A stretch of 64,000 bases of DNA from Schmidtea polychroa (GCA_044892525.1 CM097885.1:13146001-13210000); one strand, 5' to 3'; counted from the first letter of the stretch, positions 1 through 64,000 are shown. Numbers and translations: made by a program. Notes: generated by a model from the letters alone, not told the origin.

Positions 1-391
1 AGAAAGGTGCGTTGGAGGTCAGTTATCTAAGGATAGGATAACTTTGTTATTTTGTGCAAGTATGGAAGGTGAAAAATTGCCTCCATTAATAATTGGAAAA
101 TCAAAAAATCCCCGATGTTTTAAAAATGTTGATATTACTTCCCTAAATTATAAAAACAATCAGAATGCATGGATGACGTCAATACTTTTTTTCAAATTGG
201 ATTGTGTCATGGGATTCTAAATTAAGAAGTATTGGAAGAAATATTATTTAACTGAGTTTTTTTTCAAAAAATAAATGTGTTAGTTAGTAAAATTTTTTAA
301 ATATTTTTAAAATTATCCTTATTAAAAAGTATCGGTTATAGAGAACATTTTTTCAAGTCCCAAAAATGTTCTCTTTAAGCGGTATCTACTG
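1..391 (+). mobile_element. Tigger/pogo (TcMar) transposon 3' remnant with DDE_1 fragment and right TIR
   Basis: Bases ~62-180 translate as MEGEKLPPLIIGKSKNPRCFKNVDITSLNYKNNQNAWMTS, a Tigger/CENP-B DDE motif. The element ends ...ttaagcggtatctactg followed by TA (392-393). Confidence 0.8.
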
Positions 392-566
392 TAGTAGATT
401 TTTAAATTTGTTTAACTATATTGTATTTTAAAACGTTGTGATTTTAACTGTAATTTTAGTGAATTTTCTCAAATTAATATTAAAATTTTTATTAAAAATT
501 ATATTTTACTGCAAAAAAATATATTTTCAGCATATATTGGAAATGCGAAACCGAAATGCTACAAAG

Positions 567-1169
567 CAAGGGTGTCCAACACGCGGCCGTGTAGCTCAAA
601 GTAAAATTAAAAAAGTAATATTTTTCACAAAAAATCTCGAAAATTCTTAAAGAAAAAAGAAGAAGAAGCTCCTTCATACCCGGCATTGATTTATTGATTT
701 CAAAAAGGTCTGTCAAAGTTCCCATTAAAAATGAATTAATATTTTTTTAATAAAAAATTTCATTTAACACATTACAGTCCGTGGCACATATTTGTGCGTT
801 TTATAAAACTGAAAGTAAAGTCCGTGTGCACATATTTGTGCTTTACAATTAATTTTAGAAAATTATATATTATGTATATACTTGTTAGTTGTTACTACTT
901 CATATTTACAATATTTCTGTACATGTTTCGCTGATTTATATTATTTGTCCGCGGACTGTAATGTACGCAACTTTTGTATTTTTTTTGACAATAAATATAG
1001 CAATTATTAATTATTATGGTGTTTTTTATTATCCAGATTCTATCGGTTGTAATCACAGTTACAAAATAATGGTAATAAAGATTGCCAAAAAATATTCGTA
1101 TTTAAGTGGCCCAATTTTTTTTGCAAAATTTTATATGGTCCAAAGTGTCAAACTGTTTAGACGCCCCTG
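567..1169. mobile_element. Degenerate hAT-type MITE
   Basis: Ends are caagggtgtccaac and gtttagacgcccctg (reverse complement caggggcgtctaaac). Flanking 8-mers ctacaaag/atataaag match 6/8. Confidence 0.55.
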
Positions 1170-2257
1170 ATATAAAGTTTATTAATAAATTTCAAAGAAT
1201 TTTTGATTTTTTCATAATAATGAATTGGTAAAAACAAGATTAATATTATATTTGAAAATTATTATTTTAAATTCTATTTAATTAAAACAAATTTTAGAAA
1301 GAGAATTTTAAATGAAAAATTAGAGAATTTGAAATATCTATCGAAGACAATATAAATCATTATTTGACATTTTTAATTAATTTTAATAAATTAATTTAAT
1401 TAATTCGAATTTTATTCACTAAATTTACCTCATTTGAAATAAAGTTAGATTTCATTTGGCTATATCAATTAGCTATGAAAATCCTATTTTAGTCTTTAAC
1501 CCATGCGAAAAGGATAGTTATTATAATTTTATATACTTATAACAATAAAATTACACTTATAATTAATAAAAATAATTTTTTTAATATTCTAATTACTTTC
1601 TCTGCTAAACAATAAACATTCTCACCGTAATTGGTATTAATGGTATCAAAGGGTAGAGATGTTTATAAAAATTGTTTCAAAATAGAACCATGTTTGTATA
1701 CCCCCATTCGGCTCTGACTTAGGCTCTTTTTGATTCCCATCAAATAATAATTTGTTTATTTCTTATCAAAAGTGGATGAATTTTAGAGATTTATAATTCG
1801 TTTGATTTGTTGCAATCTCCTTTATAAATTGGTACTTTCGATTTACAAGGAAAAACCTTTTTAATTTAATTTCCTTTCTCATCAAACCCTTTGAAGTAAT
1901 TTACATATATATAGATTGTTGGAAACAAAATAATCATCAATACAAATTGAAATTTATTAATAATAGTAAAATTTAATAATTAGTAATAGAAATTAATTAA
2001 TAGACATGAATAATAAAATTAAATAAATAATAATAAAATTTCTTAAATTTATATGACCTAGTTGAGTGTGACCTAGTTTATTTAAATAGGCTTTTTTTAT
2101 GTGTGTCATATACATGACATACTTTATTTTTGTGTAACCTAATAAGATATTGCGACCTAATTTTAAATTTAATTAATAACTTACTTTATTTGATAGGATT
2201 TTTATTGTATGTGTCGGTTATAATTATTACTTGAAATATTTGTAATAATTATTATTA

Positions 2258-2397
<140 letters not shown>

Positions 2398-2617
2398 GTA
2401 CTAACTTTTTGATCAAAATAACTCAGAACCCAACAAATAATAATATTTATTTCAAATTACAAAATTGCACAATCAATAAACTGACAAGATTTGTACAACT
2501 ATTTTTCTAAATAAAAGTTTTCATCATTTTTATTTAACAAAAATTCTTTTATTCGTTATATAATATCTGAGTTCTTGCTTCTCTATAGTTTTCTTCTCGG
2601 TACTCGATACTTTAGAC

Positions 2618-4214
2618 CAGGGCTGGACTGGAAGCACACATTTAGGCCCGGGAAATATCGGTGACACATTCTCACAACATTAAATTTTAGGAAAAAAAAT
2701 TCAAAAAGTACATTAGTAATTTATAAACATATTTATTATAATAATAAGAGTTTTTTTAATAATTGCAACAAAAATCAATTAAATTAATAATTAAAAAAAA
2801 TTTATTAATTAAACAAGTTTTTTTTAATATTTCATTTTTTTCTCTCATTATATCAATTACTCTATTATTGTCAATGTTATTTAGAATATCTTTTTCACAC
2901 GCCAAATGTTTTTGACTTAAACAATTTCTGAGTCGATTTAAAATATATTTTAACTTTGAAAAATATTTCTCACAAGATGCTTGTGTCGATGATAAAGTGA
3001 TAGCAAATTTGTACGCTAAAGATAAATTTGAGTATGCTAGTGTTCCAGATGAAATTTTTGCAAAACTGTATAACAGCATACAATACAATTTCTGCATGAT
3101 TTGCATGATATTATAACATCCATTATAACTGTGAGGTCTTTTCAGCTGAGAGTTAAATATTTCATAAAATTATTAAGATAATAAATAATTGACTATTTAA
3201 AATAACTTTGAAAATAATTTTTAAACTGAAATTTTTAAATTAAACAAACTTTTTAACTTGATCATTTTTAAATAAATATATTTTAAATATCGAAATTTTA
3301 ATAAATGGTTTTTTGAAATATTTTATTCAACGCTGAAAATTTGTTTGGGAATTATACAATATTTCATTAAATAAATACTTGGAATTACGATGTTAACTTT
3401 TGAACCGGATTTTAAAAATAATTTAGAAGATGTTTTAGTCGCTTCTAATAGTAACATTATATACACTTATACAAAATCTATCGTTAGAATTATCCGTTCT
3501 ATTTCTTTTATTTGTTTGACATAACATTGTTTCAATTTGAATTTCGATTTCTCTCTTTTCTAGTTCTTCATTTGCAGGCAAAAGCAAAATTTACTGCTGC
3601 TTGATATACAGTATCAAAATCTCTTTGAATTTTAAAATTATTTTCAGCCGTATTTTCTACCACATCAAATGCAATTGCAATATCCATACCTGATGTTTGT
3701 AAGTATGATGACAAAGGTGTTGTTTCTTCAAATATTCGTAAAAATATTTGAGCTGTTAAAATAATATCGAATTTTAGAAACGCGGTCAAAATAGTGTTTC
3801 CTCGATGTCTAATTTCTTTGTTAAACTTTTCGGATATAGAGATTTCAATGAAAGTCTGCAGAATATCGACGAAAAATATAATTCCAGATGTACTTTTAAA
3901 TGTACCAAACATTTTTCTTAATGTCTTATTTTTGACCCACCAACGTGTTTCTCCAAGAGTAGAAATAAATTTAAATTTACTAAATTTTCGCCATACATTG
4001 AATCGTTTAGAAAATTCTTTTAAAAATCCGCACATGTATTTAAGATACCATATAGTGAGATGGCTTCTTTTGTCAACCATTGAGTTAAATTGAAATAGAA
4101 AGAAGTAACAATTGTAAAAATTTAATTTCATTTCATTAAAAAAAATAAAAAACTTGACTATATTTGTAAGCCTTCTGGAATATCCCGGGATCCCGGTGGG
4201 CCAGTCCAGCACTG
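2618..4214 (-). mobile_element. Internally deleted hAT transposon (Tip100/ZMYM1-like transposase remnants)
   Basis: TIRs cagggctggactgg / ccagtccagcactg match 13/14; TSD ctttagac/cttgagac matches 7/8. ORF fragments carry TLGETRWW, FEETTPLSSYLQ and the dimerisation motif TQASCEKYFSKLKYILNRLRN. Confidence 0.9.
3139..3450 (+). repeat. ~310-350 bp AT-rich interspersed repeat, copy 1 (nested in the hAT transposase)
   Basis: Runs ttttcagctgag...gcttctaata and aligns by eye with 4388-4737 (inverted) and 59993-60956. Confidence 0.85.
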
Positions 4215-4387
4215 CTTGAGACTGTAATTCTAAATCTATTTTTAGAAAAATAAATTATTATTAGTTTTGTTTGGGTTCTTCTAGAGTGGCGCAAAAGAAA
4301 TTTAATATGCAAATCGATAAAATTCCAAAACTTTTAAAAATTCAGAATTAATAAATTATTTAAATATTTGAAAATTAAAATTAACGT

Positions 4388-4737
4388 TATTAGAAGCTGC
4401 TATAACATCTTCTAAATTATTTTTTAAATCAAGTTCAAAAGATATCGTCATAATTCCAAGTATTTATTTTAATGAAATATTGTATAATTTTCAAAAAAAT
4501 TTTCAGCTTGAATAAAATATTTTAAAAATAATTTATTAAAATTTTCGATATTTAAAATGTATTTATTTAAAAATTATTTATTTAAAATTTATTTAAAAAA
4601 CATATTTATTTAAAATTTATCTTTAACAAAACCTCTTTTTAACTTAAAAATTATTTAAAACTTATTTTAATAGTCTATTATTTATCATTTAATATTATCT
4701 TAATAAATCATTGAAATATTTAATTCTCAGCTGAAAA
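4388..4737 (-). repeat. AT-rich interspersed repeat, copy 2
   Basis: Reverse complement matches copy 1 (tattagaagc...ctcagctgaaaa). Confidence 0.85.
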
Positions 4738-5459
4738 ACGTATTTTGGGTGAAACATGTACTGATGGCAAACAATGAGACGAATACAAATGTATTAAAAT
4801 CAAATCAGTTGATGGTCACTAGAAAAGATATTCAAAAAATTAAAATTAAATAAATAATTTATTAGCTTTATGAAAACCCGAGTGATAAATGAGAAAATAA
4901 TGTAGCAGCTCTTTTTCAAAATTCTGTAAAATTTATTGAATGTGAAAAAATTTGGGTAATCGAAGTAGTAAATGAAATTAAATTTTAAAAATTTCACTAT
5001 CAAGAGATGTTAGAAAATAAATTTCTTCAGTTGACGATCCCTAATAGTATTAGTTAGTTAGAAGAACGGGAACAATAAATCGTGCAGATATCATGAATCA
5101 TGTCAAAATGTTTTATAGGAACTGCATAGTTTATTTAGAATAGCGGATGGAACATTACAATGATATTGAACATTTAAATTGAGTTGCATTAAAACAAAAA
5201 TTTAATTGGAAAAATGTGCAAAAGGCTAAAGGTAATCGGATGCACTTGTAACCAGTTTCTGTTTATCGACTAATTTTTTAGTCCACAGATGTTTTTTTTT
5301 ATTTTTCAAATACCATGTTTACAAGTTTACGGATTTTCTGCGGCCAAGCTATTAAGCAAGTTATGTGATTTTCAGTGTACCATGGAAAGTATGCAATATA
5401 GCTGAATCAGCAATATTGTATACTTACCTAACGTCGAGACCAATCTAAGCGTCTCATGT

Positions 5460-5501
5460 ATAGTACTGATGAGATTCAAAATCTCGAAACTAGTCTACTA
5501 T
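5460..5501 (+). ncRNA. Minimal type I hammerhead ribozyme motif
   Basis: atagta-CTGATGA-gattcaaaatctc-GAAA-ctag-TC-tactat. It has a 6-bp helix I, both catalytic boxes, a palindromic helix III tetraloop and a GUC cleavage triplet. A (TTA)n tract follows ~40 nt later. Confidence 0.7.
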
Positions 5502-5554
5502 TGGGATTTGCACTGGATATCACAAAGCTTGTGCTGTTTATATTATTTATTATA

Positions 5555-5605
<51 letters not shown>

Positions 5606-5801
5606 AAATTAAAATAAACATTTATTAATATTTGATACCCTACTGTATATCATGTATTTTTTTCTTTAATTAATTTTCGTTTTAATGTATTCAAGCGAAA
5701 TCAGAGGCAGTATTAATTAATATATAAAATTTGTAATAATGATAATAAATTTAATTGATTTAATTTATATTTATAGATAAAATCGATAAAATTTAATTTT
5801 A

Positions 5802-5865
<64 letters not shown>

Positions 5866-6601
5866 GTTATTATATTCATAGAATTTCCTATAAATAAAAT
5901 AAATTATTTATTTGTCTTATTTTTATTTGTTTGAACAATAAATAATTTTTATTATGCTTGAAAGTCAATTAAAAATGATTTGTTAGTCTCTTTGATAAAT
6001 GAATCTTCATCAAATATTTATTGTCAACTTCCGCTTTCAAATTTTCTTACAGTTAAATTCATTTATTTTAAAATTATCACCAAAAAATCATGCAAAAATT
6101 AATTAACAGTAATATAATTATTAATTATAAATTAAAATAGTATTTCTTCTAAAAATATATTACTGATGATTAGAAAGTAGACTAAATATTTTAATAATTA
6201 TTGATTTTTTAACTTTCAGTATTTTCACTGGGCTGACCAATATTTTTTTAATGTTTTATAAATTCTTCCGAAAAAATGATGTTTGTTTATATTTCCTTAT
6301 CATAGATAAAATATTTTATTTTTAATTTGTACATTTTTTGTTTAAATAACATAGTTTGCAGACGATTGCTCGAATTAACTGCATTCTTGGCAATTTTTTT
6401 AAGTTTTCAATTAATGAAATAACTTTTTAATGTGACTTTAATAATAACAATAATTATTTATAATAATATTCTCAATTTCCAAATACAATTTAGCCTGGAT
6501 CGGAATAATTTATGTGAATCAGTGAAAGAAACAATCCATGGAGTATTAAAAAAAGAGAAAAAAAAGAAAGGCCATAGCAACTCTATCTATTTCTTGTTAC
6601 C

Positions 6602-6666
6602 AGGGACGGATCTACATATGGGCTAATAGGGCTATAGTCCTGGGCCCATATCCGCAAGGGGCCCCA
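6602..6666 (+). mobile_element. Isolated hAT-type terminal sequence
   Basis: cagggacggatctac...gggctatagtcctgggccc...aaggggcccc is a typical GC-rich hAT end. The partner end was not found. Confidence 0.55.
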
Positions 6667-6682
6667 ACCTCTCGGGCATATA

Positions 6683-6752
6683 CTGTATATACTCGCGTAT
6701 AAGTCCAGAAATTTACGTCAAATTTTTATGTCAAAATAGCCACTTCGACTTA
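6683..6752 (+). mobile_element. pogo/Tc2-like TIR end
   Basis: TA followed by ctgtatatactcgcgtataagtc...cttcgactta resembles TACCGTATATACTCGAGTATAAG-type TIRs. Confidence 0.55.
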
Positions 6753-7483
6753 GCCTTGAGTCAATAAAAAATTAAATTAACTTTTCAAGTTTTTTTAATC
6801 ACATTTATTTATATTAAATAATATTCCAGTAATTGAGAATGGATTATTTCATAATAATTAAATTAATTTTGAATTAGCTTATTTTATTACTAAAGATCGA
6901 AACACAAAAAATTTAAAACACAAATTTACTAATATTTATTAAAAATCAACAAAAAATAATATATAACATTAAAACGTGATTAATTTTCATCACTTAATCA
7001 CCTCAAGGAACGATCAAGGTTATTTTTATTAACCGGTGGTGATAAGACGCAGCTGCAGAAACAAATAATGACCGTATTGTAAATACAGGTTCTCGGCTAA
7101 GTATTATTTGGTTGACCATTTGATCAGTATTTGAGAGTGCTGCTATGTAAATATTAACTAGTTTTGTTACGATAAACTAAGAAAAGACATTTGCCGCTTC
7201 ATTCGCCCAATAAATGAACTCGCATTGTTTCTGGGCTATACTTCAAATTGCATTATTTCGACTATCTTAGTTCGCAGTTGACCCTTGACCTCGAACTTAT
7301 ATAGAGCGTAGAGGACTAGAGGTATTCTTAAAACTTGTTTATTTTAATAATTTAATAATTTTGGTGCTAGGTGCTAGTATTTTAAATAGTGTTTCTTAGA
7401 TTAGTATTAGAATTAAAATTTAATTTCTCACCAATAAGTGCTTAAATAACAGTAATTTTGCTTAGGTTGATTTTTAATAAATA

Positions 7484-8490
7484 CAGTCGTTTCCGCTTAA
7501 TTGAGACACTACCAAATTGGGACAACATTCCGCTTAATTGGGACAGTAAATTTAAGATCACAGCACATATTATGTTACACATATTCTCAAGAAAAAATAT
7601 GTACAGTCGATTCCGCTTAATTGGGACACATCGGGACTTGGGCATTTTGTCCCAATTAAGCGAATTTTACATTTTTTTTAATTCATTGATTTGGTTTTGG
7701 CAATTAAGGCCATTAACCAGTAATACACACATAGAATTAAACAATGCATATTTTTTTTCAATAATTTTATTTTATAAACTCTTGGAAACTGTAAATTACA
7801 TATAGGTAATATAAATTATCATATTAATTACAAATAAACTTTTAAGAAAAAAAAATTTATTTAAAATAATAAATGAGTAGGTACTTACAATTTAATTCAA
7901 TGCAAAATGAGTCAAGTGTAGCCTGTCTTTTGTTTTTGTAACATTTCACTTGTAAAAAATCAGCACAGATATTCAGTACGGATGTAGGGCTCCCCTCATT
8001 TCCTTCCTGCATAAAATAACACGGCCATACATTTTTTTGCCTCCTGGTTAGTCACAGGCAAAGGTGATTCATCATCATCATCGTCATCTTCGTCTAATTT
8101 TTCATGTTTTAATTTAATACCTTCTACAATTGAATCCTCACAGTCTTCATTATCATCGTAACATGGTAAATTGTTATCGATTGTTGAAAATTCTTCATAA
8201 TTAATAATAGCAACTTGCAACGTATCCTCATTTTCTTCATTGCTTAAAATTTCAGAAATATCTAAGGGTATAAAACCGCAATTAGTAAAACAGTTCTGTA
8301 TTGTGGCGGTTTTTATAGTTCTCCAACTGTCAGCGACAAGCTGTATTGCTTGCAAAAGGGAATGTTTTGAACTAATCTCTCTGGCTGTTGTGGAACTTGT
8401 TAATAAATTTTCATCAGTGGATTCTAATATGTAATTAACCAATTTTCCACGATACAAAGTCTGAATTCTTGCTGTAACCATTTATAATTT
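7484..8490 (-). mobile_element. Tigger/pogo transposon 3' part with two tandem TIR ends (7484 and 7604)
   Basis: TA-cagtcgtttccgcttaattgagacac and TA-cagtcgattccgcttaattgggacac. ORF 7996-8481 (LLQAIQLVADSWRTIKTATIQNCFTNCGF) is a TIGD-like C-terminus. Confidence 0.85.
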
Positions 8491-8499
8491 TCAGATCCT

Positions 8500-9640
8500 G
8501 ATGTTAATTGTGTCCAATTTTCTTTTTTCATTAATAATTTTAGCTCCTCCTGAAGAGTAAGACTATCTGTTGCGAATTGTCTAGTTTTCTCGGTATTTTG
8601 TTGATTTTCCAAAACTTGCAGTTCATGCTACCCGAAGAGGCGTGAGGTGGAATTTCCTGTGAAAGATATTATATATGTTGATGGAATGTTTGAAGGATCT
8701 TTTAGACATTTTATTCCTTATTTCATTTGTGCGTATTTTGTTGTTCTCGTACAACTCTAAACTAATGCTGCTTTTTAAATTCGATGGCTTGATGAGCATA
8801 GATTCGACTATGGGTTCGGCAGTTAGTAATGTTGAATTTTCAAGACTTAATGTTTTAACAGCAACCTTGGTGGGTTCCATAGCATTTTATAGCATCAACA
8901 AACCATCAAAGTCAATTTGTTGATAATAATCAGTGAATTGAGTTCAGCAAAGGTTTCAAGAAGACACCTTTTTTGTTGTTATCAATGATGCGATCATGAC
9001 CGTAAAAGAATTCCAGCAATGTTTGACATCTAAATCAAGTTCGATTTGATTACCAAATTCAGCAAATTTTGATTTCTGACTGTAGAATGTTTAATGAATT
9101 TGACAATAATCTTCTTATTTTCATATATTTGTGATTAATTGCTGCACCATCTTGTCTAGATCCAACTATGTCCTGTTCAAGAATGATGCCGAACATTTCT
9201 AAGCGATCTTTAAGTTTTGATGCCATTGTCTCTGCATTACATAATCCAAAAATACGAACTATAACTGTTTTATTAGTTTTCTTATTCACGCCATCATGTA
9301 AATTTATGCCGAACTATGGTATATTCGTCTACTGTCGTGCTTAACTTTCTGCCTTTTTCAGTTTTAAACTTGATCTTCTCAATAAATTTGAGTTTCCTTT
9401 CCTCAAAGTCTTCGTGGAGTAACTTCATTGCGCCAGTTTCGTTTTGCGATACCTTGAATTCATCATTTTATATTACTTATTTCTTGTTATTGTTCTAATT
9501 GAAATTCAGTCTGTTGCAATATTTGAGATAATTTCCTTAAGACTTTTTCTTAACCTTTTATTCAATTTCCGCGCATTCAATTTCGTCCTGTGGAGCTGCG
9601 CTTCAATTAATACCATGCCTACTTTTTAAATGACGTTCTA
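8500..9640 (-). pseudogene. Degraded hAT-like transposase fragments
   Basis: Minus-strand pieces STTVDEYT, QDIVGSRQDGAAINHK, LDVKHCWNSF (cf. LDVxTRWNS) and MEPTKVAVKTLSLENSTLLTAE, broken by frameshifts and stops. Confidence 0.65.
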
Positions 9641-9750
9641 AAGTAGTTGCAGAACCTCCGGAGCATTTACCTTGTTTCCTCAAAAATAAGACCACTTCGA
9701 AAATAAGACACTATAACTTTTATAGAACTGTTGAAGTGGTAAATACGTTA

Positions 9751-10694
9751 CACCCAATTCCGAAATTTAATAACTTCTATAATTCACGTTGGTGTGCACA
9801 CCAGTTGAGTGAGTCACCATTTACGTGATAATGAAGTTATTAAATTTCATTTATTCAATAATTTATTAGCAACAAAAATGGTTTTCAGGTAATTTTTTTA
9901 ATTTCAAGTATATTTTAAGACTTGAATTTTGATTTTATATAATTATGAGATCATTATTCAAGTTCTTAAATATTACTGTTAGTCATCATCTATAATATAA
10001 TATATTAATAATTAAATTTCAGGTGTTTTTAGGAAATTTATGATATTTTATGCATTAATATGGAATTATTTCGCTAAAATGTAAGTTAGCTATTTTTATA
10101 TTTATAAATAAATAAAGTAATCACCAAACACATTTATTTTTTTAAGACATTTAGGAAAAAATCGGCGTACATGAATGAAATAGTTTTTTAAATTTTTATA
10201 ATCTTCTTTCTGCAGCTCATTTTCGATGGCTTTTTTCTTTCTGTAAATCAAAAGATCTCGAAGGACCTTCAATATTTGAAATGCTGCCTTCACACATACT
10301 ATAAAATATTTTAATATTTTGTAATTTAATGAATAAAACTTACATTGTATTTTCTTCTTTTTCCCTAAAGCTCAAGGTAGAGCTGTCGGAATCTAAATTA
10401 AAAGTATTTTCTTGCATTTTTTAATAATTTTAAAATAATTATATTTTAACAATATGTTAACAGTTATTTATTTCGGAACAAAAACCTATATAAGAATTTT
10501 GCATGCATTTTTCATTATGTGTTTTGTGTTGGTGTGTTCAGTTATTTTTCTCTCACCTTCACAAAACCTATAATAAAGTTTCTAAATTTCGGAACAATAA
10601 ATTTCTAACCACAGGTAAGTTTGTATGTTCCTATAATATATATTTATTGATTTTTTTTTAGATTATAGAAGTTATTAAATTTCGGAATTAGGTG
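9751..10694 (-). mobile_element. Tc1/mariner-type MITE, 944 bp, copy A
   Basis: 33-bp TIR cacc(c/t)aattccgaaatttaataacttctataat matches 32/33, with TA on both sides. Confidence 0.92.
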
Positions 10695-11519
10695 TATACG
10701 GAGCTGATTTGCATGATTAATATAGCCTCCATTATGTACGTTGGTCAATCCTAAGTTTAATCATCGCGTCTGTGTGCGTTTTGTTTTCTGAATTTGGATT
10801 TTTATTTGTGCGCACACAGACGCGAACAATGTGTTTTTTGCGGTTTTGTGACTTAATTTTTAATTGCTTGAATTTGTTTTAAAAAGTGGAATTTGGAGTT
10901 TTTTCAAGTTTTTTAATTTGTGTAAATAAATGTTTTTGAGATTTTGTTGTTTTAAAAAGATTTGAAAGTGACTTGCAATTTATGAAAAATTTCTAAACGA
11001 AATTTGGAATATGAAGATTTTAACGATTGGAAAATATCAAAGATTATTGAACATAGCGATTTCATTATTTACTCACTTTTGTTGTTCTTTGAAGAGAATT
11101 ATATGACAACCGAAACTAATGATACTTCCAAAATGTTTTATAATATTTCTTGTAAGAATGAATCTAATGGAGCTGAACTTTATAATATATTACCTGAAAA
11201 CATAATTTCTAATTCACAATGGATCTGAATCTACGCTGACAAACAACCATACGAATATATGAAGTAAAAATCACGAAATGCAGGATTACCCACTTTCTCT
11301 TGGTTGCTGTAAAGGCTGAAACAAGTGATTTGTTTTTGTCTTTGACTTTTATTTGAGTACACCTAATTCCAAATATATAAGAGTTTCTTATTTACTTCAT
11401 TTATTCAATTTTATAAATGGTTTTCCAGTTTTTATATAAAGACCTGCACCAATCAGAATAGATATATCTTAGTGGAAACTCAGAATTGTGTGTGCGTGTG
11501 TATAAGAGTTAAATATATA

Positions 11520-12265
11520 CACCAGAAACCACTCCCATATAGTTTGTATAATATTGGTTAGTGTACACACCAATTGGTCTACAATTGGTGACTCACGATT
11601 AGATGAATTTCATTTTTCATGAAATTTATTTTATCCTTTTTAGAAATAGCTTTCAGGTAAGATTTTTAATTTTAAGTAAATTTTAAGGTTCGAATTTTGA
11701 TTTTATATGATTATGAGATCATTATTCAAGTTCTTAAATATTACTTTTAGATAAAATTTGTATTATAAATTATTTTTAATGAATTTTCAGGTTTTTTAGG
11801 AATTTTATGAAATTTATTATAGAATTATTTTGGAATTATTTTGATATAATGTAAGTCAGATATATTTTTAATTATAATTAAATAATCACCAAAAATATTT
11901 ATTTTTCAAAAACATTTCGGGAAAAATCGCCGAGTATGAATAAAATAATTTTTCAGATTTTTTATATTCTTTACTAAGGTCTTTTTTCAGGAAATAGCAT
12001 CAAAGTTTTCAGCCATATTTTTTTACTTCAAAATTGTCTCAGTGGCGCATTTCTATATATCAAAAGTTTGCATGCATTTTTAGTATGTGTTGTGTTTGTG
12101 TGCAGTATTTAATTTTCTACCACTTTTTAGATTTCAATAGTGTAAGGTGTATTTCATTGCACTATCAATGAGAACATCAGGGTGAAATCAAAGCAAGTTT
12201 GTATAATGTAAGATTATTGTTTTTTTTCTTATAATATAGGAAACGTATATCAGCAGTTTCTGGTG
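11520..12265 (-). mobile_element. Tc1/mariner-type MITE, sister family of the 944-bp element
   Basis: TA-caccagaaac...gtttctggtg-TA. The body shares long blocks with 9751-10694, e.g. gattatgagatcattattcaagttcttaaatattact. Confidence 0.8.
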
Positions 12266-12451
12266 TATCGCTTCTTATCACTTCCTATCCTACAGCAGCA
12301 AAATAAATGGCTAATAAATCACATGGCTTATAGATTCACACTTTTTCATAAGTGTTCTAATGACGTGCAAAAAGCTTCGATGATAATTTATTCCTTTTAG
12401 AATTTCATAATGTTAACTTTGTTGAGGTTTTAAAAGTAAATTATTAAATTA

Positions 12452-13106
12452 TATTATAACCCGAGCTAATGGGAAACCCGAGCCAATGGAGAACCCGAGC
12501 GATGAAGAAAACCCGAGCACCGCAATTTGGAAAGGTAAACAAACGAGGAATTCAGAGGGCATAATCCAAACAGCCGGATAAACGAGGGTAAACAAAAGAA
12601 GGGGAACTACGAAGATAGTCAACAGAAATAGCTAATTAGGGAATGATAACCAAAGAAGTCAAAACCAATTAGGTTAAAAATGGGGCAATTACAATGATTA
12701 TGGGAGTATATAAAGAAACTCAAAATTCACATAAAGGGCGGTAGCCTTAGGTAGGGAAGAAGAAACAGACGATAGGATTTCGAGGAATAAAATAGAAGAA
12801 AAGAATTATAAGAGGAATCGAAGAGTTGGAAAGGAATATTAAGAGTTCGAATCAGAGAGAGGAATTAAGCAAAAAGGTGAAACTTATTTTTAAATTGTAC
12901 AAGGTTGAAACCTTCCAGAGCGGAGTCCGATCTGAAATTGTGTGAGAATTGCGGTAATTAATTGTTGAGAGTTGTAAATTTTTATAAAACAAATATACGT
13001 TTGGAGTTTGTGTTTATTTATTTTGGAACACGTGGAGTCAGAGTAACCAACGGTTGATTTTGATATCATAAAACCCAACATATATTTTTGGTGAGTCCGA
13101 CGTGAT
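12452..13106 (+). mobile_element. LTR retrotransposon 5' LTR plus tRNA-Trp-type primer-binding site
   Basis: Begins with acccgagc repeats and ends cccaaca (13080). TGGTGAGTCCGACGTGAT follows at 13089-13106, 16/18 to the tRNA-Trp PBS TGGTGACCCCGACGTGAT. Confidence 0.75.
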
Positions 13107-13209
13107 CAAACGTTGGTGGGCGAATATTGAATAGTGAAAAGAGCTGAAGAAAATTAAAGTAATAAAAATTTGAATAAAATTTGAAATCGGGAAAATTGAA
13201 AGAGGTAGT

Positions 13210-13305
13210 GCTGTTCCTACAAAAACTAAATCTGCAAATGAAATGGCTGATGCGATAAAAGGAATGTTTGCAGATGGCAAACCTATTAATTTACAAGCCG
13301 ATTTA
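13210..13305 (+). pseudogene. Polinton/Maverick retroviral-like (rve) integrase fragment
   Basis: Translates AVPTKTKSANEMADAIKGMFADGKPINLQADL, matching the c-integrase pattern AVPLKxKxxxEVxxAxxxIF...PxxLQTDxG. Confidence 0.75.
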
Positions 13306-13638
13306 GAAAATAACTGTAACTCCACAATGTCTACTGATTTTTGTAAATAAATTATTAAAATCTTTTTCTTTATTTGCTTCCTGGTACAGATCATCGATAA
13401 TAATAACATCACCTTGGCGTAATCTAGATGACCAATTTTTATCAAATCCTTTAGTCATTTTTAATTTACAGAAACTGCTTTGAGTCAATCCATGCTCTTC
13501 ATCTGCACCTCGATGCCAATATATTTTATTAAATTTTGATTTAAAAATGTTTGATTGTAATAAATTACATACAAATAAAGTTTTCCCGCTTCCACTAGGT
13601 CCTACAATTTGATATACCGCGTCATTTCTTAAGTCCAT
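13303..13638 (-). pseudogene. A32/FtsK-HerA-like viral DNA-packaging ATPase, C-terminally truncated (Polinton/adintovirus type)
   Basis: Walker A GPSGSGKT, Walker B IIIDD and the A32-type motif LFTKISRHCGVTVIF. It breaks at the junction with the integrase fragment. Confidence 0.9.
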
Positions 13639-13686
13639 TTTAATTAAATTATTTACTTTAATTTGTTTATAATTAGAATAATTAGA

Positions 13687-14088
13687 ATGATTAGCAACAT
13701 TAATTATAGAGGAAGATGTGTAGTAAATGGAATGAAGTTCCCATCAGGAAAACCTCAACATGTTGAGGACAGAAGTGGAAAATATTCAATTTTATTCTTC
13801 AAGAGCGGGAAATGTAGGATAATGTGATGTAAGAAACCATTACAAGAAAGTGATCTCAAATATCAGATTCAAGATTTAGAAATCCAATCAATTACATTAC
13901 CGTTAGATATCGGTACATGCATTGATTTAAATGCATTGTCAATGAAAACCAATAGTTACTACGAGCCTGAAATAGTTCCAGCTTTACGTATTTTCAAGTA
14001 TAACCCTCTATGTGTAAATGTTTTTCAAGTGGTTATATTAGGGATTAAAACATTTGATTATTTTAATCAAATTCAAGAAATTCATTAA
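13687..14088 (+). pseudogene. Compact TATA-binding-protein-like gene inside the Polinton relic (one internal TGA at 13825-13827)
   Basis: Manual translation: MISNINYRGRC...YSILFFKSGKCRIM*CKKPL...LEIQSITLPLDIGTCIDLNALSMKTNSYYEPEIVPALRIFKYNPLCVNVFQVVILGIKT. Compare TBP repeat motifs ALIFSSGKMVCTGAK and IQNMVGSCD..IRLEGL..YEPELFPGL..LIFVSGKVVLTGAK. Confidence 0.8.
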
Positions 14089-14248
14089 ATCATTAACTAT
14101 AAATATTACAACAAATGAAGAAATATTGGAATATTTATTAAGTTAATTTAATTTGTAGTAGATTGTTGTATTTTTGATGTTATGATTATTTTTGACTATA
14201 ACCAAATTAGGCTTCGTTTTTTTTCGAACATAAGCGTTCCCGTAGAGT

Positions 14249-14765
14249 TGGGGAAATTAGATTAAAAAAAACTATATAGCGATAATTTACAATGGTAAAT
14301 AATCGCTATAGTAAAATGACAAATTAAATAAAAATTGATAAAAAATTTAAAAATCTATAACTCCATAACGCCGAAGCTAAAGATAATTGTGCGAAATAAA
14401 CGTGGAAATAAAAGGGAATATAAATCGAATTGACTCAATTTATTAACAAAATATTATCCAAAGAATAAACCAAGTTTCAAAAGAAAACAGAAGCCAAATA
14501 AACTTAAACTATATTGTCAAGCAAATAAACTTAGAAACCAAAGAAAACAGAAACAAAGAAGTCGAAGAGATTCGAAACCTTTATAACATCAATCTCTCCC
14601 TCAACAATATAAAGTGCGTATCTATTTTATTGTTTTTTTAAATAGAAGTTGTAATTTTAAAGTATTGTTCTTTACACTCATTTGATTATTGTAATATTTT
14701 GTAACTTACATACATTCACCCCAGCTGTCCCGAGACAGTTTATTTACTGGTGACTCGGCTGGGCT
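14249..14765 (+). mobile_element. Probable LTR with PBS-like TGG motif inserted in the Polinton relic
   Basis: tggggaa...ttcacccca termini, then tggtgactcggctggg. Boundaries are uncertain. Confidence 0.4.
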
Positions 14766-14942
14766 CTTCAAATCTCTATTACATACGCAATCATACATCA
14801 ATTACTCAAATATAAGCAACAAATATAAACCAACAAATACAAAAAAACAAATATAAACCAACGAATACTACAATATAATTAATTTAATTAATTGTGTTTA
14901 AATTAGCTGAATATCTACAAAAACATAAATTCAAAAAAATGG

Positions 14943-15260
14943 ATGATAGCTTATAGAATCAAGCAATTAACGGGGATCAATATAGAAGAAATTATACGAA
15001 AGCATTACGAATCTTTCCAAGAATCAAGATTTAAATGCATAGATAATTGTGAAGTATGTACCGATCCATTGAAATTACCATGTCCGTTTAAGTGTAGATG
15101 CTGCCAAGAATATAAAATGAAAGAAATTGTTCATATTTTAATTAAGAAAAGCAAATATTGGATGAATAAATTTTATATTTTTACTTTTGTTCTTCTTATG
15201 TGTTTAGTTAATTTTTATGCGTCTAGTTATGTGTCTAGTTATTTTTATGTGTTTAGTTAA
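14943..15260 (+). CDS. Small Cys-rich ORF, possible Polinton accessory gene
   Basis: Intronless, contains CIDNCEVC...CPFKCRCC, and lies between the TBP-like gene and the putative terminus. The 3' third may be read-through into repeats. Confidence 0.4.
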   Translation: MIAYRIKQLTGINIEEIIRKHYESFQESRFKCIDNCEVCTDPLKLPCPFKCRCCQEYKMKEIVHILIKKSKYWMNKFYIFTFVLLMCLVNFYASSYVSSYFYVFS

Positions 15261-15289
15261 TTTTTATGTGTTGTATAGTATCTGGTTGA

Positions 15290-15322
<33 letters not shown>

Positions 15323-16066
15323 TCATTAAAACTTTCATTGACTTCAAAAAATTTTTTAATTAAAATTTCCATTAAAAAAAATCATCTTAAAAAATTTCAA
15401 TTCTCAATCACCGACTATTATTCCAACTATTATTCCAACTTTAATTTACTTATTTAACTTTAAATTAAAATTATTGACCATTGATTACTTAATTTTAAAA
15501 TTTGGACATTAATTTACTGTAATTCAAAAATCTGAGCCCATAATTTACTTTAAGTTAAAAATTTGCCATGCTTTTTTTTATTTAAGATCGCCTTTTTGTA
15601 TTGAAAATCACAGGACCATGGAGACCCCCTCACTACAGTCTGAATAATCCATGCTTAGTAGGATATTGTATTGAATAAAAAAAATTTGTATTGAAAATCA
15701 CAGAAAAAAAAGTGTGACTTACCACAGCAATTATGTAATCAAAGGTTGCAGCCACTAACTACCTACTACATTACCAGCACACGCAAATGCCTTCCATTCT
15801 GTCATATAGAGCAGAAAATTCGAAAAATATCTCTTCGATCACCAATTTGAAAGTAAAAGATTTTATTGTTTTAATTGACATAATATTTATAAGCGATATT
15901 AATCAAATAGTTTATTGAGAAATTAAAAACAACATTTTAATTGTGACAACAGAATTATGAATAGAAAAAGATCATTTCATGGATCATTGAGTAAATAAAC
16001 AAATTCAAAGAAATCTGATTGACTGAGGAGACGGATCTTCCATTTCGTGGAGAGGACTGATTGCCA

Positions 16067-16650
16067 TCAATGTGAAGGCTTTTTAAATAATAACGGCTGT
16101 GAGTTGTTAGGTAATTGATGATCTGAGTTTAATAACAAAGTATTGTATGATTTTGACAGGATCAAGTCTCTCTGCCATATTGGCCACATGTTCGTATAGT
16201 TATTGAATGAATTCGGTAGAGTTGGTGATAATTCTGATTTTGGTTCAACCGTTGATTGCTTGACGATGACCGATGGATTCAGTGACTGACTTTTAAGCAG
16301 CTTATCAATGAAGAAATTCGGGGTGGATTCTTGAGATTTATTTCTCATCTCAATTGAGTCGGAATTCACAGATGAACAACTGCGGGTTTGATGACTTTCA
16401 CTGTCTTGGCAATCTTGTTTGTTAGTCAGTGATTTGGTTTTTCGTCTTCGTCGTCGAAAATTTCCATGATCAAACATTTCTTCAAAGTTCTCATTCAGGG
16501 TCCAGTAATTGCCCTTTCCAGGATTATTTTTGTCACGGGCAATTTTGATGAAACAATCATTGAGACTGAGATTGTGCCTAATTGAGTTCTGCCATCCTTG
16601 CTTGTTTCGATGGTAAAACGGGAAATTATCTGTAATGAATTTGTAGATTC
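16067..16650 (-). CDS. Forkhead transcription factor (FoxL1/FoxC-like), exon 2
   Basis: Acceptor ttgaatag|GA at 16651/16650. Reads (G)[70 protein letters not shown]..., with an eh1-like FFIDKLL and the stop at 16067. Confidence 0.95.
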
Positions 16651-17348
16651 CTATTCAATTAATAAGTTAAATTGTTTGGGTTATACAAAATATATATGAA
16701 ATTAAAATATAAAAATTACAAATTATCAAAATCAATTAAATATTAATTAAAAAGTCAAGTGTAAAATTTAATATTTTTCAGGAGAAGGGGGCGGAAGTGG
16801 TAACCGATGACAAATGAGATTTTGAAAACGTATAAAATAATTTTAAACTGATTAGAGGTTCAGGATCCAAAAACCAAATTATGGAAGCCCATAAAGCTGG
16901 GAATATCCAGAAAGATTTGGTAATTTCTTTTGATTATAGTCAAATCTTACTTGTTTCGATTTTACTTACTTATTTATTTACTTCAACCACATTTTGAATC
17001 AAAGTAGACATAGTTTTACAATGACTGCATCTTGTGAGTTTTTTTTCGTTTTTTTCCCAAAAGAGGACTTAATTTTATTTTTAACAGTCAACTTCATATT
17101 TAAGCCGAATAATAATTATATATTTCGATAGCTGATATAGTAAGGCTTGCTTGTGAAAAGTTCGAATGATTCTGATATCAAATATGGAAATTGAAAAGAT
17201 ATATAAAAAGATATATATTCTGTATATTTTACTTTTCTTACTATCGAAAAGGCAAAAATTCTATTGAAACAAAAAAAATTATTCGATGTGTAATCGATAT
17301 ATCATTTATTTTTATTTTGACAAAAGATCAATTATTTTTATATTATAA

Positions 17349-19874
17349 CAAGGGTGGGCACGCATGGGTTCAATAAGAGCCATTTTCCGAAAATTTATTT
17401 TTTACAGAGCCACCATAGTAAAGTACATATTTTTTTTATTTCATTAATTTGATTAAAGAGACTTAAACGCTATTAAAAAAACAAAATAATTATTTCAAAC
17501 ATTAAGTAACAAACATAAAAATCCATTAATAAAAAGTAATAAAATTTCTTGAATTAACGAAAACTTTTGGTCAAATCTTTGATATTTGGTGTATACTTTG
17601 TTAAAGCTGTTCGCAGCAATTCTGTAAGATGCTGATTGGTCAACTGTGAACGATATTTCGACTTTACGAACTTCATTGTGGAGTACAAAGATTCACAACA
17701 ATATGTTGTACCAAAAATTGAAATTAGACGGCAAGCAGCTTGTTTTAAGTGTGGATATTTTGCCTCTGGTACGAGTTTCCAAAATTCAACTATAGAAGTA
17801 GATTTATGGTGCATTTGCAAAGCCTGGTCCTCTTTCATATCTAATAACTCCAATTCCCCAACCGCTTTTTTAACAAGTATTACTTCAGAAATTGGAAATC
17901 CATCTTCAATAATATCACAAATAAATGGGTTCACAAAAAATGCAAATGTAGATTTATAACTTTTCAAATCTTCAAACCTACATTTGAAATCCGCTTGCAA
18001 TTCTTCCAATTTTTCACTGTATTCGTTTACTTTTTCTTCTGTAATATCAATTATATTAGCTTTTATTCGTGGAAAATGATTAAATATTTTCGACATAAGA
18101 TCGTTCACAAAAAGCCGAAGTTTAGCTTCAAAACTAAATAACGTTTGTGACAAATCAATAATTATCTTTTCTTTTCCTTGTAAAGCCAAATTTAATGTTT
18201 GCAAATGTTCCATAATGTCTGTAAGGAACATTAAGTCAGAAAGCCAAGTTTCATTTTCTAATTCTGGGTATGCTATTCCGTTTTCTTTGGTAAATATTAT
18301 GATAGGATTTAGGAGTTCCACAAAACGGTTCAAAACATTGTAAGTTGACAGCCATCTAACAATACACCATAAGGAGACATCATTAGGCAAATCATCTGTT
18401 TCGTCATTTAATCTTAATTCTTCCAAAAAGTTTTTAAATTGACGATGTGTTTTGGCATTTGTTCTAATTAAATTCACAATCTTCAAAACAATCTTCCACA
18501 CATTTTCGTATTTAAAGTACTTCGCTATGAGATGCTCGCGATGAATTATGCAGTGAAGAGATAAAAAGTGAGGAATATTAGGATCTCTGTTTAAAAGACC
18601 AATGACACCTTGATTTTTCCCCATCATTGCAGGCGCTCCGTCTGTCGCAACACTTACAAGTGTGTCACGAGCCAATTCGAACCTGTCCATAACTACATCA
18701 AGCGCAGTTTTGACATCGATACCGCGAGTTGTTTCGAGAAGAGCTACTAGGTCTAACATTTCTTCCTTCACTTTTACGTCAGAAGATAAAAAGCGGACAA
18801 AAACGGCTAATTGCGGAACATCCTGAATGTCAGTAGACTCGTCGAGAGCTAAACTGAATGCTGTACAATTTTTTAAATCACACATCAAATTATTTTCAAC
18901 ATTTTCGCTAATTTGGCCAATTCGACGCTCAGTTGTACGACGTGAAATAGGAATACGTGAGATCAATTTATGTAGTTTTGAGTTGTCCGGATCCAAAACT
19001 TTAATCACTTCTTCCAAGTTTCTCTTAATAAATTCACCTTCTCCATATGGACGTTTAGCACGAGCTATATTCCAAGCTATCAAAAAACTAGCTTCGTTGG
19101 CACTGTCATCTTCTCGACTAAAAGTAGATAATAGTCCTTGTTGGGCTTGAAGCCCTGATTGCAATGACTTAAGTTTTTCTGTCCGCAAGTTTGAATTGAG
19201 TGGATATAGAATTGATAAGTGTGGATGACTTACTTCATAGTGTCGACGTAAATTGGTTACTTTGTAGTTGGAAATTGTACCTTTACAAATAAGACACAAC
19301 GATTTACCATTATTGTCAATAAAAAAAAACTTTTCTGTCCATTCTTCTTGAAAAGTTCTATTTTCTTGTCTGTATTTTCGTTTTTTGATGTTTTCTGATG
19401 TCATTATAATAATAAATTTAAATAACTATATGGCTGAAATTTAAACAAAATAATAAAAAGACATTAATTTAATTTTAATTAGTTTAAAATTTTAAAATGC
19501 TTCATAAAAAAATCTTCTTACCAAATTTTTCAAAAAACACGAATAGAAAACTATACTAAAATATACAAACGACCGCAATCTTGTACAAACAAAATAATAA
19601 CCAATCAAAATTCACTAAATTTATTTTTGATGCTTCTCTCTCGTTGTTATAACAAAGCGCCGCCTACTACAAAATAATTTTAAAAAGCAGTAAAATGTGA
19701 AAAACAATGTTTCATTAATTTTTGACATTTATGAAAATACAATTGCAACAAAAAATTTTTTCTCAAAACATTTAGTGAAAAATTTAAAAATAAAAAATCG
19801 AATTCGATTATCAAGAATTCAATTATCAATGAGCCGCAGTTTACTCAACGAAGAGCCGCAGTTGCCCACCGTTG
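17349..19874 (-). mobile_element. Full-length hAT transposon (Buster/Charlie/SPIN-like) inside the Fox intron
   Basis: TIRs caagggtgggca / tgcccaccgttg match 11/12. Perfect TSD tattataa at 17341-17348 and 19875-19882 (nnnTAnnn type). Subterminal gagccgcag repeats. Confidence 0.97.
17554..19404 (-). CDS. hAT transposase, 616 aa (GTF2IRD2/ZBED5-like)
   Basis: BED finger CLIC...LRRHYEVSH, FSLALDESTD, ATDGAPAM, HCIIH, VRWLS and GTTYCCESLYS. Uninterrupted ORF. Confidence 0.97.
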   Translation of the reverse strand: MTSENIKKRKYRQENRTFQEEWTEKFFFIDNNGKSLCLICKGTISNYKVTNLRRHYEVSHPHLSILYPLNSNLRTEKLKSLQSGLQAQQGLLSTFSREDDSANEASFLIAWNIARAKRPYGEGEFIKRNLEEVIKVLDPDNSKLHKLISRIPISRRTTERRIGQISENVENNLMCDLKNCTAFSLALDESTDIQDVPQLAVFVRFLSSDVKVKEEMLDLVALLETTRGIDVKTALDVVMDRFELARDTLVSVATDGAPAMMGKNQGVIGLLNRDPNIPHFLSLHCIIHREHLIAKYFKYENVWKIVLKIVNLIRTNAKTHRQFKNFLEELRLNDETDDLPNDVSLWCIVRWLSTYNVLNRFVELLNPIIIFTKENGIAYPELENETWLSDLMFLTDIMEHLQTLNLALQGKEKIIIDLSQTLFSFEAKLRLFVNDLMSKIFNHFPRIKANIIDITEEKVNEYSEKLEELQADFKCRFEDLKSYKSTFAFFVNPFICDIIEDGFPISEVILVKKAVGELELLDMKEDQALQMHHKSTSIVEFWKLVPEAKYPHLKQAACRLISIFGTTYCCESLYSTMKFVKSKYRSQLTNQHLTELLRTALTKYTPNIKDLTKSFR

Positions 19875-20024
19875 TATTATAACCTTTATCAATAACTCTT
19901 GCATATGCAAGATGTAGGTTTATAATTTTCTAAAAAAATATTTTATTAAAACAAATTTATATTATAGTATTATTTTATAATTATTATTAAAGATAATTAT
20001 TAAATATAATTATTATTTATTAAT

Positions 20025-20200
20025 AAGAGAGCTTGAAGACTATAAATCAGTAATATATCGATGTTTTTGATACTCACGAATTTTCGGCGAGTATCAAAAA
20101 ACATCGATATATTACTGATTTATAGTCTTCAAGCTCTCTTTTTAAAAAATTCAATGGAAAAAATAATCAGTGGTGAAATTGGAAAAAAGTTCTTATAATT
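20025..20200 (+). repeat. Penelope-derived short hairpin element, copy A
   Basis: ~51-bp near-perfect inverted arms (20025-20075 / 20089-20140), followed by ttcaatggaaaaaataatcagtggtgaaattgg. That segment also occurs at the 5' end of the Penelope relic (~21960-22100). Confidence 0.8.
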
Positions 20201-20359
20201 ATTATTAAATTAATTTTTTTGGTTAAACTTTCTGTATTAATTTTCAAATGTTCTCTTTATGGAAGTAAATTTTGGAGAGAAGTTCAGAAATCTTTTCAGT
20301 GTTCAAAGTGTGGTATTAATCAACTTAAGTGGAGTTCAAATAAGTATTTCGTATATAAC

Positions 20360-21258
20360 TAGGCTGACCATTCGTCCCTTTTTTCAGTATGGCACTCCTT
20401 AAATTTAAATTTTTTTAAAGGGACGCAATTTGTCCCTTGTTCTCGCCATACTTCCCATAAAGTCCCTTATTTTATTCATATCTCTGAAATACCATATATT
20501 TATTGCAACGCGTGAAAATCATTCACAACGGCAAATCTCTTCATTTTTATATCTAACTACATTGCAAATTTTATTATTTTGCAGCTACATACAATGCAGC
20601 TAGTAAGGGCAGCGACAATGCAATTTTTCTTATTGTGAATAGCACTTTTAAATATCAATCGATTTCTTATTGTGAATAGAAAATCGATTTCTTATTGTGA
20701 ATAGAAGAATGTCAAAAAAATGTCAAAAAATTTTTAAAACATATGTTTAAAATAAGTAAATAATTCGTTTTTCTGTTTATTTGAATATTTGTAGTTTAAC
20801 GGAATATTTGAATATTTAAAGTTAACTTTGTATAAAAATTCTACTAATAATTAGTGAATAATTTTTTTTAAAGATTTTATAAGGACATATATTAGTTTTA
20901 ATGTTTATTTGAATATTTTAACGTAAGTAACTTTAGATAATCTTAAAATGTTCTATTAATAGTTAGTGAATAATTTTTTTAAAGGATGCCACCAAAGCGG
21001 AAATGTATATTTAATGAATTACTAGAAAAAGAATATCCATTGATTAAAAAAACCTCAGCAGATAGTGACGTAAGATGTTCCAAATGTTATGCTGAATTTT
21101 CAATTGCGAGCAGTGGCCGCTGGGACATATCGCAGCATTTAAAAAGTGTGAAACACAAAAAACCTGATATTGCTGCAAGTAGTAGTAAAAACTTAAATTC
21201 ATTTTTAAGAAATCAAAACTTTAACGATAGCGAAAAGAATTTGGCTCTTATTGAAGGT
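20360..21258 (+). mobile_element. hAT Blackjack-like 5' end with BED-finger N-terminus, truncated
   Basis: taggctgaccattcgtccc terminus with gtccc/gggac subterminal motifs. ORF from 20986: MPPKRKCIFN...CSKCYAEFSIASSGRWDISQHLKSVKH. Confidence 0.75.
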
Positions 21259-22115
21259 GCCTCAAATGACACAAAAGATTTTGAACTGCATATATATATT
21301 TTGAAGTTTCCGAGCGTTTCTTGTTTTTTCATTATGTCGGAACAGATCCTTATTGCTCTTTTTCTCTCTCCTACTAATAAATCGATTTTTCGTTAGAGTG
21401 GAACATGACTTTCCCAAGGAAGAATGTGTCCACTGCGTAGTCTTTTAGTAAATAAATCTGTGTTGAAAGTGAGTTTATTTGGACCTTTAGAAGAACTATC
21501 ATGGTATCTTAAAAAGAAATTTTGCCTTCTGAGTTAGGTAGTTCAAGAGTGAATTGTATATTATTGTTAAAGGAGTTTGCATGTGATAAGACTATGTTGA
21601 GAGGTACCGTGGTGACTATGAAAATGTCATCAATGTATCTTTCAGGATCTTTTTTCCAAAAAAATTATCTATATTGGATTCTATATGATTTATGTAGAAA
21701 ATGGCTAAAATTGGCGAGAATTGGCTAAACCATGATTTTGTTTAAACGGTTTTCTTTTAATTAATACAAAAAGGGTTTTCTTTCCTGTTTTTCTTTAAGT
21801 GGGGTAATTGTTTGAATGGAAAAGTGGACTTGAGTTTTTTTGTGACTAAAAATCCCTTAGGTATTATGTTACGTCTTTTACATTCTTTTAGGAAATTTAA
21901 TTATTTTAAGACTACAAAAGAAAGAATGATCAATTCGATGATGGGCTTCAGCCATTATAGTATTATAAGAACTTTTTTTCAATTTTCACCACTAATTTCT
22001 TTTCAATAGACATTGTATTTATTAAAAGGCTTGACTATGAAGCAGTAAGTATATCGATGATTTTTTGATATTCACGAATTTTCGACACTGCCTTTTTCAA
22101 GTGGTTGAGAGTAAC
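21256..22115 (-). mobile_element. Internally deleted Penelope-like retroelement
   Basis: Minus-strand FLKECKRRNIIPKGF (N-terminus), ERYIDDIFIV, NIQFTLELPNSEGKISF*DT, and SGHILPWESHVPL*RKIDLLVGERKRAIRICS. The 5' pLTR carries CTTGAAAAAGGC...GTCGAAA. Confidence 0.85.
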
Positions 22116-22812
22116 TGTATAATAAAATAAAATTAAAATTATTATTAATTATAATTAATAAATTACAATAAAATATTAGTAAAGTAACTCTGTAACCCGG
22201 TATATGGGAAATGTTCTCAATCTGAAAAAATTGAATCCAGATTTGTTTCATGAACATGCCAATATTAACATTGGGAAATCCAGTAAAATGTGCATAGATA
22301 TAATTATTAATTAATATGTTCACACTGCATAATATTTTTTTTGAACAAGTTAAAACAACATTTCGGTTCTTTTGATTTACCGAAATAAAACATTCGGATG
22401 CAACAGAAAATATTGTATGATAAACACAAGTTCTGATGAAATGCATGATGTAGTTATTTGTAATGAAAAATCTTTTTTCACCGAAAACCGAACACTGGCA
22501 GAATGCCGAATTATAAAGGAAACACCGAGCGAAATATTTACTCTGATGCTGTGGTATTACGATTCCCAGTTTGGAAACCAAGTATCAATAATGCGGATCA
22601 GGGATAACAATCACCAGATTGATAGTCTGGTCAATTACGTTTATTTATGAATTGACATTGAACACTACTTCACAAGGACACCGCCTAACGTGACTCTTCG
22701 TCAACTGAAGGTACGGCTCAACAACATTAGTATTCAGAACATCTCCATTTATGCACCAGTTGGAATTTATTTTAGTTTTAAATAAATAAATAATAATAAT
22801 AATAATAATAAT

Positions 22813-22914
<102 letters not shown>

Positions 22915-22915
22915 T

Positions 22916-23352
22916 TGGTTCTTAATTAACTTTTAAAACTTATTTTAGATGCAAATAAATAGTGACAATAAATGATAAGAAGAAGAAGAAGAAGAAAAAA
23001 AAAGAAGAAGAAGAAAAAGAAGAAGAAAAAGAAAAATCAGATTTATTAAATACAAAAGAAATGTAAAAATAAATAATTAAACTGAATAATCTAATTACAC
23101 CAATAACATTTTATGTAAATGTTTTATGATAAGATCTAATAATAATCTCAATAATAATAAATATAACAATAATCACTATAATATTAATATTATTATAAGA
23201 ACTTTTATTTCTTCCAATTTCACCACTGAATATTTTTTCCATTGAATTTAGTAAAAAGAGAGTTTGAAGACTATAAATCGCCGAAAATTCGTGAGTATCA
23301 AAAAAAATCGATATATTACTGATTTATAGTCTTCAAACTCTCTTTTTAATAA

Positions 23353-23401
<49 letters not shown>

Positions 23402-23570
23402 TATTATTATTATTATTATTATGTGGTTTTTAATTAATTTTTAAAACTTATTTTAGATGCTAATAAATAATGATAATAAATGATAAGAAGAAGAAGAAAA
23501 AGAAGAAAAAGAAAAAGCCGATTTATTAAATACAAAAGGAATGTAATAATAAATAGTTAAACTGAATAAG
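22916..23570 (+). repeat. Two direct copies of a ~150-175 bp unit (22916-23090, 23424-23570) with (GAA)n, each following an AAT/ATT tract
   Basis: Shared text aaaacttattttagatgc...gatttattaaatacaaaag...aaactgaataa. Confidence 0.85.
23195..23347 (-). repeat. Penelope-derived short hairpin element, copy B
   Basis: Reverse complement of copy A with a deletion in one arm. 27-bp arms at 23253-23279 / 23321-23347. Confidence 0.8.
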
Positions 23571-23589
23571 TTAATAAATTTTATAAAAC

Positions 23590-23950
23590 GGGATTCATAA
23601 AACGAAATTATTTTTTAAAAATTTCAGAATTGAGCTTTGTTTGGATTTTTCTGTTTGGATTTTAGACTAGCCTACTTCATTTGGGAATTTCCTAACTGGG
23701 AAGGAAAACTGGTCTAAAATTTGGATGGTTTCTAACCTTGACCACACAAAACAATGCAAACAATATTTTGTTCCAATTTAAATTTTTCATTATCGGACGA
23801 AGAACCATAGCTGACTTGGATATCCTTTCATTTTGGAGTAATTAAGCACTCCTAAATGTTATGTTAGTTGTTTAACATTTGCTCCCTACTCTAGTTAGAT
23901 AATTGCGTCATATTTCTCTTTCAGAGTTACACTTTTTAGTTTTGCTCATA
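23590..23950 (-). pseudogene. Degraded Tigger/pogo N-terminal HTH fragment
   Basis: MSKTK(S)VTLKEKYDAII*LE*GANVKQLT*HLGV resembles the CENP-B/psq HTH start. Heavily mutated. Confidence 0.45.
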
Positions 23951-24393
23951 TTTTAATCATAAAATTACAAGAAAAAAATTTACGATAAATAATTTAAATA
24001 AACTGCATTTGACAATGAGATATAATTTTTTTATTTATTTGTACAGCGATCTTGGAATTTGAAAGTTTCTGTTTTTCATGGTTTCATTTTTGGGAAAATA
24101 TGCGACAGGACCAAAAAATATGATTCCATTTGTATTTGAGAGTTTCTGCCATATAGGTGTTATTTTTGATATAAAATTGACTGCCAGGAACATTTTGGGA
24201 TTTCCGGAATTCGAGATTTTTATATTATTATGGCTATTCTCATATTTACTAAATTTGATTTATCCTTACATTTTAGATAAACAAAAAACTCATAATTATA
24301 ATTATTTGTATTTGTAAAAATAATTTTTTTTAAATTGATTTTATTAGTTTTTATAATGATTATTATTATTTTTCAATTTATTATTATTATTAC

Positions 24394-24476
<83 letters not shown>

Positions 24477-24505
24477 TTATAATTATTATTATTATAATTA
24501 TTATA

Positions 24506-24655
<150 letters not shown>

Positions 24656-25004
24656 GAATAAATAGTTAAACATACATGGCAACGATTTAATTACAAGAAA
24701 GAGCCACTCAAACATTTACGTTCACGATTTATATCGAAAGTTTTCCTGTCATCATCAGGTAGGGTAAAATAACTATAGAAATTATAGATTTTTGAACCAA
24801 TTTATTAATTATATCAATTATATCAAATTTTTAATAAAAATATTTTATTCTTTAAACATATAAAAAAAATAATTCAAACAATAAATTATTTTTTAAATTA
24901 TAGCAATCAAAATTAAATTTTAAAATATTGAAATTTAATTTAATAATTATTTAATTTAACAATAACAATCTATACATACAATAGAAAAAAACTATTTAAA
25001 AACA

Positions 25005-25131
<127 letters not shown>

Positions 25132-26964
25132 AATATTATTATTATTAATATTAATATTTTTAATATTATAATATTATTATTATTATTATTATCATTATTA
25201 TAATCATCATCATCATCCTTTTCCCCGCCAGCTTAGAGAAAAAGAGAAGTGTAGGAGAAGACGATGTTGGTCATTTCAATTCAGCAATGTGTATATCAGT
25301 CATTGTTTATGAAAGTATCGAATTACGCGCCAGTCTAAATTGTCAACATGGCCGTCTCTTATTGAAAGCCCCCCTTCGACACATGCAGAAATCTGACACC
25401 GACCCAGTCAGCCTAGACCAATTATGGATTTATTTTACTCAGCTTAATTCTTATTTATTATGGCTATTTGTTCAACACAAACATTTATATAAACATATAT
25501 CATATGTTTAATTTTTTTGTGCTTTGTTTTGTTTTCTGCTCTTAAAACAATTTCTCACGAGAAGCAGCCAGCTAAGTCCAGAATGCTTGATTAAAACGAA
25601 TTATTATTTGTATTTATTGGACAATATTTCAGTTCGATTAATGGAAAATTAAATTAATGGATTAGAATTTTTTTAGATTGATTTTTAAATTATTATTTTT
25701 TAATTTAAGTTTAGATTTTAATAAACAAATCTTAGATGTTAGAGGCTGATTAAATTATATAGCTTTTTCTATTTGTTGTTTTAATGATTGATGCAATTTT
25801 TGTAATATTTAGTGTTTTAAAATTGTTTAAATCTTGTTATTATTTGCATAATTTATACGTATTTTAATTATTCATTTTAATATCGAGGAGTTGAATAAAT
25901 TAAAATATTTTAAAATGAGGGTGTAATGAATTTTAAAAGTTTTAATTTATTAAGTTATTGTTTTTATTCTTTAAGTGGTTATGCATTTTATATTTGATAT
26001 GACAAAAATTAATAGAAAAGAGAGACTTACATATTTTATCCATGATTTTAGCATCTGATTTTGATGAGACAGAAAGGCTGTCTTTTAGGCCGTGAAAAAT
26101 ATTAATTAATTTACTATAAGAATATTATTGAGAATTCTATTAATGCAAAAATGTCATAGTGCCGAAATTTGGAGCCCCCCCCCAACTATCCGTCAATGTG
26201 ATATTTTTGTTTGTTATTTAAAAATATGTTAGAATATTAATAAATATCAAATTGTAACAATATTTTAGAAGCTTTGATATTTTTTTATTTTTTGATAATA
26301 TATTTCTTTAATGATAATTACAATAGTCAGTAGTATAGTGTATATAAATTTTATCTTGTTGTTTCGATTTGATTTATTAAAACAATGAAACTTTTTGTTT
26401 TTGATATTTATAATAATGACCTACATAAAATCATCACTATGTGCATTACAAAATATTTTTGAAATATCTTTTTAAATAAATAAATAAATTTAAATTATGA
26501 TAAATAAGAATTTGGAAGCATCATTTTAACCAAAATTGATCAAAAAGATTCAAAACTTTTTTACAGAAATTACAATTTACTTAATTTGGATTCGATGAAA
26601 AAAATTAAAAGTTACTTATCCAAGATAAAAGTAGTAAGCATCATTAACAATGAAAAAACATTAATATGGAAAATGTAAAATTCTGCAAGAAAGGTGTTTT
26701 TGCGGTTCGAAAACACAAAATATAGAAATGAAAAAAATAAAAAAATAAAATGAAAAAACAATAAAAAACAGCAAATTCACAGTAATAATTAAAGTACAAA
26801 AATATTAATTAAAAATCGAAAAAAATAATAATAAATATTTTCCATGGGAAACTGCCAAAATAGGCGAATGACAAATGATGAGACAATTTGAAATATAATA
26901 AAATAAAATCAATAGAAGGAATTATTTACAAAAAATGGAAAATAATAAAAAATTAATTATTTCA

Positions 26965-27549
26965 TGTAAAACCCGAGCTAATGGGAAATCCGAGTCAAAT
27001 GAAAACCCAAGTTGTCAACAAAATTATTCAATTAAGTTGCGCCAAATTTGGGAATGATGAAAACTTAAAGTAAAGGGAACCTGACTGTAAATTAAATTCG
27101 GGTAAAATTACGATAAAGTAAAGGAATTATACGAAGACATGAAAGCTTCAAGTTGAAGATAAATAAGGTTAGCGTGGGAAGCCCGGAGAAAGAGGTGCCA
27201 AAAAATTGACAAAATCAATTTAAATGAGTGAGAATTTAATTACAGGACGAGTGTAAAAAAGCAGACAAGTCAAATAGAATTACTAGTTTGTGGAAAAGAA
27301 AAAATATATTAGTGAAAGAAAGGTGGATTTAAAAACATACGATAGCCAATCCAAGTTGAGTCTTAGCGTAACAGAAAAGGAGATCTCCCGTTAGAAGTGA
27401 TGCAAAGTGAAATTGTTAATTAAAGTGTATGGATGATAAAAGTGTAATTGTGGTGATTTCGAATTAACGTTATTGTGATGGGTTGTTCGATTAATTTAAC
27501 TAAGGACACCGAGCTATCAGATATTGATACCGACTTTCATAAATACACA
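26965..27549 (+). mobile_element. Probable solo LTR related to the 12452 LTR
   Basis: Starts tgtaaaacccgagctaatgggaaa, the same motif as at 12455, and ends ...aca. No clear TSD. Confidence 0.55.
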
Positions 27550-28556
27550 ATAGTTAAAAAAATTATTTACAAAAACCCTTTTCTAAATGCATAAAAAATA
27601 ATTAATTAATTAATAAACAAGAATTGGCTGACTAATTCTGGATAAAGGCTGTGCCAAACATTTGTGATAATCCTTAATAATTTATGAGCCTCATTCCAAC
27701 AAACAGAATAAAACATTTATTTTCGATCAATGGCAATTTTTTAAAACAAATTCTAATAAAATTCTACTGATCTCGAAAACTCGTAATTTAATAAACAAAG
27801 AGCATTCATTAAAACAAATGCGAAAAATAACAATTATTGAAATCAATGCTGCTATAATTAAACCTTTCTGATACCTTTCAAAATATTATGTAATTTATCT
27901 CAAACAATACCTAATATTTACCAAGTCTTCATTGTAGCCAAAAGCTGTGTTTCCAGTCCAGATAAACGCACGTATTTTAGGCATCCTACACTCCACCCAT
28001 TCAAACAACAATTAACAAAACACACTAAATAAAACAAACTAATTGTTTTCAAATAGCCTTGTTTACAAGTTGTTATTGATATGTCTCTGTGTGATGCAGT
28101 CGATGTTTAGTGAGGGTGGGTTTATCAAATGTGTATTTAACTGGTTTATTACACCATTAAACTTAGGTAAACATATTTAATTTGTTGTGTAAGCCAATTA
28201 GAAGGTTTGTAAGTATTTCAATTGTACACAACCACTCAATGGGAATCAGATTTATTTTTTTGTTTTACTGAACCAGCATTTCATTTTCTCATGTTAAAAT
28301 GGATCTTGTTTTCATCCATGGGTTTACGAGTTGATCTTTGAACTGAATCCTTGTCAAAACAATTATTTCAGTAGATCTTTCATGATTATATAGGATGCTT
28401 GAAAGTAATAACAATAACAATAATATTGTTTTTCTCAATATTCACCTTTCTTTTTATGGTATTAAATCTTTATAATTGTTGTTATTTCATTTCAACTTTA
28501 TTTGATAAATTGGTACTGCTAATATAATAAATATAATATTTTATTTATTTATTAAC

Positions 28557-28607
<51 letters not shown>

Positions 28608-28706
28608 TATTATTATTATTATCATCATCATCATCATCATTATTTTTTATCATTATTATTAATATTACTATTATTATTATTATTATCATTATTATTATTA
28701 ATATTA

Positions 28707-28788
<82 letters not shown>

Positions 28789-29029
28789 ACTTATGGATTT
28801 TATCGATCAAAACATAAATATTTAAACAACTTTAATAATTAGATAATAATTAGATAACATTTGGATTGTCATAGTCATAGTGAGATTTAATTATCATAAG
28901 AATCATAAGAAATAAGCTTTGTAGAGATACGTTTCGATAATCCCTACCTATTATTCAAGTGACTCAACAGTATTATGTTTAACTTGTATTACAATATTGA
29001 GGCATGGCTCTGAATCAGACATGCTTTTG

Positions 29030-29438
29030 CACTGCGGCGTTAACGCATAGGCGCACTAGGCGTGTCTAGGGTCCCAAAATCTTGAGGGGCCTCCAACATA
29101 TCGCATTTCAATCATTTTAACAACCGAGTTGCTTTAAATACATTTTCACTGAAATCAAATCGAATCACATTCCTTGAAAATAGTTTCTATAAACAATTAT
29201 TTTTAATAAATACAATGGAAAAGAAATCGGTGGTGAAATTGCAAAAAAAAGTCATTATAATTATTTTTAAATCATTGTTAAAATCACAAAACGGCTTCTA
29301 TTTTAAATTCAAGTTTTCGGAAAACTTTTTACACATAGGCTAAGGCTACACATCAGTAATCTACTCTAAGTATAAATGTTCATAAGGCCCCCAAAAAGAT
29401 GTGTGGCTAGAGCCTCATTTTATGTAGACACGCCACTG
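29030..29438. mobile_element. hAT-type MITE
   Basis: GC-rich ends (cactgcggcgt...aggggcctcc / ggccccc...cacgccactg). Flanks are gcttttg / gctttttg. Confidence 0.6.
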
Positions 29439-29569
29439 GCTTTTTGTGGTTTACTTATAAGTGAACAATTATTTTTAAAAATTTATCATGACAAATAAAT
29501 TCTGAACATGCAGGTGGAGTTGCAGAAACTCACAAAGATTTGAAACGTTTACTACACTATAGATTTTAG

Positions 29570-29974
29570 TCTAACTATTAGGGACGCTGCAAGCGGGTGG
29601 CAAATTTAAAATAAAACCATTTGCAAAAAAATTTCATTTTGTAAAATAAAAAGAAAATTACGACTATTTTGTCATTGAACGCACGTTGCGTAGTAATTTT
29701 GTGAGTAGTAAATTATTAATTTCATAAACTTTCTATTTTTGTGTGTACTAAACTATAACTTTCCTAAACTTCTCTGTTTCGTGATTAATAAACTATAATT
29801 TTCATAAACTATTGCATGTGATATGTGTGTCATTCCGTAGTTAGTTTAATTTTTAATTTAATTAAAATGTTATTCTTATTATGGATTTTTATTATATTTT
29901 TAAAGAAAGAACGGGGAGCGGTAGGAAATTATTTTGCACGCAAGCGGCCTAACAGCTCGGCGCGCATTTGCTAG
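29570..29974 (+). mobile_element. Possible non-autonomous Helitron
   Basis: 5' TC(taactatta), and a 3' GC-rich segment (gcggcctaacagctcggcgcgc) followed by CTAG|T. Confidence 0.5.
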
Positions 29975-30455
29975 TATTGGAATAAACTAATTTTTTATTT
30001 TTTATTTGGGAATTATAGAGATTTTTTTACCGTTTTACTTCCAAAGCCAACATTGACATGGTCTAGGATTTCTAGGATTTTTCAAGAAGAGAGGTTTGCA
30101 TTAAATTTATGATATTAGCAACATTAAATTGTTTTTTTTATTGTCAAGTTGATTATTATTTGGGAACTTTTCATTGTATCGCATTTTTGAATAAAATAAA
30201 TTGAAATAATTCCTAATTAAATTATAAATGTATTATAGTTTGTTAGCATGTAGGCAGCTGATTTTGTTTGTCACGTTTCAAGAAATTATTTTTATAATAT
30301 TCAAAGATTTTGTTTAAAAAAAACTGATGGTCGAGTCAAAATGGCTACGATATTTATGATATCCACTTTATGATGGTTGTGTTGAATTTTTATATAAAAT
30401 TTGTTCAATAAACAATCATCAAAAGTGGTAAATAAATATTCCTATTAAATTAATC

Positions 30456-30900
30456 CAGTGGTTTTTAATGTGTGCGCCACGGAGCTCGAGGGCTCCTTAA
30501 AATTTTTAAATTTTTAAAGATTGAAAACTTTTGATTTATTCAATGCTAATAATATTTCTGGTAAAATATTATAGTTTCAAATAATATAAATAATTTTTAC
30601 GTTCTCTGTGGCGAAACATCATTTAGTCTACTCATTAAGATTGAAAGTAGTTAACAGGATTCCAAATTGTCGTCTTTATCAATGCAGGATATTAAAAGTA
30701 AAAAAGTGGGTAATTTGAATTACGAAAATATAATTAGAAATTTCAGAAAAGGCATTAATTAAAATAATTTGTTAATTAAAGAATTAATGTTTTTTTGGCA
30801 TTTGTGATGTACTTATCTGCAATTAGAGCAATAATACTTACAAAATATATACAATTTTCTCCTTCCTAATGAGCTTTAAAATATATTTTCCCAGCGCCCT
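30456..30900 (+). mobile_element. Degenerate hAT remnant
   Basis: Charlie-like end cagtggtttttaatgtgtgcgccacggagctcgagggctcc, and a decayed dimerisation-like tail (LSSLSMQDIKSKKVGNLNYENIIRNF). Confidence 0.45.
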
Positions 30901-31186
30901 TAAAATAATATGACTATGAATTTGTTAGAGAAATTAATAAAAAGAAAATTTTAGTCTTTAAAATGTCTAAAATTCATTATATTAAATGAAATATGAATTT
31001 CCCATTTTTCACAACAATTTCTGCACCATATATGAACCATACTTTTCTTTGTTAATGAAAAGGTTAAAATATTAAAAGAAAAATCCTACTATCATAAAAT
31101 TAGAGATTTTTACCAAAATGAATTTGTTAATATTTTTAAAGAATATAAATTTATATGAAAAAAAATTTATGAGAAATAAATCTCAC

Positions 31187-31451
31187 CACTCAGAGTGATC
31201 TTTTTATCGGGGGTATTGCGAATGGCCATAGCAATTAGAGCTATATATGAATATGGAGGCTTCTCAAGGTGCATCATTGTTGGATTCCATGGAAACGGAT
31301 TCAATAAACCGAAATTCAATCCGAGAAATCTAGGCGGCATTAAGTTCATCAATTCCATCATCATTTTCGATGATGTCGACGGCGAAGCTATCGAGCACGA
31401 ATTGGAATTCTCTTCGAGTTGATTGTTAATGCAACGAGCAAAATTTTCCAT
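31187..31451 (-). CDS. Forkhead transcription factor (FoxL1/FoxC-like), exon 1
   Basis: MENF...[27 protein letters not shown]|gtgaga. The phase-1 donor at 31186 joins in frame to exon 2. There is an in-frame TAA upstream of the ATG. Total 849 nt = 282 aa. Confidence 0.95.
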
Positions 31452-31758
31452 TTTTGTCGAATCGATTTAGCAAATTCTGTTTCGATTTATTTACATTCCA
31501 TTTTTCATGAATATTTTTCTGGTTTTATGTACTTTATTTTCATTAGTTGTTAGCCAACCAATCAATTCTCTGACATAAGCGCACTTTTTAGTCTTGAAAT
31601 TAATTGATTATTTACTATTTGTACAGCTCAAATGTTGCGTTGGGAAATTATTAATGCAATCTCTTAGTTTTGCTACTTATTTCTGGGATATTTGTGGACA
31701 AAATATATGCATAAAATTTCAATTTTAATGATCTTTATTATTATTATTATTATAATTA

Positions 31759-31820
<62 letters not shown>

Positions 31821-31827
31821 GTTGTTG

Positions 31828-31865
<38 letters not shown>

Positions 31866-33414
31866 GTTATTGTTAGTATCTTCTTTTCCCGAACTTCGGG
31901 TGTTAATTGCATCGATCATTAAATTATAAGTAAATTCACGTTTTCAATAAAAATATATTTTTATTACATAATATTTAAACAAAGTAAGGAGAATCGAAAT
32001 TATGCAATATTCAACATACGATTTTTAATTACTGTATTTTTTATTGTGATTTATTTTTTAAATTAATTTCAGTTATATTTTAATAAACCTATATATTTAA
32101 TAAAACTTTATTAAACTTTTGATTGTAATTTTAAATTTGATTTTAACTATTCTAATTATTAAAAGTTTTAATTGATAATTATTTTTACTTTAAAAGAATT
32201 GTTTCCCTTACAAAATATTTCTTTTATTACAATTAATTTATATAAAATTTTAGAGTAATGATATCAATAAAAAATGAAAAAGTCCAAAGTTAAATATTTC
32301 TAAAAATTAAACTCAAAATTCTTTATTAATAATTTCATTAAATTAAATTAAATTTTACATTTTCAATTTTTTACAAAAAATTTATAGAAACCGGACGTGA
32401 CATAGGCAATTTACCCTAACTAGTTTGCAAGGTGCATCGAAAGTATTGCCCTTTTTTATAGTTTTCTACTGCAAAAATTTCAATTTCTTAGTTTTATATT
32501 ATATAATTTTTATACATATTTTGTAATGTATCGTTTGTTTTCTTAATTTCAGTAATTTTAGATAAATCTGGCCATTAGATTAACTACGAAACAAAAAATG
32601 TAATCAGTTCACCTTTATTATGGAAATAATGTAAATAGTTCGGAAGCCGTTCGTTTGTTATCCGCAGAATTTAATATTTGGCAAATGCAGAGCAGAACTA
32701 TGACGGATCTAATAAGAAATTTTGAAAGAAATGATGCGAGAGAAAAAGAAATTCCCAGATTGTATTCATGTACTAGAACGTTGATCTTCTTTTCCCCTTC
32801 AATGTCAATTTCCATTTTATCATCTTTTCGATTTGTTCAATAAATGTCTGGAAAAAAGATTCCAACGTTTTGATATGTCCAATATAAAAGTCTGCCAATA
32901 AATTTACGAAACTTGAACGGATTCAATTTTTATTTTTCATGGAAGCTCCCTGTAACATTTATTGTGTACATTGCCATATGACTCTAATTTCAATAGTTCC
33001 CTATATCGGATAAAACCATATAATTTTTTAATACATTTTTCGATTGGATATGAGGAAAATTACAAAATCCCTACTATTTAGCTGGCGTCCTAAATTTTGT
33101 GTGATTCATTTTTACTTTCAGAATTTTTATTTCTACAATTTTGTATTTAATTTAATGATCTTAAAATTGAATTCTGATAAATGTCGGTACTTTTTCACTC
33201 AAGAATTTTATTCAGAAAATTCGGTAGATTTTAATTAAGAAATTTGTTTTAATTATTTACTGAAATAATATTATTTTATTAATTATTATAATACTAATAT
33301 TAATAATAATTACAATAATGTTTAATATTTAATTAATCTCATTTTTAATAATTGACTGTTTAAGTTCATTGTAGTATTTTTAATAAATTAAATGTATCAG
33401 ATTAATTAATTATT

Positions 33415-33453
<39 letters not shown>

Positions 33454-34104
33454 TAATGTTATTCCTAGTTACATCGACAATATTACTAATAATATTAATA
33501 GTATATAATAAATAATTAAATAAATAAATAGAATAACAAGAAATTTATCGGAAGAATATGTCTTGAAAAACCTTTTCTTACTGTAGCTTCATATTGCTAT
33601 AGGAATTCTTGTTATTCATTTCCTTAATAGCTCGGATTATTATAAGCTTAAGGTCGTTCAAAGGATGGTATGCATAACTGAAGGTTTGATGATGACTGTT
33701 CCTCCTTACTCCTCTAACATTTCTCTACTAAATTTTCATTCTTCTCTCAGTCTTGAAAATAATCTAATTTGGTATATCCATTCAAAATTGAGTTGAATCG
33801 TTTCTTTGACTCAAAAGGTGGTGAATAGGTGAATAGAGATCGTAGAAAAAGAACGGGATAATAGAAGTTTAAAATATAATTTATCATTGTTTATTGTCAT
33901 TAACCCTTGAACACACAATAGGATATTATTGCTTGTTTTCAATATTTAGACAAGATGATAGATCCTTTTACCCCACGGTCAAAATTCAGCTAATAACTAG
34001 ACGGGTAGAGGCTTTTTTCCAATAACTTTTTGCTTTTTAAATTTTTAAAATTTTGGCTGTTTTAGATAAACTTTAAAGTAACTTCAATCAAATACGAAAT
34101 TTAA

Positions 34105-34186
34105 CACTTTGACGGACACTTGCGTCTATAGCCGTCATATAGTGTCAATTTTCAAATGTCACTTGTTTCTACTGTCCGTCAATGTG
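34105..34186. mobile_element. 82-bp piggyBac-type mini-MITE
   Basis: TTAA-cactttgacggaca...tgtccgtcaatgtg-TTAA; TIR matches 13/14. Confidence 0.8.
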
Positions 34187-36115
34187 TTAACAAGTATTTT
34201 CATTTTGATTTTTTTTTAATTTTTATACGTTTTTCAAATATATCAATAAAAAAGAAACCGAAAAGAAAAATTCAGCTAAAGAAAAATTGAGAGAGAGACT
34301 TATTAAATTTTGTATTGGAGTGAACCAATTTTAGGTCGATATATTTCATTTATTTAAACACTGCGGAAATGGCTTACCTATTTATCCATTTGAGTTTATA
34401 TTTATACTGATAATTGTTTTAAATTTTTCTCACATTTTTTTACATTATTTTAATCGTTAATAAAATTTTTTTTTATCTTATTTTAAATGATATCGAGCTT
34501 GTTTTAATGAGATTTTATTTTCATATTGGTGAGGGTGTTAAAATAGTGAAAAGTCTATGGGGAATTCGAATGCAATCATGCAAGTTTATTTATGTAATTT
34601 GATCGATAATCCATTCCTAACAGACTTCCGACAGTGGAAATCTGCGAACTAATCGCTTAGATGAGGAGGCACAGTTTATTTATTTATCATCATTTAATTT
34701 GAGGAAGGTGTAAACATACTGACCTGCACCCATTAAAGTGGTTCGACAGGAACATATGCCCAGTTGTTAGGAAATGAAAGTAAATTTTTCAGTTTACTGA
34801 TATTTTATCAACAAATCCTAAAGATTATTTTCCCGATAACAATATGTCAATGGAAATCAATTAGAATTGTCGATAATTGATCACATTTTTACAAGGTAAT
34901 TATCGATTCTCCAAAACATTCTACAAATTCCATGACTAATGGAACCGTCCAATCGCAACTGTGATAAATTCCAATTGTCGCGGGAACAGAGTAGGATATT
35001 AAGAAAAAAAAATTTAAATAGTTTTAATTTTTATCAATTAATTATTGGTATTAAAAAAATAATTTTTGAAATTTATATTTTAATATGGAATATTTAATAA
35101 AATTCTTTAAAAGTAATTATATTTATTATCATTAATTAAAACAAATTACTAGGAATATAAAAAATATCTTCTGAGTGCTATATTGTAATAAGATACATTT
35201 ACCTTAACTCTCGTCGTAAATAAATTCAAATTTTTTTCTTTTAATTATTAAAAAGAATTTTTAAAAAATTTAAAAAAATTTTTTTTTTTAATTTTAAAAA
35301 TTAAAACTCGGTATTTAATGACGCGTTTTGGCAAGATAATTAACTGATGCTTTCATATATAAAAAACAAGAAAAATGCATTTCTCCCACCTAATTCGATG
35401 TATGTCTATTTATGAATATCATAACATCACACCAAAATGAAATATTTTTCAAAAATTTTTTTGTGCTGACGACACAAATTTGTTGTTTATCAAAACAAGT
35501 CGATTTATCTCGTCTTATCAAGTGTCTTTTCTAGCAGAGAGATATATTTATACTTTTAGACGACAATAACACTGGCGTGGAGTTTTTGTTTTCAATCCGC
35601 GGCTGTCTTTGATATTTTGGGTTTTATTGAAATTTAAACACATATCCCAGGGATTTTGACATGTAAAATATTCACAGGTGCCATGGAATGATAATCTAGT
35701 AGCTGACAAAAAATTAAATCACTGTTGTGGTGAACCGAATAATTATATGGGCGGCTTATTATTTATTTCTATTATAAATAAAAACGAAAATCCACGACAA
35801 TGATGTCGATTTTTCAAAGATATCCGAGTAGAATTTTTTTTTAATTTATAATGTATATTTATTTTTAATACTTTGTTGAAAATCTAGACTGGTGATTGGG
35901 ACATTTATATCAGGACTTGTGATAAATGGATTTTGGGAATTTAAATAAATAAATAAATAAATTTTTGATTTATGAATTTTGAAAAAATATATTTAAGTTA
36001 AATTAAATTATCAATTTCTTATAAAAATAATAAAAATATTGATTTACAGTCTGAAAGAACGATAATGAAAATTGATATTGATAGATCAAAAGTGAAAAGA
36101 ATAAAAGATTTTTTT

Positions 36116-36535
36116 TATTTAATTTTAATTTTAATTTAATTTTAATTTAATTTTAATTTAATTTTAATTTAATTTTAATTTAATTTTAATTTAATTTTAA
36201 TTTAATTTTAATTTAATTTAATTTTAATTTAATTTTAATTTAATTTTAATTTAATTTTAATTTAATTTAAATTTAATTTAAATTTAATTTTAATTTAATT
36301 TTAATTTAATTTTAATTTAATTTTAATTTAATTTTAATTTAATTTTAATTTAATTTTAATTTAATTTTAATTTAATTTTAATTTTAATTATAATTTTAAT
36401 TTGAATTTAATTTTAATTTGAATTTTAATTTTAATTTTAATTTTAATTTTAATTTTAATTTTAATTTTAATTTTAATTTTATTTTTAATTTTAATTTATA
36501 TTTTAATTTTAATTTTAATTTAATTTAATTTTAAT
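36116..36535. repeat. Tandem repeat (ATTTTAATTTA)n grading into (ATTTTA)n
   Basis: Direct reading. Confidence 0.95.
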
Positions 36536-38371
36536 TATTCGTACACATTTTTAAAATTTATAATTAAAAAATATTTTTATTTCAAGTAAATTTTTTTAAT
36601 TCCCCCTTCCTATGCGTTCGTGGAAATAAGTTGGAACACTTTCTAAATTAAAATATTTATTTGGGCAGATATTTAACAAAAAAAATAGGATTTTGATTAA
36701 AAGAAAAAGTTAGAGTGTCATTTTAAAAAAAATTACAATTAACTCAGCGTTATAATAGAAAACCAAAACCAAAACCAAAATAAATAATAATAAAATTATT
36801 TAGGTGGAAATTAAATATTTCTCTTAATTTGATTAAGTAATATTTTCTTTTTCTTTGTTAGGTCATAAAATACCATAATAATTTATAAAGAGATTGATAG
36901 GTTATAGGCAAAGGCTAAATATCTCCTCTTCCTGTTTCTAGTGTAACCAAGGTGTATTAATCATTTGGTATCTGTTGTGTGAACAACGTTGGAACTTCAC
37001 CAAATAGGTAGAGGCCAGCAGAAGGTGAACTGTAATTAACGTGGCATACATTTGTGTTAACAGACTATCGATGAAAGATCTGTATCCAAATTAGTTTATG
37101 TTCCCTGTTATTGAATACCTATTGATAAAATTCGTGTAGGATGCATTTATTAATATAAAATGTAAATTTTGTAATTACAAATTACAAACAACAACAAAGA
37201 ATTGACTTATGAGTTTATTCCGTTGCTGGAAGAAATCTCTGCTGCATTCTCTGATTCTATGTCACAGGCCATCCGACGTGTCACGCCTCCTTTCCTCACA
37301 CCGACGGATGTGTTTCTTTTGCCAGATTTACAGCGCTTGCTGAACCATAGCTGAGCAGGTGTAACCGTTGTTGTCACCCACCACGTCTCCTGCTCCCAGC
37401 GAAATAGTTTTAAACTACTTTCCGGAACTACTCCTTGAACGACTAATCCATCATTGCAGGTCTGTTAGCATTCTACCTCAAACTGTTTTATGTGTAGTTT
37501 ATGCCGTCGGATTTCTAATGACCCCAAATAGTTTGCATTTGCATGGTAACATTCGACATCTCCCATTGCTGTATTTGGTCGGAATTAAACCAGATCGCTT
37601 TCAATTCATGACACATGAATTGAAGCCATTCCATACTCTTAATGTGTAGGTCTTTTACCTGTACAAGGATGGAAATATCCTCTCGAAAGCCCTTTACTAT
37701 TATGTCCACTAAAATTATGTGATCTAATACCGTAATAACAACAAAATAAGGCAAAATAATGAAGTATAAAATAAACATGTAAATGGACACATTACCCTTC
37801 GTAAAATGGATGGAATTTTTTTACAAATTCCTAAAAAATCAACGATTATGATCTTGATCATTTATTGACCGAATGAAAAAATATATTATTAGTCAGCCAT
37901 ATTTTTAAATTTTTATCCAATAAAAAAATCAACTGGATTACGGCCGCAATTGTACGAGCGGGAAATGTTTGGGGAACGGATCATCGACTAATCACAAATA
38001 CACAGAATATATTCCAAACTTAGTTAAAGGGGTTCAAAGTTAAAATTTCAGATTTATTTTTAATGAAGCGAGTAAAAAAATTACAAATTGGATTTATGCA
38101 AAGATGAACTTTGAACTATTGCATACGATCGCCTATTTTACTTCTGATTTCCGGTCAAAATTCCCGATGATATAATTAAGTTTCTGTTACTAATCAATGC
38201 TCGGGGTAAGTGTAATTTATTTGATCAAATGATGAAATTTTCACAGCATTCAAAATAGACGTGGGCGACGTGGGTCGTTATGGGTCGATATAGACTCATT
38301 ATATCTATATATATCTTTATAGGGTCGTTAGTCGTCATGTCGACTGCGTCTACGTGTTTGATGCATGAGCT

Positions 38372-39250
38372 CAGGGCGGATTAAGATTGCACGGGGCCGC
38401 TGGCTTGCATTCAAACTGGGGCCCGGTCCAGCCAGTTTACATTTAAATAAAATGATTACTAGGAACTAATGTAAGACTGTAACTTGTAAGGCAGAGTATA
38501 ATAAAAAAAAACATTAAATAGAAGTAAATTTAATTTATATAAAGATACATGAATCCACACTTATATTTATTATTATATATTTCAACCTAGAACCTACGTT
38601 TGTAAACTTTTCTCATGGCGAAGTTATCAATTAAGTCAGTAAAGTAAAGTTAACTGAGCTTAAGATTTCCCTTTCAATGCTCACTAGAGAGAGCAGACTC
38701 AGTCTTTGTTGTTCCATGTAACTTCAAACTTCGTTTTTTATTCTTTTTAACTTAGAAAATGATCGCTCTTCACTGTAGTTTGATTTCATCTTTAAGAGAA
38801 AGATGCAAAGTGTGATGTGGACATTCGGAAAGGACTGTGTAAAATTTAGCTCATTCAAAAACAGCAACGTCTTTAGCTCTGTGTATGTGTTTTGAAGTTT
38901 GCATTGTGGTTCTTCCTGTCCCTGACCCTGGCCCTGGGACTGGACAATAATTGTCTTGAAAGGCTCTGAAGATTGAACTAATTCTGACATAAAGCAGTCT
39001 TCGAAATCACTTGGATATTCTTTCATTAATTTGGCTGCTATTCCACGGATGGCGTCATTGCTGAGCTCAGTTAGATTTGTAATAAACCCAAAGTTCTTAT
39101 GGATGTCTTTATATGCGTCTAACCAATATTGGAGATCTGAAGAGAGTTTATCAATGATTACCAGAAATACCTCAACCTTGAAATTTTGAACCATGGTAAT
39201 TGTAACGGACGACTTTTTTTATACTCCTCCATCAAACACAGTTTTAGATG
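38372..39250 (-). mobile_element. hAT (Tip100/ZMYM1-like) 3' remnant with terminal sequence
   Basis: End cagggcggattaag...ggggcccgg. ORF 38724-39194 carries FPNVHITLCIFL...EERSFSKLKRIKNE. Confidence 0.85.
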
Positions 39251-39329
39251 AGGTTGACATGTATTTAATTCTCTGTGTATGTCGGTGAAGAATATAGTGA
39301 CTACTGCTACGGTTCTTTGCTACAGTTTT

Positions 39330-39780
39330 TATGCATATTATAGCACCACCAACCTTTCTTATCAATACACTTATTCCAATTTATAGCATGCTAATTAATG
39401 AAATTATTCATACGGCTAAATATATTTTCACCTGTGATATTTTTTTTAAACTTTCGTACAGAAGTAAATCTTCCTCAATACGTTGAAATCATAGCGCATG
39501 AAAACCAGAAATATTGCTTGACCTGCAACATATGTTGGTTGTAATGAGAATACATCATATTTATGTAGAGGAGAAATTAGTTCTAGCTCGATATCTTCAG
39601 CGATATTATAAATATCTCGCAAAACAGTATTGTTTAAAAGGGATGCGGCTTAAACTTTTCTACATGAATCTTTGCCTAATATACACAAAAAAATATCTTT
39701 TGCACATGTTTTTATTATTGTTTCGCCAATAGTGTGGGTTTCTCCTGCATGTGCTTGTCGATTACTTACTCTGTTATTTA
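39330..39780 (-). pseudogene. Charlie/Buster hAT transposase fragment
   Basis: AHAGETHTIGETIIKTCAKDI...NNTVLRDIYNIAEDIELELI...FSLQ...VAGQAIFLVFMRY. Confidence 0.8.
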
Positions 39781-41058
39781 CTTTTATATTATGAGAAATT
39801 ATCCCACACATTTCATATAAGTTCAGGTATTCACTGTGAGAAATAACATACAAAAACATAAAATTTTTAAATCGAAGTGATTAGAAATTATTTTTAGTTT
39901 TTTAAATAAAAAAACAAATGTCTAAAGTTTTAAATTATGCAGTTAGTATGAATGATGAATGATTGAAATTTTTATTGTCGATAATAAATAATTATCCAAT
40001 TCTAAGCTATGTAAAAGTTAAGATGCCCAGTGTTAAATGTTTGCTAAAAGATATGAAACAAGAAGCACCTGTATATTTAATTAAAAACAGACATCAATAT
40101 AGCGATCTAAATTACCACAACGTAATATAATATAGACAAGAACTATTGCACAACTCATAAACTCATATCTGTTATCCTTGAAGTAATAATCATCTTTATT
40201 TCGCTTGATTTTTTCCTATTTTTCGAATCTGGAATCCTTCATTACTTTTCATTTTCCAAGTGGATAAATAAGGCTTTTTGACTAAATTATTAATAGTTGG
40301 CTTTTGTTTCTCTGATTTTTGTCAATAAATAGTAATTCAGTGTTTTGATTATTAAAATACTTGGTCTTGTTATTAGAAACGCAAATGTAATATTGGTCAC
40401 ACTATTCTTTTATGTTATTTCTGGTAGTCCACATTTTTGCTTGTCCTTGCTTTTAATTTTGTATCCCCTTTTATATTATAAATAATTAAGGGTAACATTA
40501 CTCATTTATTTAAAAATAACTACTAAAGGTTATATGGCCTATTTTTTCATTTAATTATCTTTTCCTTTTAATATTCCTATTTTGGTAATTTTTTCTTTAA
40601 AATGAATACGTCATCATTAATATTTTACTTTTTCAATCACTTTAAGGTAAGAGTCTGAGCCTAATAGATAAAGTCGACTCTTCGAAATTGACAATAATTT
40701 CTAATGTTTCTTGATATTTGAGATTCAATTGCTTCATGTTATCAACAGTGCCTGAAACAGGTTAGTAGATTTTATTATATTTTAAAAAGAAATGTTTTTA
40801 TAAAAATTTTGCCTTTTTAATTCGAAGTGTGCATACATTTGGGGATATCATATATATTTTGTAACCAAAATATAAATTATGAATATATTTACTTTATTCA
40901 TAATTATTTGAGAAATATACTGTTTGATTACTTTAAATGCAAAATATTTTTTAAATATTTTCCAAAAATTTTCATATGTACACAAGTTTTATATTTAATA
41001 AAATAAAATTCATTAAACTTACTAACTAGTTTTATTTTATCATATTAAAATCAAAATA

Positions 41059-41188
41059 ATGGATGGCAATAATTCAAAAAATAAATCTAATCGTTGTTGG
41101 GGTGCTACCGATTTGGAGGAAGATGAAGAAGCGTATAATGTATATCAGATACCAAAAGAAAAGATAAATATGAGAAATAGCGTAACAG
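41059..41188 (+). CDS. Uncharacterised protein, coding exon 1
   Basis: ATG at 41059, MDGNNSKNKSNRCWGATDLEEDEEAYNVYQIPKEKINMRNSVT then G|gttaga. A 45-nt GT-AG intron at 41189-41233 restores the frame of ORF 41335-41898. Confidence 0.75.
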
Positions 41189-41233
41189 GTTAGAGTTTTG
41201 ATATTTTTAGCATTATTTGTAAATTATATTAAG

Positions 41234-41898
41234 TTGGATTTAACAAGACTCCTGAATTATCAGTTCCCATAGTAGAAAAAAAGAAAAAACCAAAAGCTCA
41301 AGGTAAGCGCAATGTAACTACACCAAGTGATGATATGAAACGTCAGGTCGCTTCTTTTACTTTTAGTCATATTTCAGCCGAAGAAAATGGGGATATAAAT
41401 AAGTCAGCAGAAGAAACCATTTCAGCCCAATTGCATAAACCAGTCGAAGAAAATATTACAAAAATAACAGAAATCAAAGATAACAAATCAATTAGTGTTC
41501 CTGTTTTTCAAAATTTCCAGCCTAATCAAATACCACCAAATCGCACAAATGAAATTAATGCAGCATATATGTTACAGGCAATGAATTACCGAATGGTATC
41601 GCCTCCAATGTCCTACCCGAATTATTGTGCGCCATTACAATATATGCAGCAACGTAATCCATATTTACCTTTAGGAAATTTACCAATGAATAATCCATCT
41701 CCTAGAATGATGAATTATCAACAGGTAAATGCTACCAAAAGTACTTATTATGAAAGACTTGGTGTTATTGAAGTACTTTTTCGGTTTATTACACAAATAC
41801 TCAGATCTCCTGAACAGCCGTCTATCGAACAAATAGAAGAAATTAAAATTTTGTTGGATTCATTAATAATTAAATCCAACGAAAATCATTTAACTTAA
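41234..41898 (+). CDS. Uncharacterised protein, coding exon 2 (264 aa total)
   Basis: Open from the acceptor attaag|TT to the TAA at 41898. Contains a basic KKKKPK patch, a Q/N/P/M/Y-rich middle and a predicted helical C-terminus. Confidence 0.8.
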
Positions 41899-42739
41899 CA
41901 AATGTATCGTAATTGATAAAAGATTGTTATAGGAATTGTGGCATTCTAAAAAATATTTTTACGTTTTATGGAATTTGAAATATATTTTTATTTTTATTAA
42001 TTCCTTTAAGCCTTATCTTTATTTTTAGAGTTATTAATCACGTTTTCATAATTCTTTATTCTTTTAATCAATGTCTAACATAACATTCTTTGAATGACAA
42101 TGATAGTTTTATCTGCTTGAAGTATATTAGAATTAAAATTTTTGTCATTATTTCTCGTTCGTAATTTAAATGCCGCAGAATCTAGGAATCATTTATAATT
42201 ACAAAGATTTTCATATTGAATCTTTCACATTCTTTAATTCTGCTTAAGTATGCAATTAGGTACAAAGATTTTCGAAAAACTCAGTAATTAATCTTTGATT
42301 ATAAGTTTTTTATCAATCAAAACATTAAAAATTGTGGCAAACAGTGACAAAAATGAGTTCATTATTACTAAATTTAAATTTTATTAAACTTGTTTTTTCA
42401 AACAATACTATATTGTTGTTAATATAAAAATGTAGGTCAATGATAATTTAAATATTGTATATAGTTGAAAAATTAAGATCGCAATTATATGTAAAATTAG
42501 ATGAATTTTTATAATTATTAAAAGACTTTGGAAACACAAAATTTATTATTACTAAAAACTGATTATCCCTCCGGAGGAAGTAATAATATTGTAATTATCT
42601 TGAGCAAGATACATGCATATATTATACAATACCTTTGACATTCAGACATACATTATCTAATATTCAGTTATACAAATTCAACATGCATAATTATAATTTA
42701 TATTAGGTATTATTTGTAGTTATTCTACATCTGTGCTCG

Positions 42740-45700
42740 TTTTAAAATTTATAATCCATTTAATTTATAATTTTCCATTTTCAATTCTGAAATGCTATCA
42801 TGAAACTCCTGGACCCTCACATCTAACTTCATTTTTATTTGCAACATGTTTTTTTTACCAAAATAACATCCCGACATTGAAAATTCTATTTGGTCTTACT
42901 TCGTTAAAAAATAATCTATCTTCTTTATTTCCTTGTGTTCGTTTTTGTAACTCTAATCTTTCTGATTTACGCTTTTCCATTAATAATTGTAGTTCACATG
43001 GTTCGTCATTTTCATACCGCTTTCTATCAATCTATTTTCCAAAAACAATTTATGCAGGACTCAATTGAGTAGTTTTCTGAATTATTGTGTTCAACATAAA
43101 TTGACCTTTAGGGAGCATTTCAACCCAGTCTTTGACGTTCTTTCTTTTAAGAAAATTTGGATGACATCTCTAATAATTCTAAATTTACGTTCAACTTGTC
43201 CATTTGGTGAATGATGATACGGATTTGAATATACTAGATTAATACCATGTTTCTCTGCAGATTCTTTTAATAAAGCTGATTCAAATTTCCTCTATCACAA
43301 TGAATATTTTTTGGAGCACAAAATTTCAAAATCCATTTTTCTTTAATTATTTCTCCAACTGTCTTTACAAAATTGGTCTATAACTGCCAAAATGTACTTC
43401 TTTCCACTCCTAACAGTCTTCATTGGGCCACAAAAGTCATTGTAAAATGGATTCAAATAAATAAACTTCTGTAGGTTAAATTAGTTTGTTCGTGTAATCA
43501 TAGGCTTTCTTTTTCCTTATTGATAATTTTCGCACACCCCAACTACTTCCTTAATAAATTCTTGTATTTTTCTCGTGTCAAATTTCCTAGATTTCGTGGA
43601 TTTTATTTATCCAAACATGACACAAAATTTTATGGGTGTACAAAAGAAATTCTTTTTTTCTTTCCCCTGGAATCCATATTTTACCTCTACTTGAATGAAT
43701 AATGTCATTACTTTCTATAAATTTTGATTCTTTTCCAATCAGTATATCTCTTGTGATATTTTCTATTTATTTAGCATCTTATTGCCACAGTTTTCCATCT
43801 TTTCGACACGTGAGTGCTAGAATTTTTGTTTTTAATTTTCCTTTTTTTGGTTCTCCGTGAATCATTTAGTTTTCGTCAATGCATTTTCTTTAAAATATTC
43901 CGATATTCCGTTTCAATGTTCTGACTATTTAAGTGGCTGATCCATGTTTGTAATTGAGGTGTGATTGGCTTCTTGGTTATCAATAAAATATTATTGTGGT
44001 CTATTTAAGGGGCTAATCCATGTTTGTATTTGAGGTGTGATTGGCTTCTTGGTTTTCAATAAAGATATTATTGCCTTGTGGTCAGGCCCTAGGAGAGGCG
44101 GGGCCAGAGGGGCCACTGGCCCCGGGCCCCAAATATTCAAAATTTTATTTGAAGAAATTTTTTTGGAAACAAAAATTAATTTTTAAAAATTCAACAATTT
44201 GAAAATGGACTAATGATATAACTTCTTTGCTCTTATATATCAATCTAACATGTTTTTAAATAAATCAGATTGATCTAAGATTAGGAATTCGTCATTTAAA
44301 AATCCTTGATCGTTATTAAAATCCACGAATAAGAGATTTTTAAAAATATTTTTAAAAATATCCGTTTATTAATGATATGATATTGGGGCCCTTAATTCAA
44401 ACCCAACTAGCGTGGAATTCGAAAGAATATTTTAAATTTCATTAAAATTTCTCTACTAAAACATGAAATGAAACGGCTTGAAATATTTCGAAAATTTCTC
44501 ATTGAAGTTTTAAATTTAAAATTGTCGGTGTTAAACTGAATTAAAGTTTGTTTATATTGTTTATGCTTTTATTTGTTAAAAATTAATTTCAATAAATTTA
44601 ATACTAAATGAAGTGAACAAAAGGTATGAAAATTTGGCACAAGAGCGGCTAAATGGATTAACAATGCTGCATATTAATAACGATATTGCAAGAAACCTAA
44701 ATTTTAGTGAAATAATTGATAAATTTGCAATTTCAAAAGCCCGTAAATCATTAATATAATAAAATTTGTTGTCGCTAACTATATATATTTTTTAATTATT
44801 TAAAAGGGGCGCCAAAAAAAATTTGGACCCGGGCCCCACACTCTCTCCTAGGCCCTGCTTGTTTAAACTTTTTGCCATATAAATAGTGTTTGAAATGTTT
44901 GGTAAAATAAATTATGGCTAATAATTCTTTTAGAGTGATACAATAGCCTACTTCGTGTTTGTTCATTGCATGTGAACCCTATGCAATTACACTTTCTTTG
45001 CCATTTTCATCTAACTGTGATAAAACTGTTCCTATTCTGTCGAAACTGGCATGTGTGTCCAAAATAAATTCCTTTGTAAAGTCAGGGAATACAAGAATTA
45101 GAGCTTTTACTAATACTTTTTTTAATTCTTGAAATGCCTCTTCACATTCATTTGTCCATATAATTTTTGTCTGATTTACACCACACAATTTTTCGAGTGA
45201 TTTCGAATACATACTATTATTTTTTATAAATAGACGATAGTAGGTTGTTAATCCAAGAAAAAATTTTAATTTTTTCACAATTTTGTGGTTTCGAAATTTT
45301 TAATTGTGCTAATTTTATTGTCATCGGTGTATATTTCTTCATCGTTTATCACATTTTTAAAAACCTTGTTTAATAAAATAACATTTTTCTGGACTTATCT
45401 TTACCAAGAATCACTTATTCTCTTAATTACGTTTCCTATTCCATTATAGTGTTCTTGCAAGGAAGACGAAAATATTAATATGTCGTCAAGATAAACAGCA
45501 GCTTCTTTACCATTCAATGACCCTAATTCTTTATTAATGAGCTTTTGAAATGTTGCAGTTGCAGTTGCAATGCGAAAAGGTATATGGTTAAAACAATATT
45601 TAGTATTATTTGTGGAAATGCTGTTTATAATCTAGATTCGTCTTGTAGATCAACTTTATAATAAGCATTTTCTAAATCAAGGATGGTAAAATATTTGGTG

Positions 45701-45830
45701 CCATACAAAATATCTAACATTTCTCGAGCATTTGGAATAGAAAATATTTGTCTTTCTGTCCCCCCCATATAACACTCTTTAACCTAAAAATATCTTAATA
45801 TCATCTTTACCTTTCTTTTCCCACACTAAA
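42740..45830 (-). mobile_element. Degraded Ty3/Gypsy pol (RT, RNase H, integrase)
   Basis: AAVYLDDILIFSSS, FFLGLTTYYRLFIKN, FILDTHASFDRIGTVLSQ, YLYGKKF, DFCGPMKT and SNPYHHSPNGQVER, with many stops. Confidence 0.9.
44083..44857 (+). mobile_element. hAT MITE inserted in the Gypsy RNase H
   Basis: TIR caggccctaggagag / ctctcctaggccctg matches 14/15; flanks cttgtggt/cttgttta. Internal AQERLNGLTMLHINNDI dimerisation tail. Confidence 0.85.
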
Positions 45831-45989
45831 TCTTGTAACAAGAGTGGATATTGTTCTCGGACTCGACAAAATAGGACTAATGAAAGGCGTTTCGATTTGT
45901 AAAGAGAGAGTGCGGTTTGATGGATTTGCTGTTTCATCAATGCAAACTGTGAAGCATGATCAAGTCAGAATTGAAGATGAAAAAAATGT

Positions 45990-46830
45990 TGAGCCTCAAC
46001 CCCATAACTCAAGGTGTGACAGATCACTACATTGATAATATTGCCGTTGACACGAGGTTGTGAATCACTTGACTCAATATGGCTTGACTATAAAATCAGC
46101 AGAGTCAATAGAAAATGCAAAGGTTCTTATTCTAAGAATAGAACACGATCATTGTGGTCACTTGTCGTGGATCAGACGAAATGATATAAGTGCAATCAAA
46201 AGTGAAGTCACTCATCGTATGCTGCTCTATATATACGGAAAGCTTGTCGAACATTATTCAGCTGCAGAATGACTCAGACTAACATGCAGCCATGTTAAAA
46301 GAACTGCAAACGTCACGAAATTGATGACAGTTGATAAAGAATGCGAATTAAAGATAGCAGAAGTGATCACTCGTGTTAATTCAGACGATCCGGTCAAGGG
46401 AAGTTGGACGGTAATTAACAATGATGGCCGGATTCTGTGGTGTGATGCGACTAGTCTTCCGTCGTGGGTTGTGATGGTAATAAATAGCGATATTGTGGAC
46501 AATGTATCGTGGCCCAAAAAGTTGACTACCGCTTCCATATACATGTTACGAAACTAGATGCGGTGCTAAGAGGTATTCAATGGGAAGTTAAAAGAATCGA
46601 ATTGATGGTGGATTTTGGCCGAAGTAGTAAACTGGAAAGAAAACAGTACTTAATATTGACAGCAGAATATGATTCCATGGGATTTCTGAAACGGTTTCAG
46701 ACTCCGCATGCGGATTATCAATAAGCTCATCACAAAAGGTAGTATGTCTATTTTTGTAAGCTTGGTGAAGTCAGTACAGAACAGAGAAGATGTCCTTATT
46801 CGCGTTCCAGTAGGTAAGATCCTCGTTAGA
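45990..46830 (+). pseudogene. RT-RNase H remnant of a second, divergent LTR retrotransposon family
   Basis: YIDNIAVD...HLTQYGLTIK...GKLVEHYSAAE*LRLTCSHVKR...DPVKGSW...LWCDATSL...HIHVTKLDAVLRG. Confidence 0.65.
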
Positions 46831-46859
46831 TTATTAGATGATTATAAGAGTTAGATTAA

Positions 46860-47425
46860 AGTTAGATTATAAGAGTTTTTGGTATATTTTCTGGATCGCA
46901 AAGATTGCAAATTTAAATTACTGGATCAATTAAGAAAAACTACTAAAATTTCTTATCTTGCAGATATATTTATCAAATTAAATTAAGTATCATTTTTAAT
47001 GTGAAAGATAAAATATTATAATCGTTTCGTAATTTGGACTTCAGACGAGTATTTAGTAAGAGGTTTGGTGAACATAATGATTGCATACTAATCTAAAGCA
47101 AATACTGAGTCGTATAACCAACCCCAATAGAGTTCATCATGAAGAGTACACACAGTAAAGTTTATCTTCATACAATCACAAAAGAGAAAGTGTCAGTTTG
47201 ATGAAGGGCCATCAGTCTAAACAATATTTTCCCCGAGACCAAAATTCAAGGTTGAGGTATTTCTGATAATCATTGACAAACTCTCTTCAGCTTCCAATAT
47301 CGGTTAGACTCATAAAAAGACACCCGTGAGTATTTTGGGTTTCTTACTAACCTAACTGTGCTCAGCAATGACAAACTTCCGAGGGGCAGCAGTCAAGTTA
47401 ATAGAAGAATATTCAAGTGAATTGC
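46860..47425 (+). pseudogene. Two hAT transposase scraps (Charlie-like, then an inverted relative of 39010-39195)
   Basis: ISYLADIFIKLN. Bases 47240-47420 align with the reverse complement of the 38724-39194 ORF (aaattcaaggttgaggtatttctg...). Confidence 0.7.
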
Positions 47426-49614
47426 AGGTGAGTGGGTGCATTTTTGCTCTTAAATAAACAAACAATATTGACAAACAACAAATATTTAAAATCGACTGTT
47501 GAAATATAAAAATCGAGCATACAGTAAATCGAGCTCAGAAAACGCATTCTATCACACACACTCTTATATGAATATAATATATTGAAAGCATAATATTTTT
47601 GTATTTTATCAGGTAATCATTTTTGTAATTGTTATATTAAATAAAATTTACTAACCAGTGTCGTCTTATTTATTTATATAAGATAACAAACTGAGATTCT
47701 GGGAACCTCAAAACAATTGTTGCATTCCCATTCTTGTGTATAATATTTCAATATGAAGCAATTTGAATACAATAGATCGAGAAAACATGACCGAAGTCCG
47801 TCTTATAAGCATCGATTTAAACTTTAAAGCTTCAAATACTAGTAAAACGCGCATGCTTCATTAATTATAAATTTATACACTCTTGTATCGAGGAAACGTG
47901 ACTGAAGTTCGGCACATCAGTATCGATTACGAGCCCTGAATAAGAGTCATAGTAAATAAAACCGAATATAACAAGCACTGGGAAAATAAATTGATGAATA
48001 AATAGTTTCAATAATCAATATTTGGCAGATAGCCAAAATAAACCAAATAAAACATTATATATATATATATATATGTGTGTGTGTATTACATTTATAAAGG
48101 CTGAGCCAAAATACTATTGACCTTAATATATTGTTTTGATATGTAGTCTTACAAATATTAATATGAAAATTATTGAATTAAAAAAAGATGAAACTAAAAG
48201 ATAATATAATTGCTTTTGGTTAATAATTCTATGAATTTTTCATTTGATTTTCTTGAATCCTCTTTATTTTAAACCAATTTCTTTATTGTGGTTTATTTCT
48301 TGTCACTAAGTATTGTTATCATCTGAATTGGCGTAATCTCCTTTTTTCGGCTTTAATTCGTTTATTCGTTGATTTTCAAATATTTATCTTTTATAATTTA
48401 TTAGTTCTATGTTTGGTCATTTTTCTGTTTTCGCACTTTCACGGTTTAATTTTGAGATACTCATCAGCATAGTTTTACGAACAAATAACAAATTCTAGTA
48501 CTGCAATAATATGTTGTTTACATCCTTTTCAGTGTGAAATTTGCAAGTAATTTAAATATTATGACGAACATTGACTCAAATTAAAAATTTAAACTTTAAT
48601 GATACGTTTTATTTTGCACTTATAAGTCTCTCACCAGCAAGTTTCATTTATTTTTATTTTCATTGTTAGCTTGTTTAAATAAACAAATTCATTAATCTTT
48701 TTGAATTATTTCTTTATATAATTATTTTCTTTTTTAAATAATTTTACTATTTTTCTTATTGCCTTCAACTAATATTATATTATAATCCTGCCTTAAATTG
48801 TGAATGTCGCCAGTGGTAATATTTTTAAAAGTTATTGTATTTATTCTATTTAGTTAAAAGTGCTTGTTGGAGTATATTTTGGAATTTATTTAAATCAAAA
48901 TTATCAGGTATTTATCAAATATTATCGCAAATTTAATATTCTAATCCAGATACCGACAGTAGAGGATCCGAAAACTATATATGAGCGATTAATGAAATAT
49001 CTCGAAAGTCGTAAAAAGGAATAGATGGATTATCATTTTTATATGAAATTTTCCAATCAAACTTGATTTTTTAAGTGTTATAGAATGTGTCTAATTAGCG
49101 ATATTCTCATCATAGATTTTTCATTATTTATAAGATCATGAAATTACAAATCATTATTTAGTTTTTATTTATTTTTTGAATAGAAATTTAAGCTGATTTA
49201 TTTAATATAACGTTTTATTATTTTCATTGTGATTTAAATGTAGTTACTGAGTGTAATATTTTCTATCTGAAACTGCTAAATGTTCTATAATTCAAATTGG
49301 GTTCTAACTGGCATTATACTCAAACATTTTATTAAAATTGTAAATTCAGCTTTCAATGTTAATTGCTATGCAGAAAATTATCATTATTTGTTTCAACTCA
49401 CATTGATTATTCTATTTATTTATCTACGCTATGGTAAATCTTAATAACTCTTAAATAAGGCTAACCAGACATGTTTTCATCAACAGGCTTTGTCAAAACC
49501 GCGAGTGACATGATTAAGACATCAACATTATAAAATTCGTTCTTTGGCAAAGCAACGGTATTGGGATTTCGTAAGAAATTTTCAATATTTTGATCCTACT
49601 GTTCGATAATAAAC

Positions 49615-49890
49615 CAACTGGCAATTGATAATCATCTGATGGACATTAATTAGGCTTTTGATAATGTAAATATTAACTTACCTATAATAAGTGTGTGTGT
49701 GTGTGTTATAGCCAGAACTGACATTAAACAGGCTCTTACACTACATCAACTGGCAATTGATTATCATCTAATGGACATTAATTTGGTTTTTTATAATATA
49801 AATATTAACTTACATATAATAAATGTGTGTGTGTCATAGCCAAAAGTGACATTGAATTTGCTTGGTGACATTAAATTGGCAATTACACTA
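49615..49890 (+). repeat. Tandem duplication of a ~132-bp unit containing (GT)n
   Basis: caactggcaattgat...catct..tggacattaatt...tagcca..a.tgacatt occurs at 49615 and 49747. Confidence 0.85.
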
Positions 49891-50422
49891 TAGAAAGATA
49901 GAAAAATCGCTGTTGGAAGAAAAATAAATAAATACACAAACATGGTTCACAAAATTTCTATAATAAAAAATACACAAAAGGACATTGATTTAGCTTACGG
50001 ACATGTGATAGGCTAAAAATGTTCAATTTTAAAACAAATATTTATCAAAATGTTTGAGGTTATTTCAGAAGCTTCTTCAGAATAAACTATTCCATTTCAA
50101 GAAATTCGTAGAAATGTGTAAGTTTTTCATTAAACTTTAGTTAATTTATAGTTATTTTAGTAATTAATTATAATTGAATAACAAAATCCTAATTAGCCTT
50201 TTTGTTATAATTACTAAAAACAATAAAAATATGAAAATTTACTACAATAACCATAGTTGATAAAAAAAGATTATTGACGCAATGGAATGTGGTCACGAAT
50301 ATTACGAAATAGGCCATATTCTTGGAATCAGAAAGTAAAAAGGTGATGTGTTAAAAATTACTATTCTTAGAACATAAATAAAAATAGTATTTTAATAATT
50401 ATATATAAGTAAAAATAGTAAT

Positions 50423-50686
50423 CAGCACCGGCGCTAGAGTTTCAGATGATGTGTGAAAATTGCATATTACCGCCTTCGCATTCCATAATAAGAGTAAAAA
50501 AACGATAAATGCATACATAACAAAACAATATAACTTTATTACTTTTAATTTAATTCATATTTATTATAAAAACATAAAAATCTTATGAAAATAACAAATT
50601 TCTGTACAATTTTGCCGCCTTTTGTATTTTTCCGCCGTGGCGCCTGCGTGAAAATCACGCATCGTACCCGCCTCACGCCGGGCCTG
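50423..50686. mobile_element. 264-bp hAT MITE
   Basis: Ends cagcaccggcg / cgccgggcctg, with a perfect 8-bp TSD atagtaat. Confidence 0.9.
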
Positions 50687-53600
50687 ATAGTAATTATTTA
50701 TAGAATAAGGTATAAATTATTAATATAAATAACGATCACAATTTCAGTTAAGGGACGAACAAAATCGACAAAAACTGCACATCAGTTTTATCAATTTGAG
50801 ACAACACGACAACATTGAAACACGAAGAAAAACTCATACGAGCACAATTAATCAAAAAGATACACAGAAACAAACTTGAGCTGAACTCACCAATACCATA
50901 TTGTACAATCACTCGTACAATAGAAATCAATTTGTTTACATTTTATCGGATTGTTGGGCTAGAACCGAGAATTGAGAGCTTGTTTTAATGAATCAAAAAT
51001 ATATAATCGCACCAAGTTAAATTAAAACACCAATTAATACAAATTAAGGTACATAGTGCATTGATAAATAAGACCCGTGTAATAAAATAAAGGAACGCAA
51101 AAAAGGTCGCGATCACTAACACAATTAGGAGAAATATCGCATTCGGAATATCTAACAACTAAAAAATAAAATAATGATGAATAAAATAATGGGTAGTGGA
51201 TTAATTAATAATGTGAAAATTTTTTAAATAAATTTAAAATTTAAAATAAATTATCTAGTAAACTGATAAAAAGTAGAATAAAAGTAGTGAAATTAGATTA
51301 ATTATAAAATTTATAAAACCAAATTGTTTAAATCAATGAAATAAAACTAACTAAACTTGTTTAAATTATAAAACTTGTAAAACTAAATTAAAATTAGCAA
51401 AAACTATTTAAATTATAGAATTTATAAAAATAAATCTTAAAAATTAATAAAAATTAGAATTTTGATTAATTAAATTAATTAAAATTAAAAAATAAATAAT
51501 TGCACACATTCATGTATGCATGCAAAAATTAATCAGAATTGCCTCGCATTCTAATTGGATATAGTAGCAGAGAATGCGTAGGCGTATAATTCAATCAGGA
51601 TAAATACTGAGTGAAATTTCAGTTTAACAACTAGTTAACAGAAAATCGCCGCAATAAACAAACCAAATCTCGGAGCTCTCGATTGTCGGTTTATGCAGAC
51701 GCGGTAAAGTGAATTTGATTTTTTAATTTTATATGAATTATAAATTTATATGAGGTAACATGTAATTTTCAGGATTTAGTAAAATCTGTAATTGAATTTG
51801 TTTGGCTAATTCTGTGTTTGCTTATTTGATTTTTAATTTTGAATAATATTATAATAGGAGTTGGGTAAGCTGAGTTTGATTTTATTAATGATAAATTTAT
51901 ATGATGAAAAATGTAATTTTCAGAATTAAATAAAATTTTTAATTGAATTTGTTTTAACTAATTCTTGTGTTTTGTTTATTCTCTTTATTTTTTCGAATAA
52001 TACTATAATGGGTGTTGATTTTTTCATGATATTTATGTATTGATGCTCTAGATTGGGGGAAGGTTTGTGGATGGACGGCACCATGTGCTGTTGGTAGACA
52101 GATGTTTCGCCAGTTAGGTCCATCGGGTTAGAGGATATAGATAGGGATATGAACGATTGATGAGAGTAAAGTCAATTTAAGATAGTTTAGGGCCTTGTTT
52201 AGATTTAGATCGTATAGGATGACTGAGTCACCTTTATCTTCATAGATATCACTGAGTAAGGAGTAATAATAGGATAGTTAGGTCCAGTTGTCGGTAGATA
52301 AAGTAGGTTTAGGCAATCTTACAGAAACCACGAATGGTTAAGATATCCGATAGTTCAGGATTAGAAATACAAGCAGATCCCTTCGCAAATTTTTATGAGA
52401 AGTATGGAAACATGTTGACTAATTTGGGAATAAGGGCAGACCCCTACTCAAATTTTTGAAACATCAAGTTACATTTTTCACAAGTACCGCCGAAAATATG
52501 GAACGACATTTATCGACTTGGAAATAAATTATCGAAAAATATTATAGAAAACACATAATGATTTATAACAGAAAAATAAGGGCGCATCCCTGCACAAAAT
52601 TTTGAAAAGGAACAATAGAAAACATCCAGAAATGAGGACCATAGCTGAATAAAACAGAAAAGTGGAAAGTAGAAATAGAAAATAACTAATGACGTAAGAC
52701 CTTCTATCGGCCGCCTAGAACCCGAAAAGAAAATACAATGGGGAGTAGTTTTAGCAATAGAGCTCACCTGCTCATTGTTTTTTCACCTTTGTGTACAGTA
52801 CCAACATGGTCGTCGCCATAGGTACACAAATGGTTAAATAGCAATAGTCATGGAGGTGCATAGGAAAGAGTCGAGTGAATATCTAAATTGCCCTTAACGT
52901 ATTTAAAATGTAAAAATGACACACCCCTAAGTACCCAACATGATTTTTGGGGGCTCAGCCTGGATATATTTACATTTCTTTGATCGGAAAAACCACGACC
53001 AAATAATCATAATAAATTCGTAATAATAAAGTTCGAAAATTTGTTGTTGCCGAAAAACCATGCTCAAATAACAATAGATTGCACTTGGAAAATTTCCGAC
53101 TTTAACAACAAAAACGAAAAATTGTGTAAATAGGAAAATTATAATTTAAAATTTATAAAAATAAGTTAATCCAGAAATAAAATTAATTGGGGTAAAAGGA
53201 AATTTAAAATAAAAATTATTTTAGTAAGGAAATTAAATAGATTTAAAAAAAATAGATTTAATTTAACTATAAAAATAGAAATTTAAAATAAAAATTAACT
53301 TAGATAAAATCACAAAAAGTAAATTATATAAGCATCAAAGGCTAAATCAAAAGACAAAAACTAAATTCGAAAAGATTAATTTAAAAACAAATAGGTAAAA
53401 TATATCGAAGTTACCTGCCAACGAAACAATCCAAAATAAATCAAAATCATGGTATGAAATTTCATAAAAGAACCTAATAACAAATTCTAAAATACTTAGT
53501 TAATTAAAAATTGAAATTGGAAAATAGGTAGAATATATTTAACTTATAGCGAAAATAATCCGAAAATAAAATATGATCAATTTCATAGAAATTCACAAGA

Positions 53601-53878
53601 ACCTGAAAAATAACCTAAAAATGGATTAAACAACAACCAATTTAAAATAAGGATGATGACTGCGAGTAAAATTTAAAACCATGAATAATGATTCCATAAT
53701 TGTGTGAAATCAAAACCCAGGCTTTAAAAATTTTTTTACTCAAAAGTTAGCAAATCTTACCTAGAAAATCCATAAAATGAAATCTAAAAAAACTGCAGTT
53801 TCTGGTAGAATAATCGATAATCACCAATAATTATTGGTGATTCTAATCCTGTACCCACTGACGCATGCAAGAGAAGTA

Positions 53879-54822
53879 CACCTAATTCCGAAATTTAATA
53901 ACTTCTATAATCTAAAAAAAATCAATAAATTTATAGTATAGGAACACACAAACTTACCTGTGTGTAGAAATTTATTATTCCGAAATTTAATAACCTTATT
54001 ATAATATTTGTGAAAGTGAGAGAAAAATAATTGAACAGACCAACAAAAAACACATAATGAAAAATGCATGCAAATTTCTTATATAGGTTTTTGTTCCGAA
54101 ATAAATAACCATATTGTTAACATATTGTTAAAATATAATTAATTTTAAATTATTAAAAAATGCAAGAAAATACTTTTAATTGTGGGAAGGCAGCATTTCA
54201 AATATTGAAGAAGGTCCTTCGAGATCTTTTGATTTACAGAAAGAAATTCGCAAATCGTAAATTTAAATAAATTATTTTAATAAATTAATATTTTCATAAA
54301 TATACAGAAAATGACAAAATTCTGCTTATTAATGCCTTTGAGAATGGGGACAATTACCAAGAATTTGGAAGATTACTAGGAATGACCAAATCTTCAATTA
54401 AAGCAATCATTTATAAATATAAAAAATATGCATTAAAATTGCATTACAAAATAAATGTATTTGGTGATTAGTTTATTTATTTAGTTAAAAATATATCTAA
54501 CTTACATTTTAACGAAATAATTCCAGATAAATGCATAAAATATCATAAAATTCCTAAAAAAACACCTGAAATTTAATTATCAATGTTATATTATAAAAGC
54601 TGACTAACAGTAATATTTAAGAACTTGAATAATGATCTCATAATTATATAAAATCAAAATTCAAGTCTTAAAAGTTACTTGAAATTAAAAAAATTACCTG
54701 AAAACCATTTTTAATAAATTAAATAAATGAAATTGAATAACTTCATTTTCACGTAAATGGTGACTCAACTGGTGTGCACACCAACGTGAATTATAGAGGT
54801 TATTAAATTTCGGAATTGGGTG
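53879..54822 (+). mobile_element. Tc1/mariner-type MITE, 944 bp, copy B (retains a transposase HTH fragment)
   Basis: Same TIRs as 9751-10694, with TA flanks. Internal KYTENDKILLINAFENGDNYQEFGRLLGMTKSSIKAIIYKYKKY. Confidence 0.92.
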
Positions 54823-56239
54823 TAGATGAAAATCATTTCTATTGACTATCCAAAACTCAGGTCAGAGAAATTATTACATTATGCACCTAAATCCGAAATT
54901 TTTATTATTACATTATGTATTATGAAATAACATCATAAGTTCGAAATTAGAAAATATTCAAGATAAAATCAAATATTTCAAAATGAAATAATGCAGATTT
55001 CTTTAAATTCCTGTGTAAAAATAACTTTTACTCTTTGTCTAGTCGTAAGAAAAAAATCAGTTACCCTTCTTGTGGAATTAATAATCTGGCCAATCAATTT
55101 CGTGGAAGTTGTTAAAAATGTATTGAAGATCTTTCTAACTTGTTGGATAGACGAGACGGTTCTTGGCTAAAATATTCAAAAATTTGTGTATCAAAAGGAT
55201 AATGTATGTGTATATCACTGACTATAGGATCAAAAGAATGGAATAAAAATGAATTTCGGTTCGGTTGGACTTTTTGTCAATTCAAAAATTGGAATTTTAT
55301 TTATGATGGAATAAGTAAGTTAGGTTAATGTTGATAAAAGGAAATATAAAATTCTTTTCTGGCAAATTTGTTTTGAATGATCGTTTGATTGATTGGCGGT
55401 TTGGTTCGGGTTTGACTGAGGATTGGTTGTTTGTGCTCATAGTCATATTTGTGTCAATAATTTGTTAAATGTTAAGGGTGAATATTGCCAACACAGTGAG
55501 TTAACAGGTTGCTTCCTAGGGAATTTTTATGGTGTTGCGTTATGTTATGCCATCAAGTTTCAGAATTGGTGGATCCTAATCGTTGGTTTTGGCATTGCAC
55601 AGGATAAATTAAATTCGTTTGATAAGCATATCTTAGACGCCTTTTAGATTGAAATTGAGTGAGTTTGTTTTTGGTGAGCATTTAACAAACTCAACTAAAT
55701 AATAGAAAAAGTAATTTGAATTAATTTTTAATAAAAATAAATTAAAATTTGCATTTGAATATGGTGCTAATAATTGGATGATAAGTATGTTAATTAATTT
55801 TCAAAAAAAAAATTCTGTTTCCCAGAAATAATAAATTGATAAATGGACGGGACATGGACAAATCAATACAGAATAAAAAATATAGAACCTCTTATTTAAT
55901 AAAATTTGGTGCAAATCGTGGAGGTACTCTGAAAGTCAAGTATGAGATTGTGTGAGTGAATTGACTATAGGAATGTGCATATTTTTGGAATTTGGAGGCA
56001 AATGACTTTGATATTGATTACACCATGGTATCTTTATACACGTTAGGAAATTTGCGTAGATTATACAAGGATGTCAAAATGTAGGATGATAAAATAGAAA
56101 AACTGAACAATAAAGACTATTAAATAAACATTCAAATAAAAATATAATAAAATACAACGAATAACAACTCATCTAAAAATCAAACAAAGCAAATGATAAT
56201 CATATCTTCAACACAGGGATAATCGAATTATTCATTCAA

Positions 56240-57075
56240 CCCCGATCCTGGCAAACGCGAATCCAAGACAGATGCCTTTATGGAAAAGATTGTACTTGCT
56301 CATATATATACTATCTAAAGAACACAAGCTATGGAAAAGTATCGGAACAACAACAAAAGGACATTCGGTTTCGAGAGCAGCGAGAGATATTGGACAAAGG
56401 ATGTACACAGGAAATAAAGAGTTGTTTTCCTTTTAACGTAAAAAATACACGAATTGATAAAGGATTAATGACAGTAGAAAAGAACAAAAATGTCTTAATG
56501 TTAGTCCCAGAAACATTTGAAGGCCTGTTAAAAACAACTCTACATGAAGAACTATGTCACATTCGAGTTAAGAAAATTTTTCATTAAATGGAAAATATAT
56601 TTTATTGGCCGAAAATGCAAGAAACAATCAAACTCTGTTTACGATGTTGCGAAATCTGCTCTAAGAGAAAGATCGACCAGACAAAAACCAAGGAAACATT
56701 TATTCCTAGATATAGCTCTAAATTCCATGGACAAATTGTTATAGATGTGACTTACATGAAAATAAACGCCATAAAAAATATATGGTAGTAATGGTGGACC
56801 CTTTTAGCAAACTGATTTCTTTAACTGCAATCATAAAAGCAAGACGAAAAGACAAGTTTCAAAACGATACTTAATAGTTGGATCTATCGATTCGGTAAAC
56901 CGAAGAGCATTTTAACAGATAGAGGCCGAAATTTCGAAGGGAATTTTATGAGACAGAATCTACAAAAACTTGGAATCAAACAGGAATTCAGGTCACCTTA
57001 CCAGCACCAATCAAAAGGTTCACGAGCCATACGAACGATAAGAGATCTTATCACAGCAACATTGGTAGGTAGGTA
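56240..57075 (+). pseudogene. Ty3/Gypsy integrase remnant
   Basis: LHEELCHIRV...FYWPKMQETIKLCLRCCEICSKRK (HHCC), IVIDVTYM, ILTDRGRNFEG and FRSPYQHQSKG. Confidence 0.9.
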
Positions 57076-59001
57076 GCAGTCGACAAATAATAATTTTAAT
57101 TTTGTTTAAATCGTTGATTACATCATCAATTTTCAATTTTTATAAGAATTTTTTATGTCAATATACTTGAAATTAAATTCTCTATTAAATTATACTATGA
57201 TGTAATCAAAATTGTGAAATTTCATTTTTAGTGCACCATTTTGAATTAACACATCTTTTTAAATAACTTGAGATATTTCCACTCAAACAATATATAGATA
57301 AAATTTAAATCTCTACAAAATTATTTATTTCAAATCCACAATCATAACACCTTAAACAATAACTTTTTCAGCCAACTTTTACATACACACACATTTTCAA
57401 CTTTTAAAAAATACAAATTATTCATTTATACTTAAGAAAACCCCTTATGATATTAAAAAATTATATTAAAAGATATTAAAAACTAAACATTAATTAAAAT
57501 CCCAGAGAAATTCGATCACTATCTAATCTCCAAGGTGATATGACATCCAGTTTATATCCCTGTATTGAAATATTTACAAACCAGCCTTCCACATCTTTAT
57601 ATTCAATTTCTTTAAAGGCATGATGAAAACTGGAATTTCAATTGTTGATGAATATATTTCCATTGCAACTTAGATTGATTTTCCCTAACAGTTTATTTAC
57701 TGCAACAACATCTTCCTTTGTTATATGAAACTTGAATATTGCGACTTGATCAATTTGACTGCATTTGAGAATTTATATGGAATTTCATCTACCAAGAAAT
57801 ATATCTAATGGTTTAGCTACACATCTTTCTTGATTTGAATCAGTTTCAATTATTTTCTTAATTCTTTCTTTCAATACAATAAATCTAAGAAGTTTTATTT
57901 CATTTTATTAAATTTTATCAATCATTACTTAGTATTTTATTAATTGATATTAATAATTTTATTTCATTTTCATTTTTATTTTCATTATTATTATTAATAT
58001 TATTATTATTATTATTATAATTATAATTATAATTATAATTATTATTATATGTCACTCATCATGAAATACTCAAAATATATAGGTTAAGTTTCGAATTTAA
58101 TAATTCACATATAAATAAATTATATCAAGAACCTTCACAAAAAATAATTTAAATAACTGAACACATTATTATTATTTCAAAGTATCGAGTGAAACCATGT
58201 ACATCTCATAAATTATTATTTAGATTTAATAAAATTACAGCATAATATTTTCTACTTTATTACTCACCGTTGAAAATTAAATATCTATTCTTCATTAAAA
58301 ATCAATCAAATAATTTAACTATCTGTAAACTATGTTTACTCAATTGATCCGAGAAATCTATATTTTAAGTATAATTATTATTTCATTTAAAATATATTTA
58401 AAACCAGTATGTTTTAATTACAAAAATAGTTATCAATAAATGGAGTAAGGGGTATGAAATTATTAAGAATCAATAAGTAACACACAGTGTTAATAGTATG
58501 TTAATAGTATTAACTTATGACATATTACAATTAATCCACTCACGATCGTATACATATATTAAAACACGTACATATTAACATAATTTCATACACACGCACA
58601 AATTAATATTATTCAATACAAACAGTTTATAGAGGTTAGCACATATAAACCAATCAAAATCATGCATTAATATTGCATATTTATTGCATGAGTAATATCA
58701 AAACCGAAAAATTCATTACATCAATAAATAATAATTTCTATTACAGTTTTTTAAATTATATTCAATCACTAATTATTGTAAAATAATTAATTATTTCAGT
58801 TAATGGTTACAAAATCAATAAAAATATTACAATAAATCAAAACAACATTACGAAATCTTCAATAAATTACAATAATATTATAAAGTATTCATTAAGTTGC
58901 AATAAAGTGGGAAATTATTTCGGTGAATGGCAAATATTAATTAAATATTTTACACTAAATTACCACAAAATTATGAAACTTTTCATTAAATTACAACAAA
59001 G

Positions 59002-59959
59002 TGTTGGGATATTGGGTTGGTGACAATGTTTGTAAATTCAAACTTTTACTCTGACTCCAAAGCGTGTTTATTAATTCACAATTCAACACTCTTGAACACG
59101 ATGAGCTTTATTAATATTCACACTGGATTGTACAAATTTCAATTACAGCCAATTAACTATAAACCAATTTATCACACAGCTTATTTCGACACTACATGAA
59201 GAATAGCCTTTTCTGTAACCACAACAATAATCACTAATCATGAACTACTCAATTACAGGGTACGTTGATCGATTGTTCTATTTGCTTTGACAACCAATTT
59301 ATTTATTCCACATCCATTTTATATTTAATTTTACAAAAGATTCTCGTCACTTCTCGTTTCACTCTGTTCTGAACTCTGTTTAATTCTCCCTTTAAATGTT
59401 CCTTTAAATTCTCCCTTTGATTCTCATTTTTAACTCTCAAAATTTAATTCTCCTTTTAACTCTCGTTTTCTTTTCTCGTTGTCTCGTTTTTTGTCTCTAA
59501 TTTTGTACTACTTTCGTTTTAATTATGTTCCACTTTCGTTCTAATTTCGTTCCATTTTTGTTCTGATTTCTCAGTCAACTGTTCCGTTTTACATAGTCTG
59601 TTTCATTTGTGGCACTGGCGACAGATTCTGCTTTCCATTTTCTTTTTCATCTACGTCAGCCCTATCTCTAACAGATATCAAGATATTTTCCCATTTCCTA
59701 TTTTGTTAAGCCGCTTTCTCCCGACAATTTCACTATCTTTGACAAGCTGTCAAGATACGGCTTTTCCCCTTAATTTGTTTTTCTGGAATTTGAAATTCCA
59801 CTTTCATTTGTACTTCTTAATTAACAATGACCTTTGTTTTAATTTCTTGTTTATTTCCTTTCATTTGATTTATCTTTCTCATTTTTAATTTCTTTTTACT
59901 TCCGTTTTCTTTTCTGAGTTTCCATAGATCGTCCCGTTTGTCATAAAGATCTTCCCCCA
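59002..59959 (-). mobile_element. LTR-like sequence
   Basis: The minus strand ends cacgctttggagtcagagtaa...cccaaca like the 12452 LTR. The 5' boundary is uncertain. Confidence 0.5.
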
Positions 59960-59992
59960 GATAATTTATTTATTTATTATGTTTGGGAGGTG

Positions 59993-60956
59993 TTTTCAGT
60001 TGAGAATTAAATATTTCAATGATTTATCAAAATAATTTTAAATTGTAAATAATTGACTATTAAAATAGCTTTTAAATAATTTTTAAATTGGATTTTTTAA
60101 GTTGAAATTTTTGAATTAAAATAGCTTTTTAAAAAAGAAGTTTTATTAACCCCTTTACCGGTAGATCCGAGTTAACTCGTTTTATATATTTGAAAGTGTA
60201 CTGCAGCACGGTAGACCCGAGTATACTCGGCTAAACGTAAATACGTCGTTCTAGGTCATTTAGAAACATCAAACCATAATAACCATGCACTCTATACAAC
60301 TCTAGCTCCGCTGAGGGCAAGAATGTATGGCAGGGCTAAACAAAATAAAAAATTATACAAAATATTTCCCATGAAATCTCAGAAAACGCTTCAAACCTCA
60401 ATGTAGCTGTATTACCCCATCGCTATAGGCTAAATCATCACAACAACTATTATTATGCTGTTCTAGTGTGTCAGATAAATAAAATTGAAGACAATACAAA
60501 AAAATTCTTACAAAAGGTTGGAGCAAAAGACACAAAAACTTGCAAAACAATTGTTCATCTTATTCAGTACCTTGTTATCCACAACTCATTACTTTACAAC
60601 AATACTAAAAACTGCTTTATTTGTTATTAATTAGTTAACTGTTATTCGTTATTGTTGATAAAAAAGTTTTAAAAATAATTAAAAGATTAATTTTTTTATA
60701 GCCGCAAATAAAGTCGCCAATTAAGGGTCGATTTCAGAAAAAGAAGTTGACGGTAAAGGGGTTAATGAAAATTTTTTAAATAAATATATTTTAAATATTG
60801 AAATTTTGATAAATGGTTTTGAAAATATTTTATTCAACGCTGAAAATTTGATTAAAATTATACAATATGTCATATAATAAATACTTGAAATTATGTCGTT
60901 AACTTTTGAACCGGATTTAAAAAATAATTTAGAAGATGTGTTAGCAGCTTCTAATA
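59993..60956 (+). repeat. AT-rich interspersed repeat, copy 3, interrupted by a piggyBac MITE
   Basis: Both halves align with 3139-3450. Confidence 0.85.
60150..60761. mobile_element. 612-bp piggyBac-type MITE
   Basis: TTAA-cccctttaccg...cggtaaagggg-TTAA, a perfect 11-bp TIR. An empty site with a single TTAA is seen in repeat copy 2 (~4623). Confidence 0.92.
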
Positions 60957-60963
60957 TAGACAA

Positions 60964-61347
60964 TGTCGGACGAAACGTTATTGGAGAAGATTTGAAGACA
61001 AGAGTTAGTTGAAAAATAAAATGAAAAGAAGTTACTTGAGTATTTGAATAAATTTGTGAAGAAGGTCAAAGAAAACAACCAGCTCAAAGTGCCAGTTGAT
61101 AAACCAATCAGTAATTTGTGATCTTTTAATCCGGTGTTATACACAAGTCCTATTCCTCACTGAGTGTTGTAATAAGCATTGTATAGTCACCAAGCAGAGT
61201 GTTGAATTGATTGTCAGTGTAAAGTGAAAGTTTATTTGTGATTATCAATAAAGATTTCTGTAGTCAAGTGTTATTTGTGGATCGGTCAGAGACACGCTTG
61301 GAGTCAGAGTAAACGTTTAAATGTTTCACCAACTCAATAACCTAACA
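60964..61347 (+). mobile_element. Probable solo LTR
   Basis: tgt...aaca termini and the shared U5 motif cacgcttggagtcagagtaa. Confidence 0.55.
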
Positions 61348-61372
61348 ATATGTTTAAAGGTATTAGTTGAGA

Positions 61373-61425
61373 TAAGATCCGGACTGGCCATAGGTCAGAA
61401 CGGGCAAATGCCCGATGGCCCGGTC
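61373..61425 (+). mobile_element. hAT-type terminal sequence
   Basis: ccggactggccatagg...cgggcaaatgcccgatggcccgg resembles the ends of the 2618-4214 element. Confidence 0.55.
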
Positions 61426-62486
61426 TAGTCAAAAGGATGTTTGCGTCTCGAAAAAATTATACTATTTATATGTGATATAGCAAAGTACATATCTTATACA
61501 TTGCATGAGTTTCGGACATATAATCCGCCAAAAATAAGCACTGTCCGTATAACAAACCTAATGTTACATTGTAACATGCCTGTCTTTTCAGCAGCATGCT
61601 ACCGAGATATTTCTGTCACTTCCTTTGCTTATATATTAAAAAAAACAAAAAACATTCCCGGAATTACTCCTTTGCTAATCTGATTTATTACCATTTCGAA
61701 GAACATTTTGGTGGGTTACAGGTAATCCAAAGTTTCCACCTACTCGTGCTGTTTCCAGCGTAACCCAGAATACAATTGACAGCTGACCACTTGATACCCG
61801 TTGAGCAATCAACGTTGGTACTGTATCAAGGGTTTGAGTACTAGCAAAAATTGAGCATGCTTAGCATACTATAATTGTCTAACACCCATTGGGGTTCACG
61901 GACTGCCGGTAGAAGGCTTATGTCCGATTTCTTATTCAGGTCCCCATCTATTCCTACCGATTGAGTGTCGTTCCATTTATATTTATTCCATTTAAAATAC
62001 AAAACCACGTTTTCTTTATTCATCGATTTCCCGTTGTCGTTACTCACACTCCATTTCAGACATATCCCTGTACGCGTGTACACACATAGGTATTCGCCTC
62101 CCCATCCATCTCTTCATACACCTGTATACGCCCATCTATTCACGTCAGTGAGCTTGCCGGATTATCTGGGTATTCGATTCGGTTTTAATCACGTTCAAAC
62201 ATCCAACATACTCTATTTAAATTTACTGCATTCTCGATCCTCGTTTTTGTCAATTAGTTTTTAAATGCCCAATTTGGCTTTTAATTAATTTAATTTTTAA
62301 CGAAATATCGATCCTGATGAGGCATTATCTCCTAGAAATTTAGAGAAAACATTCAATTTCATGTCTTCACTATTGCTTCAAAAACATATAAAAAACGTTG
62401 ATCTTTTCAAATTACATTATTAATTAACTTTGTTTAAGCTAACTATTTTAATCTAAAATCTTGTTTAACACTGGGTGGTAATTTGA

Positions 62487-62491
<5 letters not shown>

Positions 62492-62560
<69 letters not shown>
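62492..62560. repeat. (TA)n microsatellite
   Basis: Direct reading. Confidence 0.95.
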
Positions 62561-62562
<2 letters not shown>

Positions 62563-63476
62563 CAGGATTAAACCAGTGAATCGGATTTTACCACTAAATT
62601 CGGGTACACTGGGGTGATAAGTATTAGTGACGAGCCTAGCTACTCGTGTTACTTGCTTATCCCTCAGTTGTACTCGTCATGAGTGGTGTAAGCACCATTT
62701 TCGTATTGGAGGGTAATTTATTTTATTAAAATGCTTATTTTTAGATATTTAAACGGTAAGTTTACAACTGAAAACTGAAATAGAAGCGCTAGTCGGAGCA
62801 TACGGGTATAAACTACCTAGCAAACTTTTCAGGAAAAGGTGAATTATTGGAATTTTATCGGCTCTCAAAACGAACAATTTGCACAATAAAAGTTCCTATT
62901 TTGTTTAGTTATTTTTTTTTCTTTTTTATTCATTCACTCTTATGCTTTTTTATTCTATTTATAATAATAATAATAACATTGATAGCAGTAATAATAATAA
63001 TAGTAATAATAATAATAATAATGATAATAATAATCGCAGTAATAATAATAGCACTAGGGTAATAATAATAACACATGCAAAATTATAAAAATTTTTAGGA
63101 TTATACAACTTGGGGTCTTTAGGGGGAACGGTGGTTATATTTTTATAAGGTTATTTTATAAATCTATATATACATACACATACACATACATACATATTTA
63201 TATATATAATTTAAATTATTGTGTCGTCGTTTTCTGGGGGGCTGTTACTAAAAATAGATTTTAGTGGTTTTCTAAAATTTTATTGGAAGATAGGGTCATT
63301 GAAACTAAATTTAGAGATAGGGGAATCCCAAAATCAATAATTTGTTTTATAATTTTATTTTCATGAAATAAAGATAATTATTTTAATAATATAATAATAA
63401 TAATAATGATAATAATAATAATAAGAGTGATAATGTTACTGGTAACAATACTAATAACAATAATAATAACAATAAC

Positions 63477-63510
<34 letters not shown>

Positions 63511-64000
63511 TTAATAACAACAACAAAAATACTAATAACGATAATAATAATAATAAATGTAAATTTATATTTTTATAAGATACCTATGGGGGAGGGTCAT
63601 TTATGAAAATGTACAATTTATAATTTATTGCTTTTTCGTTGAAGAATAAAAATATTTTATATGTTCATTTTATAGAAAACTGAGCTACAGAAAACTGTTA
63701 TAAAACTAATCATAAAATAAATTTACATAAATTTTTAATCAATTTAAGTTAACACTTCTGTCTGGTGAGCATAATAATGGATAACTAACAAAACCGCAAA
63801 TTAGGAGCAGAGAAACTTAGATTGAAGAAACAAATTTATAGAAACCATTGCTGAAAAATGTGTTAAATTGACAAATATTTTTGCATGTCCGCATTCGTTT
63901 ACATCTAATACAGTGGCAGGAACAGTGGTAGTAACTGAAGTTGTTACTAGTAGTTCATATCAAGGTCAAGAACTAGTATGCATCGAACAACAGTTAGATG

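What the first reader, a model, noticed from the sequence alone, without database searches (positions are those of the whole stretch)
13210..15764. Collapsed Polinton/adintovirus-like provirus ~300 bp downstream of the Fox stop codon
Seen: an rve integrase fragment (+, 13210-13305) fused tail-to-tail to a truncated A32-like ATPase (-), then the TBP-like gene, a Cys-rich ORF and a repeat-rich end. Known: integrase plus packaging ATPase is the Polinton/Maverick signature. Inference: a 15-20 kb element was reduced by deletions and invaded by LTRs. The gene order INT><ATPase<>TBP gives a handle for rebuilding the parent.
Basis: partly seen in the sequence, partly recalled or inferred. Interest (0 to 1): 0.75.

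Follow-up and report, generated by a model that had tools for sequence, protein, structure and literature searches.

The report
Polinton stump from TBP-carrying virus family
This is a broken, single-copy right end of a common 16-kb virus-like transposon; the fragment itself is ordinary debris, but its family carries a trimmed TATA-binding protein and a matching promoter box that likely form a built-in switch for the virus-particle genes.

Summary
The pieces are real; parts of the interpretation are wrong. Window 13210-15767 holds about 1.8 kb from the right end of a high-copy Polinton family (at least 150 copies). Eight of 10 siblings fetched span 15.5-17.1 kb with inverted repeats and perfect 6-bp target duplications. 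The integrase piece is Polinton DNA (95-96%), not Gypsy, but it is inverted: in all 10 siblings integrase and ATPase share a strand, so INT><ATPase is a one-off scar, not the parent's order. The LTR on the left is a truncated neighbour fused by deletion; the real insert (14154-14872) is a TIR element, not an LTR. ATPase, TBP-like and Cys-rich genes are all broken here. The interest lies in the family: a 158-aa TBP keeps the saddle, four DNA-contact phenylalanines and the TFIIB-side glutamates but lacks the first-lobe helices; a TATAAAC box precedes ATPase, capsid-like and protease genes (6 vs 0.3 expected), not TBP. Integrase and protease carry short GT-AG introns. A TBP-labelled gene in such viruses is in one published figure legend, and this scan already noted the TBP and box at other copies in this genome.

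The parts
12420..13209 (+). Truncated LTR retrotransposon: 5' LTR (12420-13080, about 340 nt lost at 12454/12458), primer-binding site 13089-13106, leader cut before gag. Neighbour fused to the Polinton stump, not part of it.
   Evidence: 89-90% to other loci, none matching beyond 13209; 5 of 5 fetched go on into the same leader; the ORF that follows in L023 is Retrotrans_gag plus zinc knuckles
13208..13306 (+). Inverted 99-nt piece of the Polinton integrase, ending exactly at the end of exon 1; 2-nt and 1-nt overlaps with its neighbours
   Evidence: 95-96% to the opposite strand of 10 of 10 siblings; junction unique; exon end
13306..13638 (-). First 111 of 207 codons of the A32-like packaging ATPase (Walker A and B kept, 6 nt lost after 13453)
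13662..13671 (-). TATAAACAAA box about 35 nt before the ATPase start
13687..14146 (+). Broken mini-TBP gene: stop at 13825-13827, 9 nt lost after 14026, 8 nt lost after 14075
   Evidence: the sibling gene is 158 codons, TBP E 3.4e-16
14154..14872 (.). 719-nt non-coding TIR element (TGTAGTA...TACTACA) inserted between TBP and the Cys-rich ORF, with a roughly 8-bp target duplication
   Evidence: absent from 10 of 10 siblings; dispersed 92-95% copies; flanks match 7/8 here, 8/8 in L028, 6/8 in L029 and L031, unclear in L030 and L032
14939..15260 (+). Cys-rich ORF of unknown family, broken by loss of about 98 nt just after its start
   Evidence: no Pfam family for the 115-aa sibling ORF
15261..15767 (.). 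Shortened, repeat-rich terminal inverted repeat ending in the family motif CTAACTACCTACT; the next 6 nt (ACATTA) have no partner
   Evidence: 507 nt here against 1158-1680 in 9 siblings; motif; no matching left end in the window, in 50 kb to its left or by pattern
16067..16654 (-). Last exon of a host forkhead gene, bystander; poly(A) signals at 15916 and 15867 lie before the element
   Evidence: Forkhead E 1.1e-25; signals

Best explanation
The stretch is a single-copy, broken right end of a high-copy 16-kb Polinton family, likely left when a deletion fused it to a neighbouring LTR retrotransposon and flipped a 99-nt piece of the integrase gene into the joint. Shown: family membership, inversion, uniqueness, broken genes, missing left end, later TIR-element insertion. 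Inferred: one repair event with template switching at 1-2-nt overlaps (about 0.5) or an inversion of 1.4 kb followed by a deletion (about 0.4); the locus now likely does nothing. In the parent family the mini-TBP is predicted to be made first from an ordinary promoter, then to bind the TATAAAC box before the packaging, capsid-like and protease genes and recruit host TFIIB and RNA polymerase II (about 0.5, untested).
For: At least 150 ATPase matches at 97% aa and 150 TBP matches at 99-100%, 149 without a stop. 8 of 10 siblings have both AGTAG ends and perfect 6-bp duplications (7 distinct sites). Sibling genes: rve, chromodomain, Adeno_PX, Pox_A32, TBP, Peptidase_C5; polymerase and capsid by Atlas look-alikes. 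Window copy 95.9% to siblings, which are 99.2% to each other. Junction unique. TBP model pLDDT 95, Z 12.7, rmsd 2.4 over 145 residues to TBP; F18 67/74, F38, F97, F113 and E95 74/74, E93 70/74. Box 6 observed on the coding strand vs 0.33 in 1000 shuffles; TATAAAC 32-48 nt before 10 of 12 ATPases of metagenome relatives and before 0 of 15 TBP rows; 0 of 16 ORFs of an unrelated TBP-less Polinton nearby have it.
Against: The two inner junctions were not bridged in the contigs listed, so an assembly error there is not excluded. Pfam gave no polymerase or capsid family directly and the PDB search of the polymerase was blank. The box is missing before integrase, both penton-like genes and the 132-aa gene in the sibling examined, is exact or near before only 3-4 of 7 capsid genes of relatives, and TATAAAC occurs 10 times elsewhere in the TBP-less control stretch L100. 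The control is one element. TATAAA is also a normal host TBP site (recalled), so host TBP could read the box. Several metagenome loci are near-duplicates.
Confidence: 0.85

Rival explanations
1. The fragment is a member of a non-autonomous, still mobile mini-Polinton or LTR-Polinton chimera whose gene order is INT><ATPase<>TBP.
For: One terminus and the ATPase promoter box are kept; the genome holds other rearranged copies with two inverted arms (L108-L109).
Against: The junction occurs once in 781 Mb; no LTR match runs past 13209; no left end or paired duplication.
Confidence: 0.03
2. The integrase piece belongs to the neighbouring LTR retrotransposon and the ATPase is a cellular P-loop gene.
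For: The piece follows the LTR leader directly on the same strand and has no Pfam hit of its own.
Against: 95-96% DNA identity to the Polinton integrase; the LTR family continues into gag there; ATPase relatives are PF04665 proteins in Polinton contexts.
Confidence: 0.01
3. The fragment has been kept because it regulates or extends the Fox gene 300 nt away.
For: Close spacing; the terminus-Fox joint is real in two runs of one study.
Against: Two AATAAA signals lie between the Fox stop and the element; all three genes are broken and the repeat is shortened; with hundreds of copies a gene-near insertion is expected.
Confidence: 0.05
4. Family level: the mini-TBP is not a late-gene activator but a decoy or repressor (it occupies TATA boxes or titrates TFIIB), and host TBP reads the TATAAAC box.
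For: It lacks the first-lobe helices, which in cellular TBP carry contacts for TFIIA, TAF1 and Mot1 (recalled); the box is close to a normal TATA box.
Against: The box has a fixed non-canonical C, sits before particle genes and not before TBP across relatives; residues such as C109 and N111 are invariant and differ from cellular TBP, as expected for altered specificity.
Confidence: 0.3

Closest known systems
Mavericks/Polintons (PMC8097293, passages read; PMC10748475, passages read)
   Same: Inverted repeats, 6-bp duplication, integrase, polymerase, ATPase, protease and capsid-like genes in the siblings; most loci in genomes are decayed (96% in vertebrates per PMC8097293), as this one is.
   Different: End motif AGTAGG rather than (AG)3 or (AGT)2; a TBP gene; GT-AG inserts of 42 nt in integrase (10 of 10) and 40 nt in protease (9 of 10), where intact vertebrate elements are reported intronless.
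Adintoviruses / MELD viruses (PMC8502044: section 3.4 whole, part 2 of 6 of the text, passages, supplement searched; preprint 10.1101/697771 passages)
   Same: Same gene kit with a pX-like protein; the legend of Fig. [quoted passage not shown]
   Different: The passages read give no structure, family or promoter for that TBP, and the figure is not held, so I cannot say whether it is this family. Alpha or Beta class not tested.
Cellular TBP (PF00352)
   Same: Whole saddle aligns (Z 12.7, 145 of 181 residues); four phenylalanines and the second-repeat glutamates kept.
   Different: First lobe about 11 + 13 residues shorter, with no helices in the model; 22-29% identity; own long-branched group in a quick tree.
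TBP-like late or intermediate factors of large DNA viruses (NCLDV TBPs; herpesvirus BcRF1 type)
   Same: Same fold: 28 BFVD matches at E <= 0.001, best 2e-8; BcRF1 weak at E 0.037. Reading a variant TATA box for late genes is their known role (recalled).
   Different: Those are larger proteins of 18% identity or so in genomes ten times the size; no close kinship shown.
Planarian Polintons under piRNA control (PMC8532177, PMC10558129; passages read)
   Same: Polintons are named as actively repressed elements in Schmidtea mediterranea; this genome's size, four large contigs and low GC fit that animal (recalled, not tested).
   Different: Neither text mentions TBP (0 occurrences) or gene content.

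Membership tests
Polinton/Maverick (sibling family) | [quoted passage not shown] | tested here: met
   8 of 10 siblings, 7 distinct sites
Polinton/Maverick (sibling family) | rve integrase | tested here: met
   rve E 1.2e-8 above cut-off; second exon rve_3 and Chromo below cut-off
Polinton/Maverick (sibling family) | Protein-primed family B polymerase | tested here: met
   Indirect: Atlas clusters with PF03175 and PF02945 at 0.94-0.96; tblastn E 2e-78 to a PF03175 protein. Direct Pfam gave only Endonuclease_7
Polinton/Maverick (sibling family) | A32-like packaging ATPase | tested here: met
Polinton/Maverick (sibling family) | Adenain-type protease | tested here: met
   Peptidase_C5 E 3.6e-5 above cut-off; adenovirus protease best PDB match, E 0.03
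Polinton/Maverick (sibling family) | Double jelly-roll major capsid protein | tested here: inconclusive
   Atlas score 0.98 to clusters with PF21738 on 24-30% of members; no Pfam hit; single-sequence fold failed, pLDDT 30
Polinton/Maverick (sibling family) | Minor capsid protein | tested here: inconclusive
   Two paralogous ORFs of 338 and 341 aa beside the capsid-like gene, no Pfam hit; label is recalled from gene position
Polinton/Maverick (sibling family) | End motif (AG)3 or (AGT)2 | tested here: inconclusive
   Ends read AGTAGGTAG, a near variant (motifs from PMC8097293)
Complete Polinton (this window copy) | Both ends, paired duplication, polymerase, capsid and protease genes | tested here: not met
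   One end only; no such genes of this family in the window or 50 kb left and 20 kb right
LTR retrotransposon integrase (13210-13305) | DNA continuity with the neighbouring LTR family | tested here: not met
Solo LTR (14154-14872) | 4-6-bp duplication (recalled) | tested here: not met
   8-bp duplication, perfect in L028
TBP | Two-lobed saddle fold | tested here: met
   (model of the sibling protein)
TBP | Four DNA-intercalating phenylalanines and TFIIB-side glutamates | tested here: met
   their roles in cellular TBP are recalled
TBP | Helices on the convex face of both lobes | tested here: not met
   No helix in residues 1-80 of a pLDDT-95 model; two gaps against two-repeat TBPs
TBP | Binds a TATA box and supports initiation | not testable with these tools
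   needs bench work
Alpha or Beta adintovirus | Polymerase clade; PLA2X or GasderminX accessory gene | not tested
   No polymerase tree built; a 108-aa protein hits Adeno_PX

The most novel reading that the evidence does not exclude
A whole clade of Polintons runs the smallest known private transcription switch: a 145-160-aa TBP stripped of its first-lobe helices, out of reach of host TBP regulators, that reads a TATAAAC box to turn on packaging, capsid and protease genes with host polymerase II. With hundreds of open copies and spliceosomal introns, this family would show that such elements have a nuclear, staged, virus-like cycle.
Probability: 0.45. Interest if true: 0.72.

Novelty: new variant of a known kind. 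Interest (0 to 1): 0.4.

Why it matters
The locus itself matters little: it is one of many decayed copies and misleads about gene order. The family matters more. How Polintons time their particle genes is an open question, and a conserved mini-TBP with a box before those genes makes it directly testable by binding and reporter assays. It would parallel the TBP-like late factors of much larger DNA viruses, and it is a natural deletion experiment on which TBP surfaces are dispensable. Short GT-AG introns in integrase and protease point to dependence on the host's nuclear splicing. In six literature searches I found only a figure-legend label for TBP in this virus group; two key reviews were not held and Repbase was not searched.

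Tried and rejected
Splice-mediated origin of the integrase-ATPase joint: the piece ends at a donor site, but no AG precedes the ATPase side in the sibling, so rejected; the coincidence is unexplained. Search for the lost left end: none in the window, 50 kb left or 20 kb right; no exact ACATTA-terminus match, 24 one-mismatch hits elsewhere vs 8 in the control. Expression: no RNA holder listed; contigs laid on a sibling showed no joint over either intron, and reads seem cut at the integrase one. Capsid fold from a single sequence failed. Polymerase had no PDB match. Viral contigs gave only 5 distant TBPs without family genes and no ATPase relative, so no broad TBP-less control. The TBP tree is the quick version; one row I had labelled two-repeat (P0233, long branch) fell among the short proteins. 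No complex prediction was run, since a TBP-TFIIB pair would pass by likeness to solved structures. Supplement of PMC8502044 (one file held as text) had no hit for TBP, TATA or planarian names; figures and bioRxiv supplements could not be seen and may show which viruses carry TBP.

Full report
Observation. The forkhead gene's stop is at 16067-16069 (-). The element's true end is 15767, 300 nt from that stop.

The parent family. The window is G000:C1:13146001-13210000 in a 781-Mb genome. The ATPase piece has 4309 first-look candidates; the 149 others among the 150 scored are 97% identical in protein. I fetched 20 kb around 10 of them, chosen among minus-strand hits with a 208-codon open frame, so the sample leans to well-kept copies. 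Eight of 10 have both ends starting AGTAGGTAG, span 15,456-17,077 nt and have perfect 6-bp duplications; two share flanks, so 7 sites are distinct. Their layout is constant: a long polymerase-like ORF, protease, 407-aa capsid-like ORF, a 132-aa ORF, two 340-aa paralogues, integrase, a pX-like protein and the ATPase on one strand, then TBP and the Cys-rich ORF on the other. Pfam confirms rve, Adeno_PX, Pox_A32, TBP and Peptidase_C5. Polymerase and capsid rest on Atlas look-alikes and, for the polymerase, on similarity to a PF03175 protein; direct Pfam and PDB searches missed them and the capsid fold failed.

What happened at this locus. About 1.84 kb of Polinton DNA remains. The integrase piece matches all 10 siblings at 95-96% on the opposite strand, 1.28 kb from the ATPase break. 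In siblings, and in 10 of 10 metagenome loci with both genes, integrase and ATPase are co-oriented. A pattern over the joint matches once in the genome. The tail-to-tail order is therefore a local scar. To the left, 12420-13209 is an LTR with primer-binding site and leader; no match of this family passes 13209, and 5 of 5 fetched loci continue into the leader before a gag gene. No DNA of the Polinton family lies left of it in the window or 50 kb beyond, so the two elements were neighbours joined by a deletion. The joints overlap by 2 nt and 1 nt. One repair event with template switching or an inversion followed by a deletion both fit; this step is inferred. The 719-nt insert at 14154-14872 is absent from siblings, has dispersed copies, short inverted ends and an 8-bp duplication, perfect in 1 of 5 other copies and 6/8 in 2: a DNA-transposon-type element, not an LTR. 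The copy is 95.9% identical to siblings that are 99.2% identical to each other; against one sibling dN/dS is 0.11 for the ATPase part and 0.27 for TBP, on small counts. It is thus an older insertion whose lineage was under selection before it decayed. Contigs of two runs of one study bridge the terminus and the Fox gene; the inner joints were not bridged among the pieces listed. Two AATAAA signals lie between the Fox stop and the element, so the gene is likely a bystander.

The family's TBP. All 150 scored TBP matches in the genome are 99-100% identical and 149 have no stop. The protein has 123 relatives of mostly 144-160 aa in metagenomes and 114 representatives at E <= 1e-10, a list that includes cellular TBPs. 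Of 56 metagenome loci fetched with the family alignment, 23 hold at least one other gene of the Polinton kit, most of the rest being short; the TBP is divergent from the ATPase in 2 of 16 and co-oriented in 14, so its place varies while the gene persists. A model from 74 sequences has pLDDT 95 and no helix in its first 80 residues; it aligns with whole TBP cores at Z 12.7, rmsd 2.4, 145 residues. The first lobe is about 11 and 13 residues shorter on either side of its central strands. The four phenylalanines and the two glutamates of the second stirrup are conserved; in cellular TBP these kink DNA and bind TFIIB, while the missing helices serve TFIIA, TAF1 and Mot1 (recalled). A quick tree of 33 short and 28 two-repeat proteins separates the short ones on a long branch (SH-aLRT 100), with one long-branched exception.

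The box. Earlier notes of this scan on other copies in this genome pointed to a shared TATA-like motif, which I then tested. In one sibling TATAAAC[AC]AA lies 34-35 nt before the ATPase, a small ORF, the pX-like gene and the protease, and 42 nt before the capsid-like gene; 6 occur on the coding strand against 0.33 in 1000 shuffles, none on the other; 9 of 10 siblings have 5 or 6. It is absent before integrase, both paralogues, the 132-aa gene, polymerase, TBP and the Cys-rich ORF. In relatives TATAAAC precedes 10 of 12 ATPases, 6 of 10 pX-like genes and 3-4 of 7 capsid-like genes, but 0 of 15 TBP rows, 5 of which have an ordinary TATA box at the same distance. An unrelated Polinton left of the window has no mini-TBP and no TATAAAC within 60 nt of 16 ORFs, though the heptamer occurs elsewhere in it. 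The window keeps one box at 13662-13671. The most likely reading, untested, is an early mini-TBP that switches on particle genes; a decoy role with host TBP reading the box is the main rival.

Introns. Integrase is interrupted by a 42-nt GT-AG insert in 10 of 10 siblings, inside a motif that is uninterrupted in 7 metagenome relatives; the protease has a 40-nt one in 9 of 10. Splicing is inferred, not shown.

What is known. Polinton features and the rarity of intact, intronless vertebrate copies come from passages of PMC8097293. PMC8502044 lists TBP as a gene label in the legend of Fig. 5 (section 3.4 and part 2 of 6 read, one supplement searched without hits; preprint passages). PMC10748475 passages have no TBP. 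PMC8532177 and PMC10558129 passages name planarian Polintons as piRNA targets. PMC12166617 passages report introner-derived introns in dinoflagellate elements of this group. Searches listed no paper on the structure or promoter of this TBP family; two reviews were not held.

Verdict. The locus is a decayed, rearranged Polinton end and ordinary in itself. Its family is a variant of a known kind whose mini-TBP and box are worth testing, already noted by this scan at better copies. Interest 0.4.

Noticed in passing
L099-L101 (G000:C1, about 13,106,000-13,129,000, left of the window): A second, unrelated Polinton: PF03175 polymerase about 30% identical to this family's, integrase-like and ATPase-like ORFs, no mini-TBP.
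   Followed up: partly
window 17554-19425 (-): 623-aa open hAT/Spin-type transposase (Dimer_Tnp_hAT, zf-C2H2_12, DUF4371), upstream of the Fox exon; a similar ORF start also appears in L101.
   Followed up: no
window 13305/13306: The inverted integrase piece ends exactly at the exon-intron border of the parent gene; no splice acceptor on the other side, so unexplained.
   Followed up: partly
L108-L109 (G000:C1:42,578,000-42,598,000): A palindrome-like derivative with two polymerase arms in opposite directions and two nested pairs of end motifs.
   Followed up: no
G000:C1:213,933,622-213,946,540; C2:165,603,000-165,615,000 and others: ATPase-TBP units in tandem at about 4-kb spacing, and facing pairs about 10 kb apart, suggest arrays and inverted derivatives of the family.
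   Followed up: no
L007-L008 and L009-L010: Two siblings share the same target duplication and flanks (a host segmental duplication); L007-L008 also has an internal 1.18-kb duplication with a second integrase exon.
   Followed up: no
L006:6930-7274 (window 14939-15260): The 115-aa Cys-rich ORF co-oriented with TBP has no Pfam family and no tblastn match in the 61 outside loci; a lineage-specific gene beside the inverted repeat.
   Followed up: partly
window 9876-10197 and 11644-11962; 9749-10696: Old direct repeat at 1.77-kb spacing (80-84%) and a 35-nt inverted pair 878 nt apart, likely decayed small transposons.
   Followed up: no
L005:3991-8277: The family's polymerase carries an Endonuclease_7 (HNH-type) stretch, as described for one polymerase class of nematode and oomycete elements in PMC10748475; kinship not tested.
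   Followed up: no
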